Assembly: GCA_051599415.1 (NCBI GenBank)
Contig: AP039694.1
Location: 124,001-188,000 of the forward strand
Reading direction: 5' to 3'
From: Savitreella phatthalungensis
Lineage: Eukaryota
DNA length: 64,000 bases
The position numbers and the translations under genes were made by a program. The notes beneath the pieces were generated by a model. The model was not told where the DNA came from, did not search any database, and saw nothing but the letters and a program-made list of their open reading frames with translations. Positions 1 to 64,000 of this stretch are shown piece by piece (within the stretch, counting starts at the first letter, position 1; each line of letters begins with the position of its first letter).

Positions 1-3000
1 GACGAGGCGATAAGCAGACAAAAAACGCTGACAGATCGTCCCGTTGAACCCGCTCAACAGTCGCGCTGGAATCTCGCATCATCCTCAAATGCGGAGAGCT
101 CCTTGCTATCTCACGATGCCGGAGTGCCCCTGGGCGATCCAAAGGGGCCGCAGACACGAGATTCCGCTCATCGAGACGAGACCAGGGACGTGATTCCGAT
201 CCAGCGACATATTCAAAATCCCGCAGAAGAAGTGGATATTACTGAACGCCTGGATGAGGAAGCAGCATCGCTGTTCGCAGATGATTCGAGTTCGCCTGCC
301 TGGGCCGCTTTGGCTGCAGATGATCCGTTCAGCGGACTTGGCGATAAGGACGATGTGACTATTGGTCTTGGCATCAGTTCACCGAAGAGCAGTGCTTTGG
401 GCAGGCAAAATGGCGAAGATCCGGCCTTGGACATTGACGCTGAACTAGAAGCAGAATTTGCGGAGATGGAGGCTAGCTTTGCGGACATCCTATCAATCAG
501 AGATGCTCCAGAACTAGTTTCGCAAGTAGCAAGTGCTCCTGCAGATGCGCCTAGGCGCGGTTCGTTGGCTCTTGCGAGCCTCCCCGACAGTTCAATGCGA
601 CCGCACGCCGCGGAGTCTAGACAAAACTCCAATCCGGCTCAACCCGGGGCTTCCAGAGCGGAGCGGCCACAAAGACAAGATACAAGCACAGTTGGATCGA
701 GCAGCGCGACGAGCTCGCGTGTGCTTCAGCGCTACATGCCATCTGCATCATATGAGGCAGCAGAGCCGCCGAGTCTTGCCTACATACCGCCTCATGATGC
801 CGGCGCACTCCAACCTCGCTTGCAAACGCAGCTTCGTAGCGCCAGCAGCTCGCACTTTCCACGAGCAGGTCAGATGCTCCCTATACTGGGCTGCACGCAA
901 AAAGCGCCAGCCGCTTCCTCTTTTGTTAACGCAAAGTCTACATATACTGACCCATACGCACTTCCAGACTCTGTGCTTCCCTCACAACCGCTCAAACAAA
1001 GGACGCCGTCTCTCAGGCCGGCTGTGAGCGTACCGAATTTCGGCTCTGTGATGCAATACAAGAACTCAGGCACAGGAGCCCGCTTGCCGCCAGGCCAAGA
1101 GCCAGATCAACGTCAGCAGCGTGTCTCATCTGTTGGGGGCATTTATCAGCCGCAGCTACCTCGGCAAGTCATAGCTGCGCAATCGGCACAGCGCGCTCCT
1201 TCAATCAGGTCGACCTCATACACCAGTCCTCAAGCAACTCTCCCTCCAGCATCCGCGCAAGACAGACAAGCGAACTCAGATCAGGGGCATCCGCCACTTC
1301 GCAATGCGAGCCTTGGCGCGCCATACAATCCAGTCGGCCCGCCTCGAAGACGGTCACATGTACAAGTCGTTGGGAGTCTCCTGTCTAACGGATCATCGGA
1401 ACAGCCATATCAGCAGGCTCGGCCGCAACAGCCGCAACAACATTATGAAAGCAACGCGCAGGAGAGACAAGCTATTCTGCAGGGACCATGGGCCAGCGCG
1501 CAGCACGCTGAAATTCCTCACGGGCTGCGCTCCTCGCTGCAACCAATCACGTCTTCTCGCGGGGAACCACATCATGGATCTGACTACCAGGCCGCGGCCG
1601 AGTCTTTCTCCCATGCGGTAGCTAAGAACACCGAGGATCAATTGCACGCATACAATCAGCGGCCTGCCGTACTCCGCCCAAGTGCTCCAAGCCAGCTCAA
1701 GCCGAGCCATTCGAGACAGCCTTCGGCGAGCTATTCCGAACTCAGTCAGGGCGAGCCAGAAAGGCGGGAAGTCTACGATGACTTCATACGCGAGCAAACA
1801 AGTAGCGAGACCAGAATGTTCGAAGATGCTTACAATTTCGCCTATGATGACATTCAGCTAGCGCAAACGGTACAGCGAGGGAGAAGCGCTTCTCATCATA
1901 CAAGGGCTCAGCAACAATCACAGTCTCCGGACCATTCGACTGACGAGCGGCCGGCGTCAGGCTCACATCCCCGTCAGACCTCGAGACCTCATGATCAGAT
2001 TGCCATGCAGACTGACGTTCGCTCACCTGAAGCCGTGCGCCGTGCAGCTCATGTGCCGCCGCTGAATTCCCAATTTTCGCCTGCGAATATGATAGCCCAG
2101 CCAAGTCGTCCGTCATCGCGAGCTTCGAGCCACAGCATTCGCTATAAGCCTTCAGAACCAGCCGACGATCCCGCTGCCTATCATCAACCCCTGGAAGGAC
2201 GAATACGAGCCAGTATGCCGCTCACGCGCGCCAGCGTGGCGACACTCTCCAGTACTTGGTTACCCGGAAGTGACCGGACGGGGAGCCCCGCACCCTCACT
2301 TGGAAGTCAAGCGCGACAAGGCGCTTTCGCTAAACCGTACGATGCAAGCTGTCCTATGCCCCGTCCTGTGGTACACGTCGGCTTCGCAGGCCAGCTTGTG
2401 ACAAGCGTACCGCGCGGCGGCTTGATGAGCAATGTCTCCTCTCCTGTGCTTATCCGCAGCATGCGTACAGCCGTAGAGGATTATGCGCTATCCGATTTTC
2501 CTGGTCCCTTGATCCACAGCAAAGGCACAACGAAGCAGAGAAAGGCAGAAGTTCTAGCATGGATTGCGAAGACTAATGTCGAACCTAATCCGATGCTTGT
2601 TGACGACCGAGAGTTGGTCTTAAGGCTTCTGTCAATCTTGATTGAAGCAAATGGCTCGCTGCAGTCCAGTGATGCTAGGGACAAGCTTTCAGCGCTACTA
2701 CAGCCCGGATCTGTCGGGCTTCCCGTAGTTGGTGAAACCGATGCAGATAATTTCCGTCTGATGAGCAATCGAACAGCGCCTGCTTTGGAGACGGAAGACG
2801 ACCGGGAAGTCCTCGCGCGATCGACTTTAACGTTAAAGTCAGCGCAGCAGTTGTCAGCTTTACTAGCCAAAGGCAAACAGGATGCTGCCCTGCGCTTTGC
2901 TTGCGATCATCGGTTGTTTGCTCACGCCTTGGCGATTGCAGCCCGCTTGCCGGCACCTGCGTACGCCAATACGCTAAGCGAATTTGCCCAAATTGAGTTA

Positions 3001-5322
3001 GAACACCCAGCAGAGGCAGTGCAGAGCCTGCGGTTCCTATACGACAGCTTCGGTTCCGGTTCAACTTCTCTCTCGGCTCATGGGGAACCATTGCTGGCGG
3101 TCAGTCCCTGGCTCCGTCCAGACAACTTCGGCATTCGGAATTGGCGCAGAGCCCTTGCCATGATCTTGAATAATCGAAACCCGGCTGAGGACGACGCAGC
3201 TATCCTGAAGCTCGGGAAAAGCTTGCTCGAGACCAATGTATATGCAGCCCATTTCTGCTTTTTGTGTTCACGCATACCAGCATTCACAGGTGTCGAGGAT
3301 AAAGGATTGTTCTCTCTCATCGGAATTCGCAACGCTTCATCCGCTTCAATGGCGGAGCTCATAGACGGAATCGTCTTGTCTGAGCTCTTCGAGTTTGCCA
3401 TCAGTCTGGCTGGAGCGGCACTTACCTCGAGCAGCAATGCCAAGTTCTCTGGATTCCCGCATCTTCTCGCGTACAAGGTTCATAGAGCATACGCCTTAGC
3501 AGAAAGCGGAGAACTGTTGGCGACGAAGAGATATTGTGAATCTTTCACAGCAGCACTGAAGAACTTGCCAAAGAGTTCGCGTTATGTCCATTCAGGTCTC
3601 ATCGATCAGATCCGCGCAATCACGGATCGTACAAATGAGACACCAATAGTTCACGAAGGATCGTGGATTGGCAAGAAAATGGCGACAAGGCCGAAGATGG
3701 ACGGTATTTGGCAGTCTCTCGAGGGAAAATTCAATAAGTTTGTTACGGGATCTGACGGAGACAGCATCAGCCCGGCTGCCGGCGCCCTGCCTTTCGGCAC
3801 TATTGCAGGGACGGTCAATCAGCAACCTGGCCTTCAAGAGACTGGACCATTTGCCAGGTTGGCCCAGACACCGGCGTTGAGTCGCGTTCAGTCTGGATCT
3901 GACCTGCGCGGCACGCGTGCAGCCTCGCCCGAGACCGGATTCGTCCCACAAGGTCTTACTCAGCCGATTCGGCAAGCGTCTGTTTCATACCAGCATGGCT
4001 TCAGCGTCCCTATCGCTTCACCCGGGCCCGCGCAAGCGCGACAAGGCAGCTACACGTCTTCAGTAGAAGAGCGGCCGGACAGTCATACGCCGCAGACACA
4101 ACAGTTGTATCGCCCGGTCGTTCACAACGCAGGCTCTGGTGACAACGAAGATGTCGTCCTAGGCGATGTGGCGGCCACGAAACAATCCGCTTACATTCCT
4201 ATTTCGCAACAAGCACTTCTGGCCCGCGAATCAGGAGGCGATCGTCTCGCTCGGCCGCTAGGATCTGTATCCGGGCCGGCACAGCGGCAAGATGTTGTCC
4301 CGCTCAGTGAAATCGCAAGTTCCACCATACAGCAAAGGTACACCCCTAACAAAGAGTCGATATACACGCAACATGCGCAGCACCGTGCAACGAACATCAA
4401 TGCAGATGTGACAGGTACGATTGCTTCGCTCCATACCCCAGGCGCGACGCCCGAACCGCCGATCACGGCACCAATCAAACAGACAGGAGAGCCACAAGAG
4501 CCTATTCAGTACGCTCCGACGACGCCCAAATCTTCATGGCTGGGCGGCTGGTTCGGCGGCAAGAAGAAGGACGACTCTGCATCCGCTTCATCGCAGCCTG
4601 CAGCCAGTGGGCAGACGACTGCAAATCATGGGGATGAGCCGAAGGTACACAAAGCGCATATGGGAGAGAAGATGTCGTTGAGATACGACGAGAAGCTCAA
4701 AAAGTGGATAAACACTGCGGGAGCGATGCCAGAACCCTCGGCCACATCGGCGCCGCCCCCACCAGCGAGCAAGAAGGCTGCGCCAGCAGAGTTCGCATCA
4801 GTACCATCTACAGACTCAGCGGTCCCGATTGAGGGAGTATCGCCTGCGGTCACACCAGCGACTGGAGCGCGACTTCGCGGAGATCGCCGGCATGTGCCCG
4901 CTGTCGGCCGTGCATTGGCAAACGCGGACGACGATTTAGCATCTATGCTGAGTGGCTCGAATGGGGTTACGCAACGCAAGCGAGCTGCTGCGACAGTAGC
5001 AATGCGAAAACCGATGGCATCGCCGGCTGTCGCTGATCCACTCAATCAGGCGGATAGCCTCAACGAGCCGGCATCGCTTTCACAAGACGCAGGAGAGGCG
5101 CGTACCACTGAGCAGTCAACGACAACGGACTCTGACAACCTGACCAGTGATCTCAATTATGGTCGTGGGCCGGGAGGTCCGAGCTTGTCAGCGAACCTCG
5201 AGCTGTCAAGGGCTCCTGTGCTGCGGCCCGCAGCAACGGTGTCTGTTGGCAGACGCGGCGGTCGAAGTACAGCGCGGCGCTATGTCGATGTGTTTGCAGA
5301 GCAGCAGAAAACGGCACCTTGA
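1..5322 (+). CDS. SEC16: COPII coat assembly protein Sec16 (5'-partial; the frame is open from base 1)
   Basis: Long disordered N-terminus. Central conserved domain (VVHVGFAGQLV; DFPGPL...KQRKAEVLAW; LFAHALAIA; NWRRALAMILNNR; YAAHFCFL; FPHLLAYK; GKFNKFVTG). C-terminal AHMGEKMSLRYDEKLKKWIN and RRYVDVF motifs. Confidence 0.9.
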   Translation, partial: DEAISRQKTLTDRPVEPAQQSRWNLASSSNAESSLLSHDAGVPLGDPKGPQTRDSAHRDETRDVIPIQRHIQNPAEEVDITERLDEEAASLFADDSSSPAWAALAADDPFSGLGDKDDVTIGLGISSPKSSALGRQNGEDPALDIDAELEAEFAEMEASFADILSIRDAPELVSQVASAPADAPRRGSLALASLPDSSMRPHAAESRQNSNPAQPGASRAERPQRQDTSTVGSSSATSSRVLQRYMPSASYEAAEPPSLAYIPPHDAGALQPRLQTQLRSASSSHFPRAGQMLPILGCTQKAPAASSFVNAKSTYTDPYALPDSVLPSQPLKQRTPSLRPAVSVPNFGSVMQYKNSGTGARLPPGQEPDQRQQRVSSVGGIYQPQLPRQVIAAQSAQRAPSIRSTSYTSPQATLPPASAQDRQANSDQGHPPLRNASLGAPYNPVGPPRRRSHVQVVGSLLSNGSSEQPYQQARPQQPQQHYESNAQERQAILQGPWASAQHAEIPHGLRSSLQPITSSRGEPHHGSDYQAAAESFSHAVAKNTEDQLHAYNQRPAVLRPSAPSQLKPSHSRQPSASYSELSQGEPERREVYDDFIREQTSSETRMFEDAYNFAYDDIQLAQTVQRGRSASHHTRAQQQSQSPDHSTDERPASGSHPRQTSRPHDQIAMQTDVRSPEAVRRAAHVPPLNSQFSPANMIAQPSRPSSRASSHSIRYKPSEPADDPAAYHQPLEGRIRASMPLTRASVATLSSTWLPGSDRTGSPAPSLGSQARQGAFAKPYDASCPMPRPVVHVGFAGQLVTSVPRGGLMSNVSSPVLIRSMRTAVEDYALSDFPGPLIHSKGTTKQRKAEVLAWIAKTNVEPNPMLVDDRELVLRLLSILIEANGSLQSSDARDKLSALLQPGSVGLPVVGETDADNFRLMSNRTAPALETEDDREVLARSTLTLKSAQQLSALLAKGKQDAALRFACDHRLFAHALAIAARLPAPAYANTLSEFAQIELEHPAEAVQSLRFLYDSFGSGSTSLSAHGEPLLAVSPWLRPDNFGIRNWRRALAMILNNRNPAEDDAAILKLGKSLLETNVYAAHFCFLCSRIPAFTGVEDKGLFSLIGIRNASSASMAELIDGIVLSELFEFAISLAGAALTSSSNAKFSGFPHLLAYKVHRAYALAESGELLATKRYCESFTAALKNLPKSSRYVHSGLIDQIRAITDRTNETPIVHEGSWIGKKMATRPKMDGIWQSLEGKFNKFVTGSDGDSISPAAGALPFGTIAGTVNQQPGLQETGPFARLAQTPALSRVQSGSDLRGTRAASPETGFVPQGLTQPIRQASVSYQHGFSVPIASPGPAQARQGSYTSSVEERPDSHTPQTQQLYRPVVHNAGSGDNEDVVLGDVAATKQSAYIPISQQALLARESGGDRLARPLGSVSGPAQRQDVVPLSEIASSTIQQRYTPNKESIYTQHAQHRATNINADVTGTIASLHTPGATPEPPITAPIKQTGEPQEPIQYAPTTPKSSWLGGWFGGKKKDDSASASSQPAASGQTTANHGDEPKVHKAHMGEKMSLRYDEKLKKWINTAGAMPEPSATSAPPPPASKKAAPAEFASVPSTDSAVPIEGVSPAVTPATGARLRGDRRHVPAVGRALANADDDLASMLSGSNGVTQRKRAAATVAMRKPMASPAVADPLNQADSLNEPASLSQDAGEARTTEQSTTTDSDNLTSDLNYGRGPGGPSLSANLELSRAPVLRPAATVSVGRRGGRSTARRYVDVFAEQQKTAP

Positions 5323-5429
5323 CCACTGCACTGCGACATCGCGCGTTCGTTCGATCTGGCACAGGTGATGAAATCTCATGTTGACATAATTCAGGCTGCA
5401 TAATAGCTGGAGCACGATCGGCCAGTGAA

Positions 5430-6518
5430 CTAACCGAGAGAAATAAACGGGTTACCACCTCGAGGTCGAGGACTTGACGTAGTTGCAGAGGCTTGATCAA
5501 GGACGAAATCATTCCTGGACAGGCCGTTTAAATAGTACCCTCCAGACTCATGACTAGAATCGCTGTTCGACTGCGTCGCTGTGGCTGCGGAAGTGGTCGT
5601 AATTGCATCTGGAGTGTGAGCGCTGAGACCGCCGGTGCCATTGTTTGATTTGCGAGGGCGAGTGATGATATAGTAGCCCGCGGCAGCGGCCAGAATGATC
5701 CCAGCCAGTAGTCTTCTGGTGACTTCCCATTTATATTTCTCCGTGGCGGTGCGCAGATCTCCCAATCGCACAGTAAACTTATTGTCGAGTTCTTGAATGC
5801 GCAGTTCAACGTCTTTTGCTTCAGCACGCGACTGCGCTTTGCGCATCTCCACATCCATCTCGACTTCAGTCCGCATTGCACGCACATCTTCGTGCATCTG
5901 TTGATCGAGGGCATCGAGCATTCGCTGAATTGCCATAGCGTCAAGCCGAAGCGTCTGTGAGGCTGCCTTGCGCATTTGCACAACTTCATTTCGAAGCTCT
6001 GCCATCGCTGCACGGAACAGATAACTTCCATTCTCAAGCTGCGCGCGCGACAACAGCTCCGCCTTGCATACCTCAGTACCATTCACCAGAAGAGCGCGCA
6101 TACTGTTCATCATAGCAACAGCAGCACCGTGCTCGAAACCGCTTGCCTCCAGCCGCGTGACTATGTGGAACGTGTCGAAGTAGTGCAGAGTTGCACGAAG
6201 AGGGTCTCCAGCAGAGGGCGAGGATGAAATTGCGAGGGTCGTGCCACCACCGGGCGGAGGCCGAGACGAACCTATTCCGGCAGGTCCAATGGATTTACCC
6301 GCATTTGCTGTAGAGAATGGGAGGGAAGATTCAGCAATTGAGCTGCTCGCGACCGCTCCTGTGTGCTCAGTCTTGATCGTCGGCGATACATCGATGATGC
6401 GGGTTGCTGTAGTCACATTGCGTGTTTGCGCTGGCTGAGCCAAGTGCGCCAATCGTGCAGCAAAGGCCGGGCCTGTCAAAGCAGCGCGAGCAGCACGAGG
6501 ATATAGGAAAGCTAGCAT
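5430..6518 (-). CDS. Mitochondrial DUF1640 / CCDC90 / MCUR1-like coiled-coil membrane protein
   Basis: Basic, acid-free presequence-like N-terminus; HYFDTFHIVTRLEASGF motif; coiled coil; single C-terminal TM segment (LLAGIILAAAAGYYII). Confidence 0.8.
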   Translation of the reverse strand: MLAFLYPRAARAALTGPAFAARLAHLAQPAQTRNVTTATRIIDVSPTIKTEHTGAVASSSIAESSLPFSTANAGKSIGPAGIGSSRPPPGGGTTLAISSSPSAGDPLRATLHYFDTFHIVTRLEASGFEHGAAVAMMNSMRALLVNGTEVCKAELLSRAQLENGSYLFRAAMAELRNEVVQMRKAASQTLRLDAMAIQRMLDALDQQMHEDVRAMRTEVEMDVEMRKAQSRAEAKDVELRIQELDNKFTVRLGDLRTATEKYKWEVTRRLLAGIILAAAAGYYIITRPRKSNNGTGGLSAHTPDAITTTSAATATQSNSDSSHESGGYYLNGLSRNDFVLDQASATTSSPRPRGGNPFISLG

Positions 6519-7114
6519 GCAGACTCTTGATTCCGGCCTTAAAGCACAATATCGAAGTCCTCGTGTCCAGCCGCACTATGCGAATGTATTCGGTGACTAT
6601 CGGCGGCAAAAGCAATGCTTGGGGTCTTGCACGTACGTACGTCTACAACGCATATGTGTACAAACAGATTGATTTCCACAACATATATGACACACATCCA
6701 GGAGTTTTATGCACCTAGCCAGTTATAGATCGCCATAGCCTGCAGGGGAGGACTCTTTTCGCGGATAGGAACTCTAGCTGAACTTACAGTATACCGTCAG
6801 ACTTTAAATTTATGTGGTAAATACATATGTGCGTTCGTATATATGCTTAATAGAATTCCATCTATTTGATCATCGAAACAAACATATTTTTATTTATTCA
6901 ATAAATCGATCTTGATATAAGCCCGTATGAGCAATGGCCACAGAATGCATACATAGATTCATGTAAATTTATATGCACACACATGTACAGACGTCCATAA
7001 TTTCGACCACACATGCACGCATAATGGCAACACTCGATTTGAACTTAGTGACTATAAAGTGTCCAACAAGAGAAGGTTCACGCACAAGCCCTGATTGTCG
7101 AAAGCTAGCCAGCC

Positions 7115-8578
7115 ATGAGCAGCCTGGAGAATTTAGTCTCCCGGCTACGGAGGCGTAAGCTAGTCGGGTCTGAGGCCGTGGCCCTAGAAACGGCCTTGCT
7201 GCTGAGGAGCGTGGTCTCCCAGGCCAAATGGACACATATAGAGGGGTTACTCTCACAAGTACGTGCCGTGGGGAGAAGACTGGAACGCGCGCAGATGCGC
7301 GAGTTTTCGGCCGGCAACGTTGTTCGCAGGGTTCTCAAACTGATCCGGGAAGAGTATGCGGATGAATTGGCCGCACTTGAAGCAGGCAGACAGCAACAGC
7401 CTCGCCGGCGGAGAGTCGCGAAGAGCGAGTCTGATGAGAATGATGAATCGGGTGACGACGCAGAGGATGCATCTGTTGACAGTGATTTGACCGATCACGA
7501 AGACGATGACGAATACGTCAGAGGCATAACAATGGGTACAGCTGCACTATCTTTCGATCCAACCTCCGCAATCCACTCTTCCATTTTGAATCTGTTGGGC
7601 CGTCCTGAGACATCGCGTCAACCGTCTTCCTCGGCAATTTGTACTGACAGTCATCTACAAACCCCGGACTCCTTCGGAAAGGCAGTCGGCAAAGAGGCCT
7701 CTCGCGCATCGATAGGCACAGATCTCAAGCCAGCACTGATCGCTGCGATACAACTTGTCATTGACGAAGTTCGCAAAGGACACGCAGACGTGGCGGCCCA
7801 TGCTGGTGAGTATGTCCATGGCGGTGAAGTGGTCATGACCCATGGGGCCCATCCGCTTGCAATCGCTTTCCTTCGACACGCTGCTGAGAAGCGCCAGTAT
7901 ACTTGCATTCTCACAGAGTCATCCCCCGCGGGCTTGAGTGCAACACACGCTGCAGCAGAAGCGCTCGCGAATGTCGTGCCACCCCATGGTAGCGGCCAAC
8001 GCACCGGCGATACCCAACAGAAAGGCGCACAGGTCGTCATCGCCCCAGATGCTGCAGTCTACGCACTCATGTCGCGTTGCAATAAAGTGGTCTTGGCAGC
8101 CCAAGCAGTCTTACAAAACGGCGGTCTTTTGCTTTCTCCCGGGGCCCGGAACGTTTGCCTCGCTGCCAAGGCGCTGTCGGTCCCTGTCGTCGTTCTCGCT
8201 GCTAGTTACGATCTTGCGCCGATCTATCCGTATGGGGTTGCCACTGCAAGCATCGCTTCTATGTCTGAAAGTGCAGATCTTGAAGGTTTGCGCTCATCTA
8301 CCGTCGATAACAGGATAGACGCAGAGCTTATCGAATTGAACGACCCTGAAACGATCTTACCACTCTCCTTCGCTGGCACACTCAACGGCGGTCCGAGAAA
8401 CTACAGTATTGAAGAGGCCGGCATGATAGGCACCGAGGTCGACGCTCTCAACCCAGCATCCGAATACGTCGGTCCAGAATTCGTCGATCTATACCTCACG
8501 AATTTGGGCGGCCATGCACCCGCGGCACTGGTTCGCGTCATGATGGACAATTACGACGAAGAGGATCGCGAGCTTTGA
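7115..8578 (+). CDS. GCD7: Translation initiation factor eIF2B beta subunit
   Basis: SRLRRRKLVGSEAVALET, GNVVRRVLKLIREE, AVYALMSRCNKVVL and EYVGPEFVDLYLTNLGGHAP are IF-2B family motifs. Confidence 0.9.
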   Translation: MSSLENLVSRLRRRKLVGSEAVALETALLLRSVVSQAKWTHIEGLLSQVRAVGRRLERAQMREFSAGNVVRRVLKLIREEYADELAALEAGRQQQPRRRRVAKSESDENDESGDDAEDASVDSDLTDHEDDDEYVRGITMGTAALSFDPTSAIHSSILNLLGRPETSRQPSSSAICTDSHLQTPDSFGKAVGKEASRASIGTDLKPALIAAIQLVIDEVRKGHADVAAHAGEYVHGGEVVMTHGAHPLAIAFLRHAAEKRQYTCILTESSPAGLSATHAAAEALANVVPPHGSGQRTGDTQQKGAQVVIAPDAAVYALMSRCNKVVLAAQAVLQNGGLLLSPGARNVCLAAKALSVPVVVLAASYDLAPIYPYGVATASIASMSESADLEGLRSSTVDNRIDAELIELNDPETILPLSFAGTLNGGPRNYSIEEAGMIGTEVDALNPASEYVGPEFVDLYLTNLGGHAPAALVRVMMDNYDEEDREL

Positions 8579-8618
8579 GAGCAGAAGTGATCAGAATGTG
8601 CTCATGCGCGCAACAGGC

Positions 8619-9860
8619 CTAGAGTTTGGCGGATGTGATATTTGATGATAGGTCTGCGTACTCGAGCAGCGTTTGCATGAGGTTATCGATGACACACAGG
8701 TCTAGATCTGCTCGCAGGCAAAGCCGGACTCTTTCCTCACCTTGCGGCACGGTCGGATATCTGACTGACATGACACGAAAACCTTTGCGATGCAGATATT
8801 TCGACAGAGCAAGCGTGTCTTCTGTCCGGATTGGCACAATCGGACCATTGAGCTCTGCTGGCACGATGAATGCGGACGTGCCTGGCAGTCTGAGAAGACA
8901 TTCGGAGGTATATTTAATGCAGCGCCAGAGCTGATTCGTTCGATCACTGAGTCTGCCACTCGCCAGCAGTGCGAAGGACGCATATGCGTGTGCCAGTGTC
9001 GGCGTCGAGGCAAAAGTCGAATAGATAAGCCCACGAGCATAGTTGAGCAAGTATAAGCGCATCGTCGATGTACAAATGATGATAGCACCTGTACCCGCAA
9101 GTGCCTTTCCGAGAGTATGGAGCCGAGCGCATACAAGATGCGCTAAGTCATAGCGAATATCGTAGCTGGCACCGCGACCGCCAGGGCCGTATATTCCAGT
9201 CGCATGTGCTTCGTCAATAACCATGCGGGCATCAGGATTGATTTGTTGCATCAACTCGAGCATTGCATGAATTGGAGCCAGATCGCCATCCATACTGTAT
9301 AGTGACTCGACTGCAACAATGACGATGCCATCATGACCAGGGGGTCGACCAGTGATTTCTCTTGTTGCTTTGGTTAGCTGACTCTGAAAATCATGCAGGT
9401 CGTTGTGGGCGAAAGCTCTGCGTGAGCGACACCTGCTCGCACGCAGTCCAGTGTGGACGCTCGCATGCACAAGAGCGTCGTGCAGAACGATATCTTGCTC
9501 GTTCGGTAGGCAAGAGAAGATCGCGACGTTTGCTTCATAGCCAGAGGGACAAAAGAGTGCCGCAGCCGAGTTGAAGAACGTGCATGCCCGTCGTTCCAAA
9601 CGTTCCGCTAGGAATAAGTTGCCACTCAATAGACGAGATCCCGTGGATGCCAGGGTCGTTTGGGTGGCAATAGTGTTCCGGAACTCCTCTTTGAGCTCCG
9701 TAGAAGCGGCTAGACCAAGATAATCATTCGAAGAGAGTTCGATGACTGCGCTATTTGTTGTGGACTGGAATGGAGTCTCCTGAGACGTGAGCCGACGTAA
9801 ACGTCCTTTAGCCTTCCGTGCCTGTAGCGTACGATGCAGTCGATCGTGCAAGGGATCCAT
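8619..9860 (-). CDS. bioF: 8-amino-7-oxononanoate synthase (PLP class II), peroxisomal
   Basis: SSNDYLG, STGSRLLSG, DALVHASV, FAHND, VESLYSMDGD, DEAHATG, HTLGKA (PLP lysine), RYPTVP. C-terminal -AKL PTS1. First ATG at 9860; the ORF track starts at an upstream TTG. Confidence 0.92.
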   Translation of the reverse strand: MDPLHDRLHRTLQARKAKGRLRRLTSQETPFQSTTNSAVIELSSNDYLGLAASTELKEEFRNTIATQTTLASTGSRLLSGNLFLAERLERRACTFFNSAAALFCPSGYEANVAIFSCLPNEQDIVLHDALVHASVHTGLRASRCRSRRAFAHNDLHDFQSQLTKATREITGRPPGHDGIVIVAVESLYSMDGDLAPIHAMLELMQQINPDARMVIDEAHATGIYGPGGRGASYDIRYDLAHLVCARLHTLGKALAGTGAIIICTSTMRLYLLNYARGLIYSTFASTPTLAHAYASFALLASGRLSDRTNQLWRCIKYTSECLLRLPGTSAFIVPAELNGPIVPIRTEDTLALSKYLHRKGFRVMSVRYPTVPQGEERVRLCLRADLDLCVIDNLMQTLLEYADLSSNITSAKL

Positions 9861-10833
9861 TGCAGAGCGCCGAACCCAAGACGAGCTGCCGACCCACGTC
9901 GTATCAGACTTTCGGTATTCGAACAATCAGCTCTCAAGGCAATCTTGACCGCGGTTCTTTTTTGGCCTCTATGGTGAACACCCAAGTTGTGATCCACGCT
10001 GTATCATATCATGCATCAAAAAACCATATGCGTACAGACCGTCCTCCCAATGGCGTCTTTCGGAAATTTTGATTTTGGGATGGACAGGATTGGCTCGATC
10101 TGGTGCGTGATTTGGTGAATCAATTGGTTAACTTATTATGGATGGGTTGGAGTGATCAATTGCATGATCAATCATTATATATCAACACTGTTGATATCAG
10201 TATAAAGAACTGGCCTGGTTTGTGAAATGTACGATCGAAGACATTGGTCGAATATGTTCTTGATTGAGCTACGGAATCCAGCTTGAACGTGATCGCATGC
10301 AATGTACTGTACGTCGTCTTGTGCGGACGTTTGTAAAGTAAGTACGTTTCTATGGGTCGGGTCACAGAATCGAGTCCGGTCGAATTCAATCGATCGAGTC
10401 ACGGGCTAGACAACACTAGCCCGCTAGCAAAGTAGACCAAACATTCCAAATGCGATGCAGAAATATCGTGTGATGTTTTGTGCTCAGGTCATCGCCACAT
10501 CTCATGACCATCGGCAAGCTTGTCTCCGAGTGTAGCCCGGTCGATGCAGGACAGATGAACTGCAAGCCCTCAAACCTTTTAGCCAGCAATTCACTCCCAT
10601 ATCGGGCTGTCTCACAAGCATCTCGTGAAGACTCGATCATGCACGTCACATGCCCAGCATCGCAAGGGCTTGAATGATCTATGCAAGGGATAGGTGACAC
10701 AATCAATTCTCCCAGGCATGTACAGACTCACTCATCAAGACAACATCCTGACGTTTGTCAATAGAGTTGGAACTCCGATAGATTAACTGCAAAGAGTAAT
10801 CACATCAATCATACCACTTGCATAGCTAAAGAG

Positions 10834-11940
10834 ATGAAGTGGCCTTTCACACTCAACACGCTTCTGGTCGCTCGCGCAGACATGCTGGTTCGACAATCGC
10901 CTTCTACTTGGGCTCTGAATAGGATATCGTGGGATCTCCTCGATTTTACACGAGACCAAAGACCGGTGGTGGATCCTGCCAAGACGGATTTTGACTTCAG
11001 CTCGCGCTACAACCGCAAGTATCTCGGACGTAATGTGGACATCTACGTGGTTGGCAGCGGCATACGTTGTGACGCAAAGGAGTTTTCATCACGACGCAAA
11101 TCGAGTCTATTGATGTCTTCGTCTCGTGCCCAATGTCCGGACTCAGCGGTTTTTGTGCACCCTGACGTCGAGGGAAATTCAAAGAGGAACACGCCTTCAG
11201 ACGGCATGACCACTGCAATGGCAGCGCTCGCCATCGGTGAATTGGTTGGCGTTGCCAAAGAAGCGAGGGTAATCTCAGTCAAAGTCCGCTATGGCCGGGA
11301 CGTTGTCCATGTCAGCACTGTCATAACAGGATTGATGTGGAGCTTCGATAAAGTTCGACGACAACGATCAGGCCAGATCGACAATCCCGCAATCGTATTC
11401 ATTCACGGCTGGGTGTCACGCAATGATGCTTTCGATGCTGCAGTGGCGTCACTGATACGCGCCAAAATGCATGTTGCCATACCAATTTCCTTTGACGCAG
11501 GCAACGATATGTGCGAAATTCAGTCGCCTCTCGCCGTCGACGACGTTTTTGGGGTTTCTGGAACCACGCGCAACGATGAGTACTTTGCACCAGATAAATC
11601 TAAGCCGGCCGTCGGGGGTTCCTGTGTTTCTATGCTTGCGCCGGCAGAACAAATACCCACCATTTTCGGCGAAGCCCGAGAAACATTCACCATCGTGAGC
11701 GGTACAGGCGCTTCTACAGCTTTAACTGTGGGCGTTATGGCGAATTGGCTCTCAGAAGGCTCAAAAGTCCGCGACTTCAGTCCGCACGAGCTGAGACATG
11801 TCATACAAAGCATGGCCGGCCAAGATGAAATTACCCGGCTGCCTAAAGGCACACAAAATCTGATGCTGAGGAATCGCCTGAGCTCTGACTGGGATTACGT
11901 GCCGCCGCATGATCACGGGAGCTCCAACTCGGAAAGGTAG
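10834..11940 (+). CDS. Secreted subtilisin/proteinase K-like (S8) protein, predicted catalytically inactive; paralog 1
   Basis: WALNRIS, GRNVDIYVV, GVAKEARVISVKV, LAPAEQI, LPKGTQNLML indicate the S8 fold. Triad positions read GSG (for DTG), GMTT (for GHGT) and SGTGAS (for SGTSMA). Confidence 0.8.
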   Translation: MKWPFTLNTLLVARADMLVRQSPSTWALNRISWDLLDFTRDQRPVVDPAKTDFDFSSRYNRKYLGRNVDIYVVGSGIRCDAKEFSSRRKSSLLMSSSRAQCPDSAVFVHPDVEGNSKRNTPSDGMTTAMAALAIGELVGVAKEARVISVKVRYGRDVVHVSTVITGLMWSFDKVRRQRSGQIDNPAIVFIHGWVSRNDAFDAAVASLIRAKMHVAIPISFDAGNDMCEIQSPLAVDDVFGVSGTTRNDEYFAPDKSKPAVGGSCVSMLAPAEQIPTIFGEARETFTIVSGTGASTALTVGVMANWLSEGSKVRDFSPHELRHVIQSMAGQDEITRLPKGTQNLMLRNRLSSDWDYVPPHDHGSSNSER

Positions 11941-12073
11941 TTTCGAAGACTCAAAGGTGTCACGCGCTACCGAAGTCCCGATATCACCTTGCCAACGATT
12001 CCGAAAACCCATAGTAGTGAAAGAGGGTGCCGCACCCACATTTGCGGTCAGAGATCGATAAGTTTTGCGGACA

Positions 12074-13390
12074 ATGTTTGCAACATCACTGCTGCTGCTC
12101 CTGATAAATCTATTGCATCGTGCAAAAGCAGACGACATCTTTCGTCAGGTCCAGACAACATGGGCGCTCAGTCGTATTTCGCTGGACCAGTTCCACGGAC
12201 ATGTCGAGCGAACCACATACAATAGTGACCCTCGTAGCTTTCAGTACGTCTATCGGTACAACCGCCGTTACCTCGGGAAGGATACAAACATCTACGTGAT
12301 TGGCGGCGGGGTTGATTGCGATCACGACGAATTCGTCACGCCAGAGGCGAACTCTATCGGACTCCGGACTTTCCGGACTGACTGCAGCGTTCGATCCAAC
12401 TTTGCCTGGAAAGATCTCGGCGGGCAAGAGGACAGACGTGTCAATCTCCACACAGATACCGACGGAATGACTACTTCGCTCGCAGGACTCATTGCCGGTC
12501 GTCGCGTCGGTGTGGCGAGAGAAGCCAGCGTGATCAGTGTCAAAGTCCGCATCGGAAGAGAGCCAGCGTCGCTATCGACCTTAATGGCAGGCTTGAACTG
12601 GATAGTTGATCAGGTGAAACGATCAAGAGCTCAGCGCAGAGACAAACGACATGTAATCTTTCTCCACGCACGTATGATCGCCGCAGATGACGCCTTGGAC
12701 GCGTCCGTGGGTACGCTGATTCGCGTCGGTCTTCACGTCATCGCTGCAGGGTTCCACATGGGTGACAAGTGCGACGAGTCCTCTCCATCTCGCGTAGACA
12801 ATGTCATCAGTGTCGGTCAAACCATGATTAACGACGAATTCTGGCAGGCCGGTAGTGGAACGGGCCAGTGTATCGCCGTTCTAGCACCAGGACATGAGGT
12901 TGCATCCATTGTTGCTGATGAGCCAGGCAAGCTGGTACTAGTCTCTGGCAGCGGTGCTGCGGCTGCATTGACAGCAGGCGTGATATCGACCTGGTTGACT
13001 CAAGGTTCACAAACGCGAGATTTTTCGCCTGAAGAGCTTCGCCACGTCATCACTCAAATGGCTGGCAAGAATGAGATTAACAATGTCCCAAGTGACACCG
13101 CAAATCTTATGTTGCGCAATCGACTCAACCGCGATTGGTCGTATCAGCCTCCGGATTACATCGGTCGAGATGATCGACCAGTAGGAGAAGACTCAGGTCC
13201 TGCAACATCCAGCTCTGTCCATCTGAGACCCGACATTCAATCAGCGCCAGCACGGAAGGACCAGCATCCTGATGGAGGAGTATCGATCGACCCGGCCACC
13301 GTGTCAGAAATGCCCGGTTATTCTGGTAAACCGCGTGTGAGCAGTACAGCTCACAAGAGACCATCGAGCGTCACATCGCCCCTAGCTTGA
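12074..13390 (+). CDS. Secreted subtilisin/proteinase K-like (S8) protein, predicted catalytically inactive; paralog 2
   Basis: Hydrophobic signal peptide MFATSLLLLLINLLHRAKA; WALSRIS, GVAREASVISVKV, SPSRVDNVISVG, LAPGHEV. Triad positions read GGG, GMTT and SGSGAA. S/P-rich tail. Confidence 0.82.
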   Translation: MFATSLLLLLINLLHRAKADDIFRQVQTTWALSRISLDQFHGHVERTTYNSDPRSFQYVYRYNRRYLGKDTNIYVIGGGVDCDHDEFVTPEANSIGLRTFRTDCSVRSNFAWKDLGGQEDRRVNLHTDTDGMTTSLAGLIAGRRVGVAREASVISVKVRIGREPASLSTLMAGLNWIVDQVKRSRAQRRDKRHVIFLHARMIAADDALDASVGTLIRVGLHVIAAGFHMGDKCDESSPSRVDNVISVGQTMINDEFWQAGSGTGQCIAVLAPGHEVASIVADEPGKLVLVSGSGAAAALTAGVISTWLTQGSQTRDFSPEELRHVITQMAGKNEINNVPSDTANLMLRNRLNRDWSYQPPDYIGRDDRPVGEDSGPATSSSVHLRPDIQSAPARKDQHPDGGVSIDPATVSEMPGYSGKPRVSSTAHKRPSSVTSPLA

Positions 13391-13464
13391 GAATATAGAT
13401 TGCCTGCAGAGCTTGAAGTCCTCGGACACGCCTGATATATTTGCGCTCTGCGGTAGAAGGACTC

Positions 13465-14409
13465 CTAGTCGGCGATCCAACGGAGAAGTGAGGTGACAGA
13501 CTCGAGGGAAGTGTCCCCCTCGATCACAATATCGAACAAGTTGAGGAAATCGTCGCGCCGTTTGTGTGAGTCGTCGTCGAAGTTGAGAAGACCAATCTTA
13601 AGCAGAGTATCGTGAGCGATGCCGCCATCGGCCATCCGGGCGTCACCTGGTGAGTCTCCAATGACAATGACATTGCGTCGATTGCAAAGAATGTCATGGA
13701 GATTAAATGAATCCTCATTTCTGACATCGCCTGATAAAGCGACTTCGCCCTTGTTCAAGCTGTGTATCAGAGGCTCACGAAAGTCAACGGCGGTCGAAGA
13801 AGGATCGTCTCCATTGAAAATCATGCGATTCGATACCACGGTCTGATTGGGTCGCCCGAGAGCATGAACGTCCATGAGCTGCTCAATGACGTCGCCCAAG
13901 CCGGCACTGAAGATGAGTAAGGGAATTTGGCGGTCGGCCAAGAGGTCGACGAATGAGGTAATGTGTTCACGAAAAGCAAGATCCGTAGCTTGAGCCTGAT
14001 CACGAATGATTTGTCTGGTGATTTGCTCCGCAAGAATAGCTGTGTGTGCCTGTGTCCACCAGTCGATCATGTGACCGAGCTTTTGGTCGTGCGGAAGGTT
14101 CTGATCCTGCTCGAGCGGATAATACTTGTCAAGCAGCTTCTGCGTATGATCTGCGAACGTCTTCGACACATGGGGTCCGCGTTCAAGAACAGCGTGCGAC
14201 GAATGATTCCGTCTCAAGGATCCATCGGGGCCCTTGATGTAATGTGCGGTGAGGGTCATGTCAAAGTCCGCGATGACGTGTAAGCATTCTTGAGTGCCTG
14301 CTCGTAAGTTTTCGAGCTTCGTCGCAGTAGAAGCTGGATCTGAAAGTGATAAATTAGTATACTGTCTACGCAAATCATTGAGGACATGTTCCCCGGACTG
14401 CAGGGTCAT
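13465..14409 (-). CDS. Pyrimidine 5'-nucleotidase (NT5C3/UMPH-1 family, HAD)
   Basis: HVIADFDMTLT (HAD motif I), KYYPLE, MIDWW, LLIFSAGLGD, VVSNRM, NVIVIGDSPGDARMADG, LKIGLLN. Confidence 0.88.
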   Translation of the reverse strand: MTLQSGEHVLNDLRRQYTNLSLSDPASTATKLENLRAGTQECLHVIADFDMTLTAHYIKGPDGSLRRNHSSHAVLERGPHVSKTFADHTQKLLDKYYPLEQDQNLPHDQKLGHMIDWWTQAHTAILAEQITRQIIRDQAQATDLAFREHITSFVDLLADRQIPLLIFSAGLGDVIEQLMDVHALGRPNQTVVSNRMIFNGDDPSSTAVDFREPLIHSLNKGEVALSGDVRNEDSFNLHDILCNRRNVIVIGDSPGDARMADGGIAHDTLLKIGLLNFDDDSHKRRDDFLNLFDIVIEGDTSLESVTSLLRWIAD

Positions 14410-14734
14410 TGCACTGTTTCTCTATCCATATAGGCACTAACGCATATATGTAAGCTGAAGATGACGCAGACATATCGAATTCAGTTGTCCATATATGGAA
14501 GCGCGTCCTCTTTGATCGATCATCCAGCATGCTGATTACTCTGTGCATTGAAAATGAATCTTTCAACTAGCTACTTCTGATTCTCCGCGTCAGAAAAGGT
14601 GAATTGAATCGACATGCACACGTACGAACGCACGTATATACGTACTGTACATGATCGATCAATCGAATGAATATATATCATCCACATGATTAAAGTTACT
14701 CGATCGGGGCTAATTGAATTTGCAGATGCACCTG

Positions 14735-14829
14735 GCAGTGGCAGTGGCAGTAGCAGCCGCAGAAGCAGAAGCAGAAGCATTAGCAGCAGCAGCACTAGCA
14801 ATGCATAGCGGCAGCAACAGCAACAAACA
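14735..14829. repeat. GCAGTG/GCAGAA/GCA microsatellite mosaic upstream of the formin gene
   Basis: ggcagtggcagtggcagtagcagccgcagaagcagaagcagaagcattagcagcagcagc... Confidence 0.8.
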
Positions 14830-15332
14830 GACATCGGACTTGGCCAGCTGCATGCACATGATTCGATTGATTGATCAGATCTCTTTCTCTTCTCTCTCTC
14901 TACCTCCCCTCACTATATACTGGACATGCATCATTGAACCTTGTAGGCGGCGGTGAAGGTGTCTCCAAGAGTTATCCACAGCATAGTGTAAGCATCGCAA
15001 ATCAAGATCAGGTGCCGACCCAGACACCGTACGCGAAAGTCCGGACGCGCAAGCACTCTTGTCGTTGCCTGCTGCCTGCTGCTTCTATCCAGTGACGTTG
15101 CGATCGAAACGTCTGCCTGGCTCACCTGACTGCTGAATACCACTGCGCTCGTCGCGAAAGGCTTTACGTGCCCACGGGTGCTCAGTCTATCGAGGCTCCG
15201 CACTCAAACAGCATTGTTTTCGCCCCGAGACTGACCGTCTATCATCGCATCAAGCACATCTCCCGCGGCAATGTACATTATCCTTGATTCGACTCTATGA
15301 TGCATGCGCATGCCCCCTAGTCCGAGGTCTCA

Positions 15333-18300
15333 ATGACTGAAAAGACTCCGTCAGCCCTGCACGGTCAACCGAAGACCCCTCAAGGTCGTAAGACCGGCGC
15401 AGGCGCCTGGCTCCGCAGGGTCAAACCGGGCGGACAGGCCTCCTCTTTCCAGCAGCTCGATGGTAGCGCGGTCGGATCATCTTCAAATAATGGTCGTCAA
15501 GTCAGCTTTGAAAGCCTTGCGGACGAGACAGATATTGCCAGAGCCGAGGACACATTTGCAGCGATTCCTTATGAGGATTTGCCTCAGACTGACAATTCAC
15601 CGATCGTGGCGATGCGCGTGCAGGGACCTCGACACGTGCCACTTGATGGCCGTGCCCTGGCTACCGCATCGTCGGCAGCTGGTGCGGCAGGTGATCATCA
15701 CAGTGGCAGCACGCGCCTGCATATCTCCGGACCTTTCAATGCGAGCACGACAGCGATTGCTCGTGTCAGCAACGCGTCGCCCCTCAAGAACCTCGCTGGC
15801 GCGCGCTCGGCGTCCATGGGCTCGTCCCATCACAAACAACCGGGCTTCGACGGTCATGCATCTCGACCGTCCGTCGATAGCGCCAGGTCAGTGGACTACA
15901 CGATTGCACCGACACACCTACCAGCTCCGCGCATTGATTGGCCTCCAGAATCACATGCCTCGCAGATCAGATCAAACCATGCATCAATGAGCTCGACTGT
16001 GAGTGGCGGGTCCGCCGCACCTGCGCGACCAGCGGGTGCCCGACCACCAGGGTCCGGCAATAGCTCAAATCAGCCTGTTCGCGACACGCATTCTCGTGCG
16101 ACGTCATCTATCAGTCAATGGTCTGGCATCACAGGTCGACGCATTGGAGGGCCCCGACCCGCGGATGTGCAAAGTGTGCGAAGCGAGCACACAGCCGGTC
16201 ATGACTACCGGCAATCTGTCGCAAGCAGTACGTTTGAGCTTGCAGCCGCACTGAACACTGGCGACCTGTATAATTTTGGTCCCAATGGCGAGGTTCAGCG
16301 ACCGCAGCACGCGGAGCAAATCGATCGCATGTTCCAGGTCTTATTGGCGACCAGAGCAACAAAGATGTCCCCCAACGAGCTCGCGGTGCTGAACAACAAG
16401 AGTACAGACGAGAAATGGCTGATGCTTGACGCTGATGCTCAAGGTGCCTGGAAGGCCATACAGGCTGCCAACGCAGCCGGAGGAGGGTCGTCGGCTGATG
16501 CGGAAGGCTCACCGCAATGGTTTGTCAAACGGATCGTCGATCAATCGCTCAAGTCAACACAATATGCAAAACTGAATGTCTGTTTACGAACCCTCCAGGT
16601 CGCTTGGGTCAAGTCTTTCATCGACAACCAGGGCCACATAGCTCTTGCGACGGCTTTGAGTCATTTCAACAGTCGGACGACCAAGCGCGATGACGATCTT
16701 GCTCGTGAGTTCGAGATTCTGAAATGTGTCAAGGTAATTCTCAATAATCAGCATGGCGCAGAGGAGACCATGGCGCATCAGCGCTGCATCGATTCCATCG
16801 TCATGTCGCTCTTGTCGCCTTCCATTGCTGCGCGCAGGCTCGTTGTCGACATCCTTTCGTTCTTCTGTGCTTGGGTCGATCCTGCCACTCAGCGCTACAC
16901 GAGTCACCCGAAGGTCGTTCTAGCCTTTGATAAGCTCCGCGAACTGATGAATGCCGATACACGCTTCGAGCCGTGGATGTCGAGCCTCGAGAGTACGCTC
17001 GACGGACGTGGCGTAGCAGGATCTCGCGTCGGCGCATCCGACGAGTTTAAAAAGGCCGGCCCCAATCGAGACGCCACTCTCATGGACTTTGCATTAAGCA
17101 ATGCTGTGCTCGTCAATCAAATCGTCTGCAACGCTGATGAGCTCCGTACCAGAGTTCATCTTCGCTCGCAGCTCCGGTTGGCTGGCTGGTATCGTATCAT
17201 GGATCGCATGGCTAGCTACGGATCTGATTACATTGACCGCCAGCTTGCGCGCTTTGACGACACCGAGCAGGAAGATCTGCTCGACCTCGCTGAGCTCAAT
17301 GATGCGTCCGATGTCCCGACAAATTTGACTGATCCTGTCGAGCTTGTTCAGAGTGTCTGGAGCAGACTCAGTGACACGAAGGCTCAAAGCTACTTTCTAT
17401 CATCGCTGCAGCATCTTGCACTTGTCCGAGACTCATCGCAAGATCGTGACCGTATGTTCCAAATCATTGACAGCGTAACATCGCAAATCGTGCTCGACGG
17501 GACTGCAGTCTCGCGGCGATACGGTGCCGGCGCATACCAAGGGTCTGGCGACATCCTGCAATCTGCGACGCGCCAGCTCTTGTCAAAGCTCGCCACGGAT
17601 GAGGAAGCTCGCAACGCGATCGAGGAAGCGCGCGATGCAAGTGTGCGTGCTGAACAGATTGCTGCTGAGCGGGACACCTTGGCTGCTCAGCTCAATCTCG
17701 GTTCTGATGGCCTTGTGGCCCAGCTTAAGCACGAGCTGGCCCAGCAAGCTCAAGTTATCAAAGCCAGTCAACGTCTCAATGAGGAGCTTCGACATCAGAT
17801 ATCAACCATGCAGCAAGACCACCGTCAAGCACTTCTGAAAAATGAGCTTGAAGCAAGAGAGTTGTATATGATGCTTCGCGAGACCGGCGCTGGCCAAGCA
17901 GCACTAGGACCGGATGGTAATCCTAGCAGTGTCACTGGCAATACAGGAATTCTCGATCGCCAGGTCCTGATGGACAAGCTTGAGAGACAGCTGGAACGAA
18001 AGAAGACAGTCTACAAGCTCGAGGGACGTGTCTGGGGCAATGAGATTCAGCAGGCAGATGCATCGAACAAGAAGCTGCGTGATCTGCGAGAAAAGATGGA
18101 CGAATTGCAAGTCGATGCGCGAAGACTGCAACTTGACAACGCACGATTGGCCGATGATGAGGACACAGAGCATCCTCAAACAGCGAGCTTTGCAATCCGT
18201 AGTCTTCTTGCTGCGGATTCGCAATTCGGCCAAACGCGGCGGGCGACCAAGACGACCGGAAGCGGACGACTTACCAACGCCAGCCTTGAGCCTGCGGATG

Positions 18301-21095
18301 ACGTCGATGAGTCAGCCGTTGAGATTGTCCGCGAGAAGCCCCGTATTGTCCAGTTCGCCAAACCTAAGGCTTTGCCAGCAGATCAGAGGTTGGGCGAGGC
18401 TGATATAATTGCTCAAGAAGGCCCAAGAAAGAACGCGCCGGGCGACAATCAGGGCGTAACGCAAAGCGCAGATGCGACACACCCGTCAGCTACAATTGCT
18501 TCTGCTACCAGTCCACCTGTCTCTCCAGATCCAGCTCCAGTTCTATCGGGTAGTGGTCCACCGGGACCGCCTCCTCCTCCGCCTGGACCGCCACCTGTTC
18601 TTGGAGGAGTGCCTCCGCTACCGCCTCCTGGACCACCGCCGAATCTATCTGGACCCGGGCCGCCGCCACCGCCACCACCACCACCTCCGGGCGGACCGCC
18701 ATCACTTGGGGGGCCAATTCCACCTCCACCTCCGCCTCCACCTCCCGCACCTGGCGCTCCTCCGCCGCCCAAGCTCGTTACTAGCAAAGACACGATCGCA
18801 GCGGATCCTTTCATTGACGCGAGGTCTCTTGATGTTCTGGATACAATCCACGATCCAAAGCACACCGGCACCCTCGGCAAGACTGGCTTGCCGTTCGTTG
18901 CTGCAGGACACAAACAATATCCTAAAGTCCGACCAGGCAAGAAGCTCAAGCAAATGCACTTCGACAAGCTCGAAAATGGATCTGAATACACTCTCTGGGC
19001 AGAAGCCAAGCTGGACGCTAATGCACTGTACGGCTCGCTCTCTCAACGCGGTCTGCTCGAAGAGCTGGAGCGCTCATATGCCATGCGAGAGATCAAACTT
19101 AACCTCACCAATCGCGGGAAGAAGAAAGACAAGAAGACATTTCTGTCGAATGACGTGCAGCAGCGCATCGGCGTGGCCTTCCATCGCTGGAACGCTTTTT
19201 CTCTCGAGGATCTGGTGGGCAAGCTGTTGAGGTGTGAAGACGATGTGTACACAAGTGAAATGGTTGATTTCCTCGCCGACGACAAGCTGTACAATCAAGA
19301 TCAGAGCAAGAAGCAACTTCAGCCGTACGCTGCTAATTGGCTCGAAGGAGGCAACCGCTTCGACCCCAACAAGGATCCTGATGAACTTCAACGCGAAGAC
19401 CGAATCTATCTGGCAACTTTCGTAGAGCTTGGTCACTACTGGCAGCGACGAATGGGATGCTTGAAGATGCGCGACACACTGGAACGCAACTACGATGAAC
19501 TGGCGGAGCAGATTTCCCTCATCACGCGCACAGCCATTTCATTGCGCAAGTCCCAGAGCTTTCGCGAAGTGCTCAATGTCGTTCTTCATCTCGGTAATTA
19601 CATGAACGACCTCAACAAGCAGGCTGACGGTTTCAAGCTGGGCACGCTCGCTCGGCTCCCGTTGACAAAGAACGATATGAACTCTAAGCAAACGTTCATG
19701 CACACACTCGAGCGTGTCGTTCGCGTCCTGTATCCGCAGCTTGAGGACTTCCTCGAGGACCTCAACGATGTCCAGCAAGCAGCAAAAATCAACATCGATG
19801 CTCTTTCCCAAGACATCCGCCAGCTGCAGCAACAGCTCAATGTGGCTGACCGAGCACTCGAATCTGGCGCTCTGTCGGACCGTAAGATTATGCATCCGAA
19901 GGATCGCATTCGCCAAGTCATCGAGGCATATCTACCAACTGCGCGGCGCAAGACGCAGCAGCTGACAACCCTGCTCGAAGACATGGAAACTTCATTACAG
20001 AACTGCCTGATTTACTACTGCGAAGAGCCCAAGGACTCATCCGCACGACAGATGTTCTTTGGCAAGTTCGACATGTTCTGTCGCGATTTTCGACGCGTCA
20101 AACGCGAGAATTTCGATATGGAGGAGGACGCACACCGTCAAGATATGCGCCGCAAAGCTTTGCAACGAGCAGGTCAGAAGAATATACTCGAGCGTGCTAT
20201 GCAATCTTCCGGCAATGCAAGCGCAGCGCCAGGTCATGCGGTTATGGACAACTTGTTAGAGAAACTTCGCGTGGGACCGGATCCAGAACAACGAAGGACA
20301 AGGAAGAAGGCAAGACCACCTCCACGGAAAGTCACGCCGAACATTTCTGCTCAAAAACTCAGAGAAGACTTGCGCGCGGCAAACGGGAAGAGTGTGCCAT
20401 CCGAGGAGCACAAAGAGCAGGAAATACAATCGACCGAGACGGCCAGTGTGCTCCCACCGGAAGCCCGAGCAGATACTGGTCCAGCCATCACGAGTGAAGC
20501 CGCGGGCCCGAGTCCTCTTGACTCTTTGCGACGGCCGCAGCTCACTCCGAACGTCACGGGCGCATTAGCGACCAGCAGTGGAAGCACAGATCTCCCCGTA
20601 CCCGAGATCAAGCGTACGAGTACTCCTCCTGTTGAATCGGGCATCGGATCATCATTCACGGCAGCTATACCAAATTCAGCGCCGCCATCAATGCTTGCGG
20701 CTCGTGCTCAGTCTATGTTGGCTGGTCTGCGGGCTGGCAAAATCGTGTCCGTGGCGCCGTCTACCAGTACACAGAGCCTCACCGCTCTAGCAGGAATGGA
20801 GCCGGAGTCTGGCTCGCCGGCGCCAATCACGCCGACGAAAAATGCTTCCAGGACAAATGTGAACAATACGCCGACCCCACCGGGATCCTCAGGCTCGGTC
20901 TTATCTGCGACTGGCTTAGGAATCGTCGTGGATCCTGATGATCCTAACGCTCGTTCGCCACTGCGGTTTAATCTCGGCCCTGGCAGATCTCAGCCCGCTC
21001 ATTCGAGTAGTGGACATTCTTCACCACGCCGAAGTCAAGTAGTCGTTCTTGATCGACCAGACAGTGGGTCTGACGAAGAAGAAATGGACGATTGA
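15333..21095 (+). CDS. Diaphanous-related formin (SepA/Bni1/Cdc12-like)
   Basis: GBD/FH3 region, coiled coil, poly-proline FH1 (~18560-18770), FH2 (KKLKQMHFDKL; LHLGNYMN; GFKLGTL) and DAD motif (VMDNLLEKLR). Confidence 0.95.
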   Translation: MTEKTPSALHGQPKTPQGRKTGAGAWLRRVKPGGQASSFQQLDGSAVGSSSNNGRQVSFESLADETDIARAEDTFAAIPYEDLPQTDNSPIVAMRVQGPRHVPLDGRALATASSAAGAAGDHHSGSTRLHISGPFNASTTAIARVSNASPLKNLAGARSASMGSSHHKQPGFDGHASRPSVDSARSVDYTIAPTHLPAPRIDWPPESHASQIRSNHASMSSTVSGGSAAPARPAGARPPGSGNSSNQPVRDTHSRATSSISQWSGITGRRIGGPRPADVQSVRSEHTAGHDYRQSVASSTFELAAALNTGDLYNFGPNGEVQRPQHAEQIDRMFQVLLATRATKMSPNELAVLNNKSTDEKWLMLDADAQGAWKAIQAANAAGGGSSADAEGSPQWFVKRIVDQSLKSTQYAKLNVCLRTLQVAWVKSFIDNQGHIALATALSHFNSRTTKRDDDLAREFEILKCVKVILNNQHGAEETMAHQRCIDSIVMSLLSPSIAARRLVVDILSFFCAWVDPATQRYTSHPKVVLAFDKLRELMNADTRFEPWMSSLESTLDGRGVAGSRVGASDEFKKAGPNRDATLMDFALSNAVLVNQIVCNADELRTRVHLRSQLRLAGWYRIMDRMASYGSDYIDRQLARFDDTEQEDLLDLAELNDASDVPTNLTDPVELVQSVWSRLSDTKAQSYFLSSLQHLALVRDSSQDRDRMFQIIDSVTSQIVLDGTAVSRRYGAGAYQGSGDILQSATRQLLSKLATDEEARNAIEEARDASVRAEQIAAERDTLAAQLNLGSDGLVAQLKHELAQQAQVIKASQRLNEELRHQISTMQQDHRQALLKNELEARELYMMLRETGAGQAALGPDGNPSSVTGNTGILDRQVLMDKLERQLERKKTVYKLEGRVWGNEIQQADASNKKLRDLREKMDELQVDARRLQLDNARLADDEDTEHPQTASFAIRSLLAADSQFGQTRRATKTTGSGRLTNASLEPADDVDESAVEIVREKPRIVQFAKPKALPADQRLGEADIIAQEGPRKNAPGDNQGVTQSADATHPSATIASATSPPVSPDPAPVLSGSGPPGPPPPPPGPPPVLGGVPPLPPPGPPPNLSGPGPPPPPPPPPPGGPPSLGGPIPPPPPPPPPAPGAPPPPKLVTSKDTIAADPFIDARSLDVLDTIHDPKHTGTLGKTGLPFVAAGHKQYPKVRPGKKLKQMHFDKLENGSEYTLWAEAKLDANALYGSLSQRGLLEELERSYAMREIKLNLTNRGKKKDKKTFLSNDVQQRIGVAFHRWNAFSLEDLVGKLLRCEDDVYTSEMVDFLADDKLYNQDQSKKQLQPYAANWLEGGNRFDPNKDPDELQREDRIYLATFVELGHYWQRRMGCLKMRDTLERNYDELAEQISLITRTAISLRKSQSFREVLNVVLHLGNYMNDLNKQADGFKLGTLARLPLTKNDMNSKQTFMHTLERVVRVLYPQLEDFLEDLNDVQQAAKINIDALSQDIRQLQQQLNVADRALESGALSDRKIMHPKDRIRQVIEAYLPTARRKTQQLTTLLEDMETSLQNCLIYYCEEPKDSSARQMFFGKFDMFCRDFRRVKRENFDMEEDAHRQDMRRKALQRAGQKNILERAMQSSGNASAAPGHAVMDNLLEKLRVGPDPEQRRTRKKARPPPRKVTPNISAQKLREDLRAANGKSVPSEEHKEQEIQSTETASVLPPEARADTGPAITSEAAGPSPLDSLRRPQLTPNVTGALATSSGSTDLPVPEIKRTSTPPVESGIGSSFTAAIPNSAPPSMLAARAQSMLAGLRAGKIVSVAPSTSTQSLTALAGMEPESGSPAPITPTKNASRTNVNNTPTPPGSSGSVLSATGLGIVVDPDDPNARSPLRFNLGPGRSQPAHSSSGHSSPRRSQVVVLDRPDSGSDEEEMDD

Positions 21096-21252
21096 ACACT
21101 CAATCGGCACCTTGCCCAGCTGCGGCTTCTGTCTACGGCAGCCGAGTTTCCTTAGTCACGAGACCTCATGAACGACAATGCAATTCAGCTGTACAATTCG
21201 TGTATCTGTTTCCAGAAGTGCTTTCCTAGCTGTGTATCTGCAATGAGCTTTG

Positions 21253-22233
21253 TCAAGGCTGCCTGGTTGTTTTCGCCAGTGCAACGACCCCACGGCCACC
21301 AATATAGCCTGCTCCTGAGGCGACGGTCGTGCAAGCAACGACATACCCGAAGTATCTCAGCCACTCGCTTGGTGGCAAACCCAGTATTTCCTTCTTTCCG
21401 TGATCAGCCGAATTCTCAGCAGGCTCACTCGGAACAGCGTCCTCGCCAGACAGCCAGCGGGAGCCGGGCAGTTCGCCCGAGACGAGGAGAGGCGCAGCAA
21501 CGAAGCCGGCCACTAGAAGGAGCTGGAGAAAAGTGTTGATTTTCGAAAGTTGCGTTGGCTGAACCTGGGCACTCGGCAGGGACATATCCCAGTAACGAGT
21601 AAAAGTCTTTGGAGGCGGTAGCGTTGTGTATCTCCACCAGCCTGCCATGCCTAGTAGCCAGAGGTCTCGTCCAAGGATTGTCCCCGCAAGCCACACAGGC
21701 AACGCATATCCTTCGAGCGGCGACTGAGTCAAAGTGATCACCAGCGTTGCAACGAGCACTTTATCCGCCAACGGATCCAAAAGCGAGCCGAATACAGAAC
21801 CCATCCCGAATTGTCGTGCGAGCCACCCGTCCACGACGTCTGTCAAACCCGCACCGACGAGTAAGTACAGCGCAGAAAGATTGTCGCCACAGGTCAGTAA
21901 GTAGCCAATGACAGGTGTCGCAGCCAACCTTGACAGTGTCAGGATATTCGGGATGGTCAAGATCTTTTCACGCTGATCTGGCTGTGGCGTTGCCACATGC
22001 TGTTTGGCTTTCTCCGTCGGTCTTGAAGTAGTCGAAAGGACTTGTGCACGTGTATGTAAGGCTATCCGCCTGTAGCTCAGCTGTGCGAGGCCTTGAACAC
22101 CGCTGCGTGACACCTGTCGTTTGCAATTTGGACATGACACCAGCAGTTGTCTGTGAGATGCACGCGTGATAAGACCTGTGACTCGTTGAATGCGTGGTAC
22201 TAATCCAGTCCACATAGGTGTGCGTGCGAACAT
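21253..22233 (-). CDS. CRD1: Cardiolipin synthase (CDP-alcohol phosphatidyltransferase)
   Basis: ILTIPNILTLSRL, TDVVDGWLAR...GSLLDPLADK, RDLWL, PTQLSKINTFLQL. The ATG at 22233 gives an Arg-rich presequence; the ORF track starts at 22389. Confidence 0.9.
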   Translation of the reverse strand: MFARTPMWTGLVPRIQRVTGLITRASHRQLLVSCPNCKRQVSRSGVQGLAQLSYRRIALHTRAQVLSTTSRPTEKAKQHVATPQPDQREKILTIPNILTLSRLAATPVIGYLLTCGDNLSALYLLVGAGLTDVVDGWLARQFGMGSVFGSLLDPLADKVLVATLVITLTQSPLEGYALPVWLAGTILGRDLWLLGMAGWWRYTTLPPPKTFTRYWDMSLPSAQVQPTQLSKINTFLQLLLVAGFVAAPLLVSGELPGSRWLSGEDAVPSEPAENSADHGKKEILGLPPSEWLRYFGYVVACTTVASGAGYIGGRGVVALAKTTRQP

Positions 22234-22719
22234 GTCAATTTCACACTCACAGTTGATAACTTTGATGCTCGCTTCCGCGGCCCTTATGACGGCAATCGAT
22301 CGTGTATACCCGTGGACACTTGAGTAGTCAGTAACTAGCAAGGGTTCTCCACAATTGCCGTCATCTCCGCCGTTTTGATACATGTGCATGTGCAGATTCA
22401 GATGCAGATATGCACAAAGCGTTCAATTTAATGCACACCACAGCTTCTGCATTCAATGTGACAAAATATGCATAATAATCGATGATCCCAGCTGCAATTT
22501 CTGATCGACAAGTCAGATATCCAAGCAGCTGTATATATTGGCCGGATGCGCATATATATGCTGTACATATATGATCCTCATGAGCAGCATCCACTTCCAA
22601 GATCAATTACCATGGAAATAGGTAACAAGTCATGTCCATATAACCTGCAATAACAGTATAACTAAGCTACGTCAGGAACCACTTACGACAGAGTATATTG
22701 GCACTTCGACACTTCAAAA

Positions 22720-23676
22720 ATGAGTAAACGGAAAGCTGCTCAATCAGTCGACGCTCTAGTGGATGATTTCGACCTCGGTAGCGACTCACTATCGATTTCT
22801 GATGCTGGAGATGCAGTCAGTGTTGCCGATAGTGGTTCAGAATTTGCTGTGGATGACGACAGCAGTCTTGCCGGAGACACCCTAGCAAGAGGATCTCGGC
22901 AGTCAAATGGTGTCAAATCATTGGACAAGCAGAAGCTGCAATTGACGGCGGAACAGAAGCGTGCAAGGCGGAAAGCACAGAAAGACAAAAGTAAACGCCG
23001 ACGAGCGGCTCAGGAGGGTGTGGATTCTGAATGTATCTCAGCCGAGGAGAGTGTTGGATTGAGTGGTATAGCAACACTTGATCCTGCTGGTCAAGCAGAT
23101 GCTTTGGCGCGACTCATGAAGCAGGGACTTCCGACACTTTCGACTGTGGAATTGGAAGACATCAGGGTGCGAGAGAGTTTTCTCATCGATACTTCTTCGT
23201 TCACAGGTACACGCAGCCTGGACCGGATCTGCGAGTTCATCGAGCAATATACCGAGCGGGAAGACGTCTCCTCAGCGAACAAAGCTCCAGGCACACCGCA
23301 TACCTTGGTCATCTCCTCCTCTGCCCTCCGCGTCGCTGACGTTGTCCGCAAACTCCGTCCGAAGTACAAAACTGCCAAGACGGAAGTGGCCAAATTGTTT
23401 GGCAAGGAGAAGCTGGCCGATCAAGCGACATTCTTGCAAAAATACAGAACAGGTATAGCGGCCGGCGTACCTGGTAGGGTGAGGCAGCTGTTGGAGGAAG
23501 GCAGTCTGAAAAGCTCACACCTTGAGAGACTAATCCTGGATGCTTCTCATCAAGACTCGAAGAAACGGACCCTGCTGACACTCAAAGATCTAGCACCGGA
23601 TCTTGCCAAGCTCCTGTCCAAAGACGATCTCAGAGATAGGCTGGCGACGAGCAAGCTTAAGCTCGTGCTCTACTAG
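22720..23676 (+). CDS. CMS1: Cms1 / CMSS1 90S pre-ribosome factor (DEAD-like fragment)
   Basis: LSTVELED, GTPHTLVISSSALRVADVVR, VAKLFGK, GVPGRV, LILDASHQDSKKR. Confidence 0.88.
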   Translation: MSKRKAAQSVDALVDDFDLGSDSLSISDAGDAVSVADSGSEFAVDDDSSLAGDTLARGSRQSNGVKSLDKQKLQLTAEQKRARRKAQKDKSKRRRAAQEGVDSECISAEESVGLSGIATLDPAGQADALARLMKQGLPTLSTVELEDIRVRESFLIDTSSFTGTRSLDRICEFIEQYTEREDVSSANKAPGTPHTLVISSSALRVADVVRKLRPKYKTAKTEVAKLFGKEKLADQATFLQKYRTGIAAGVPGRVRQLLEEGSLKSSHLERLILDASHQDSKKRTLLTLKDLAPDLAKLLSKDDLRDRLATSKLKLVLY

Positions 23677-23765
23677 TGCATGGCTGCACTCGTGAATTAC
23701 TACTGTACAATGAATTGCACTTGCTCATGAATCGGCAACTTCACTTGACCAAAAGCGGACTGCCT

Positions 23766-24779
23766 CTAGTCGAGCCCACTAATGGTGTCCATAATAAACC
23801 GCTTTTCGTCTGCAAACTGCTCATCGTCGTCCTTGCCTTTCTGGAAGTTTCCGAGGTATTCCAGAAGCCGGTCTTTATTCTTCACAAGGATATCTCGCAC
23901 ACCTTGAGATTTGTGCGGATTCGCCACAAATACCTTGAACACCTGGAAAGCCTCGAATTGAATGTGCTGCGATCTATCCTTGAGCAGATTCATCATCAAG
24001 CGCAAATTGGCAGGATCCAAGACGTACCTATGCATGACATCAAAGTTTGACCTTTCGAGAAGGAGCTCACCCAGGAGCTTCAGAGACTGTCGTCGCCAGA
24101 CGTAATTGTCACTCTGGAGGAAGCCGAGGTAAGCTTTGAAAAATGGATCGAAATTGTCGAGCATGAAAGCAGCGGCAAGGTCACGGTGGCGAGTCAACAG
24201 ATCTCGCAAGGTGGAAAATGCGTCTGAGGCGATATCGAAGGTGTTATTCTCGACGTAGTCGAAGTATCGCCATAACTCGGCCTCCTTCGTAGTCCCGCTG
24301 GGACGCATGAGAATTCGCGCAAGCCTCTCATGCTTACAGCACTCTCTGATCATTGGGCCGGTCTGCAAGGCGACCGCAGACTGTTCGTATGCTCTCGATA
24401 ACAGCACCATTGTGTCTTCCTTCGGAGCTAAGTAATCGACTGTCACATACCGTTCCCCGATCTGTCGTCGCAAGAGGCCTGAGAAGAGACTACAGGCATC
24501 CTTACGAGCTCCAAATTCCAGCTTGCCAATTTGCCGGACAAGGAGCGTGAGCAGATCGGTCAGGTAAACCTGCTGAGCGAGCTGCGCAGTCGAGTCAGGA
24601 TCCGGAGCGACCTCAGCATCACCATAATAGATGACCTTCAGCTGAGCGAGCTGTTTCGAAACTTCTTCTAGCGCGGCCTTACGCGAGGACGCACTATCGA
24701 GCTTGACCAATTGAGCGCAGCACGTCGAGACCAGATCCGCAGGCGTCTGCGTCTTCGATCTCGCTCGGAAGAAGTTCAT
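23766..24779 (-). CDS. HYM1: Mo25 / Hym1 scaffold protein
   Basis: FDIASDAFSTL, SDNYVWRRQSLKLLGELLLER, NLRLMMNLL, QFEAFQVFKVFVANP, QFADEK. Confidence 0.95.
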   Translation of the reverse strand: MNFFRARSKTQTPADLVSTCCAQLVKLDSASSRKAALEEVSKQLAQLKVIYYGDAEVAPDPDSTAQLAQQVYLTDLLTLLVRQIGKLEFGARKDACSLFSGLLRRQIGERYVTVDYLAPKEDTMVLLSRAYEQSAVALQTGPMIRECCKHERLARILMRPSGTTKEAELWRYFDYVENNTFDIASDAFSTLRDLLTRHRDLAAAFMLDNFDPFFKAYLGFLQSDNYVWRRQSLKLLGELLLERSNFDVMHRYVLDPANLRLMMNLLKDRSQHIQFEAFQVFKVFVANPHKSQGVRDILVKNKDRLLEYLGNFQKGKDDDEQFADEKRFIMDTISGLD

Positions 24780-26274
24780 TAGAAAGTTTCAGGCGTCGAC
24801 AAAGGCACGATTGCGCGACTTTTCCTGCTGAGCGCGGACTCGTCTGGGAGATAGCTGATGTACTGAAGAGTCAGAATGCCGAATGCAGACGATTGCCGTG
24901 ACCGGAACGGTATCGTGCTGGAAAATCGACCGGCGGGACCACCTGCTTACGCTACGCTGGTATTGCTAGGCAAGAGGAAAGGATCCTTAGCAGTATCAGA
25001 ATTGGTCGGCAGTCCTAAATAATCCTGAACGCCTGATTCTGCCTTCGTTCGCGTTTGTGTCGAGCTCTTCGCCGGTCAAAGTTGGACAAATTTGCGTCAG
25101 CGTTGAGGCAGGCAAGGGTGAAAGCGGATCCGCAGAAGCGCGTGAGAGAGTGCTGAGAAACCCTGCGCGCTTTAATATGCCATGTGAACGAGATAGCGTC
25201 GTGTGGGTGAATGAATTTGATGTTTGATATGGGGGATGGGTGATGAACGACCAGCGTGTGTGTCAGTAACGCATCAGCCTTCACAAAGAGACAAAAATGC
25301 AGAATCTATCGCGAGAGCCCAACGAAGCGAATCGCTTGCCCAGACGACGTCGTAGTCTTCTTCCCTTACAATCCTTGAGGCGTGACGACCATTGTTGACC
25401 TGGCCTCTTTCAAAGCTGCAATGCCATTGAATGGCTCGTACAATGCTTGCTCCAGTTTCAGTTTCAATGCACCGAACTCCAGAGTGTATGATGATGCATA
25501 CGTGCGTACGGTTGAACAATTGCAACGCGGTCAGTAGACGCGGATTTGGTTGAATAATATTATGGTTTCCGTGGTCTGTGCATCCTTTTCATTTTACTTC
25601 GGTATCTGTGCAACCGTTCATGTTTCCAGCTAGACGATCGACCAGGATCGGTTTCAACTGAATTACATCGATGTAAATTTATACTCTGTGTGTGATGTAC
25701 ATGTACGTAGCTCAAAATGAGTCTGTATGATGTCTCGACAAAAACAAGCTGCTTGCACGGGGAAATGTGATGGCGACTGGTCTGGCTGGCTCGATCTATA
25801 GATTCTTGCTTCCCTGTGAAATTACCGTCGGGGTCTGTTCACAGTCATCTAACGATCCTTAACAACGACATGTGTGACTGCAGAGCTTCCAATGGAGTAC
25901 AGTACTCGAATCAATTGTATTGATGTGACGATGCTGCATAAGCTCTTCCACATGGCTTATTTCACCCCTCTGCTTACGACCTGGGAGATTTTCAGTTCAT
26001 CAGGTCCATCATATTGAGCGCTTTTGTAACTGGCAAAGTGATATCGTCCTTCTTCGTTCACGTGAACGGGAACGGGGGGATGTGATGAGGATATATGCGC
26101 AGTGTATATATTCGAACATATGCAAACTCACACTTTCCAATGAGATCGATCGCGTAAATCTGTGCATTGCTGTCCAGATCTACCCGTCCCTGCATTCACA
26201 GATTTCTTATTTCCTTGTGCGTTTCGATGATCGAGCTCCAGGAACTTTCCCATGACAGTTGCAGAACGTCTATG

Positions 26275-28226
26275 CAGTCACAGTCACATAGTGTTTTGTG
26301 GTACCCGCCTGCGTGATCGAGCTGACCTGATACAGAGCTCACGAGCCAGACGCAGTCGTTCCATTGCGTGCTCTCGTAAGTCGTAAGTCTTTTCTCATCA
26401 GACTCCGGCCGAGACCTGTGTTGTCCACCTACCGGGCCATCAGTGCTCTCGCCCTCGGGAACCACAAAAGACCTTTTCTGTCAAGGTCCGTGCTTCTCGG
26501 AGACTCAATTCACTGGATCTACACAGACTGTCTAGTAATCAGCTGGCCGAATATTTGTCACATCGATCCCAGGCTCAACTGCACAGGATCTATTTGTGAC
26601 ACGGTCGCTCATAGTCACAGGCAAGAAAGTCCGACCAGGTCCTTACATTGTCAAGCACGGCCCGCACAGACCTCTGCTCTATCTCAGACCTTTCAACCAA
26701 GGTCACGCAAGGATCTTCGACGTCGTGAACAGGGCAACAGCCGTCATCATATAGTGTTTGCTGCTCAACTGCTTGATTCAGCGTCTACCTCGACCTCGGA
26801 CATTAAGCACTAGATTCTTCACATTGACTGTACCATCTGTTTTCGGGACTGTTTCACGCAAACAACACAAGACAACGCTATTCTACAGTTTCCTCCCGCA
26901 TATCAGCATTCGTCGCTGAAGAATAACGACCTGCAGCAGAAGATTGACGCTGAGGCGGCCTCGGCCATATCCTTTTTAGTACATACTTGCACAGCATCGC
27001 CTCCGGAGAACTCATCCATATCGCGAGAGAGATCCTGATCAGTCGTCAGACTATCTCTTCTGTACAGCATTCCGGCACATACAACACAACACAGCATTGC
27101 ATATATCGCATAAAAGCTTCGTCTCAAACAGGCGCGCTACTCATCTTACTTTCATTTCGAAACATCGAGGAGCTCACGTTGACGTCCCACGTGCCCCTTG
27201 ACGAACGCCTCCACCCACACATATCCTGACAATCTATTTTGATCGTCTCCATCTACCTGGTCCGAAGCTCTCACAGCCTTTTGATTCGATTCAAAGTCAT
27301 CTACTTGAGGCAAGTCGCGTGTCTTTGATTCCTATCATCAAAGACTTGGCTGCTGCCTCACCACGAAACAATCCCCAAAAGAGCAACCTATACGACGCTT
27401 TGAACAGCTGGGCTATCGTGTAAGCACTCATTCACGCCAGGCTATAATAAGTCAATCCCAGTCTGAGCCTAACGAAGGGTCAAAAACGAAACAGAAAGTT
27501 CTCCAGATCCGTGCTGGACTCACCTGTCGACTCGTTATATCACTTGATTTCTCGCGTTAGAGTTCATCTGAGACTCTCTATTTGACACGACCAACGCAAG
27601 CTCATCTCGATCCACGAGTCAGTCAACCAGCTAGCTAGCCAGTCAGTCAGCCAGCCAGCCAGCCCAATCGACCAAACCGCCAGCAAATTTGCGTCCGCAT
27701 CAATAGCATTTGAGCTGGTCGTCTGTCCCCTGACTGAGTTTCTATTTACTCGTTCTATCCCTCTCACTTATTCCACGACTAGGATCATTTCACCTTCTCC
27801 CGAGCCCATTCGCATCACCAATAGGCATTACTCGGCCTTGCAAACAACACACCCTTCAGCTACAACCAGGTGTCGATCCCTTTCTCCAGTTCACTCCTGC
27901 CAATCCTTAATCCTCACTCCATCTAGTCAATATCGTTCACTGTCTGCCGACACATAAAACGATTGATCTAGCCGCCAGCATCCGTCCAAATACACCTGGC
28001 CCTTCTACAGACTGCAGGAGCAAAGTATCAACTGTACACTTCTCTGCGTTGAAGATTTGTTCCATAACAGGTCTTCCAGCTGTTTGTTAAACTCAAGCAA
28101 CAGTTCAAGTTGTACAGTCTCAAAAGCGTGTTGATCTCTCAATCGTCTCCAAAGTACAGCTGAGCTGGTGCCTCTACGCCTTCCCTTTCAATACTCTCAC
28201 AGTCCTAGACATCAAGTTTTCAAATC
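26275..28226 (+). promoter_or_regulatory. Putative very long AUG-free 5' leader of PUF3
   Basis: By manual scan there is no ATG on the + strand between 26272 and the start at 28227, while CAT is frequent. Confidence 0.65.
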
Positions 28227-30680
28227 ATGAGTACAGGACAAGGTAATTGGGGTATTTGGGGCAATGGCCATCCGGCCACACGCTCCTCATCCAACTCCCA
28301 AAACAACACGTCCAAACAGGCTTCAGCAGTGGCAGATGCTTGGCGGTCGAAGCCAACAACGACCGGCGGGAACACGGCCGTGAGCAAGCCTCATAGCACG
28401 TCTCCTGCCGACGTTAGCCGCGTTCCTAGCAACGGCGGCAGCACCGTGCCTGGCAGTGCTTTAAGCAATGCGAAAGGCGGTGATCATGCAAGCAGTACGG
28501 ACATCAATGAGGCAAGCAGTGCTGCCGACCCTTACGACGAAGTGCTCGCAGCGAACGGCAACTCTACCAGGCGTGTTGCATCGCCTGACTCTCTTCGGAC
28601 TGCCAGCCCATTCAACTACATGCTTGACCCCCGTCAGAGACAAGCTACAGCTGCACAAGCGGCTGCTCTCGGTCCTCCTGGTAAGTCACCTAACTCCTCG
28701 TTTCTCGACATCGGTAGCACGAATGCCTCGACAGCCGTCAACCCATCTGGCACCGGCAGCGTCGGCAATTCGGCCACAGAGGGTCTTGTCGCCAAAAGTG
28801 TATTTCACGGCGCGGTCGGGGATGATGGTGGTAGCTATATCGATGACTTAAGTCCGATGCGTGCCAATTCGACACCACCCTATGCAAATCAGAAGCACAT
28901 TGGGCCTGCCGCCGGTGTCGCTAGCAATGGTCCCACAGCCACTTCCTCCTTCTTCAGCCCCCAGATACAGCAACGCGGTCATTTCGATAACACAAAGTCT
29001 GGAAACGATCAAGATCTTGCTACTTCGATGCGCGGCATGTCTCTTCATGATGGTCGTTCAGGTCAGCATCACCTGCAACAAGGTGGATATGGCAGTGGCA
29101 TTTACGCCGGTGCGCCTGCGTATATGCCGCTGGCCGGCTCTCCTGATATCAGTGGCTACAATCCGGGTGCAACACCCTACTATGGGGGTAATCTCGGTCG
29201 CGTCGGTGGTGCAGCGAGTTCATATGATATGTATGGCGGCTCATACGGCGACGCGTACGAGCAGATGTACGGAGGAGCTCCGCGCACTTTCCGATCGCAG
29301 GAAGATCTTGCACGCCTTGCTCGGACTGGTGCGAACATTGGCGGTGAAGGCGGAAGCCGTTTGAGTACGCAGGTCGCATTTGATCGCCGTAGCATGTACC
29401 AACAGCAACAACAGCAGCAACAACTGCTTGTGTCTCAGCAGCATCAGAACTCCCACCAGCAGCAATTTGACTATGGGCGCATGTCCGCTGGTGGCTTTGT
29501 TCCTCCCGGAGCAGCTGGAGCCTTCAGTGGAGGTATCCACAGCCCCGTAGGTGGCGGTGGTTACTATGGTATGCAACAACGCAACCCGTACAGTACAAAC
29601 AGACGCGATGATCCGACAGCCGGTCTTCGCTCCCCACTGCTCGAAGAGTTCCGCCAGAATAAGTCGAAGCGTTATGAACTACGTGACATCATTGGACATG
29701 TCGTCGAATTTTCCGGAGATCAGCATGGCTCACGCTTCATCCAGCAGAAGCTCGAAACTGCCAACAGCGACGACAAGGAGGAGGTTTTCGAGGAACTGTT
29801 ACCCAACTGCCTTCAGCTGATGACAGATGTATTCGGCAACTATGTGATCCAAAAGTTCTTCGAGCATGGTAACCAGGTTCAGAAGACAGTGCTTGCCCAG
29901 AAAATGGAAGGTCACGTCCTTTCGCTCACCTTGCAGATGTACGGTTGCCGAGTCGTGCAGAAGGCACTCGAGCACGTCCTCGCGGAGCAACAAGCAGCCA
30001 TGGTGAAGGAGCTTGACGGCAGCGTACTTAAGTGTGTCAAGGATCAAAATGGCAATCATGTCGTCCAGAAGGCACTTGAGCGTCTCCCGGAAGACAAGCT
30101 TGGCTTTGTCATCGACGCTTTCACTGGGCAAGGCTTCATCCTAGCGACTCACACGTACGGATGCCGCGTCATCCAGCGCCTGCTTGAGCATTGCCAAACC
30201 GCGGGCAACACCGTCCTCGAAGAGCTACACAAGTACACTCAAAATCTTGTGGTCGATCAGTACGGCAATTACGTCTCACAGCACATTATCGAGCATGGCC
30301 GCCCAGCTGACAGATCTCGCGTTATCTCCGTGGTGAAAGGTCAGGTGCTGACACTATCGAAGCACAAGTTCGCGTCCAACGTGGTTGAGAAGTGCATAAC
30401 ATTTGGCACGGCGCAGGAGCGTGCTGAGTTGATCGATGAAGTACTCACATCTACGTCTGAAGGTCAATCAGCGCTCGCAGTACTCATGAAGGATCAGTAC
30501 GGGAATTACGTCCTACAGAAGATGCTTGAGCTTGCAGACCAAGGTCCCCAACGTCAAGAGCTGATTCACAAGATCCGACCGATCCTTGATTCTCTGAAGA
30601 AGTTCTCATACGGCAAGCACCTGTCTTCAATTGAGCGTCTTATTGAAGGACGCGACTCTCGCGACAGGCACTACCGTTAA
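28227..30680 (+). CDS. PUF3: Pumilio-family RNA-binding protein Puf3
   Basis: RSPLLEEFR followed by 8 Puf repeats ([78 protein letters not shown]). Low-complexity/poly-Q N-terminus. Confidence 0.95.
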
Positions 30681-30859
30681 GCATCATTCAATTATCCCAC
30701 CTATCACCTTTACAACAAGCTTGCCCGAGCAAGGACGTCTTTCGACAATTCTGCAGAACCTATCGTTTACTCATTCTCATCTGAACACTCTAAATTTGTG
30801 TCTCTCGTGCCGTCCTGTCCCGTGTGTCGCGAACATAAACCGGCCAAATGTTGCTATAC

Positions 30860-31145
30860 TCACGCGAAACACTGATCATATGTCTTTGAGTGTTTGTTCT
30901 CGGCATGCTGTTCGAGTTGGCCTCTTGAACTGGTTTGCAGGAAAGTGACAAAGCATGTCTTGCACTTGATCGATTTCGCCGCTTCATTCTATCGAGGAAA
31001 GTCTCGGTCAGTATCAATGCAGATCAATCATACCAGCGCGGTGTCGCGTGGACTCATGACTCACCTGCTTCAGCTGGGAGCCTTTCGCAGCCTTATCCTG
31101 TCCTTGCTTGTCGCGGCGCATCTGCGCCTTCGCTCCGTTGCCCAT
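30860..31145 (-). CDS. Small C2H2 zinc-finger protein, ZNF706/DUF1909-like (69 aa), two exons: 31145-31065 and 30988-30860
   Basis: Spliced translation MGNGAKAQMRRDKQGQDKAAKGSQLKQ|NEAAKSIKCKTCFVTFLQTSSRGQLEQHAENKHSKTYDQCFA*. The 76-nt phase-0 intron 31064-30989 has GTGAGT...ACTGAC...TAG. Confidence 0.9.
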
Positions 31146-31546
31146 GATCGGTACACAAGCAACAATTTGTTTGACCGAGTCTGCAAGCCTCAAAGCTTTT
31201 GAGTGTCTGCAGCACAATAGCTCCTCTTCCGACCCCCCTATCTCGAGAGCGAGGAACTTGGAATATGGATGTTGTCGTCGATTGCTACCCGTAACCTGTA
31301 GCATGACAGATCGAATGATCAGGGCAGAAATTATTCTTTTTCCCGAATCTGCCGGAAGCAAGAATTCCGGCTGATTGCCGGGCTTCAGCGATTGCCTCGA
31401 ACCAGGCATACGGAGAGATCGGTTGAGGAGCAGGAAAAATGCTAGCTTCACGTCCTTAGATCATCCAGACCCCAAGATCATTAGAATAAGTTCATACAAG
31501 ACTGTACATATATATAGGTCTGTGCAGCAGAGTGTGCTGATGCGAC

Positions 31547-32974
31547 TCAAGCTTTGCCAGCGGCCTCTGACTCATCGTGAAGTACGCTCAAGTTGATATC
31601 GGCGTCCCTGTCAAGTGACTTCCGTCTTGTCGAGACATAATTCGGATTGGCCTGCTGCCAAGCTTGAAAAGCTTCATGCTTCCTTTGCCGAGCAACGCGA
31701 CCGCGATGCGACCTCGACCCGACATGACGCTCCCATTCGGCTAGTGTCACAGCGACAAATCCTTGACATATATCGCATTCCCTGTGAATCCATTCATCTG
31801 CCGCTGTGCTCAACTCCCTCTCCAATTTTGGTTGCAGCATGTCATGCAAGTGTTTTGGCGTGTAATCTCGCGCGTCGAAAGCGTCCCGCTCACCTGCAAC
31901 GAAACTCCTGAAGTCTTGTACCGCCTGTTCCCCAATTAGCGCAACATTCTCTCGCCATTGGGACAAGTCTGTTGCATCTAACAGCACCACTTGAATCATC
32001 TCACCAGCGTTACGAGCTTGGAGAAGAAGCTTGTTACGTATCCACTTGACCTGCTTCCTTGCGTACCTGCGAGTGGCAACTTTCATATCTAAGAGTCCCC
32101 GGGCAAGGTCTTCAGGATTGTTCGTTGCGAGCCAGGGGGACAACTCTTTGTAGCCAATCGCCTGCAAAATGCCACGCTCATAATCTGAGCCCAACTTGGC
32201 ATCCGCCAACCGACAGTCCAGAGCACGAAGCTCATCCAGCATGCCAGAGCCAATCATATGCTCACAGCGCCGCTCGAGTCTCTCGTCCAAAATCTGCTGT
32301 TCGCTCCATAACCACAGGACGAGCGTCGGATAGCGGACGCTGCCTGGACCGAGACGTTGCTGCGCACGCTGGACAGCATACAATTCGCTCTGACGAGTCC
32401 CCGTAGCATAGAAAATCTCAAGCGCTCTCCGGATCTTGCGCGTATCTCGGGGATGCCAACGGTCCGCCATCGTAGGATCAACTTCTCTCAAGCGAGCGTA
32501 CAGCTCTGCTGTCGGTAGTGTAAGCCGTGGATCATCTTCGGGTAGCCGCTCGCCACCAGGGGCAGTCGTGACGCCATTATCACCGTCCTCCATACTTTCG
32601 GAGGGCAGCATGTCCTTGAACAGCAAGGATGTTGTATAGTATGCCGTGCCGCCACAAATAATAGCCCTCTTCCCGCGTTTATGGATATCCTCGACTGCAG
32701 AGACAGCAGCACGAGCATATGCTGGTACGCTATAGTCTCTTACCATAGCATCAATGACCGCAAGCATGTGGTGCGGAACCTCCTCGCGCTCGCTGACAGG
32801 CATCTGATTCGTTGTGATAGGCAGGCCCTCGTAGACTTGCAACGAGTCTGAGTTAATCACTTCGCCTGGAGGAGAAAGAGTCCTACTCAGATGTACCGCC
32901 AGGTCAGACTTACCAACACCCGTTGTACCGACAATCGAGACCACAGGCGAGCCAGAGCTCCGCGCCGAGACCAT
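31547..32974 (-). CDS. MOD5: tRNA dimethylallyltransferase (IPPT)
   Basis: GTTGVGKS P-loop, EVINSDSLQVY, VPHHML, CGGTAYY, HPRDTRKIRRALE, QAIGYKE, TRRYARKQVKW, C-terminal zinc finger (CDIC...H...H). First ATG at 32974; possible CUG-initiated extension from 33061. Confidence 0.95.
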   Translation of the reverse strand: MVSARSSGSPVVSIVGTTGVGKSDLAVHLSRTLSPPGEVINSDSLQVYEGLPITTNQMPVSEREEVPHHMLAVIDAMVRDYSVPAYARAAVSAVEDIHKRGKRAIICGGTAYYTTSLLFKDMLPSESMEDGDNGVTTAPGGERLPEDDPRLTLPTAELYARLREVDPTMADRWHPRDTRKIRRALEIFYATGTRQSELYAVQRAQQRLGPGSVRYPTLVLWLWSEQQILDERLERRCEHMIGSGMLDELRALDCRLADAKLGSDYERGILQAIGYKELSPWLATNNPEDLARGLLDMKVATRRYARKQVKWIRNKLLLQARNAGEMIQVVLLDATDLSQWRENVALIGEQAVQDFRSFVAGERDAFDARDYTPKHLHDMLQPKLERELSTAADEWIHRECDICQGFVAVTLAEWERHVGSRSHRGRVARQRKHEAFQAWQQANPNYVSTRRKSLDRDADINLSVLHDESEAAGKA

Positions 32975-33246
32975 GCTTAGATACCGACGTGCGGCACAGC
33001 CGTTGCAGACAGCTTTCACCAAGGCTGTGGAGCAAAAGCGGGAGAGTGAAGCTTTCGCCAGCTTATCAGACCGTCCTCCTGCCTTTCGTATGCTCCATGC
33101 AGCTCTCGAACTGATACTCGGCCGTTGACGCTTTCTCTACAACGTATCATGTGCATCTCACGCCTATTTAAATGTGCAAGGCACGCGAGACGTCATAAAA
33201 GAGGTCAATCTCCATCGCTTTCGAAGTGCATCGCAGCGTTGGCGTG

Positions 33247-34077
33247 ATGGCGCGCAAGGCGCGTGACATACGACCAACATCAAATGCTGATCTTCGCCTC
33301 AGTCGTAGAAGCAGGGATACTGACAGGGATGGCGCGTCCTCCGACGTCGAGATGGATGACTCTCGGCAAGAATCAGACGCGGACCCTGCCTCGCTGGCGG
33401 CATTGGCGAGGTTCATGCCATCGTTCGACGTTATCGACACATCCGTCAAAGCTGACTCGGCAAAGAATGCAAGCAGCGAAGCGGAAGAAGATGGAAACGC
33501 ATTTGACTTCAAACTGTTTTCAAGTGCTCAGCCGCGCTCCATCACGACGGCCGACCTATTAGATCCGCCTGAACAAGTGCTCACCCTCCAGTCCTACGAG
33601 GCCGCTGCTAGACCGGTGAGCTACTATCTTCAGCCGCCGCTGTCAGAAAATCCAACTCGCGCTGCACAGATCGCGCTCAGCGCCGTTTCTGGTGAAGCCG
33701 TGATGGACAATAGCAGGTTGCCGTACTTTGGTTGCCGTTCAGGTCGACGTGTTCTGCACTGGAGGGTGGACGGGAACGATGGTCTAGGAACGGTTTTGCG
33801 ACGAGATCCAAGGACAGGCAAAGACGTCGTGTACACAGCTGACGGCAACATCAAGAGAAGCTCTCGCTGGCGACCGTCAAAGGCGAGGCGGATCAAGTAC
33901 AAGAGAGACCAGGCCAAGCGAGACCTCTTGCAGAAGCAAAGAGAAGCGAGTCGCGCGGGTATGCTCCGCGCTCGAGCGGCTTCCGGCGGTAGAGACTCTC
34001 GAAATGGGCGAGGTCAAGGGCATGGACGCGGCCGGGAAGCATCACGGACGCGTGGCGGTCGTGGACGGCCTGGATGA
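33247..34077 (+). CDS. Fungal DUF2011-like protein with a basic RGG-like C-terminus
   Basis: Acidic stretch plus FDFKLFS, RPVSYYL, IALSAVSGEAV; Lys/Arg-rich tail. Family recalled from motifs, not searched. Confidence 0.55.
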   Translation: MARKARDIRPTSNADLRLSRRSRDTDRDGASSDVEMDDSRQESDADPASLAALARFMPSFDVIDTSVKADSAKNASSEAEEDGNAFDFKLFSSAQPRSITTADLLDPPEQVLTLQSYEAAARPVSYYLQPPLSENPTRAAQIALSAVSGEAVMDNSRLPYFGCRSGRRVLHWRVDGNDGLGTVLRRDPRTGKDVVYTADGNIKRSSRWRPSKARRIKYKRDQAKRDLLQKQREASRAGMLRARAASGGRDSRNGRGQGHGRGREASRTRGGRGRPG

Positions 34078-34138
34078 GGAATAAGGTAATGTTGCTCATG
34101 ATTAGGTCATAATGCTTTGAGGTCATGAAGCGCTACAG

Positions 34139-37100
34139 CTACGCGGTTCCAGCGACCTTTCGATATGCTGCAGGCCGAAGTCTGCGTTGGAGAACTCTAG
34201 CAACGTACACCGGTGCAAGTGCGACAGCAGCCACCAAAGACGTCCGCCAGAAGAAAGCGATCGTCGGCACGTATGACAGATCGAACTCTACTGAGAGGAA
34301 CGGGATTGATGCGACGTAGATACCCGCAGACGCCACCACCGATGCCAGCATTCCCCAGTGAAGGGTGTTCATTTCCAATGCTAGCGTAGCAAGCTCTGTG
34401 GCCACGAGCGCTGTGAAGCTGATGGCGACCATGCGTTCGGCACGGTCCCTTGTGACGAGTAATGTCGTCAGCATGATTGCCGCCCCCTGGTACATCGCAA
34501 TAGCAGCCCAGACGATGAATTTGGCTGACGACAGTGCAGCACGGCCTGAAGTCAGCTCATGATAGAGCTCAGGATATCTGAGCGCAAGCGATTCATCCAA
34601 ATCGGTGTCTAGCACAAGTGCAAAGACAGGTGCCATGGTGTAGATGGTGGCGTAACCGGCCATCAGATAACCGCCGTAGAGCGTCGTCGGGGTAAATCGC
34701 GAGATGGCGGAATAGACTGTCTGGCACACAGCGATGACGAGACCCCTGTGAATGACGAGCAAAGCGAGCTTAGCGGAACGCTTGTAGGAATTACGCCCGT
34801 GCCATACCAGCAACTTCGGCAGTGCGCTGAAGCCAAGGACTGAGAAATCGGCTGCTAATGATGCCTGACGACCTTCCTTGCCGACGATACCAATGCCGAC
34901 GTCTGCAGCCTGAATCATGCTCACGTCGTTTCCGCCGTCACCAATGCAGCAAACTCGCTTTCCTGTGGCAGCCCGGACCAGGATCGCCAACTCGGCCTTC
35001 TGCGTTGGAGAACATCTGCAGCAGATAACGGCAGGTAGTTGTAGTACGACGTCGATGAAGGGGTCGCGAAAATTGTCCAGGAGGTACTGGAGGGATGTGC
35101 CATCTACCAGTAGTGCAGCATCACGCTTGCCACGCAGCCATTCGAGCTCAGTAGTCGCCTCAGCAGCATTGTCAAGCTTTGTGATGGTGCGGATGAACTG
35201 ACCTCGGGAAACAAGCTTGGCACTCACAGCGATACATCGAGCGGTTTCGACCTTGTCGCCTGTCAGCATCCAAATACGAATACCAGCATTGCGCAGAAAT
35301 TCCAAAGACCTCTTGACATCTTCTTGCAACTTATCCTCGACACCAGTGAGACCGAGCAGCTCGAGATTATGTTCCAGGTGACTCGCAACGACCTGTTGAA
35401 CGGCAGACTCGCGGTCATGCAGGGCGAGAGAAGCTGTCCCGAAGCCATCAAGGAAAGCAGAGTAGGCACCCTCGCTAAGCACTTTTCGACCGATGACGAG
35501 CGTCCGCAGACCTTCTCTGGCCATGTTGCCGACCTCTTCGTCAAGCCAATCATTTGCAGCGACGATGCTCGCCATGACTGAGTCAGCACCCTTCTCGTAG
35601 AAGATGATTTGGCCGGAGGAACTCTCCCGGACGACGATCCCCATTCGTTTCGTATCTGAAGTGAAGGGGAACACATGAAGGATCTCGTAATCCTGGAAAT
35701 CATTAGCGCCTCTGCGCAGTTTTAGGCTGGTCCGGTCACGACCAATGAGAGTGAGCCCGATTGTGGAGGTCCACTTGACGATGGCAAGCTCGTCCGGTGA
35801 GGCCGCTTGATAATCGAGGGTGTCGGTGGAATCCAATGAGTGACTTGGGGTGACGTTGTGGCAAACCGCCAGGGCTGTGACCAATTCACGAACCCTTCCA
35901 CCAATCTCACGACGCGATGCCCTTGCAGCTGCTTGAGGTGTGCCTGTTGTCGCGATCGTGGATGACTTGGGCTCTCCGAGCACGAATGCCTTCACGTCGT
36001 CCATCGCTTCCCCTGCAAAACTGACGGTGCCGACGTGCAGCTTCTTCATCTCCATGTCGTTGCGTGTAAGCGTGCCTGTTTTGTCGGTGAGCAGATATTC
36101 GATCCTGCCGAGATCCTCAGGGATCGTTGACGTGCGCACCACAGTCTCGGATATAGAGGCGTCGTTCTCAATCTGTCGTGCATACACGCCCTTGGCAAGA
36201 TCAAGGTTGACGCGCAGGGAGATAGGCACGATGGTGGAGAAGAGGATCAGAAAGCGCGTGATGTCAACGTACCAAGAGGATCCGAAGCCATGAAGGGCGA
36301 CGAGCACAAGCGCGAGGAAGAGTGTGAAGATACACAACATCTTGCTCAGCCTATTGATTTCAAGCTCGAGTAAGCCGACTTTGAGACGAGCCTTCGAGGT
36401 GTTCATGGCTTGCCGCGTTTCACTGCCTGTGTAGACCACGACTGCTAGCACACTAGCGCTCGAAGCCAGCACAGTATTGGCCCAGAGCGCATTGTCTACA
36501 GTCAATGTCACACCTGCAATCTGTGATCTTAGAGTTAAGCTGCCTGAAAACTCGTGGATCGACTTGATTGGTGCACCTGCTTTGAGCTCTCCGTCAAGAT
36601 CGAGAATCGCCTGCTCGTCTGGCAATTGCTGCGTAGCAGGGCATGCAACTTTGAGTTTCCAGTCAGTCTCACCGTCGAGTTGGTCAGTTCGAATGAAGGC
36701 CTCGCCTGCAGAGTCGTCTGTCTTGAGGAGGATTGCGTCGGCTGGGATGCGCCTGTCCTTGTGTAGGCGGAGGATGTCGCCGACTTTGATATCGCGTGCT
36801 GCGGTAAGCCCAGATTGACTGACGACGTCAAACATCTCGGCATTCGCTTCGTTATCACGCCGTCGTCGCACAAGCTCATCGAGAGCCTCTTGCGCCATCG
36901 TCACCGCCAGAACGAAAGCCAGAGGGACAACATACGTCGCAAGAAGACCAATGCGAAGCGCCGGGACCAGCTGCGATAGTGCAACAAGCAGGAAGTAGAG
37001 GTTGAAGAAATACTTGAACTGCTCAAACAATGTCAATGGCAGGAACGTGACAAAGTTGTACTTGGCATTTGAAAGCGCATTGCTGGGATAGCTCCTTTGT

Positions 37101-37342
37101 TGAGCGCCATTCAATGTTAACGTCCGAGTGACGCCGCTTTCGGCTTTCAGAGAATGAGTAACGTCATTCAGTAGTGGCGCGCCGGAACTTGTATCGTCGC
37201 CGATTCCTTCACCGTCGCTTGGCAAATCGTCCAGTTCATCTCGCTCTGCAAGGTCGGATTCGCGAGAAGCCCTGTTCGATAGACGATGGAGCGCGATATC
37301 CCGCCGCCGTTTTGACGCAGAGATCGTACTGCGTCGTGGCAT
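34139..37342 (-). CDS. NEO1: P4-ATPase phospholipid flippase, Neo1/ATP9 class
   Basis: NALSNAKYN, FIRTDQLDGETDWKLK, DKTGTLT, YQAASPDE, WMLTGDKVETA, IGDGGNDVSMI, GKEGRQASLAADFS. First ATG at 37342. Confidence 0.95.
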   Translation of the reverse strand: MPRRSTISASKRRRDIALHRLSNRASRESDLAERDELDDLPSDGEGIGDDTSSGAPLLNDVTHSLKAESGVTRTLTLNGAQQRSYPSNALSNAKYNFVTFLPLTLFEQFKYFFNLYFLLVALSQLVPALRIGLLATYVVPLAFVLAVTMAQEALDELVRRRRDNEANAEMFDVVSQSGLTAARDIKVGDILRLHKDRRIPADAILLKTDDSAGEAFIRTDQLDGETDWKLKVACPATQQLPDEQAILDLDGELKAGAPIKSIHEFSGSLTLRSQIAGVTLTVDNALWANTVLASSASVLAVVVYTGSETRQAMNTSKARLKVGLLELEINRLSKMLCIFTLFLALVLVALHGFGSSWYVDITRFLILFSTIVPISLRVNLDLAKGVYARQIENDASISETVVRTSTIPEDLGRIEYLLTDKTGTLTRNDMEMKKLHVGTVSFAGEAMDDVKAFVLGEPKSSTIATTGTPQAAARASRREIGGRVRELVTALAVCHNVTPSHSLDSTDTLDYQAASPDELAIVKWTSTIGLTLIGRDRTSLKLRRGANDFQDYEILHVFPFTSDTKRMGIVVRESSSGQIIFYEKGADSVMASIVAANDWLDEEVGNMAREGLRTLVIGRKVLSEGAYSAFLDGFGTASLALHDRESAVQQVVASHLEHNLELLGLTGVEDKLQEDVKRSLEFLRNAGIRIWMLTGDKVETARCIAVSAKLVSRGQFIRTITKLDNAAEATTELEWLRGKRDAALLVDGTSLQYLLDNFRDPFIDVVLQLPAVICCRCSPTQKAELAILVRAATGKRVCCIGDGGNDVSMIQAADVGIGIVGKEGRQASLAADFSVLGFSALPKLLVWHGRNSYKRSAKLALLVIHRGLVIAVCQTVYSAISRFTPTTLYGGYLMAGYATIYTMAPVFALVLDTDLDESLALRYPELYHELTSGRAALSSAKFIVWAAIAMYQGAAIMLTTLLVTRDRAERMVAISFTALVATELATLALEMNTLHWGMLASVVASAGIYVASIPFLSVEFDLSYVPTIAFFWRTSLVAAVALAPVYVARVLQRRLRPAAYRKVAGTA

Positions 37343-37646
37343 GTAGACTAGCTCTACAACTGTCAATAAGCCATAATCTGAATGTGGAAGTCTGTGACGA
37401 AGTGTGACGTTGCAGGTTGCCAAAAATAGATTTGACAAGCGCCGAATAATTTTAGTCGAATGCGGCAGACGTGATGGCGCATTCGCCGACGTATTAGATC
37501 TCTTAAGAGGTGGTGAGGACTATTGCTAATGGTCGGGTGACATCGTACCCGCGGATATATTCATATACATACTTGGCTCCACCATCTGCTCCGTGTGCAA
37601 TGTGATGTCCGGAGGTGGGACTCCAGGGAGAACGCGATGTCTAGGG

Positions 37647-38573
37647 CTAAACCTTCCACACAAACACATTTTCATCCCAGCCGACAGTGGCAATGAAGCC
37701 TGGGGTGACGCCAAATACAGACCAGTCGAGTCCAGCGACGAATTCTGTATGTGCATCGAAGACTTTGACACACGTATCTCCACGCCATACGCGGGTCGTC
37801 ATGTCGTAAGATGCGGAGGAGACCATCTCTGGGTCGAAGGGTGATGAGGCTAGCTTTTTGATTGCATATTTGTGTCCTCTCAGGACGCGCAAAGGTCGCT
37901 GAAGCATACGTGTATCCCACTTATTGACCAGGAGATCGACACCGGCTGTGTAAATCTCGTGAGGGGCGTATTTGTTGAATGCGAGTGCAAGCGTTTCTGT
38001 GGAAGAGACTGGGTGAGAAAGGACCGGCGTTTGGCCCTGTGTTGGATCCCACAGACAGAGCTGACCATCTGCTGCGACTGATGCGATGACATTTGGCTGC
38101 CTGGGAGAGTAGGCAGCTTGATACACGCAGCCCCTGTGACCGATCAGTGTGGCAACGGATCCTTGCTGTTGCGGATGCCAGATTTTGATGCTTCCGTCCC
38201 ATGAGCTTGAGCAGAATGTGTCCTTGGCGACGAGGTTCCAAGAGACGGAAAAGACTTCTTTCGTGTGCTCTCGCCACTTTCGTATTGGGAAGTTCGAAGG
38301 GACACTTGTATCAAAGAGCTGGACGGTGCCGTCGCCTGAAGCAACAGCAAGCTGATTTTCGTGATTTTCTGACCAAGCGACATCGAACAAACCGTCCTGT
38401 GTATCGAATTGCTTCAACACCTGCATGCCACCGGGAGCGAGTGTGAGGACATGTAACCTGCCATTTCCCACGAGACCGTAGTTCGCAGATGAGGAGACTG
38501 CGATCTGGTTGTCATAGTACGGCGAGAATGCTATTGAAGAGCCATTGAAGCCTGTCGTCCGATATCGGAACAT
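37647..38573 (-). CDS. PEX7: Peroxisomal PTS2 receptor Pex7 (WD40)
   Basis: FSPYYDNQIAV, ANYGLVGNGRL, FDTQDGLFDVAWSE, SSSWDGSIKIW, SASYDMT, HTEFV. Confidence 0.95.
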   Translation of the reverse strand: MFRYRTTGFNGSSIAFSPYYDNQIAVSSSANYGLVGNGRLHVLTLAPGGMQVLKQFDTQDGLFDVAWSENHENQLAVASGDGTVQLFDTSVPSNFPIRKWREHTKEVFSVSWNLVAKDTFCSSSWDGSIKIWHPQQQGSVATLIGHRGCVYQAAYSPRQPNVIASVAADGQLCLWDPTQGQTPVLSHPVSSTETLALAFNKYAPHEIYTAGVDLLVNKWDTRMLQRPLRVLRGHKYAIKKLASSPFDPEMVSSASYDMTTRVWRGDTCVKVFDAHTEFVAGLDWSVFGVTPGFIATVGWDENVFVWKV

Positions 38574-39861
38574 GCTGGTCAGGTTACCGCGGGTTCATGG
38601 ACTTGTGATCGTGGCTTGTGAGATTAAACGTATAACTGAAGATGAGTCACGAGTTCGTGAGACTATCGAACTTTGACCAGAGCTTGTCGACTTTCGCGAT
38701 TCGAAGGATGGCACAAGAGGTCAGTCCCTTAAACTTCCATAGAGACTGACCGCAACCCCGAAGTGAGGCTCGATGTGTGGAGACGCTAAGGGCTCTGTGG
38801 ATGGCAGTAGAATCGACACGTGTATGGTGGAGCAATACAGATATGCACTCGGGATCCGATTGATTCATCAAGTGTCAAGAGTATTCATATGATGCATATG
38901 CAGTGCAAATTCAGCCTCCGCACTGTAGTCTTTATTGCTTGCGTGTAAAGTGGATATTCCCCGCTCAACCGAGTTTACTCTATCGCTAAGGTATAGGCAT
39001 CATGTTGCATAGACAGTCATCGCCAATGGCATGAACAAATACCGCCCTTCGTCATTCAAGCAGTCATGACCATTCAGGCTGTCATGATCTTCATGACTGT
39101 GGTGCTGCACGATCGCCTATAGAGAGGGAAGAGCATTGGGAGCATTCACGGGAACCAGGAATTCCAACCCAATTCGAGAATTCAGAAGCAGAAGAGGATC
39201 CGTGCACTGCCATTCACGAATTCTTAAAACGCCTGAACTCTAATAGAACGTACCCCAAAATCGAATGTATAAGATCGCCCTTCTACAGTGATACAAGCAG
39301 GAGGTAGCTGGGTAGGTTATTTTGTGGCAGGACTCTGTTCGACCGGACATCTGGGAAAGTAGACATCACGAGGGTGTAACCTAAGTACCATTTATCGCTA
39401 GCAAATTCAAATCAGTGGATCTTGTCCCATATCCAGATCCAGTGAAAAAGAGAGATTGATTCAAGCCAACTCGAGACTTCGATCGAATACTTCCCAGCTC
39501 AGATCAGCACTCGAAACTCAAAAAGTCAAGCTTGAATTCGATTGATCTGGAATTACCTTCCTTCACAAGATTCGATTGATGTAAATTAGATGGATGAATT
39601 GACGATCGAGCAATTGGTGATTGAATGATAGACTGCATGATTTAAGAGTACAATTTAAATTACTGACGGAATAATCCTCCAGGCATATAAATTTATATGA
39701 TTGACGTATTCTGATGTGTGTAGGGTGTGTGGATTTTGTGAGCTTGAAGAGTGTTTGAGTGGATGAATGTGATGTATAGATGAATGAATGAATAAATGGA
39801 TGTATTGAATGAACAAATGAATGGTTGGATGATTGAGCAGATCACACTGATACATCAGATG

Positions 39862-40578
39862 CAGGTGTCGCAGCACTAGCAGCACTACCACCACCACCAC
39901 CACTTTCACTCACCTCCACCAACAGCACCACCAGCACCACCAGCACCAGCAATTCAGCATCCAGCCCAGCAGCGGCAACAGCAACAGCAACAGCAACCGC
40001 GACTCACTCCCACAGCAGCTTCCAACACCTTCATCCACCAACATCAACCCAATCCATTCAACCACTCGACCGTCATCACACAGCACGCACGTTTGCTCGC
40101 TCGCTCGCACCCATACACACACACACACACACACTTACACACACACGTCCACTCAGATACACGCATACAGGCTCATACGAACACAAACTTGCACGCCCCC
40201 CGCACGTTCTGATCCAAACAAAGGTGTCTTTATATACCAGTCAATATATCGACAGTCGATCGGATTCACCTGAGACTTTCATCTGCGCGACCGCTTCGAC
40301 GACCACCAGCCTTAACGACCACCAGATTTCGCACCACGTCGTCGACAGGCATAGCAACGACACTGGGCGGTAACGGCTAGACTGGCAGCGGCAAGACCAT
40401 TCTGATCTGAAATTACATCTGGCTCCACACATCCTGCTCCGCGACCTTTACAGCTGATTGTAAGCTGTCTGTTGATAGTCCAGAGAATCGCGCCTTCATC
40501 AACGAACGTACCGTCGTCACCACTTCTGCGTCTGCTTTCCCGTCCCACTCGATCTCCTGTCAATCTGACCTGCCATCC
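39862..40578 (+). promoter_or_regulatory. Putative AUG-free, microsatellite-rich 5' leader of GSK3
   Basis: No + strand ATG from 39862 to 40578. Contains CAC/CAG triplet runs (~39874-40000) and (CA)n (~40115-40146). Confidence 0.55.
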
Positions 40579-41769
40579 ATGACGTCCGCCACTGGACCGA
40601 CCATGGGCATGGCACTCGACCCTTTCAAGACAATCAAAGAAACTGTCAGCGACGGACGTACGGGAGAACAGCGCGAAATGTCCTACACCTCCTGCAAGAT
40701 CGTCGGTAGCGGCTCATTCGGTATCGTCTTCCAGACAAAGCTGGTCGAGACAGGAGAAGATGCAGCCATCAAGCGCGTTCTTCAGGACAAACGATTCAAG
40801 AACAGAGAACTACAAATTATGCGCATCGTCAGACATCCCAATATCGTCGACCTCAAGGCGTTCTTCTACTCAAACGGCGACAAGCCTGATGAGGTATACC
40901 TCAACCTTGTGCTCGAATACATTCCAGAGAATCTGTACAGGGCGTCACGACACTATGCCCGCGCCCGGCAAAATATGCCCCTCCTCGAGATCAAACTCTA
41001 TATTTACCAGCTCTTCCGCTCCCTTGTCTACATACACTCTCAGGGCATATGCCATCGCGACATCAAGCCGCAGAACCTCCTCTTGAACCCAGCAACGGGC
41101 GTGCTCAAGCTGTGCGACTTCGGATCGGCAAAGATCCTTGTCCAGGGCGAGCCGAATGTCTCATACATCTGTTCACGCTACTACCGCGCACCAGAACTGA
41201 TCTTCGGTGCGACGAATTACACGACCAAGATTGACATCTGGTCAACAGGCTGTGTCATGGCAGAACTCATGCTCGGACAGCCGATTTTCCCGGGTGAGTC
41301 TGGTATCGACCAACTCGTTGAGATCATCAAAGTCCTCGGCACACCGACACGTGAGCAGATCAAGACGATGAATCCGAACTACATGGAGTACCGATTCCCT
41401 CAGATCAAGCCTCACCCGTTCAATAAAGTCTTCCGTCGGGGTACGCCACATGAAGCGCTCGATATCATCACTAAAGTGCTAGACTACACGCCGACAACGC
41501 GTCTATCCGCCTTTGATGCCATGTGCCACCCATTCTTTGACGAGTTGCGTGACCCGCACACCGTCCTGCCAGACAACCGCAACCCTGAAGCTCCTCCTCG
41601 ATTGCTGCCACGTCTGTTCGACTTTACCCATAACGAGTTGTCCATCGACCCATCGCAGAATCACAAGCTAGTACCTGAGCATGCAAGGCAGGAGCTCCTT
41701 TCTCGCGGGATCGACATTGACAATTTCAAGCCGTTGTCAAATGAGCAAATGTCAGCAAAGCTGGACTAA
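40579..41769 (+). CDS. GSK3: Glycogen synthase kinase-3
   Basis: [54 protein letters not shown]. Confidence 0.97.
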
Positions 41770-42184
41770 ATCGGTTAGTTCAGGTCTCTTTTTTCTGGTT
41801 CGGCAGACAGCACATAATCAAGTCCAATTACAACATCATCACATCGTCATCGCCGAATCCTTACTCACCACAACGCAATCTCGCTTTGCCTCAACTAACC
41901 AAATCTCCACATACCATAGGACGTAAGCAGAGCAAACTGTCAGAGCAGAAGCGTGCATAATAAGTATTCCACTCTGTCACGATGCATGATGTGTCGAGTG
42001 TTGTGGAGTTTCCGCCCGTGTGTCACGATTGTGCGATCGATGTCACAAATCAGGGAAGGCAAGTAACAAAACAACAAGACATTGATCAAAAGCGTTCTGA
42101 GGGACGATGAGGGACGATGATGATAAAGTCCATGGAATGCATGCTACGCGAGATGAAATGAACGAGGGTGGCGTAGTGATATGA

Positions 42185-43834
42185 TCACCCGGTGGTGAGG
42201 TTACCGAGTGATTCTGTAGCGGCGTGTACGGCATCACCGTTCTTGGTCGCCCATGCGGGAGCGCCAGAACCCGAAGCTGCACCAGCAGCTGCCTTCTTGG
42301 ACGACGACGCAGATGCAGACGAGGCGTCAGCGGACGATGGAGCTCCTTCCTGCTGCTGTTCGGCAAGCTTGGTCTTCTCGTACGCGGCTTCCGCAGCATC
42401 GATCTCCTTCTGAGCCTTTGCCGTCTTCCTGGCCGTCTCCTCGGCCTCGTGGTCCTTGAACCACTGCAGCCTCGTCTTGAGGTCGGTGGTGGCGCGAGGG
42501 ACGTCAGTGGCGTTCATCGGTGGGGATACGCCCACGAGACCAAGATCCTGGATGGTGCCGAGTGACAGGTTGAATTTGGAATCCGTAGCGGCGCTGCTAG
42601 ACTTCTGACCTTTGTTCTTCTTCGACTTGCCTCCTGCAAAGTAGGCCACCTCGTCCTGGCGATCCTTCTTTGATGCCAATGCGACACCTTCAGGTGCGGC
42701 CTCGACAGTACGCTTCTCGAGTGTCTTTCCACCTGTGAAGCTGCGTGCGAATGTGGACTGTTCGTCGGCGGAACCGCCTGAAGAGGCGTTGGGTCCGGCA
42801 GAGGGGTCAAAGTAACGGATCAGATTCTGGCAAGTGAGGATCTGGAGAGCATACGCGGGCTCCTTGGCAGCGTCGAGCTTCTCCTTCGCTGCGTCGAGCC
42901 GTTTCTGCTTCTCCTCCTGCTCGCGCTGCTGCTTGATCGAGTCAAAGCGCTTCTGACGCTGCTCGCGGGAGTACTCATACGCCTGCTTCTTTTGTGTGTA
43001 GTAGTTGTCCTTGAGCTGCTTGAGCTGTGTGTAGGCGTCGTTTCGCTTCTGCTGAAGATTGTCACGCTCAGCGTAGAGCTCCTTACGGCCCTTGAACACC
43101 ACATCCTGCTCACCGCGCAACTTGTCGAGCTCAGCCTTGATAGCGTCGTAGCGAGCAGAAAGCTTCTTATTGCCCTCTTCGTCGATCTGCTTGCGGAGCT
43201 CAGCCACCTTGGCACGGTCAGCCTCGATCGAGCCTTGGGCACCGTCTGCCTCGGCAAACAGCTTCCGCTGACGCTTGAGCTGAGAGACCTCCTGCAACGC
43301 CTTCTTCTCCTCCACTAGCTTGAGTGAGCCTGATGCGACGGCGTCTTCAAGACGCTTGACCTCGGCATCCAGCTCACCCACCGACTTGAAAGAGGATTTC
43401 TTCTTGCTGGCCTGAGACTCTGTGATTTTGCGCTTGATCGAGTCGTCGAGTTGCTTGACCTGCTCGAACACTTTCGCCTTGGAGCCCTTGATCGATGCCT
43501 GCTTCGATCGGATCTCCTCCAGCTCCTTCTTGAGCTCGGCGGTTCGGGAGTTGCCAGTGGCTCCGTCGGCACTGCCACCAATCTTTGCACGGACAGCCTC
43601 TAGCTTCGAAGTGATGGACTTGAGCTCAGCTTCGGCCTTGGCCAAGTTCTTGTTGAACTCTTGCTCGTCAGGCTTTGTAACGCGAGCTGTTGATGAACCA
43701 TTGCCATTGCTAGAGTTCGGGGCTGCTGCTGATGAGGAATCCTTGTTGTTGCTATTGCTCTTGCTCTGAGCAGCAGCAGCACCAGCAGCACCAGCAGGGG
43801 CGGCTTTTGTTGAGCCGTTTGTGGCAGCAGACAT
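42185..43834 (-). CDS. BFR1: Nuclear segregation / mRNP protein Bfr1 (coiled coil)
   Basis: KPDEQEF, FKSVGELDAEVKRLE...SGSLKLVEEKKALQEVSQL, AKEPAY...CQNLIRYF, YFAGGKSKK. First ATG at 43834. Confidence 0.8.
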   Translation of the reverse strand: MSAATNGSTKAAPAGAAGAAAAQSKSNSNNKDSSSAAAPNSSNGNGSSTARVTKPDEQEFNKNLAKAEAELKSITSKLEAVRAKIGGSADGATGNSRTAELKKELEEIRSKQASIKGSKAKVFEQVKQLDDSIKRKITESQASKKKSSFKSVGELDAEVKRLEDAVASGSLKLVEEKKALQEVSQLKRQRKLFAEADGAQGSIEADRAKVAELRKQIDEEGNKKLSARYDAIKAELDKLRGEQDVVFKGRKELYAERDNLQQKRNDAYTQLKQLKDNYYTQKKQAYEYSREQRQKRFDSIKQQREQEEKQKRLDAAKEKLDAAKEPAYALQILTCQNLIRYFDPSAGPNASSGGSADEQSTFARSFTGGKTLEKRTVEAAPEGVALASKKDRQDEVAYFAGGKSKKNKGQKSSSAATDSKFNLSLGTIQDLGLVGVSPPMNATDVPRATTDLKTRLQWFKDHEAEETARKTAKAQKEIDAAEAAYEKTKLAEQQQEGAPSSADASSASASSSKKAAAGAASGSGAPAWATKNGDAVHAATESLGNLTTG

Positions 43835-44203
43835 GGATGTGGATGCTGTGACGTTGCTGAACAGTTTGGTTAAGAGTGCTTTCGTACTTGAAAGAGGAAG
43901 GAGCTGGAGGATGTGGGAGGATGTGTAGTGACCCCCTTGGTTGCTCCGTTGGTTGGTCGGATGGATCGATGGATAGCTGGATGACTTGCTTGCTTGGTTG
44001 CTTGCTCGTTGGTTTGGTTGATTGGTGTTGGTTGGTAAGGGTCTCCCACGTACCGTACGTACACACGAACTCACCAGCTGGTTGGTTGGAGTGCAGTGCA
44101 GTGCAGTATGAATCTCGAGATCTCTCACTCACTCATTCATTCACTCATTCATTCACTCAGTAGCTGCACTCAACTCATTCGAAGAAAAACTCGTGCTCAA
44201 ACC

Positions 44204-44260
44204 GAAATTCAAATTTGAATTCAAATTCAAATTCAAAATAAAATAAAATACAAATTTGAT
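44204..44260. repeat. AT-rich TTCAAA/AAAAT tract between divergent BFR1 and TRS31
   Basis: gaaattcaaatttgaattcaaattcaaattcaaaataaaataaaatacaaatttgat. Confidence 0.7.
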
Positions 44261-44642
44261 CCGAAATCAAGCCTGGTACACGTGCGTGTGGCTGAGAGGT
44301 CAAGGTGGGCTAAATGTGGCTGATGATTGAACTCTCTGATCTGATGTCAGGTGATCAGATCAATCAATCAATCAACCATCACAGACACCACCACTCCTTC
44401 AGGTCACCTCACCTCACCTCACCTCTATCATCATCATTGTTCATCTTTCTCTTCCTTTCCTCCTCTCTCTCTTCTCTCTCTTCTCTCTCCTTGCTCTTCC
44501 TTCAAGAGTCAGTTGCATCCTAAGCAGGTCTCTCCTGCTCAGACGTTCTCACGCTCTCACGCTCAGTCGCTCAAACTTTCGAGGTCGGCATTTTATAAGC
44601 TCGTCAGTCAGGGCTAGGAGACCAAAGAATCAGGAGGAAGCT

Positions 44643-45512
44643 ATGTCACAGCCTCAAGCTGACGCTCAGCCTCAAACCCAGGCCAGCATCCAAGCTGATC
44701 CTCTCTCTCAGACCCAAGCTCAGAGTCAGCAACAACTCACAAATGAACCTCGATCCTTGCCTGCAACGAATCACCCCAACAACACTACCTCCAATCCAAC
44801 CTCAATAACCTCAGCCATCGCTTCCGCCATTCCATCTATCCCAACCTCTCTCCCTAGCAATCCTCTCCCACCGCTCATACGCCCAGCATTTCCATCAAAC
44901 ATGCGTATAGGCAGCGGATCCTTGCTTGGCGGATCCTCGCGTAAGCCAGACATCTATGCACGAAATCTAGCACGTACTGCAAAATCGGAAGCCTCCCTGG
45001 CAACCATGGCATTCGTCTTCAGTGCACTCGTTCAACGTGCCCAAAAGGACGTCTCCGGCGTTCCCGAATTCGAACGCAGATTGTCAGAACACGGCAGACA
45101 TATCGGCCGCCGCTGTCTCGAGTTGTATACTTACAGAGAGACCTCGCTGAGAAATCGGAAACGTGAGACTCGCCTACTAGGAATCATCCAGTGGATCTAC
45201 ACAACACTCTGGAGATCTCTCTTCGGTCGCACGGCGGACTCCCTGGAAAAGAGCAACACGGCAGCTGACGAATACATGCTGTTTGACAATGCACCAATTC
45301 TAAATACTTTTGTTAGTGTACCGAAAGAGATGGGTGGGCTCTCCTGCTCAGCATTTGTGGCAGGCATCATTGAAGGAGTCCTGACATCAGGTAACTTTCC
45401 ATGCAAGGTCTCTGCCCACTCTGTGGGTACCGATCAGATTCCTGACAGGACAGTCTTCCTCATCAAACTTGATCCATCTGTCATGGAAAGGGAAGAATAC
45501 CTCGGCGCCTAA
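44643..45512 (+). CDS. TRS31: TRAPP complex subunit Trs31/TRAPPC5
   Basis: EFERRLSEHG, RETRLLGII, LWRSLFGRTADSLEKS, FVSVPKEMGGLSCSAFVAGIIEG, FPCKVSAH, RTVFLIK. Confidence 0.92.
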   Translation: MSQPQADAQPQTQASIQADPLSQTQAQSQQQLTNEPRSLPATNHPNNTTSNPTSITSAIASAIPSIPTSLPSNPLPPLIRPAFPSNMRIGSGSLLGGSSRKPDIYARNLARTAKSEASLATMAFVFSALVQRAQKDVSGVPEFERRLSEHGRHIGRRCLELYTYRETSLRNRKRETRLLGIIQWIYTTLWRSLFGRTADSLEKSNTAADEYMLFDNAPILNTFVSVPKEMGGLSCSAFVAGIIEGVLTSGNFPCKVSAHSVGTDQIPDRTVFLIKLDPSVMEREEYLGA

Positions 45513-45544
45513 CAAGAGCATTTCTACAAACATGTCATGCACGA

Positions 45545-45571
45545 ATGAGCTAGATGAGCTAGATGAGCTAG
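45545..45571. repeat. 9-bp tandem repeat (ATGAGCTAG)x3 downstream of TRS31
   Basis: atgagctagatgagctagatgagctag. Confidence 0.85.
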
Positions 45572-45863
45572 GTGAAATGACTTATGACCGATGACTTTGA
45601 AAGAACTCCCAGGTTGTTGTCTTGAACCCCCATCTCTGCCGGAGCTTGACCGCTAGACTTCTACGGGTGTGTCGGGTGCATGATTTAATTGGCTACACAA
45701 CGTCATGCACATAGAAAATTCACCGTCCGATGACATGACCATATCACTGCATGTCACAGGGTCACTACGTACAGTCAAGGTAGTACTCACCCATGGCATG
45801 AGGTCAATGATCTAGTATATTTCACAAATCTTAGGGATCCTCAGCAAGTCTATCGGACACCGC

Positions 45864-47627
45864 ATGGAAGACTACGACTTTGCATCCCTACCATCCCGCG
45901 TTCAGGATGAGCTACTACATTTCCGCAGCGCCGCACGTCATGCAGCAGCCGTGGCAGCAGGCACATCTGCTCCAGCATACAGCTCTTGGAGACTGAGCTT
46001 CACCCATGGACTTCTTGTCGGTCAGCTTACAGTCATCATCATGATGGTCTTCTTCCTCAAATTCTTCATCTTTGCGGAAGTGCCTACCGGCAAAGGCTCA
46101 GGAGCATCATCTCCAGGTAGCGGCGCGGGCTTGCTGTCATCTGCGGCCGGCAGCGGACTCGATAGTCTTGGCGTCGGCGCCACTGCTGCTGCTGGCTTCC
46201 TTGACAGACGATTGCGGAAGAAGAAATCGCGAATCCTGAGAGGACCATCTCCACTGACGGCGACGCAAATCTTGAGCAAAACGTATTACAACACCTCATC
46301 ACATCGCGCAGAGTCGTTAGATTGGTTCAATGTTCTCGTCGCTCAGGCCCTCGCGCAGTTCCGTGACGATGCACAGAGCAAAGATGCCATTCTACATTCT
46401 CTTGACGCGATTCTGAACGGCGAACGCAAGCCTGACTTCCTTGGACCCATCCACATCACAGAGATTAACATGGGCGACGAGTTCCCTATCTTCTCAAGGT
46501 GCCGGATCGATCTCGTCAATGACGATGGCTCAGTCACTGGACAGGATCCCCTTGGCGCGTCACCTGCGAGAAAGGTGAGCACGTCAGTGGCAGGTGGGAT
46601 CTCTGCCGCTACGGGTTCCACTGGTGCTGCGCCCGGAAATAATCCTTCCGGGGGTCCAGCGGGATCGGGTGCAAACGCAAATAGCAATGCCACAAACACC
46701 TCATCAGCCGCAAATGCTGCAGCAGCTGCTGACAAGAGACTTCTGCACGCCACAATGGATATCGACTTTAGCGATCAGATCACCTTGGCCGTAGAGACGT
46801 CACTGCTATTGAACTTCCCATCGAAAGCATTCGCCACACTGCCGGTCGCCCTCGGCGTCACGATCTGCAGATTCTCAGGAACGCTCTCTGTCAGCATTAT
46901 CCGTCCTATCGACCCGGACTCCTCTTCCTCTCCACCACTCTTCACCTCACCGGACGGCAAGTCAGGTCCGGCTTCCACAACCTCTATGACGTTCTCACTC
47001 CAGCCTGACTTTGAACTCGACTTGCAAATCCGGTCACTCATCGGCAGCCGGTCGCGCCTGCAAGACATCCCGAAGATTGCCCAGCTGGTTGAGAGTGGTT
47101 TGCGGAGATGGATCGAGGAGCGCTGTGTGACGCCGCGGTACCAGCGAATCGACATCCCTAGCTTGTGGCCTTCGAAGACGCGGACGAGAGATGCGACGGA
47201 TGCCAAGTCTGCCGCGTCAATCAATGGCGACTCCACTGGTGCCCCTCCACCATCCTCATCATCTGCACCATCAGAAAAACCACTCTCCCAAACCACCACG
47301 CTACACCCGCCACCTGCAACGCCGCTGCGTGCGCGGACGCCCCTGCTGGGCAAGTCAGGGACGCCTGGTGGAGGTGATTCGATTCGATGGGCTTCAGATG
47401 CCAGAATGCAAGGTCAGTCTGGATCGGAGGCGATCCGATCTCCTACGCCGGATATCCAGAGCACATCGACTGAGAATCAACCTGCTTCTGCACGTCCACC
47501 GCCACAGCAACAACACAACATCATCGGCTCAATGCCAGGAGCGTTCACCTCCTCGTCCTCACTACGTCGGACGGCCAGTTCTTCAGGCGGGAGTGCCGCA
47601 GGCGAGGTACGTAGACGGGATGTTTGA
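45864..47627 (+). CDS. MMM1: ERMES subunit Mmm1 (SMP domain)
   Basis: SFTHGLLVGQL...FLKFFIF TM, ILSKTYYN, ESLDWFNVLVAQ, EFPIFSRC, RSLIGSRSRLQDIPKIAQLVE, PSLWP. Confidence 0.95.
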   Translation: MEDYDFASLPSRVQDELLHFRSAARHAAAVAAGTSAPAYSSWRLSFTHGLLVGQLTVIIMMVFFLKFFIFAEVPTGKGSGASSPGSGAGLLSSAAGSGLDSLGVGATAAAGFLDRRLRKKKSRILRGPSPLTATQILSKTYYNTSSHRAESLDWFNVLVAQALAQFRDDAQSKDAILHSLDAILNGERKPDFLGPIHITEINMGDEFPIFSRCRIDLVNDDGSVTGQDPLGASPARKVSTSVAGGISAATGSTGAAPGNNPSGGPAGSGANANSNATNTSSAANAAAAADKRLLHATMDIDFSDQITLAVETSLLLNFPSKAFATLPVALGVTICRFSGTLSVSIIRPIDPDSSSSPPLFTSPDGKSGPASTTSMTFSLQPDFELDLQIRSLIGSRSRLQDIPKIAQLVESGLRRWIEERCVTPRYQRIDIPSLWPSKTRTRDATDAKSAASINGDSTGAPPPSSSSAPSEKPLSQTTTLHPPPATPLRARTPLLGKSGTPGGGDSIRWASDARMQGQSGSEAIRSPTPDIQSTSTENQPASARPPPQQQHNIIGSMPGAFTSSSSLRRTASSSGGSAAGEVRRRDV

Positions 47628-47697
47628 GACTCGTTGATTGTAATTAATGGGTATGCATACGCCCCACTAAGTACTACTACTGCTACTAAACAGCTTC

Positions 47698-50274
47698 TCA
47701 CCCGGCCGAAGGCACTGTCGAGTACGCGCTCACTGATACACTGATCTTGCCAATCAGATCTGCAGGAGAGAATGGCGAAGTCGTTTGACCATCGTCAGCG
47801 TCGTAGTCAAAGTCACTATACAGTTGCGCGTTCTCGTGATCATCGTAGGTGTGAGGAAGAGTGGAGATCGATAACTGCTCAACAATGGCTGCCTCGTCGA
47901 CATCGGGTTGGGCCACCTTGATCGATGTGGGTGTAAGCTTGCGGACGATATTGAGCGGTGGCGTTTCTGCACGATCGAGCCAGGTCGGAGGGTGGCTCGA
48001 TCGCGCAGCTCGAGCGACGAGACGAGCGAGCGGTGTGATGATGTGCGGTTGACCTGGGAACCTTACAGGCGAAAGCTTTTGGCCATCAGCTCGACACACG
48101 ATAGATCGTTCTTCACAGTCCCTGATCTGTGGAGGTCGAGGTTTGGAAAATTCAGCACTGACCTCACTGGCGCCATCTTCAAGCCATCGCCGAAGATAAG
48201 CACCATTATCACTGGCAAGAGGCGTTCCCGAATGGCGACGAAATTCGCGAGGTGCAGTTTCTTTCACGGATGCCAATCGTGTAGCTCTCAGCAGAGATGA
48301 TTGGCTGGAAGCGCGGTTGAGTTTGTCATTCAATCTGCGTTGCAGAGAGGTACCCCTAGTATCAGTCGGTGAGACTCGCGAATCCCGGTCCTTTCGGAGA
48401 GATTTCTCGTCATCATCCGTTCGCCACGATCGTAAGTCTGTTTCCGGATTCCCATGCCCGCGCTCAGCTTCCAATGCTGACCATAGAGTCTGCGCTGGAT
48501 CGACAAATGGATCATCGAGAAATGGTTGATAGGTTCGAGGCTGCTTTTGTCGACGGCGATAGGCTAGGTAACGCTGATCAGTGGACTCGCTCGAATGTCG
48601 TTTACTGAGGTCGGTCGATCCATGATGAAGCTTAAAAGTGCGTGATTCTGGTCTCACCGTTCTATCCGGATCTGTGGCGCCAACCATCCCAATGTGCTCT
48701 GATCTGCTGAGATAGGGGTTGCCGTGATGTTTCTTTGACGGCGCAGGTGGATTGACAGCTGTCTGTGCGCTTGAGCGGCTAGACGCAGTGGCCGCGATGA
48801 TGCTTGACATTCGGCTCAGTAATGATGCTGATGCTGTCAGCGGTCCGCCTAGCACTTTCTCTATTTGGCTCATATGGAGCTGCAAATACTTAAACACGGT
48901 GAGTGCGTCGGCGCACAGACTTGATCCAGATTTGAGTGCCTGACTTAGCTCGTGCTCGGCTTCCAGCATTGCGTCCAGCAGCTCTTGACGAGGTTTGAGT
49001 GAAGGCAAGCACCGCTGAACCTCACACGCTGTTGTCCGAGCAAAATGCATCAAATGACGGAGGATAAGATCGACATCGGATTCGAAAACGAACCCTGATA
49101 TCCTTTTGAGCTTCAAGTCAAAGGCCGGCAGAACTATACGCGCACCCTCTTGCAAGAAAGGGTGACTGTAACTGATTTCATATGCCAGCACACGTGCCGG
49201 CTCACTCATCACCATATCGTGCAGACGGGACGTGCTCCATGCCGGTGTCGTATTTGGAGGATTATTCGCTGGAGATCCTGAAGGACCGCTCGGCAACAGC
49301 AGCCGATAGAATCGTGAAAGTTCCTCAAACGCACCAAGTCGTGGCACCTTCACTACTAAGGGCCGTGGCAATGTCTTCTCTGCAAATTGCGTAGGACGAA
49401 GAATGTCGACACCGGCAGCGAGGTAAATCTCGAGTCGGACGTCTCTCGCGGGTAGCGGTCTCATGCCTGGTCTCGAATACCGCACGTAAGTGCCCATGAG
49501 GTCGATGGAATGCAGCAAGCAACCTCGCTCACTTGCGTGAGCTAATTTTTGCAAGATCTCAAGATGGGCCAAAGGACCTAATGCTATGCAGTCTGTGTGA
49601 TGCGTGGTACCAATGTCTGACACGCGATTCATCACGTCTCTCGTGATTGCGAATCCGTCTGTGATGAAGAGCAGAATTGTTTGAGTCCACTCTGCGCCGT
49701 TACGATGCTGTTTGGGCTTCACACAGCTCTCAACAATATTCAAGAGGTTGCGTGACCTTTCGTGTGTGTCAATGCTTGCGTCCGTCGTATTGTATGGCAA
49801 TACTGACCGAAGTCTCTTGAGTACCGTCTTTGGATCTGTCAAGTACGTTCTCCTCATCAGACGATGCTTGTACATATTTGAAAACGAGCCATAGATTGAG
49901 AGGGTATCCGCAAGATCAAGCTCATTGCAAAGATTGCTCACGGCATCGAAGCAGTGGTCAAGCATAACGCGTCCAGGCGACTCCGCGTCAAGAATAATGT
50001 TGATGGCCACCGGATTGCACCAAATGGAGTCTTTCCTCTTTTCCGCCAAGACGTGACAGGTAGCCCTGAGCTCGACATCGACTGAGCACTCAAGTGTAGT
50101 GACGATGGTGTTGCTGCTGAGGATAGTGGATTCGAGTGCAAGGCGTTGTTCTCCGTGAGGGACTTTGTTGGGCGACAATTTATGTGCTGATTTGGGAGGG
50201 CTACTAATGTGCTCCCAAAGTTTGCGAATAGGACTGACAGCAGTAGTGAGCGGCTTCTTGGTCGGAATGACCAT
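47698..50274 (-). CDS. Hypothetical protein with a degenerate VWA-like domain and a disordered C-terminus
   Basis: 858-aa ATG-initiated ORF. AINIILDAES, ILLFITDG and CIALG...LEILQKLAH resemble a von Willebrand A fold. Confidence 0.6.
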   Translation of the reverse strand: MVIPTKKPLTTAVSPIRKLWEHISSPPKSAHKLSPNKVPHGEQRLALESTILSSNTIVTTLECSVDVELRATCHVLAEKRKDSIWCNPVAINIILDAESPGRVMLDHCFDAVSNLCNELDLADTLSIYGSFSNMYKHRLMRRTYLTDPKTVLKRLRSVLPYNTTDASIDTHERSRNLLNIVESCVKPKQHRNGAEWTQTILLFITDGFAITRDVMNRVSDIGTTHHTDCIALGPLAHLEILQKLAHASERGCLLHSIDLMGTYVRYSRPGMRPLPARDVRLEIYLAAGVDILRPTQFAEKTLPRPLVVKVPRLGAFEELSRFYRLLLPSGPSGSPANNPPNTTPAWSTSRLHDMVMSEPARVLAYEISYSHPFLQEGARIVLPAFDLKLKRISGFVFESDVDLILRHLMHFARTTACEVQRCLPSLKPRQELLDAMLEAEHELSQALKSGSSLCADALTVFKYLQLHMSQIEKVLGGPLTASASLLSRMSSIIAATASSRSSAQTAVNPPAPSKKHHGNPYLSRSEHIGMVGATDPDRTVRPESRTFKLHHGSTDLSKRHSSESTDQRYLAYRRRQKQPRTYQPFLDDPFVDPAQTLWSALEAERGHGNPETDLRSWRTDDDEKSLRKDRDSRVSPTDTRGTSLQRRLNDKLNRASSQSSLLRATRLASVKETAPREFRRHSGTPLASDNGAYLRRWLEDGASEVSAEFSKPRPPQIRDCEERSIVCRADGQKLSPVRFPGQPHIITPLARLVARAARSSHPPTWLDRAETPPLNIVRKLTPTSIKVAQPDVDEAAIVEQLSISTLPHTYDDHENAQLYSDFDYDADDGQTTSPFSPADLIGKISVSVSAYSTVPSAG

Positions 50275-52146
50275 GCCAGCTAGCTGAGCGCATATCGTGC
50301 AGTCTCCATCCTAATGACGGTCAGTCATGCTGCGCGACAAATAGTCCAGTGGTGCGAGTGCTTACAAAGCAGAGAGAATGATAGAAGCTGCGACAATCCT
50401 GACAGCGGACAGCTTGTAACATGTCAGCAATACAAGCGTCACATGCTTGACAGAGTTGAAGCTGGTCGAATCTACTTGCACCATCACTTTTCTGTCTCAG
50501 TGGTGATTCCGGGATGATTTCTCGCTCGAGCCTGGACCTGAACGACCTGCACGTTACAGGAGTTCGTATTGGAGTGGAGGTGTCTGTCAGAGCGATCCTT
50601 CGTTGTGTACTGATTTGGCCAGAGTCTCTCGAGACGGAATACATATCTGCGGATAGTCCTGAGACGAAACGTGCTGATTGGGCGTAACAAGCAAGCCACT
50701 AACTCTCAAGAGGTGTAGCGCGTGACACAAGCGTGATGAAGCTGGATGTGTTAAGTAAAGAAGGGGAAGAATCACTGTCACTAGTCTGTAAAGATGATGC
50801 AAGCAAGAGATCTGGTGGCGGATGGAAGTGGAAAGAAGGTCGAGTGTCTGTGGTGTGCGTGGTCATTTGTGGGTTGAGTGACCCAGAGCTTGGTGTTTTG
50901 CTGTGGAATTGAGAATTTCCACGAATGATCACGGGCAGTGGCGATAATTGAACTGCACCATCGAGGATCAAGTTTAAATGGACCTGCAAACTAGCTTGTG
51001 CTTTTGACGGTATACAGAACAGGGAAATCGAGCGTTAAGCATCCGAACCGCGATGACCGGCAGAAGACTTACACCTGGCAGTGCTTTTGATCGCAATGCC
51101 TCTTTTGACGTCGATTCCGACTACTTGACTTTGTGTCATTCATCGATCCAGTCTCGCGTGATGGAGTCAAATGACGGGAAGAAGTCGTTCAGAGTCAGCT
51201 TCGAACCGCAGCGTCGAGATTGATGCCCACTGCAATAGACCTCAGAGAACGGTCTAAGATCCATTGACTTGCATCCATCACCTGCATTGGTCACTTGAGC
51301 AGTAGATTGTACGTCCAGCTGTATTTGATTGTTCCGTGTGCACATATGTGCGTCCAATTGTCTCATCCATTCATCATAACTTGAATTTGATTGTCTCCTA
51401 ATTGCTCTATGCCTCATCGATCACACGGATGAGCACATTCTAGAGTGTATGGATTCTCATCTTAAGAGTTCAAGGCTCGATCATGCGTTCAGCTCGAACC
51501 TCACATATTGATCCAACTGGCACTATAGTACTATCAAGCACCAATGAGCCGATTCGACTTGGAGAGGAGTAGATCGGACACATCGATCGATGAGACTTCT
51601 ACTTCATTGATGCATCTCCCACTCTGTATGCATGTGTCATACGGAGCTAGAATTATCGATTAGTTCTATCTGATTTCCGAATAGGTTCTGATTGACAATG
51701 ATTAAAGGAATCAAGTTTATATTGGTTCACGTATACGTATATATAAGCATGCTTGTCAATCTTCAATAATGCTGATACACCCCAGCTTTGACCTTGTTGC
51801 TCATCCTGTATTCCAATCAAAATTAGAATTCAGAGCTACAGTAGCTAAATTTAGATGCACATCCACCAAACACGCGCAAAAGGGCAACAAACAAGAAAGA
51901 ACGGACGCGTATCTCACTGACCCCAGGCCTGACTCCTCACCAGTCAACACTTCTCCTCCTCCATCACTTGTCATCCTACGAGCTCTAAGCTATTTGCTAT
52001 CGGCGCATACACATGGCTCCATGACTCGTGCACGGGATTCACGATTCTGTCTTTTGCTAAAGAGATCAAGCGCACAGCAAGAAGCATAGAGAACATTGTT
52101 GGCCAGGGAGCCATTCACCTCTGCTCAGCTCCTTGAACCTACGACC

Positions 52147-54954
52147 ATGTCGACTCCATCGCCCAGCAGCGTCAAGGTCGTCTGTCGATTCAGACCTATC
52201 AACAAAATAGAAGCTGCCCATGGTCAAACGACACCTGTCGTCGACTTTGAAGGCACGGAAAGCGTCAAGATCGATTCTGATGGAGGCAATATACACGACA
52301 GCTTCACCTTCGACAGGGTCTTTGATATGGACTCTAGGCAGGAAGACGTTTTTGACTATTCCATCAAATCTACCGTCGATGATGTCCTCAACGGCTATAA
52401 CGGCACAGTCTTTGCTTACGGACAGACAGGCGCGGGCAAATCTTTCACCATGATGGGCGCAGATTTGGCCAATCGAGATCTCAGAGGCGTTATCCCGCGC
52501 ATCATCGAGCAGATCTTTGACCATATCGCTTCTGCACCAAGTAATATGGAGTATACGGTCAAAGTGTCATACATGGAAATTTACATGGAACGCATCCGTG
52601 ACCTACTTGCCCCAGCGAACGACAACCTGCCAATTCACGAGGACAAGCAGCGTGGAGTCTACGTTAAAGGACTGCTCGAGGTCTATGTGAGCTCGCTCGA
52701 TGAAGTGTACCAAGTGCTCTCCCAGGGTGGCGCCTCTCGAGCAGTTTCGTCCACAAACATGAACACTGAGTCTTCACGGTCTCATTCGATCTTTGTTGTG
52801 ACCATCACTCAGAAGAATGTTGAGACTGGCAGCGCGAAGATGGGACAGCTGAACCTTGTTGACCTTGCTGGCAGCGAAAAAGTCGGCAAGACAGGCGCGT
52901 CCGGCCAGACACTTGAGGAAGCCAAGAAAATCAACAAATCTCTCTCAGCGCTCGGCAATGTCATCAATGCTCTTACAGATGGCAAATCCTCACACGTTCC
53001 TTACCGCGATTCTAAGCTGACGAGAATCCTGCAAGAGTCGCTGGGCGGCAATTCGCGGACCACACTCATCATCAATTGCTCCCCTTCAGCTTACAATGAC
53101 GCTGAGACCTTATCGACCCTCAGATTCGGCATGCGCGCCAAGTCAATCAAGAACAAGGCCAAGATCAATGCGGAGCTGTCGCCTGCTGAGCTCAAGCAAC
53201 AACTACGAAAGGCGCGACAGGATGTGGTCACATATCAGGAGTACGCTGCAGTGCTAGAAGGTGAAGTCACCTTGTGGCGTGCTGGAGAACATGTGCCGGA
53301 TGAGAAGCGAGCGAAGCTTGGCACTACTGCAACGCCGCTCGCAGCATTGAAAAACGGCTCCGTCGAGGACATTGCATCAATCAGAACGCAAACGCCACTG
53401 CCTGGCCACACACCGCTAGAGAAGGACGAACGGGAAGAATTCCTACGGCGAGAGAACGAGTTGCAGGATCAGCTGAGCGAGCGAGAGACATTGACAGCTC
53501 GCCAGGAGAAGCTGCTCCAGACACTGCGATCCGAGCTTGAGCTTCTCCGCGCGCATGATGCAGAAGCTGCACAAAAGCTTGAGACGTTGAATGCACAACA
53601 CGGTGAGATGGCGATGAATCTTGAGAAAGCAACATTTGAGCAGAAAGAGGCATACATTACAATGGACTCGCTCAAAGACGCTAACGCTGAGCTCGCAAAT
53701 GAGTTGGAAGAGGTCAAGAAAGCACTTGTCCAAGCGCGTTCTTCGCAGGCTGCAGCCATCGCAGCAGCATCTTCCACCACAGAATCGGCGACTGCGTCGC
53801 CAGATCGCGAGCGTCGCAAGCAGGAGAAGCTGCGATACATGATGGCTTCATTCGAGAACGGCTCACATGGTAAGCTAGAGGGTCTACTTCAGCAGGTAGG
53901 TACCTTCCCTGGTTTGACAGAAGATCAGCGCGTAGCGCTTCGTACGCAGGTTGAGACCTTGCGGGAGACTGTTGACGCGGCAGAGCTCGGTCTTGCCGAG
54001 CGCAATGAGACCGTGGATGCGCTGACGCGACGTAAAGAAGATGTCGAGTCACGATTGCGGCAGATGCAGCAGGATTATCAGGCATTGCTCGACAAGACGC
54101 TTCGATCGGGCGGCACGTTATCTGAAGAGGACATTCGTGCGCTCCAGCAATCGATCGAGGCGCAGAATCAGGCAACAGCGACAGCGGCAGATACACGGCA
54201 ATTGGAGCTAGATGCAGAACGTGCCGCAGAAGAGCTTCGTCATCTTCGAGCGACCGTCAAGGCACTTCAGCGCGGTGCCGCCGCAGCAGGCAGCAACGGA
54301 GAGGCCGGTGGCCTTTCGGCTGCGCAAGCTGCTGAGTTTGACGTGATGAAGCGGTCACTGATGCGTGACTTGCAGTCGCGCTGCGAGCGCGTTGTCGAGC
54401 TTGAGATTGCACTGGACGAGACGCGAGAGCAGTACGCTTCAGTCCTCCGCGCTGCCAACTCACGACAGCAGCACAAGAAGATGGCCTTCCTCGAGCGCAA
54501 CCTAGAGCAACTTACATCCGTCCAGCGCCAGCTCGTCGACCAGAATGCCTCGCTGAAAAAGGAAGTCGCCATTGCGGAGCGCAAGCTCATTGCCCGAAAT
54601 GACAGAATCACGTCGCTCGAGCATCTCCTGCACGATGCTCAGGACAAGCTGATGAATCAGAATGCACGGTTCGAGCAGCAGCTGTCGACAGTGCGCGAGC
54701 GTCTGGAAGCTGCACGAATCAAGAGCAGCAACAGCACGGTCGGGACACCCACGCAATCGAGTTCCAGCGTCGGCTCTGCCTTTGGAGGATTCTTTAGCAA
54801 CGCAGGCGGCAAGATTGCAAAACCTCTACGGGGTGGAGGCTCAGATAACGCGAATGGCATGGCCGGTGGCGCAGCCCCAGTCACTCCAGTCTCAGCGCTC
54901 AAACTACAAGAACAGTCCGCAACCAAACGCAATTCATGGTTCGGCCGCGGTTGA
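52147..54954 (+). CDS. Kinesin-1 heavy chain (KinA/Nkin/Klp3 type)
   Basis: VKVVCRFRP, FAYGQTGAGKS, SSRSH, LVDLAGSE, HVPYRDSKLT. Fungal tail EFDVMKRSLMRDLQSRCERVVELE and IAK motif KIAKPLRGG. Confidence 0.97.
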   Translation: MSTPSPSSVKVVCRFRPINKIEAAHGQTTPVVDFEGTESVKIDSDGGNIHDSFTFDRVFDMDSRQEDVFDYSIKSTVDDVLNGYNGTVFAYGQTGAGKSFTMMGADLANRDLRGVIPRIIEQIFDHIASAPSNMEYTVKVSYMEIYMERIRDLLAPANDNLPIHEDKQRGVYVKGLLEVYVSSLDEVYQVLSQGGASRAVSSTNMNTESSRSHSIFVVTITQKNVETGSAKMGQLNLVDLAGSEKVGKTGASGQTLEEAKKINKSLSALGNVINALTDGKSSHVPYRDSKLTRILQESLGGNSRTTLIINCSPSAYNDAETLSTLRFGMRAKSIKNKAKINAELSPAELKQQLRKARQDVVTYQEYAAVLEGEVTLWRAGEHVPDEKRAKLGTTATPLAALKNGSVEDIASIRTQTPLPGHTPLEKDEREEFLRRENELQDQLSERETLTARQEKLLQTLRSELELLRAHDAEAAQKLETLNAQHGEMAMNLEKATFEQKEAYITMDSLKDANAELANELEEVKKALVQARSSQAAAIAAASSTTESATASPDRERRKQEKLRYMMASFENGSHGKLEGLLQQVGTFPGLTEDQRVALRTQVETLRETVDAAELGLAERNETVDALTRRKEDVESRLRQMQQDYQALLDKTLRSGGTLSEEDIRALQQSIEAQNQATATAADTRQLELDAERAAEELRHLRATVKALQRGAAAAGSNGEAGGLSAAQAAEFDVMKRSLMRDLQSRCERVVELEIALDETREQYASVLRAANSRQQHKKMAFLERNLEQLTSVQRQLVDQNASLKKEVAIAERKLIARNDRITSLEHLLHDAQDKLMNQNARFEQQLSTVRERLEAARIKSSNSTVGTPTQSSSSVGSAFGGFFSNAGGKIAKPLRGGGSDNANGMAGGAAPVTPVSALKLQEQSATKRNSWFGRG

Positions 54955-55696
54955 TTGGAGGGAGACAGTCTCCCATCAGACTATACTAGATATTGTATAT
55001 CCGCATGATGTGATGAATGTCTTATGACAGCGGCGACGGATCAGAGTATAGCAGCTACATATGTCCAGTATATATCTGGAGTATCGAGTCTGTATGACAG
55101 GTGGAGTCTGTATGACATGTGAAGTCGATGCACGTGATCAAATCACCTGTTTTGATGAAAGCTCCCTCACTCACTCCGGCTGGAACTTTGCATGCAATGT
55201 GTAATGGACATCTATGGCTCGAATGCACAGGAATTCGTAAAGTCTAAACTCACATCTTCAGCTTAGATTCTCAATTGACCTCGGAATTTCGAATTTTCAA
55301 CTGTGGAGAATGCATATATCAATTTAACTCTCGAGAGGATCTCCTGTGTTAGAGAGGCGCTCTTTCGGCCCTCGGAAGAATCCAGTCACTAGAATAATTG
55401 TATACAGGGCCAAAGTCGGAGCAAGAGTGGAGTCTCCGAGTGGAGTGTGACTGCACACAACGGGCCCATCGGATTGTGAGGCTAGCGAGCAAGTGTGGAG
55501 ACACAATCACGCACACATACACACGCACCAGTGGGGTCACACACCCTTACGCTCCCAATCCAGCACGCATTCGTCACTCAGTCAACGTCTCTTTGGTGTC
55601 AGGGTCAATAGCACTTGAACTGACTGCTTTAGCCGAAAGGTTTGTACACACTCGTAGCGGTTCGTCACATCTCACTCCATCACAACGTCTGCCGAC

Positions 55697-56647
55697 ATGA
55701 GCGATACAGAAGATTCGCCCATCAAGGCAGTCGCAGAATCTGCTGCGGCAGCTGCAGCAGCAGCACCTGCGCCCAAATCAGCCTTGAGCGGTATCAAGTC
55801 GTTTGTGAGTGGTGGATTCGGTGGTATCTGCTGTGTCCTCGTCGGTCATCCTTTCGATCTGATCAAGGTCCGGCTGCAGACTGCAGAGAAGGGAATGTAC
55901 ACTGGCACGCTGGATGTTGTCAAGAAGACACTCGCTCGGTCTGGACCGACGGGACTGTATGCAGGTGTGTCGGCACCTCTGCTGGGCGTCACTCCGATCT
56001 TCGCCATGTCCTTCCTCGGCTACGACATGGGCAAGGGCATCGTCCGAAGACTGTCGGAAGTGGACGAGAAGAAGGGATTCACAGTCGGTCAATCTGCAGC
56101 CGCAGGTCTCTTCTCCGCCATCCCATGCACAGCCGTCACAGCACCCTTCGAGCGCGTCAAGGTCCTTCTCCAGGTCCAAGGCGACTCGAAGAAGTACAAC
56201 GGCACGTTTGATGTCATCAAGCAGCTCTACAAGACCGGCGGTATCAGATCGGTCTTCAGAGGTTCCGTGGCTACGTTTGCGAGAGACGGTCCTGGATCTG
56301 CTGCCTACTTTGCATCGTACGAGATCATCAAGCGTAACCTGACGCCGACAAAGGCAGATGGATCACCTGGAGACTTGTCACTGAGCGCTGTCGTCGTCGC
56401 CGGTGGTATGGCTGGTGTGGCGATGTGGACGCTGGTGTTCCCGCTCGACACGGTCAAGAGCGCACTCCAGGCGTCCGAGGGCAGCACCCTCGGCGGCGTC
56501 ATCCGCCAGATCCACGGCAGAGGCGGCGTCAAGGCATTCTTCCCCGGACTCGCACCGGCACTCATGAGATCCTTCCCAGCCAACGCAGCCACCTTCCTCG
56601 GCGTCGAAGTCGCCAACCAATTCCTCGAAAAGTCTCTCGGCTGGTAA
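55697..56647 (+). CDS. CRC1: Mitochondrial carnitine/acylcarnitine carrier
   Basis: Three carrier repeats (GHPFDLIKVRLQ, APFERVKVLLQ, FPLDTVKS), RDGPGSAAYF, RSFPANAATF. Confidence 0.92.
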   Translation: MSDTEDSPIKAVAESAAAAAAAAPAPKSALSGIKSFVSGGFGGICCVLVGHPFDLIKVRLQTAEKGMYTGTLDVVKKTLARSGPTGLYAGVSAPLLGVTPIFAMSFLGYDMGKGIVRRLSEVDEKKGFTVGQSAAAGLFSAIPCTAVTAPFERVKVLLQVQGDSKKYNGTFDVIKQLYKTGGIRSVFRGSVATFARDGPGSAAYFASYEIIKRNLTPTKADGSPGDLSLSAVVVAGGMAGVAMWTLVFPLDTVKSALQASEGSTLGGVIRQIHGRGGVKAFFPGLAPALMRSFPANAATFLGVEVANQFLEKSLGW

Positions 56648-57700
56648 ACGGCTATGCACCTCTATTGACACTACACCCAATAACTTTCCTGCGAGCAACC
56701 TGAGATGGCCATGGCGCACAATTTGAGTACTTGTTTTCTACACACTCTAATTTTCTGCATGTCATGCCTTCGAAACTGCATGCTGCAATGCACCCAATAG
56801 AGTCGAGACTGATGATAGAGTTAGACAAAAATACGATGCGGAAAGAGATGATTATTCTGTGTTTGGCTGTGATTGAATGTGAGGTGTGAGTACAGAACGG
56901 CGAAATTGAAATACAGGTTCCCGGACAATCAATTGACTACTGAAGGGTTTGCACATGCTTCGTGAGCTCGCTCACTTGTTTGAAAACCGTGTACAGCTGC
57001 TCGATCAGTCATGATATGATTCCGAAAGACTCGACAGACTCAAACTCAGACTCAAATACCATGGACCGTGTGATTCACAGTGTATCGCTGCTCTGTCTGT
57101 GGTGTCAGGAAAGAAGAGTTGTGTCGTCATGCACGTGATGGCTGATTCCGTCGATATGTGTTACTATAAATGGCTAGAATTCTGTAGCTAAATCGAATCC
57201 TCTCGTGGTGTGAAACAATCTTCATGCTGCATGTGAAAGGTAGTGGATCGTACTGAATTAGAGTTTACTATTCCCCCTTCCTTTGACCGACGAGAGATAC
57301 ATCTTCGATTGCATTGTGGATGTGTGGCAGGAGGGGGAAATGGCAGAAACCTAGATTGAGTGTTTCTTTGGCGGTCCAGAAGTCTAGCCAACGCTTCTCT
57401 CGGCTTTCTATTCTATGTTCTTCTACTCTTTTTCTCTTTCTTTCGCATATCAAGAATTTCAGCATTCTGAGCAAAGTTAGATAGGAACGCAAATCGGGGA
57501 AATAGGTATTGCATCAGCACGAGCAAAATTAATCTTCATCAGGGGACCAAATCGAGTGCAGACTAGATACACCAAGCAAGCTCTGATTCGGAACTGAGGG
57601 GCGATCCGTTTACAGAGTCAATTCTCATTTCATCTATCCGAAAAACACACATTTTAACAGGAGCTGCGGACGGTGAGAGTAGAAGGGGGAGACCTGGATG

Positions 57701-58857
57701 CAGGGAGACACACGCACCCATACTCACTCCCACATCCGCTTCCACTTCCACATCCACTTCCACATCTACATCCACATCCACATCCGCACAGACGTACGCG
57801 CACGGGATCAGCACTCCAGTCACTCTCTCTCTCTACCCAGTCAATCACTCACTCACTCAGTTACTCTCTGACTCAATCGCTCTCCCAGACGCGTATCCAT
57901 CCCAGTCTCCACCTCCTGCCAGACGATCTCTGCCTGCGTTGCCTGCTGTCTGCCTGCCAGCAAGCAATACCCGATCATCGTCAATCTGACGAACGATCGA
58001 TCGAACGAACCCTTTCCAAGCTGGCGATCCAGTCCAGTCGAATCCAATCCAATCCAATCGAATCCACATCGATCGATTGAGTCAGACCTCCTCTTCCATC
58101 GATCGCAATTCACGCACAAACACCCGAGCGCACGCGCCAACAATCACCATCTATCCATCCATCCATCCATCTATCTATCTATCCATCCATCCAGCAGGAA
58201 ACTGATTCACTCACTCTCTCCAACCATCCATCTCTTTCACTCTACCGATCATTCCCCACCAACCTGTCGCTGCAGGAACTTCCATCTCGAACAAGCTACA
58301 CACACTGTGCTGACACACTTACACTCTCACTCACACTCACGCACACGTCCATCCACCATCCATCACTCCACTCAGGGCTCCACTATCTTCCACTCTCTAT
58401 AGTCTCCGATTCATCCTCCTTCGAACAAGCACTCTTGCTCTCCTTCCACCTCAAACTCAACAATTACTCCACCTTGCGAACAGTTTTCAACCCTCCAAAT
58501 CTTCCACCAACGCAAAACGCGATTCCCAGATATTCGATCAACCTCAGGCGTAGCGCAAGCACTCTCATAGCCTCACGCATCACTCAAAGATTAACAAAAG
58601 ACGCGATCATCGGCATCTTTTCACTTCGCGCTTGCATCGCAACAAAACATTACTCTAATCCACTTCTGATTCAGAGCGCAGTCACTCTCTCAGCGCTCAG
58701 ACAGGACGAAAGTACGAGGCACGCTTGGAGAAGATCCCAATTGATCCTGACTATCCATTCGGCGGCTAGCCAAGACTCCGAGGCCCCATTAGCGAGATCG
58801 AGCAATCTACACGGTTGACCTCGTCTCCCTCAGCTCAAATCCAAAACACGTCACATC
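57701..58857 (+). promoter_or_regulatory. Putative AUG-free, C/A-rich 5' leader of TUP1 with hexa- and tetranucleotide repeats
   Basis: No + strand ATG after 57698 until 58858. CCACAT/CCACTT repeats ~57730-57786; ATCC/ATCT repeats ~58148-58192. Confidence 0.6.
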
Positions 58858-60765
58858 ATGAATTCCTACCACGGCAGACATGTCCGGGACGCTCCAGGTT
58901 CACGCCTGCTAGAACTCCTGGACGCCATCAAGGCAGAATTCGACACAGTCTCGCAAGAGGCAGGCGCCTACAAGACCTACAAGGACGATTACGAGCACAA
59001 GATCGCGTCTCAGATTCAGGAAATGCAGGCAGTTAGGCAGAATATTTACGAGCTTCAGATCGCACACGAGAAGATGCGTCAAGGCTACGAAGAGGAAATC
59101 TCAAAGCTTCGGCGAGAGCTCAAGGCAAGAACAGGCGGCCCATCAGGTCCACAACATGGACCGGGTTCATCCGTATACGACGGCAGCAACAACAATTCCA
59201 GCGCTAATAATGACTCTCACGCCCCGCGACCGAATCTCGGCAACGGCGCACCTAGCATGTTCGGCTCACTCATGTCTGGAGGCCCGGGACAGCCGCAACA
59301 GCAGCAACAGGGTCCTCCAGGCCAGCTTCCCCCGACACATGCCTCACACCCGAGCGAGCCATCACACTACAGCAACGGTGCAGGTGGCCCACCGCCGCAC
59401 ATGCCTCCTGGCCCGCCTCCGGGTGTCGATGAGAAGCCGCCATACGGCAGAGGGCCTGGAGGTCCACCTCCGCCGCCGATTGGCGGAGGCGCTGGACCAT
59501 ATGGGCAGTCAACCGGCCCACCTCCGCCAGGACCTCACTCTCTTGCGCCATCGTCATCGCTTCCTCCTGGTGCTCAGCCATCCCAGCAGCTGCCACCGGT
59601 TCAGAGTGCGCCAACAGCACAAGCTCCCTCAGCTGGGCCGCCATCAGGTCCACCGGCAAGCACTTCTGCTGGAGGACCTCCTCCTGGCCCAGGCGCCGGA
59701 AATGCATCGTCTCTTGCGCCGAAATCCGCCTTCAGTGACCTCGACATCGACCAGGTGCCACGAGAGATGAAGAAGGAAGGATCAGACTGGTTCGCCGTGT
59801 TCAATCCAAATGTCCCACGAACGCTCGACGTGAATCTCGTCCACACGCTCGAGCACAACTCGGTCGTATGCTGCGTCAAATTCTCTGCAGATGGAAAGTA
59901 CCTCGCCACAGGTTGCAACCGCTCTGCCATCATTTTTGACTCGAAGACCGGTGCCAAGGTCGCAGTGCTCGAAGACGAGAATGCGTCAATGGAGGGTGAC
60001 CTGTACATCCGGTCTGTCGCCTTCTCTCCTGACGGCACTCAGCTTGCCACCGGTGCTGAGGACAAGCAAATTCGCATTTGGGACATTGCAGCCAAAAAGG
60101 TTAGACATGTCTTCTCCGGCCACGAGCAGGACATCTACTCGCTCGACTTTTCTCGCAACGGCCGCTTTGTTGCCAGTGGCTCAGGTGACCGGACAGCACG
60201 TATCTGGGACCTAGAGAGCGGCCAGCAGGTGCTCACGCTATCGATCGAGGATGGTGTGACGACCGTGGCCATCTCTCCCGACGGTAACTACGTCGCTGCC
60301 GGCTCGCTCGACAAGATTGTGCGGGTCTGGGACGCAAAGACTGGATACTTGGTGGAACGTCTCGAAGGCCACAAGGACAGTGTCTACTCTGTCACTTTCT
60401 CGCCAAATGGCAAGGACCTCTACTCTGGCTCGCTCGACAAGACGATCAAGATGTGGGAGCTCTCTTCCCCACGTGGTATGCCAATGGGCAACACACCAAA
60501 GGGTGGCGTCTGCCGAACCACTTTCTCCGGCCACAAGGACTTTGTCCTGAGTGTCGCGCCTTCGCCAGATGGCCAATGGCTCATCTCGGGCTCCAAGGAC
60601 AGATGCGTCCACTTCTGGGATCCACGGACTGCGCAGATGCAACTCCTGCTCCAAGGTCACAAGAACTCCGTCATCTCCGTATCCGTTTCCCCTGCCGGGC
60701 CCTTGTTCGCCACCGGTTCAGGCGACTGCCGCGCCCGTATCTGGCAGTACGAATCGGTCCAGTAA
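58858..60765 (+). CDS. TUP1: General transcriptional corepressor Tup1
   Basis: Tup_N ([14 protein letters not shown]), P/G/Q-rich linker, WD40 domain ([56 protein letters not shown]). Confidence 0.97.
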
Positions 60766-61366
60766 GCGACCTAAAACGATCTTGTCGATTCTCACCAACT
60801 TGTCCATACTCCATCATTCCGATCACTCCCTCTCTTCTTCGTCAAGCTATTTGACGTTTTGCCGCCATCTATTACCTGGGTCACCCCCTTACCTCATCCG
60901 CCACACCCAAAGCGACAAAATCACTTCCTTCAAAGCAGATATCGTCAGCACGAATGAAGACCTTCATGATCCAATCTCAGCGGTCGACCCACGCTTGACT
61001 GTCATCTCATCCCGTCTGTTCTACACTAGCTCCAAACACATTCCAATTGAACTTCGTTTGTGTGATACATCGCCCCCGATCATGGGTCCTCATCGTATGA
61101 TGCCTCTTTTCGCAATCATGCATCCGTGCATGCATGCACGTGTACGTGCACGAGCATAACGTGTGGAGCCTGATACCCTGAAGTGCCACTGGTGCTAGTT
61201 CAAGGACAGGCTGAAGAGTCACCGACAATCACTCTTGACTACCGCTCTGGAGCCTTGAAGACCGGCAGTCGGGTATCTCTCATGTCGCTTGTGCTCTGCA
61301 TGACGGCACCGAAAGTGTCACAGGTTTGCGCTTGAGCACACGATATTGAGTATCGGCTTCGGTCAG

Positions 61367-62116
61367 ATGCCTGACAGACCCTCACAAGTTCTACCGGAGC
61401 ACATGGACTCAGCAGCATCAGGGTCAATCCTTCCGAAACTTGGCATTCCATCCGATCTAGATACAGTGATCGAAGACGGTCCGGATTCAGTCGAGAGTGG
61501 ACGCGGCCAAGCATCATCTCACGAGGAGGATCTGTCCGATGGGAGTTCGGAGGACATCCGCACTGTCGACGACTCTCCAAGGCGCTCGCGCTATTCGCGT
61601 CCGCCAAATCGTCAGGTAGGTGACCAGGATGACGATTCAGACGACTACAAGTCTTCTATGAATGGCAGCGATGACGATGCCACAGAATATCAAGACCCAA
61701 CATCGATTCTAGCCAAGCGGATTGCAAAAGACGTCAGACGAGCGGTCCGCGGCGTGCCACCAGAAGGCGAGCAGAATTCGGATGATGTGACAAGGGGCTC
61801 TGGCGAAACGGCTGTTGGAAGAATGCACGCAGCTGTTGAAGCGCAGCTTGGCGCGATTGAGATGCTGGACGATGCTCTGGCCCGTCTCGATCACCTCCTC
61901 ACGACAAGTCAACAAGACACACCGAGTCTCATTCGTGACCTCAAGCGCGGAGCTTCCACTGCGCTCTCACTCAAAACCAAGCTCACAGCCATCGCAGTAC
62001 ACATCGCCAAGATACAAGCACGCGCTGCGCAAGAGATCCCCGTCGAGTATCATGCGCAGCGTGAAGGAGCCATGATGCTCCACGTCGACGACGAAGACGA
62101 CTTATCAGAGCTGTGA
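61367..62116 (+). CDS. Putative KxDL-domain protein (BLOC-1/BORC Kxd1-like)
   Basis: Acidic disordered N-terminus. C-terminal helical segment ...LKTKLTAIAVHIAKIQARAAQEIPVEY resembles the end of the KxDL family domain. Confidence 0.5.
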   Translation: MPDRPSQVLPEHMDSAASGSILPKLGIPSDLDTVIEDGPDSVESGRGQASSHEEDLSDGSSEDIRTVDDSPRRSRYSRPPNRQVGDQDDDSDDYKSSMNGSDDDATEYQDPTSILAKRIAKDVRRAVRGVPPEGEQNSDDVTRGSGETAVGRMHAAVEAQLGAIEMLDDALARLDHLLTTSQQDTPSLIRDLKRGASTALSLKTKLTAIAVHIAKIQARAAQEIPVEYHAQREGAMMLHVDDEDDLSEL

Positions 62117-62326
62117 AGCTCACATGCCATAACCCACGACCAACGAAGTCCCTGTAGAATAGTCAAATGCATCCAATTGCCTGTATCCCATGCAAGTGCC
62201 TCCGAGCCCAGGGCATGACTCTTCCCGGCTCCACGTTAAACCGCAACTGATAAACTGTCCTTCTATGAGGCACACATCCACGCAACTGCAGTTCAGGTGA
62301 TTTCGGAGGCTATGAGGAGTCGTTAG

Positions 62327-63742
62327 ATGGTAGCTCGGGGAGGTACGAAGACGCCGGCGTCTGTACCGAGGTGCTATGTCACCACAGTCGCAGGTAATGT
62401 CGCGCCGAGGTCTGAACAAGAGCCGGAAAGTGAGAGACAAAAGCAGGACACCATAGACTGGCGGCGGATTTCACACTCCCTATCCCATACGCCTTTCGCT
62501 CTTGCGGTATCAATCACGTACCCTGTATCGATAGCAAGTGGGATCGACGATATGTTTGATAGGCACAAGGACATGCTTACCTACAGGCGCGTACGGTTAC
62601 CTCTACACGCTTGGGTCACCAACCCGTCCTTGATCAAAGCATGTCGAGCTGCTGCAGTCACAGCCATCGCATCTGCGCCCGTCACTGATGATGGCGCTGC
62701 ACGATATCTGTCGGTAGATTCGGGGAATGTGATTTGCATTGCAAGTCACGCACACGCGCCGCTCAATATCGCTTCTCAGCCGTCCGCCAAGCGCACGAAA
62801 CACGACCCAGCCACTCACGCCGGTGCACTCCTCATGATGTCTCTAGACAAGGAAACATACCAGCGCGCTGGCCTGACAGGCGTCAAGAGTACATTGAACG
62901 ACGGCAAGTACGTCGTTCGAATGCCCTTCCGTCCGCCACCGTCATCGACAGAGACAACTTCCACGAAGAGCCCGCTGAAAGACGGCGGTCTGCGTGCCAT
63001 CACTGCTATGCAGGAGCTTCCTGCATTCTCAGCAACTCGCGAATGGACAGCCATCATCGACGAATCTCACCTCATTTCGATATGTGGCGAAGACGCGGTG
63101 AAAGAGATCGATGCTGTGCTTGGTCCTTGCATTCCGCTCGACAAGACTACATCGATACCATTGAGGACCACCGTTCCAGACTTCACCAAGTTACACCGTC
63201 CTCAACACACAGAGCTGTCTAAAATTGCGGCCAGTGACGATGCTGATGGTGACAAAAACTGGATAGAGGCAGAAGCGTGGCGGGAGTATGTCGACGACGT
63301 ACTCTGTCATCTCAATTTGCTTTCGCGCGCAACAGTCGAGGGTGACTTCAACACAGCGATCGCAGAATCTGCGCGCGGATCGGTCGATCCTTATATCACC
63401 ACGTACACGTCGCCGTGCAACCACAGGACCGACACGAAGGACACAGTCAATGTCCTAACAACCACCTTCTCAGGCTCCATACCCGCGCACCTCACCATTT
63501 CACTCGTCGATGCGCTGATTCAGCTGTTGAATGCCTCGCAGTTGGACGAGCAGCCGTGGGCATGCGTCCATCTGACAGGCAATCCGGGAGCACCGATGGC
63601 CAAATTGCCGTACGAGCATGCAGCCGCAGGTCTCAGTGGATACGCAACAACGCTTCTACTCCACGGCGGACAAGTCGAGGGAAGCGTTGAATGGCCAGCG
63701 GCAGTATGCTGGGAAGTTGTGGGCGAAAGAGATGCTTACTGA
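62327..63742 (+). CDS. RPP40: RNase P/MRP subunit Rpp40-like
   Basis: LLMMSLDKETYQRAGLTG, SVDPYITTY, FSGSIP, PWACVHLTG and EH motif match the Ribonuc_P_40 family as recalled. Confidence 0.75.
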   Translation: MVARGGTKTPASVPRCYVTTVAGNVAPRSEQEPESERQKQDTIDWRRISHSLSHTPFALAVSITYPVSIASGIDDMFDRHKDMLTYRRVRLPLHAWVTNPSLIKACRAAAVTAIASAPVTDDGAARYLSVDSGNVICIASHAHAPLNIASQPSAKRTKHDPATHAGALLMMSLDKETYQRAGLTGVKSTLNDGKYVVRMPFRPPPSSTETTSTKSPLKDGGLRAITAMQELPAFSATREWTAIIDESHLISICGEDAVKEIDAVLGPCIPLDKTTSIPLRTTVPDFTKLHRPQHTELSKIAASDDADGDKNWIEAEAWREYVDDVLCHLNLLSRATVEGDFNTAIAESARGSVDPYITTYTSPCNHRTDTKDTVNVLTTTFSGSIPAHLTISLVDALIQLLNASQLDEQPWACVHLTGNPGAPMAKLPYEHAAAGLSGYATTLLLHGGQVEGSVEWPAAVCWEVVGERDAY

Positions 63743-63781
63743 ATCGGGGTTGTATTTCATGCTTGCTGTCTGTGAGTGATT

Positions 63782-64000
63782 CTACAACTTCGAGATCACC
63801 CCTTTCCGCCGGCGCTCGCCAGCCATCCTGAGCAAGGCGTAGAGCGACTGCGTCCTCGGCATCTCGATCCCACGTCTACGCGCAATCCTGACCGGGTTAC
63901 CCAGGATCACCTCGATCTCGAGCGGATTGCCGCGTTGCCAATCCAGCAGCATCGACGGCTTTCCTGACGTGTTGCGCTCCGTCGACTTGAGGATCGTATC
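63782..64000 (-). CDS. C-terminal part of a ketopantoate reductase (ApbA/PanE)-family protein with PTS1; continues beyond the window
   Basis: Manual translation: DTILKSTERNTSGKPSMLLDWQRGNPLEIEVILGNPVRIARRRGIEMPRTQSLYALLRMAGERRRKGVISKL*. PSMLLD...LEIEVILGN is the ApbA_C motif. Not in the ORF track. Confidence 0.85.
   Translation of the reverse strand, partial: DTILKSTERNTSGKPSMLLDWQRGNPLEIEVILGNPVRIARRRGIEMPRTQSLYALLRMAGERRRKGVISKL

Follow-up and report, generated by a model that had tools for sequence, protein, structure and literature searches.

The window analysed here comprises 64,000 nt of Savitreella phatthalungensis contig AP039694.1 (positions 124,001 to 188,000 of the forward strand, assembly GCA_051599415.1), in which a PUF3 gene and a Mo25-like gene lie head to head across an interval of 3447 nt, the second largest upstream interval among the 292 ORFs considered on contig C6 (Table 1). 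The genome is compact (12.7 Mb in 27 contigs), apparently intron-poor and of presumed Taphrinomycotina affinity. Three long ORFs of the window have no Pfam match: 42185-43834 (549 aa) and 47698-50274 (858 aa) on the minus strand, and 12074-13390 (438 aa) on the plus strand.

The RNA-contact motifs of the PUF repeats (SRFIQ, NYVIQ, CRVVQ, NHVVQ, CRVIQ, NYVSQ, SNVVE and NYVLQ) align with those of human PUM2. A PDB search with the protein returned PUM2 and PUM1 as top matches, with Puf3p (E 2e-88) ranking ahead of Puf4 (1e-54) and also of Mpt5. In a tree of 27 rows the protein falls among the fungal Puf3 orthologues, a clade of 23 rows with a support of 97/91; its nearest neighbours are three proteins inside an ascomycete group with Saitoella, and two PUF paralogues of the genome lie outside the clade on very long, poorly placed branches. 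Set beside fungal Puf3 and metazoan Pumilio as described in excerpts of the literature and in structures (PMC4654594; PDB 3gvo, 1ib2, 3k49), the protein has the same eight repeats and PUM2-like contacts, and nothing about it is unusual. Its N-terminal WGIW motif is common to P0002 and P0003, two of the closest proteins. Because this N-terminus is conserved, the context of the ATG at 28227 scores above the median of 92 reference starts (1.13 versus 0.87) and a TAG in the same frame lies only 7 codons upstream (28206), the ATG at 28227 is, judged by its sequence, the true PUF3 start codon.

Table 1. Features of the PUF3 locus, in coordinates of the window, with the basis of each assignment.
Feature	Position	Strand	Basis
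Divergent Mo25-like gene	23766..24779	-	PF08569, E 6.7e-122
TG-rich zone between two divergent AUG-free stretches; putative promoter shared by PUF3 and the Mo25-like gene	25181..26274	.	composition
Predicted transcription start interval (composition change point)	26087..26508	+	GC skew and dinucleotide model
TATA-like element TGTATATAT, which also fits the Puf3 element consensus	26103..26113	+	motif match
Four weak-context ATGs (26140, 26227, 26252, 26272) with short frames ending by 26386	26140..26386	+	context scores -1.7, -1.5, -0.02, -1.3
ATG-free C-rich stretch, putative 5' leader of the PUF3 mRNA	26275..28226	+	0 ATG versus 20.3 +/- 3.6 expected
Candidate upstream frame of 65 codons, opened by the near-cognate ACG of best context and stopping within the leader	27363..27560	+	context score 2.86
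Candidate 75-nt intron (GTAAGC ... CTAAC ... CAG), in-frame within the ACG frame	27420..27494	+	consensus match
(CAGY)n microsatellite within the leader	27617..27664	+	repeat scan
PUF3/Pumilio orthologue, 817 aa, eight PUF repeats, unbroken frame	28227..30680	+	PF00806, E 2.9e-77, 8 stretches

Between the flanking ATGs at 26272 and 28227, a machine count finds no ATG in 1952 nt of the plus strand, which bears out the original prediction of a stretch of about 1,950 nt without one before the PUF3 start. The gap ends exactly at the PUF3 start codon, the first ATG of the frame with the conserved N-terminus. The accompanying estimate that about 30 ATGs should have occurred was too high, because the stretch is poor in G (18.5%, against 30% C); it is TG-poor and CA-rich, and the expectation is thereby reduced to about 20 (1000 dinucleotide-preserving shuffles, minimum 11). 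The reverse triplet CAT is as common as had been claimed, with 45 occurrences versus 45.7 expected from dinucleotide shuffles of the same stretch. ATG alone of the 64 triplets is absent, the next lowest ratio of observed to expected being 0.55, and CTG, TTG and ATA are over-represented (1.37-1.49), which partly follows from the null model. The Poisson probability of finding no ATG is about 1.5e-9, or about 3e-5 once some 22,000 ATG intervals (an assumed figure for both strands of the contig) are allowed for. The sequence is otherwise of ordinary complexity, as stated before, except for the short (CAGY)n repeat.

To what extent the gap stands out can be judged from contig C6 (650,743 nt with 292 non-overlapping ORFs of at least 200 aa). 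The ATG-free distance upstream of these ORFs has a median of 94 nt, reaches at least 300 nt in 30 and at least 1000 nt in three of the 292 cases, and at least 1500 nt at PUF3 alone; in the CAT control, a single case of the 292 reaches 300 nt, with a maximum of 305. Each of the contig's four longest ATG gaps stops where a long ORF begins. Those next after PUF3 precede TUP1 (1157 nt), a C2H2 protein (1146 nt), an MFS transporter (853 nt) and a kinase (717 nt), and gaps of 550-630 nt precede fumarase and other non-regulators. The TUP1 gap (57701-58857, plus strand; the gene encodes Tup_N and WD40 domains) opens with a very sharp switch to C-rich sequence at 57709, and the kinase gap (39862-40578, plus strand) has its change of skew at 39874. 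The TUP1 gap also holds 13 matches to CNYUCNYU versus 5.2 expected, in part due to (CACT)n and (CCAT)n repeats.

In a second sample, 228 kb that were fetched around chosen loci and are thus not random, gaps of at least 800 nt precede genes for a PKA regulatory subunit (1341 nt; L199, minus strand), a homeobox protein (1175 nt; L189, minus strand), a cyclin (1114 nt; L215, plus strand), an APSES protein (908 nt; L211, plus strand) and a DUF1688 protein (829 nt), and three further gaps of this size end at a short upstream frame. The PUF3 gap is the longest within the roughly 0.88 Mb surveyed, about 7% of the genome, and the next-longest gaps (0.9-1.3 kb) mostly lie before regulators. Long ATG gaps are concentrated on regulators, yet they are not general to them, because only 2 of 15 purposely fetched regulator-family genes reach 900 nt and 7 of the 15 stay below 200 nt. 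Upstream of the other PUF genes, of which there are three, the ATG-free distance is 124, 104 and 100 nt, and it is 249 nt upstream of the Gti1/Wor1-family gene of the genome. At the RRM-bearing PUF paralogue, an ATG-free run of 844 nt (L157, 2128-2971, plus strand) is followed by one ATG with a three-codon frame, 100 nt before the start; at this locus the switch to C/A-rich sequence is closely preceded by a (GAGT)n tract.

The upstream end of the PUF3 gap coincides with a change in base composition. The plus strand turns from an absence of GC skew to C>G with a best change point at 26123 (range 26087-26426, skew alone), and a dinucleotide model, which was trained on 19 other gaps and is therefore partly circular, places the boundary at 26332 (range 26294-26508). 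At TUP1 and the kinase gene in the same window, the change of skew and the beginning of the ATG gap are no more than about 12 nt apart, and at a C2H2 gene the gap starts at the edge of the change-point range. A C>G skew near transcription start sites has been reported for fungi in the part of PMC555766 consulted. On the far side of the boundary, 25180-26274 has no GC skew and contains 37 ATGs, so that the earlier description of this zone as ATG-rich stands as a count; it does not amount to a special enrichment, because the TG-rich composition already predicts 31.5. The Mo25-like gene has its own AUG-free stretch of 401 nt (24780-25180, minus strand). With AUG-free runs on opposite strands on either side, 25181-26274 is left as a plausible promoter shared by the two genes. 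The TATA-like element in it is more likely promoter DNA, because it lies upstream of or at the predicted transcription start.

These features very probably reflect a PUF3 mRNA with a scanned 5' leader of about 1.7-2.1 kb, from which AUGs have been purged by selection. The strand specificity of the depletion, its end at the start codon, the composition change at 26.1-26.5 kb, the similar gaps before other regulators and those at other Puf3 loci all fit the very long, AUG-selected 5' UTR that the original prediction had starting near 26.3 kb, a reading that is drawn from sequence features. Transcription would start at about 26.1-26.5 kb, from the promoter shared with the Mo25-like gene, and most of the leader would be kept in the mature mRNA, because spliced-out sequence would tolerate ATGs. 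Initiation by scanning is an established mode, and the small ribosomal subunit would load at the cap and scan the whole of the weakly structured, C-rich leader as far as the AUG at 28227. A new AUG anywhere on this path would open a short upstream frame that captures scanning subunits, cuts Puf3 synthesis and exposes the mRNA to nonsense-mediated decay; because any new AUG would lower Puf3 output, selection would remove AUGs over the full length of the leader. The completeness of the purging thus disfavours a large intron, internal entry or shunting, since unscanned sequence could keep its AUGs. The length of the leader would either regulate translation or be the mere product of a distant start site.

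Several published observations bear on the proposed leader, as far as the excerpts of these sources go. Upstream AUGs lower translation and trigger nonsense-mediated decay in Cryptococcus (PMC7049704), and AUG-like triplets are in excess in purged 5' UTRs (PMC7889888). It should be noted that for Schizosaccharomyces pombe, a relative, long AUG-rich leaders have been described (PMC7049704), which counts against the leader reading.

A tentative variant, which we regard as possible and rather unlikely, would have transcription start just below the TATA-like element (about 26125-26150), either always or in a second isoform. The leader would then measure about 2.1 kb and have three or four weak upstream ORFs at its beginning, followed by the AUG-free 1.9 kb as a spacer that is scanned after leaky scanning or reinitiation. 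The position of the TATA-like element, the best skew change point at 26123, the weak context of all four ATGs at 26140-26272 and the one to three upstream ATGs that are kept in related leaders speak for this variant. However, weak context does not single out the four ATGs, because those upstream of 26140 likewise score weakly, the dinucleotide model places the boundary downstream of them, the skew change coincides with the start of the gap at TUP1 and the kinase gene, and no peptide similarity with related leaders is found. Only a transcription start ahead of the four ATGs would make upstream ORFs of their frames. The frames of 29 aa and 44 aa that begin at these ATGs have no Pfam match. The frame at 26227-26316 (plus strand), which can begin at either 26227 or 26272, ends in Pro-Pro-Ala-stop, and no conservation was found for it; some upstream ORFs end in proline-rich stalling stretches, to which this end bears a loose likeness.

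Whether a leader free of AUGs extends to related Puf3 genes was examined in 80 metagenome loci, 28 of which have at least 600 nt upstream of an in-frame ATG. Six of the 28 were dropped because the start could not be placed, the frame being cut just before the PUF match. Among the remaining 22, nine show a depletion of ATG (P <= 0.01, assessed on up to 800 nt); these are seven distinct loci, as two pairs look like duplicates. The other 13 are not depleted at this level, which argues against the leader reading; in several of them the start is doubtful, the branch is long or the origin seems non-fungal, this last presumably so by their likeness to plant proteins. Four of the loci combine a C>G skew with few upstream ATGs: L053 (1 in 820 nt, 7.2 expected), L091 (1 in 768 nt, 9.4 expected), L038 (3 in 1138 nt, 12.7 expected) and L025 (1 in 627 nt, 7.7 expected). 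These four look like assembled transcripts with leaders of 0.6-1.1 kb or more, because their PUF-domain frames are unbroken while those of L073 and L080 are interrupted. AUG-poor regions thus recur in this comparison, and to a smaller extent, the longest ATG-free run among 24 profiled related loci being 771 nt versus 1952 nt at PUF3 here. The leader sequence itself has no similarity to 13 related upstream regions (best E 0.06). Two Pezizomycotina Puf3 leaders, L038 (804-825) and L033 (40-61), have in common a stretch of 22 nt (95% identity) that immediately precedes a short upstream ATG, and they are unalignable elsewhere.

A broader proposal is that fungal PUF3 mRNAs have carried a long AUG-poor leader since ancient times, that the architecture of this leader is conserved and its sequence is not, and that it serves translational control of a master regulator of mRNAs; in S. 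phatthalungensis the leader would be 2.1 kb long, with weak upstream ORFs near the 5' end and the ACG frame in the middle, which would tie Puf3 synthesis to scanning capacity and the stringency of start codon selection. We consider this proposal doubtful.

The putative leader was searched for content of its own. A hidden gene was rejected: the longest stop-free frame has 160 codons (P 0.18 in shuffles), codon usage is negative, that is non-coding, in all seven long frames, no ATG-started or long antisense frame lies within the gap, five frames gave no Pfam match, a frame of 83 codons found no homologue in a database search, and the 160-codon frame reached an atlas score of 0.75, which is below the lead level. 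The original prediction had envisaged RNA structures, near-cognate upstream ORFs and autoregulatory elements in the leader, and none of the three found support. An Rfam search of the leader found no family (best match at the chance level of E 0.81) and a tRNA search found none. Folding gave z <= -2.4 in 5 of 40 windows, the best being -3.0 (40 shuffles per window), and when three of these five windows were refolded at 141 nt the values were -0.95 (for the best), -1.96 and -1.57, so that a structured cis-regulatory RNA or IRES was discarded for want of a family or a robust local structure. The Puf3 element consensus UGUA[ACU]AUA, as given in PMC4654594, does not occur in the PUF3 leader or coding sequence; it occurs nearby at 26103, on the promoter side, and at 31503, 823 nt past the stop codon, and 11 of 222 genes on C6 carry it within 900 nt after the gene. 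The motif CNYUCNYU, which we take to be of the Ssd1 type, was likewise rejected (5 matches in the leader versus 5.4 expected). The (CAGY)n repeat looks like a genome-wide habit of leaders and not like a PUF3 element: among 18 arrays of at least six units in the genome (L188-L204 and the one in the PUF3 leader), 11 are sense-oriented and have no more than one ATG between them and the next long ORF, and 17 of 17 fetched arrays lie outside long ORFs. The genes that follow such AUG-poor stretches include XRN1, a RhoGEF, a C2H2 protein and a ubiquitin hydrolase.

It is improbable that the AUGs were purged so that a weak start can sense initiation stringency through a functional non-AUG upstream ORF, for which the ACG at 27363 is the most plausible candidate. 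This ACG has the best context among the CTG, GTG, TTG and ACG codons of the leader, its frame stops inside the leader, and the frame holds the in-frame intron candidate. Nevertheless, its score lies within the shuffle expectation (at least 2 in 2 of 27 ACGs versus 5% +/- 4% in shuffles), and the leader has neither an excess nor a clear deficit of near-cognate codons in strong context. The codon usage of the frame is -0.14, compared to +0.17 to +0.26 for the genes of the genome, it has neither a homologue nor a Pfam match, and contig C6 has no excess of the intron-consensus pattern (79 real versus 104 in the shuffle). Upstream ORFs of the AZIN1/ODC type encode a conserved peptide from a non-AUG start, and no similar peptide was found in the 13 related upstream regions, which come from distant relatives.

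Still less probable is an effect at the DNA level, be it chance, mutational bias, promoter composition, a large intron or a separate non-coding RNA, in which case the real leader would be short. The TG-poor, CA-rich composition lowers the expected ATG count to about 20 instead of about 30, and donor-like GTAAGT sites are present at 26376 and 26383. However, no dinucleotide shuffle fell below 11 ATGs, and a loss of TG fails to explain the gap because CTG and TTG are in excess. There is no known reason why an intron or a separate non-coding RNA should lack ATG on one strand alone, the latter has neither an Rfam nor a tRNA match, and the gap stops exactly at the start codon. Internal entry, shunting or a non-AUG extension of the Puf3 N-terminus is very improbable, in spite of the link of internal entry to long fungal leaders of other genes in the excerpts of PMC4552353 and PMC6034079, as most of the leader would then escape scanning and could gain AUGs, no robust structure was found in it, and the TAG at 28206 rules out any unspliced extension of more than 6 codons.

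The long scanned PUF3 leader has counterparts among fungal regulators. The leader of Candida albicans WOR1 is described as 1997 bp long, is stated to be without AUG-started upstream ORFs and was shown to lower translation (excerpt of PMC4552353), and its length is given as 2,978 nt in PMC6034079. The two cases share a leader of about 2 kb on a fungal regulator and the lack of AUG-started upstream ORFs; they differ in that WOR1 encodes a transcription factor of a Saccharomycotina yeast and has a mapped leader, whereas PUF3 encodes an RNA-binding protein in another lineage and its leader is predicted from sequence. Leaders of 1.1-3 kb are likewise given for C. albicans UME6, CZF1 and EFG1 in the portion of PMC6034079 consulted, so that long leaders are concentrated on regulators there as they are here on TUP1 and the genes for the PKA regulatory subunit, the homeobox, C2H2 and APSES proteins and the cyclin. 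In the C. albicans genes repressive or stimulatory elements have been tested, and none was identified in the PUF3 leader. The depletion follows the same statistic as that described for eukaryotic 5' UTRs in the excerpt of PMC7889888 (a ratio of observed to expected that is below 1 relative to dinucleotide shuffles, and an excess of AUG-like triplets); that depletion is a genome-wide average, and the one at PUF3 is complete over 1952 nt, compared to the median of 94 nt on C6. A limited literature search found no description of a long PUF3 leader, with 5' phrases not searchable as printed and supplementary leader annotations outside its scope, and it returned nothing relevant on UTRs of Taphrinomycotina.

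The PUF3 leader thus most likely belongs, as an extreme case, to a pattern that fungal regulator genes are known to show. Its ATG gap is the longest in the part of the genome surveyed, as the original prediction of an exceptional leader would have it, and the leader is less exceptional than was claimed, because leaders of the size of WOR1 without AUG-started upstream ORFs have been published. No known rule is changed, as both the depletion of AUGs in 5' UTRs and AUG-free leaders of 2 kb are already in the literature. If confirmed, PUF3 would join the fungal regulators that are read from kilobase leaders, and it would be a clean natural test case for the distance that a ribosome can scan and for the reasons why long leaders are retained on regulators. 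In addition, strand-specific ATG gaps may be used, with nothing but the sequence of this compact, intron-poor genome, to find long leaders, true start codons and likely regulator genes.
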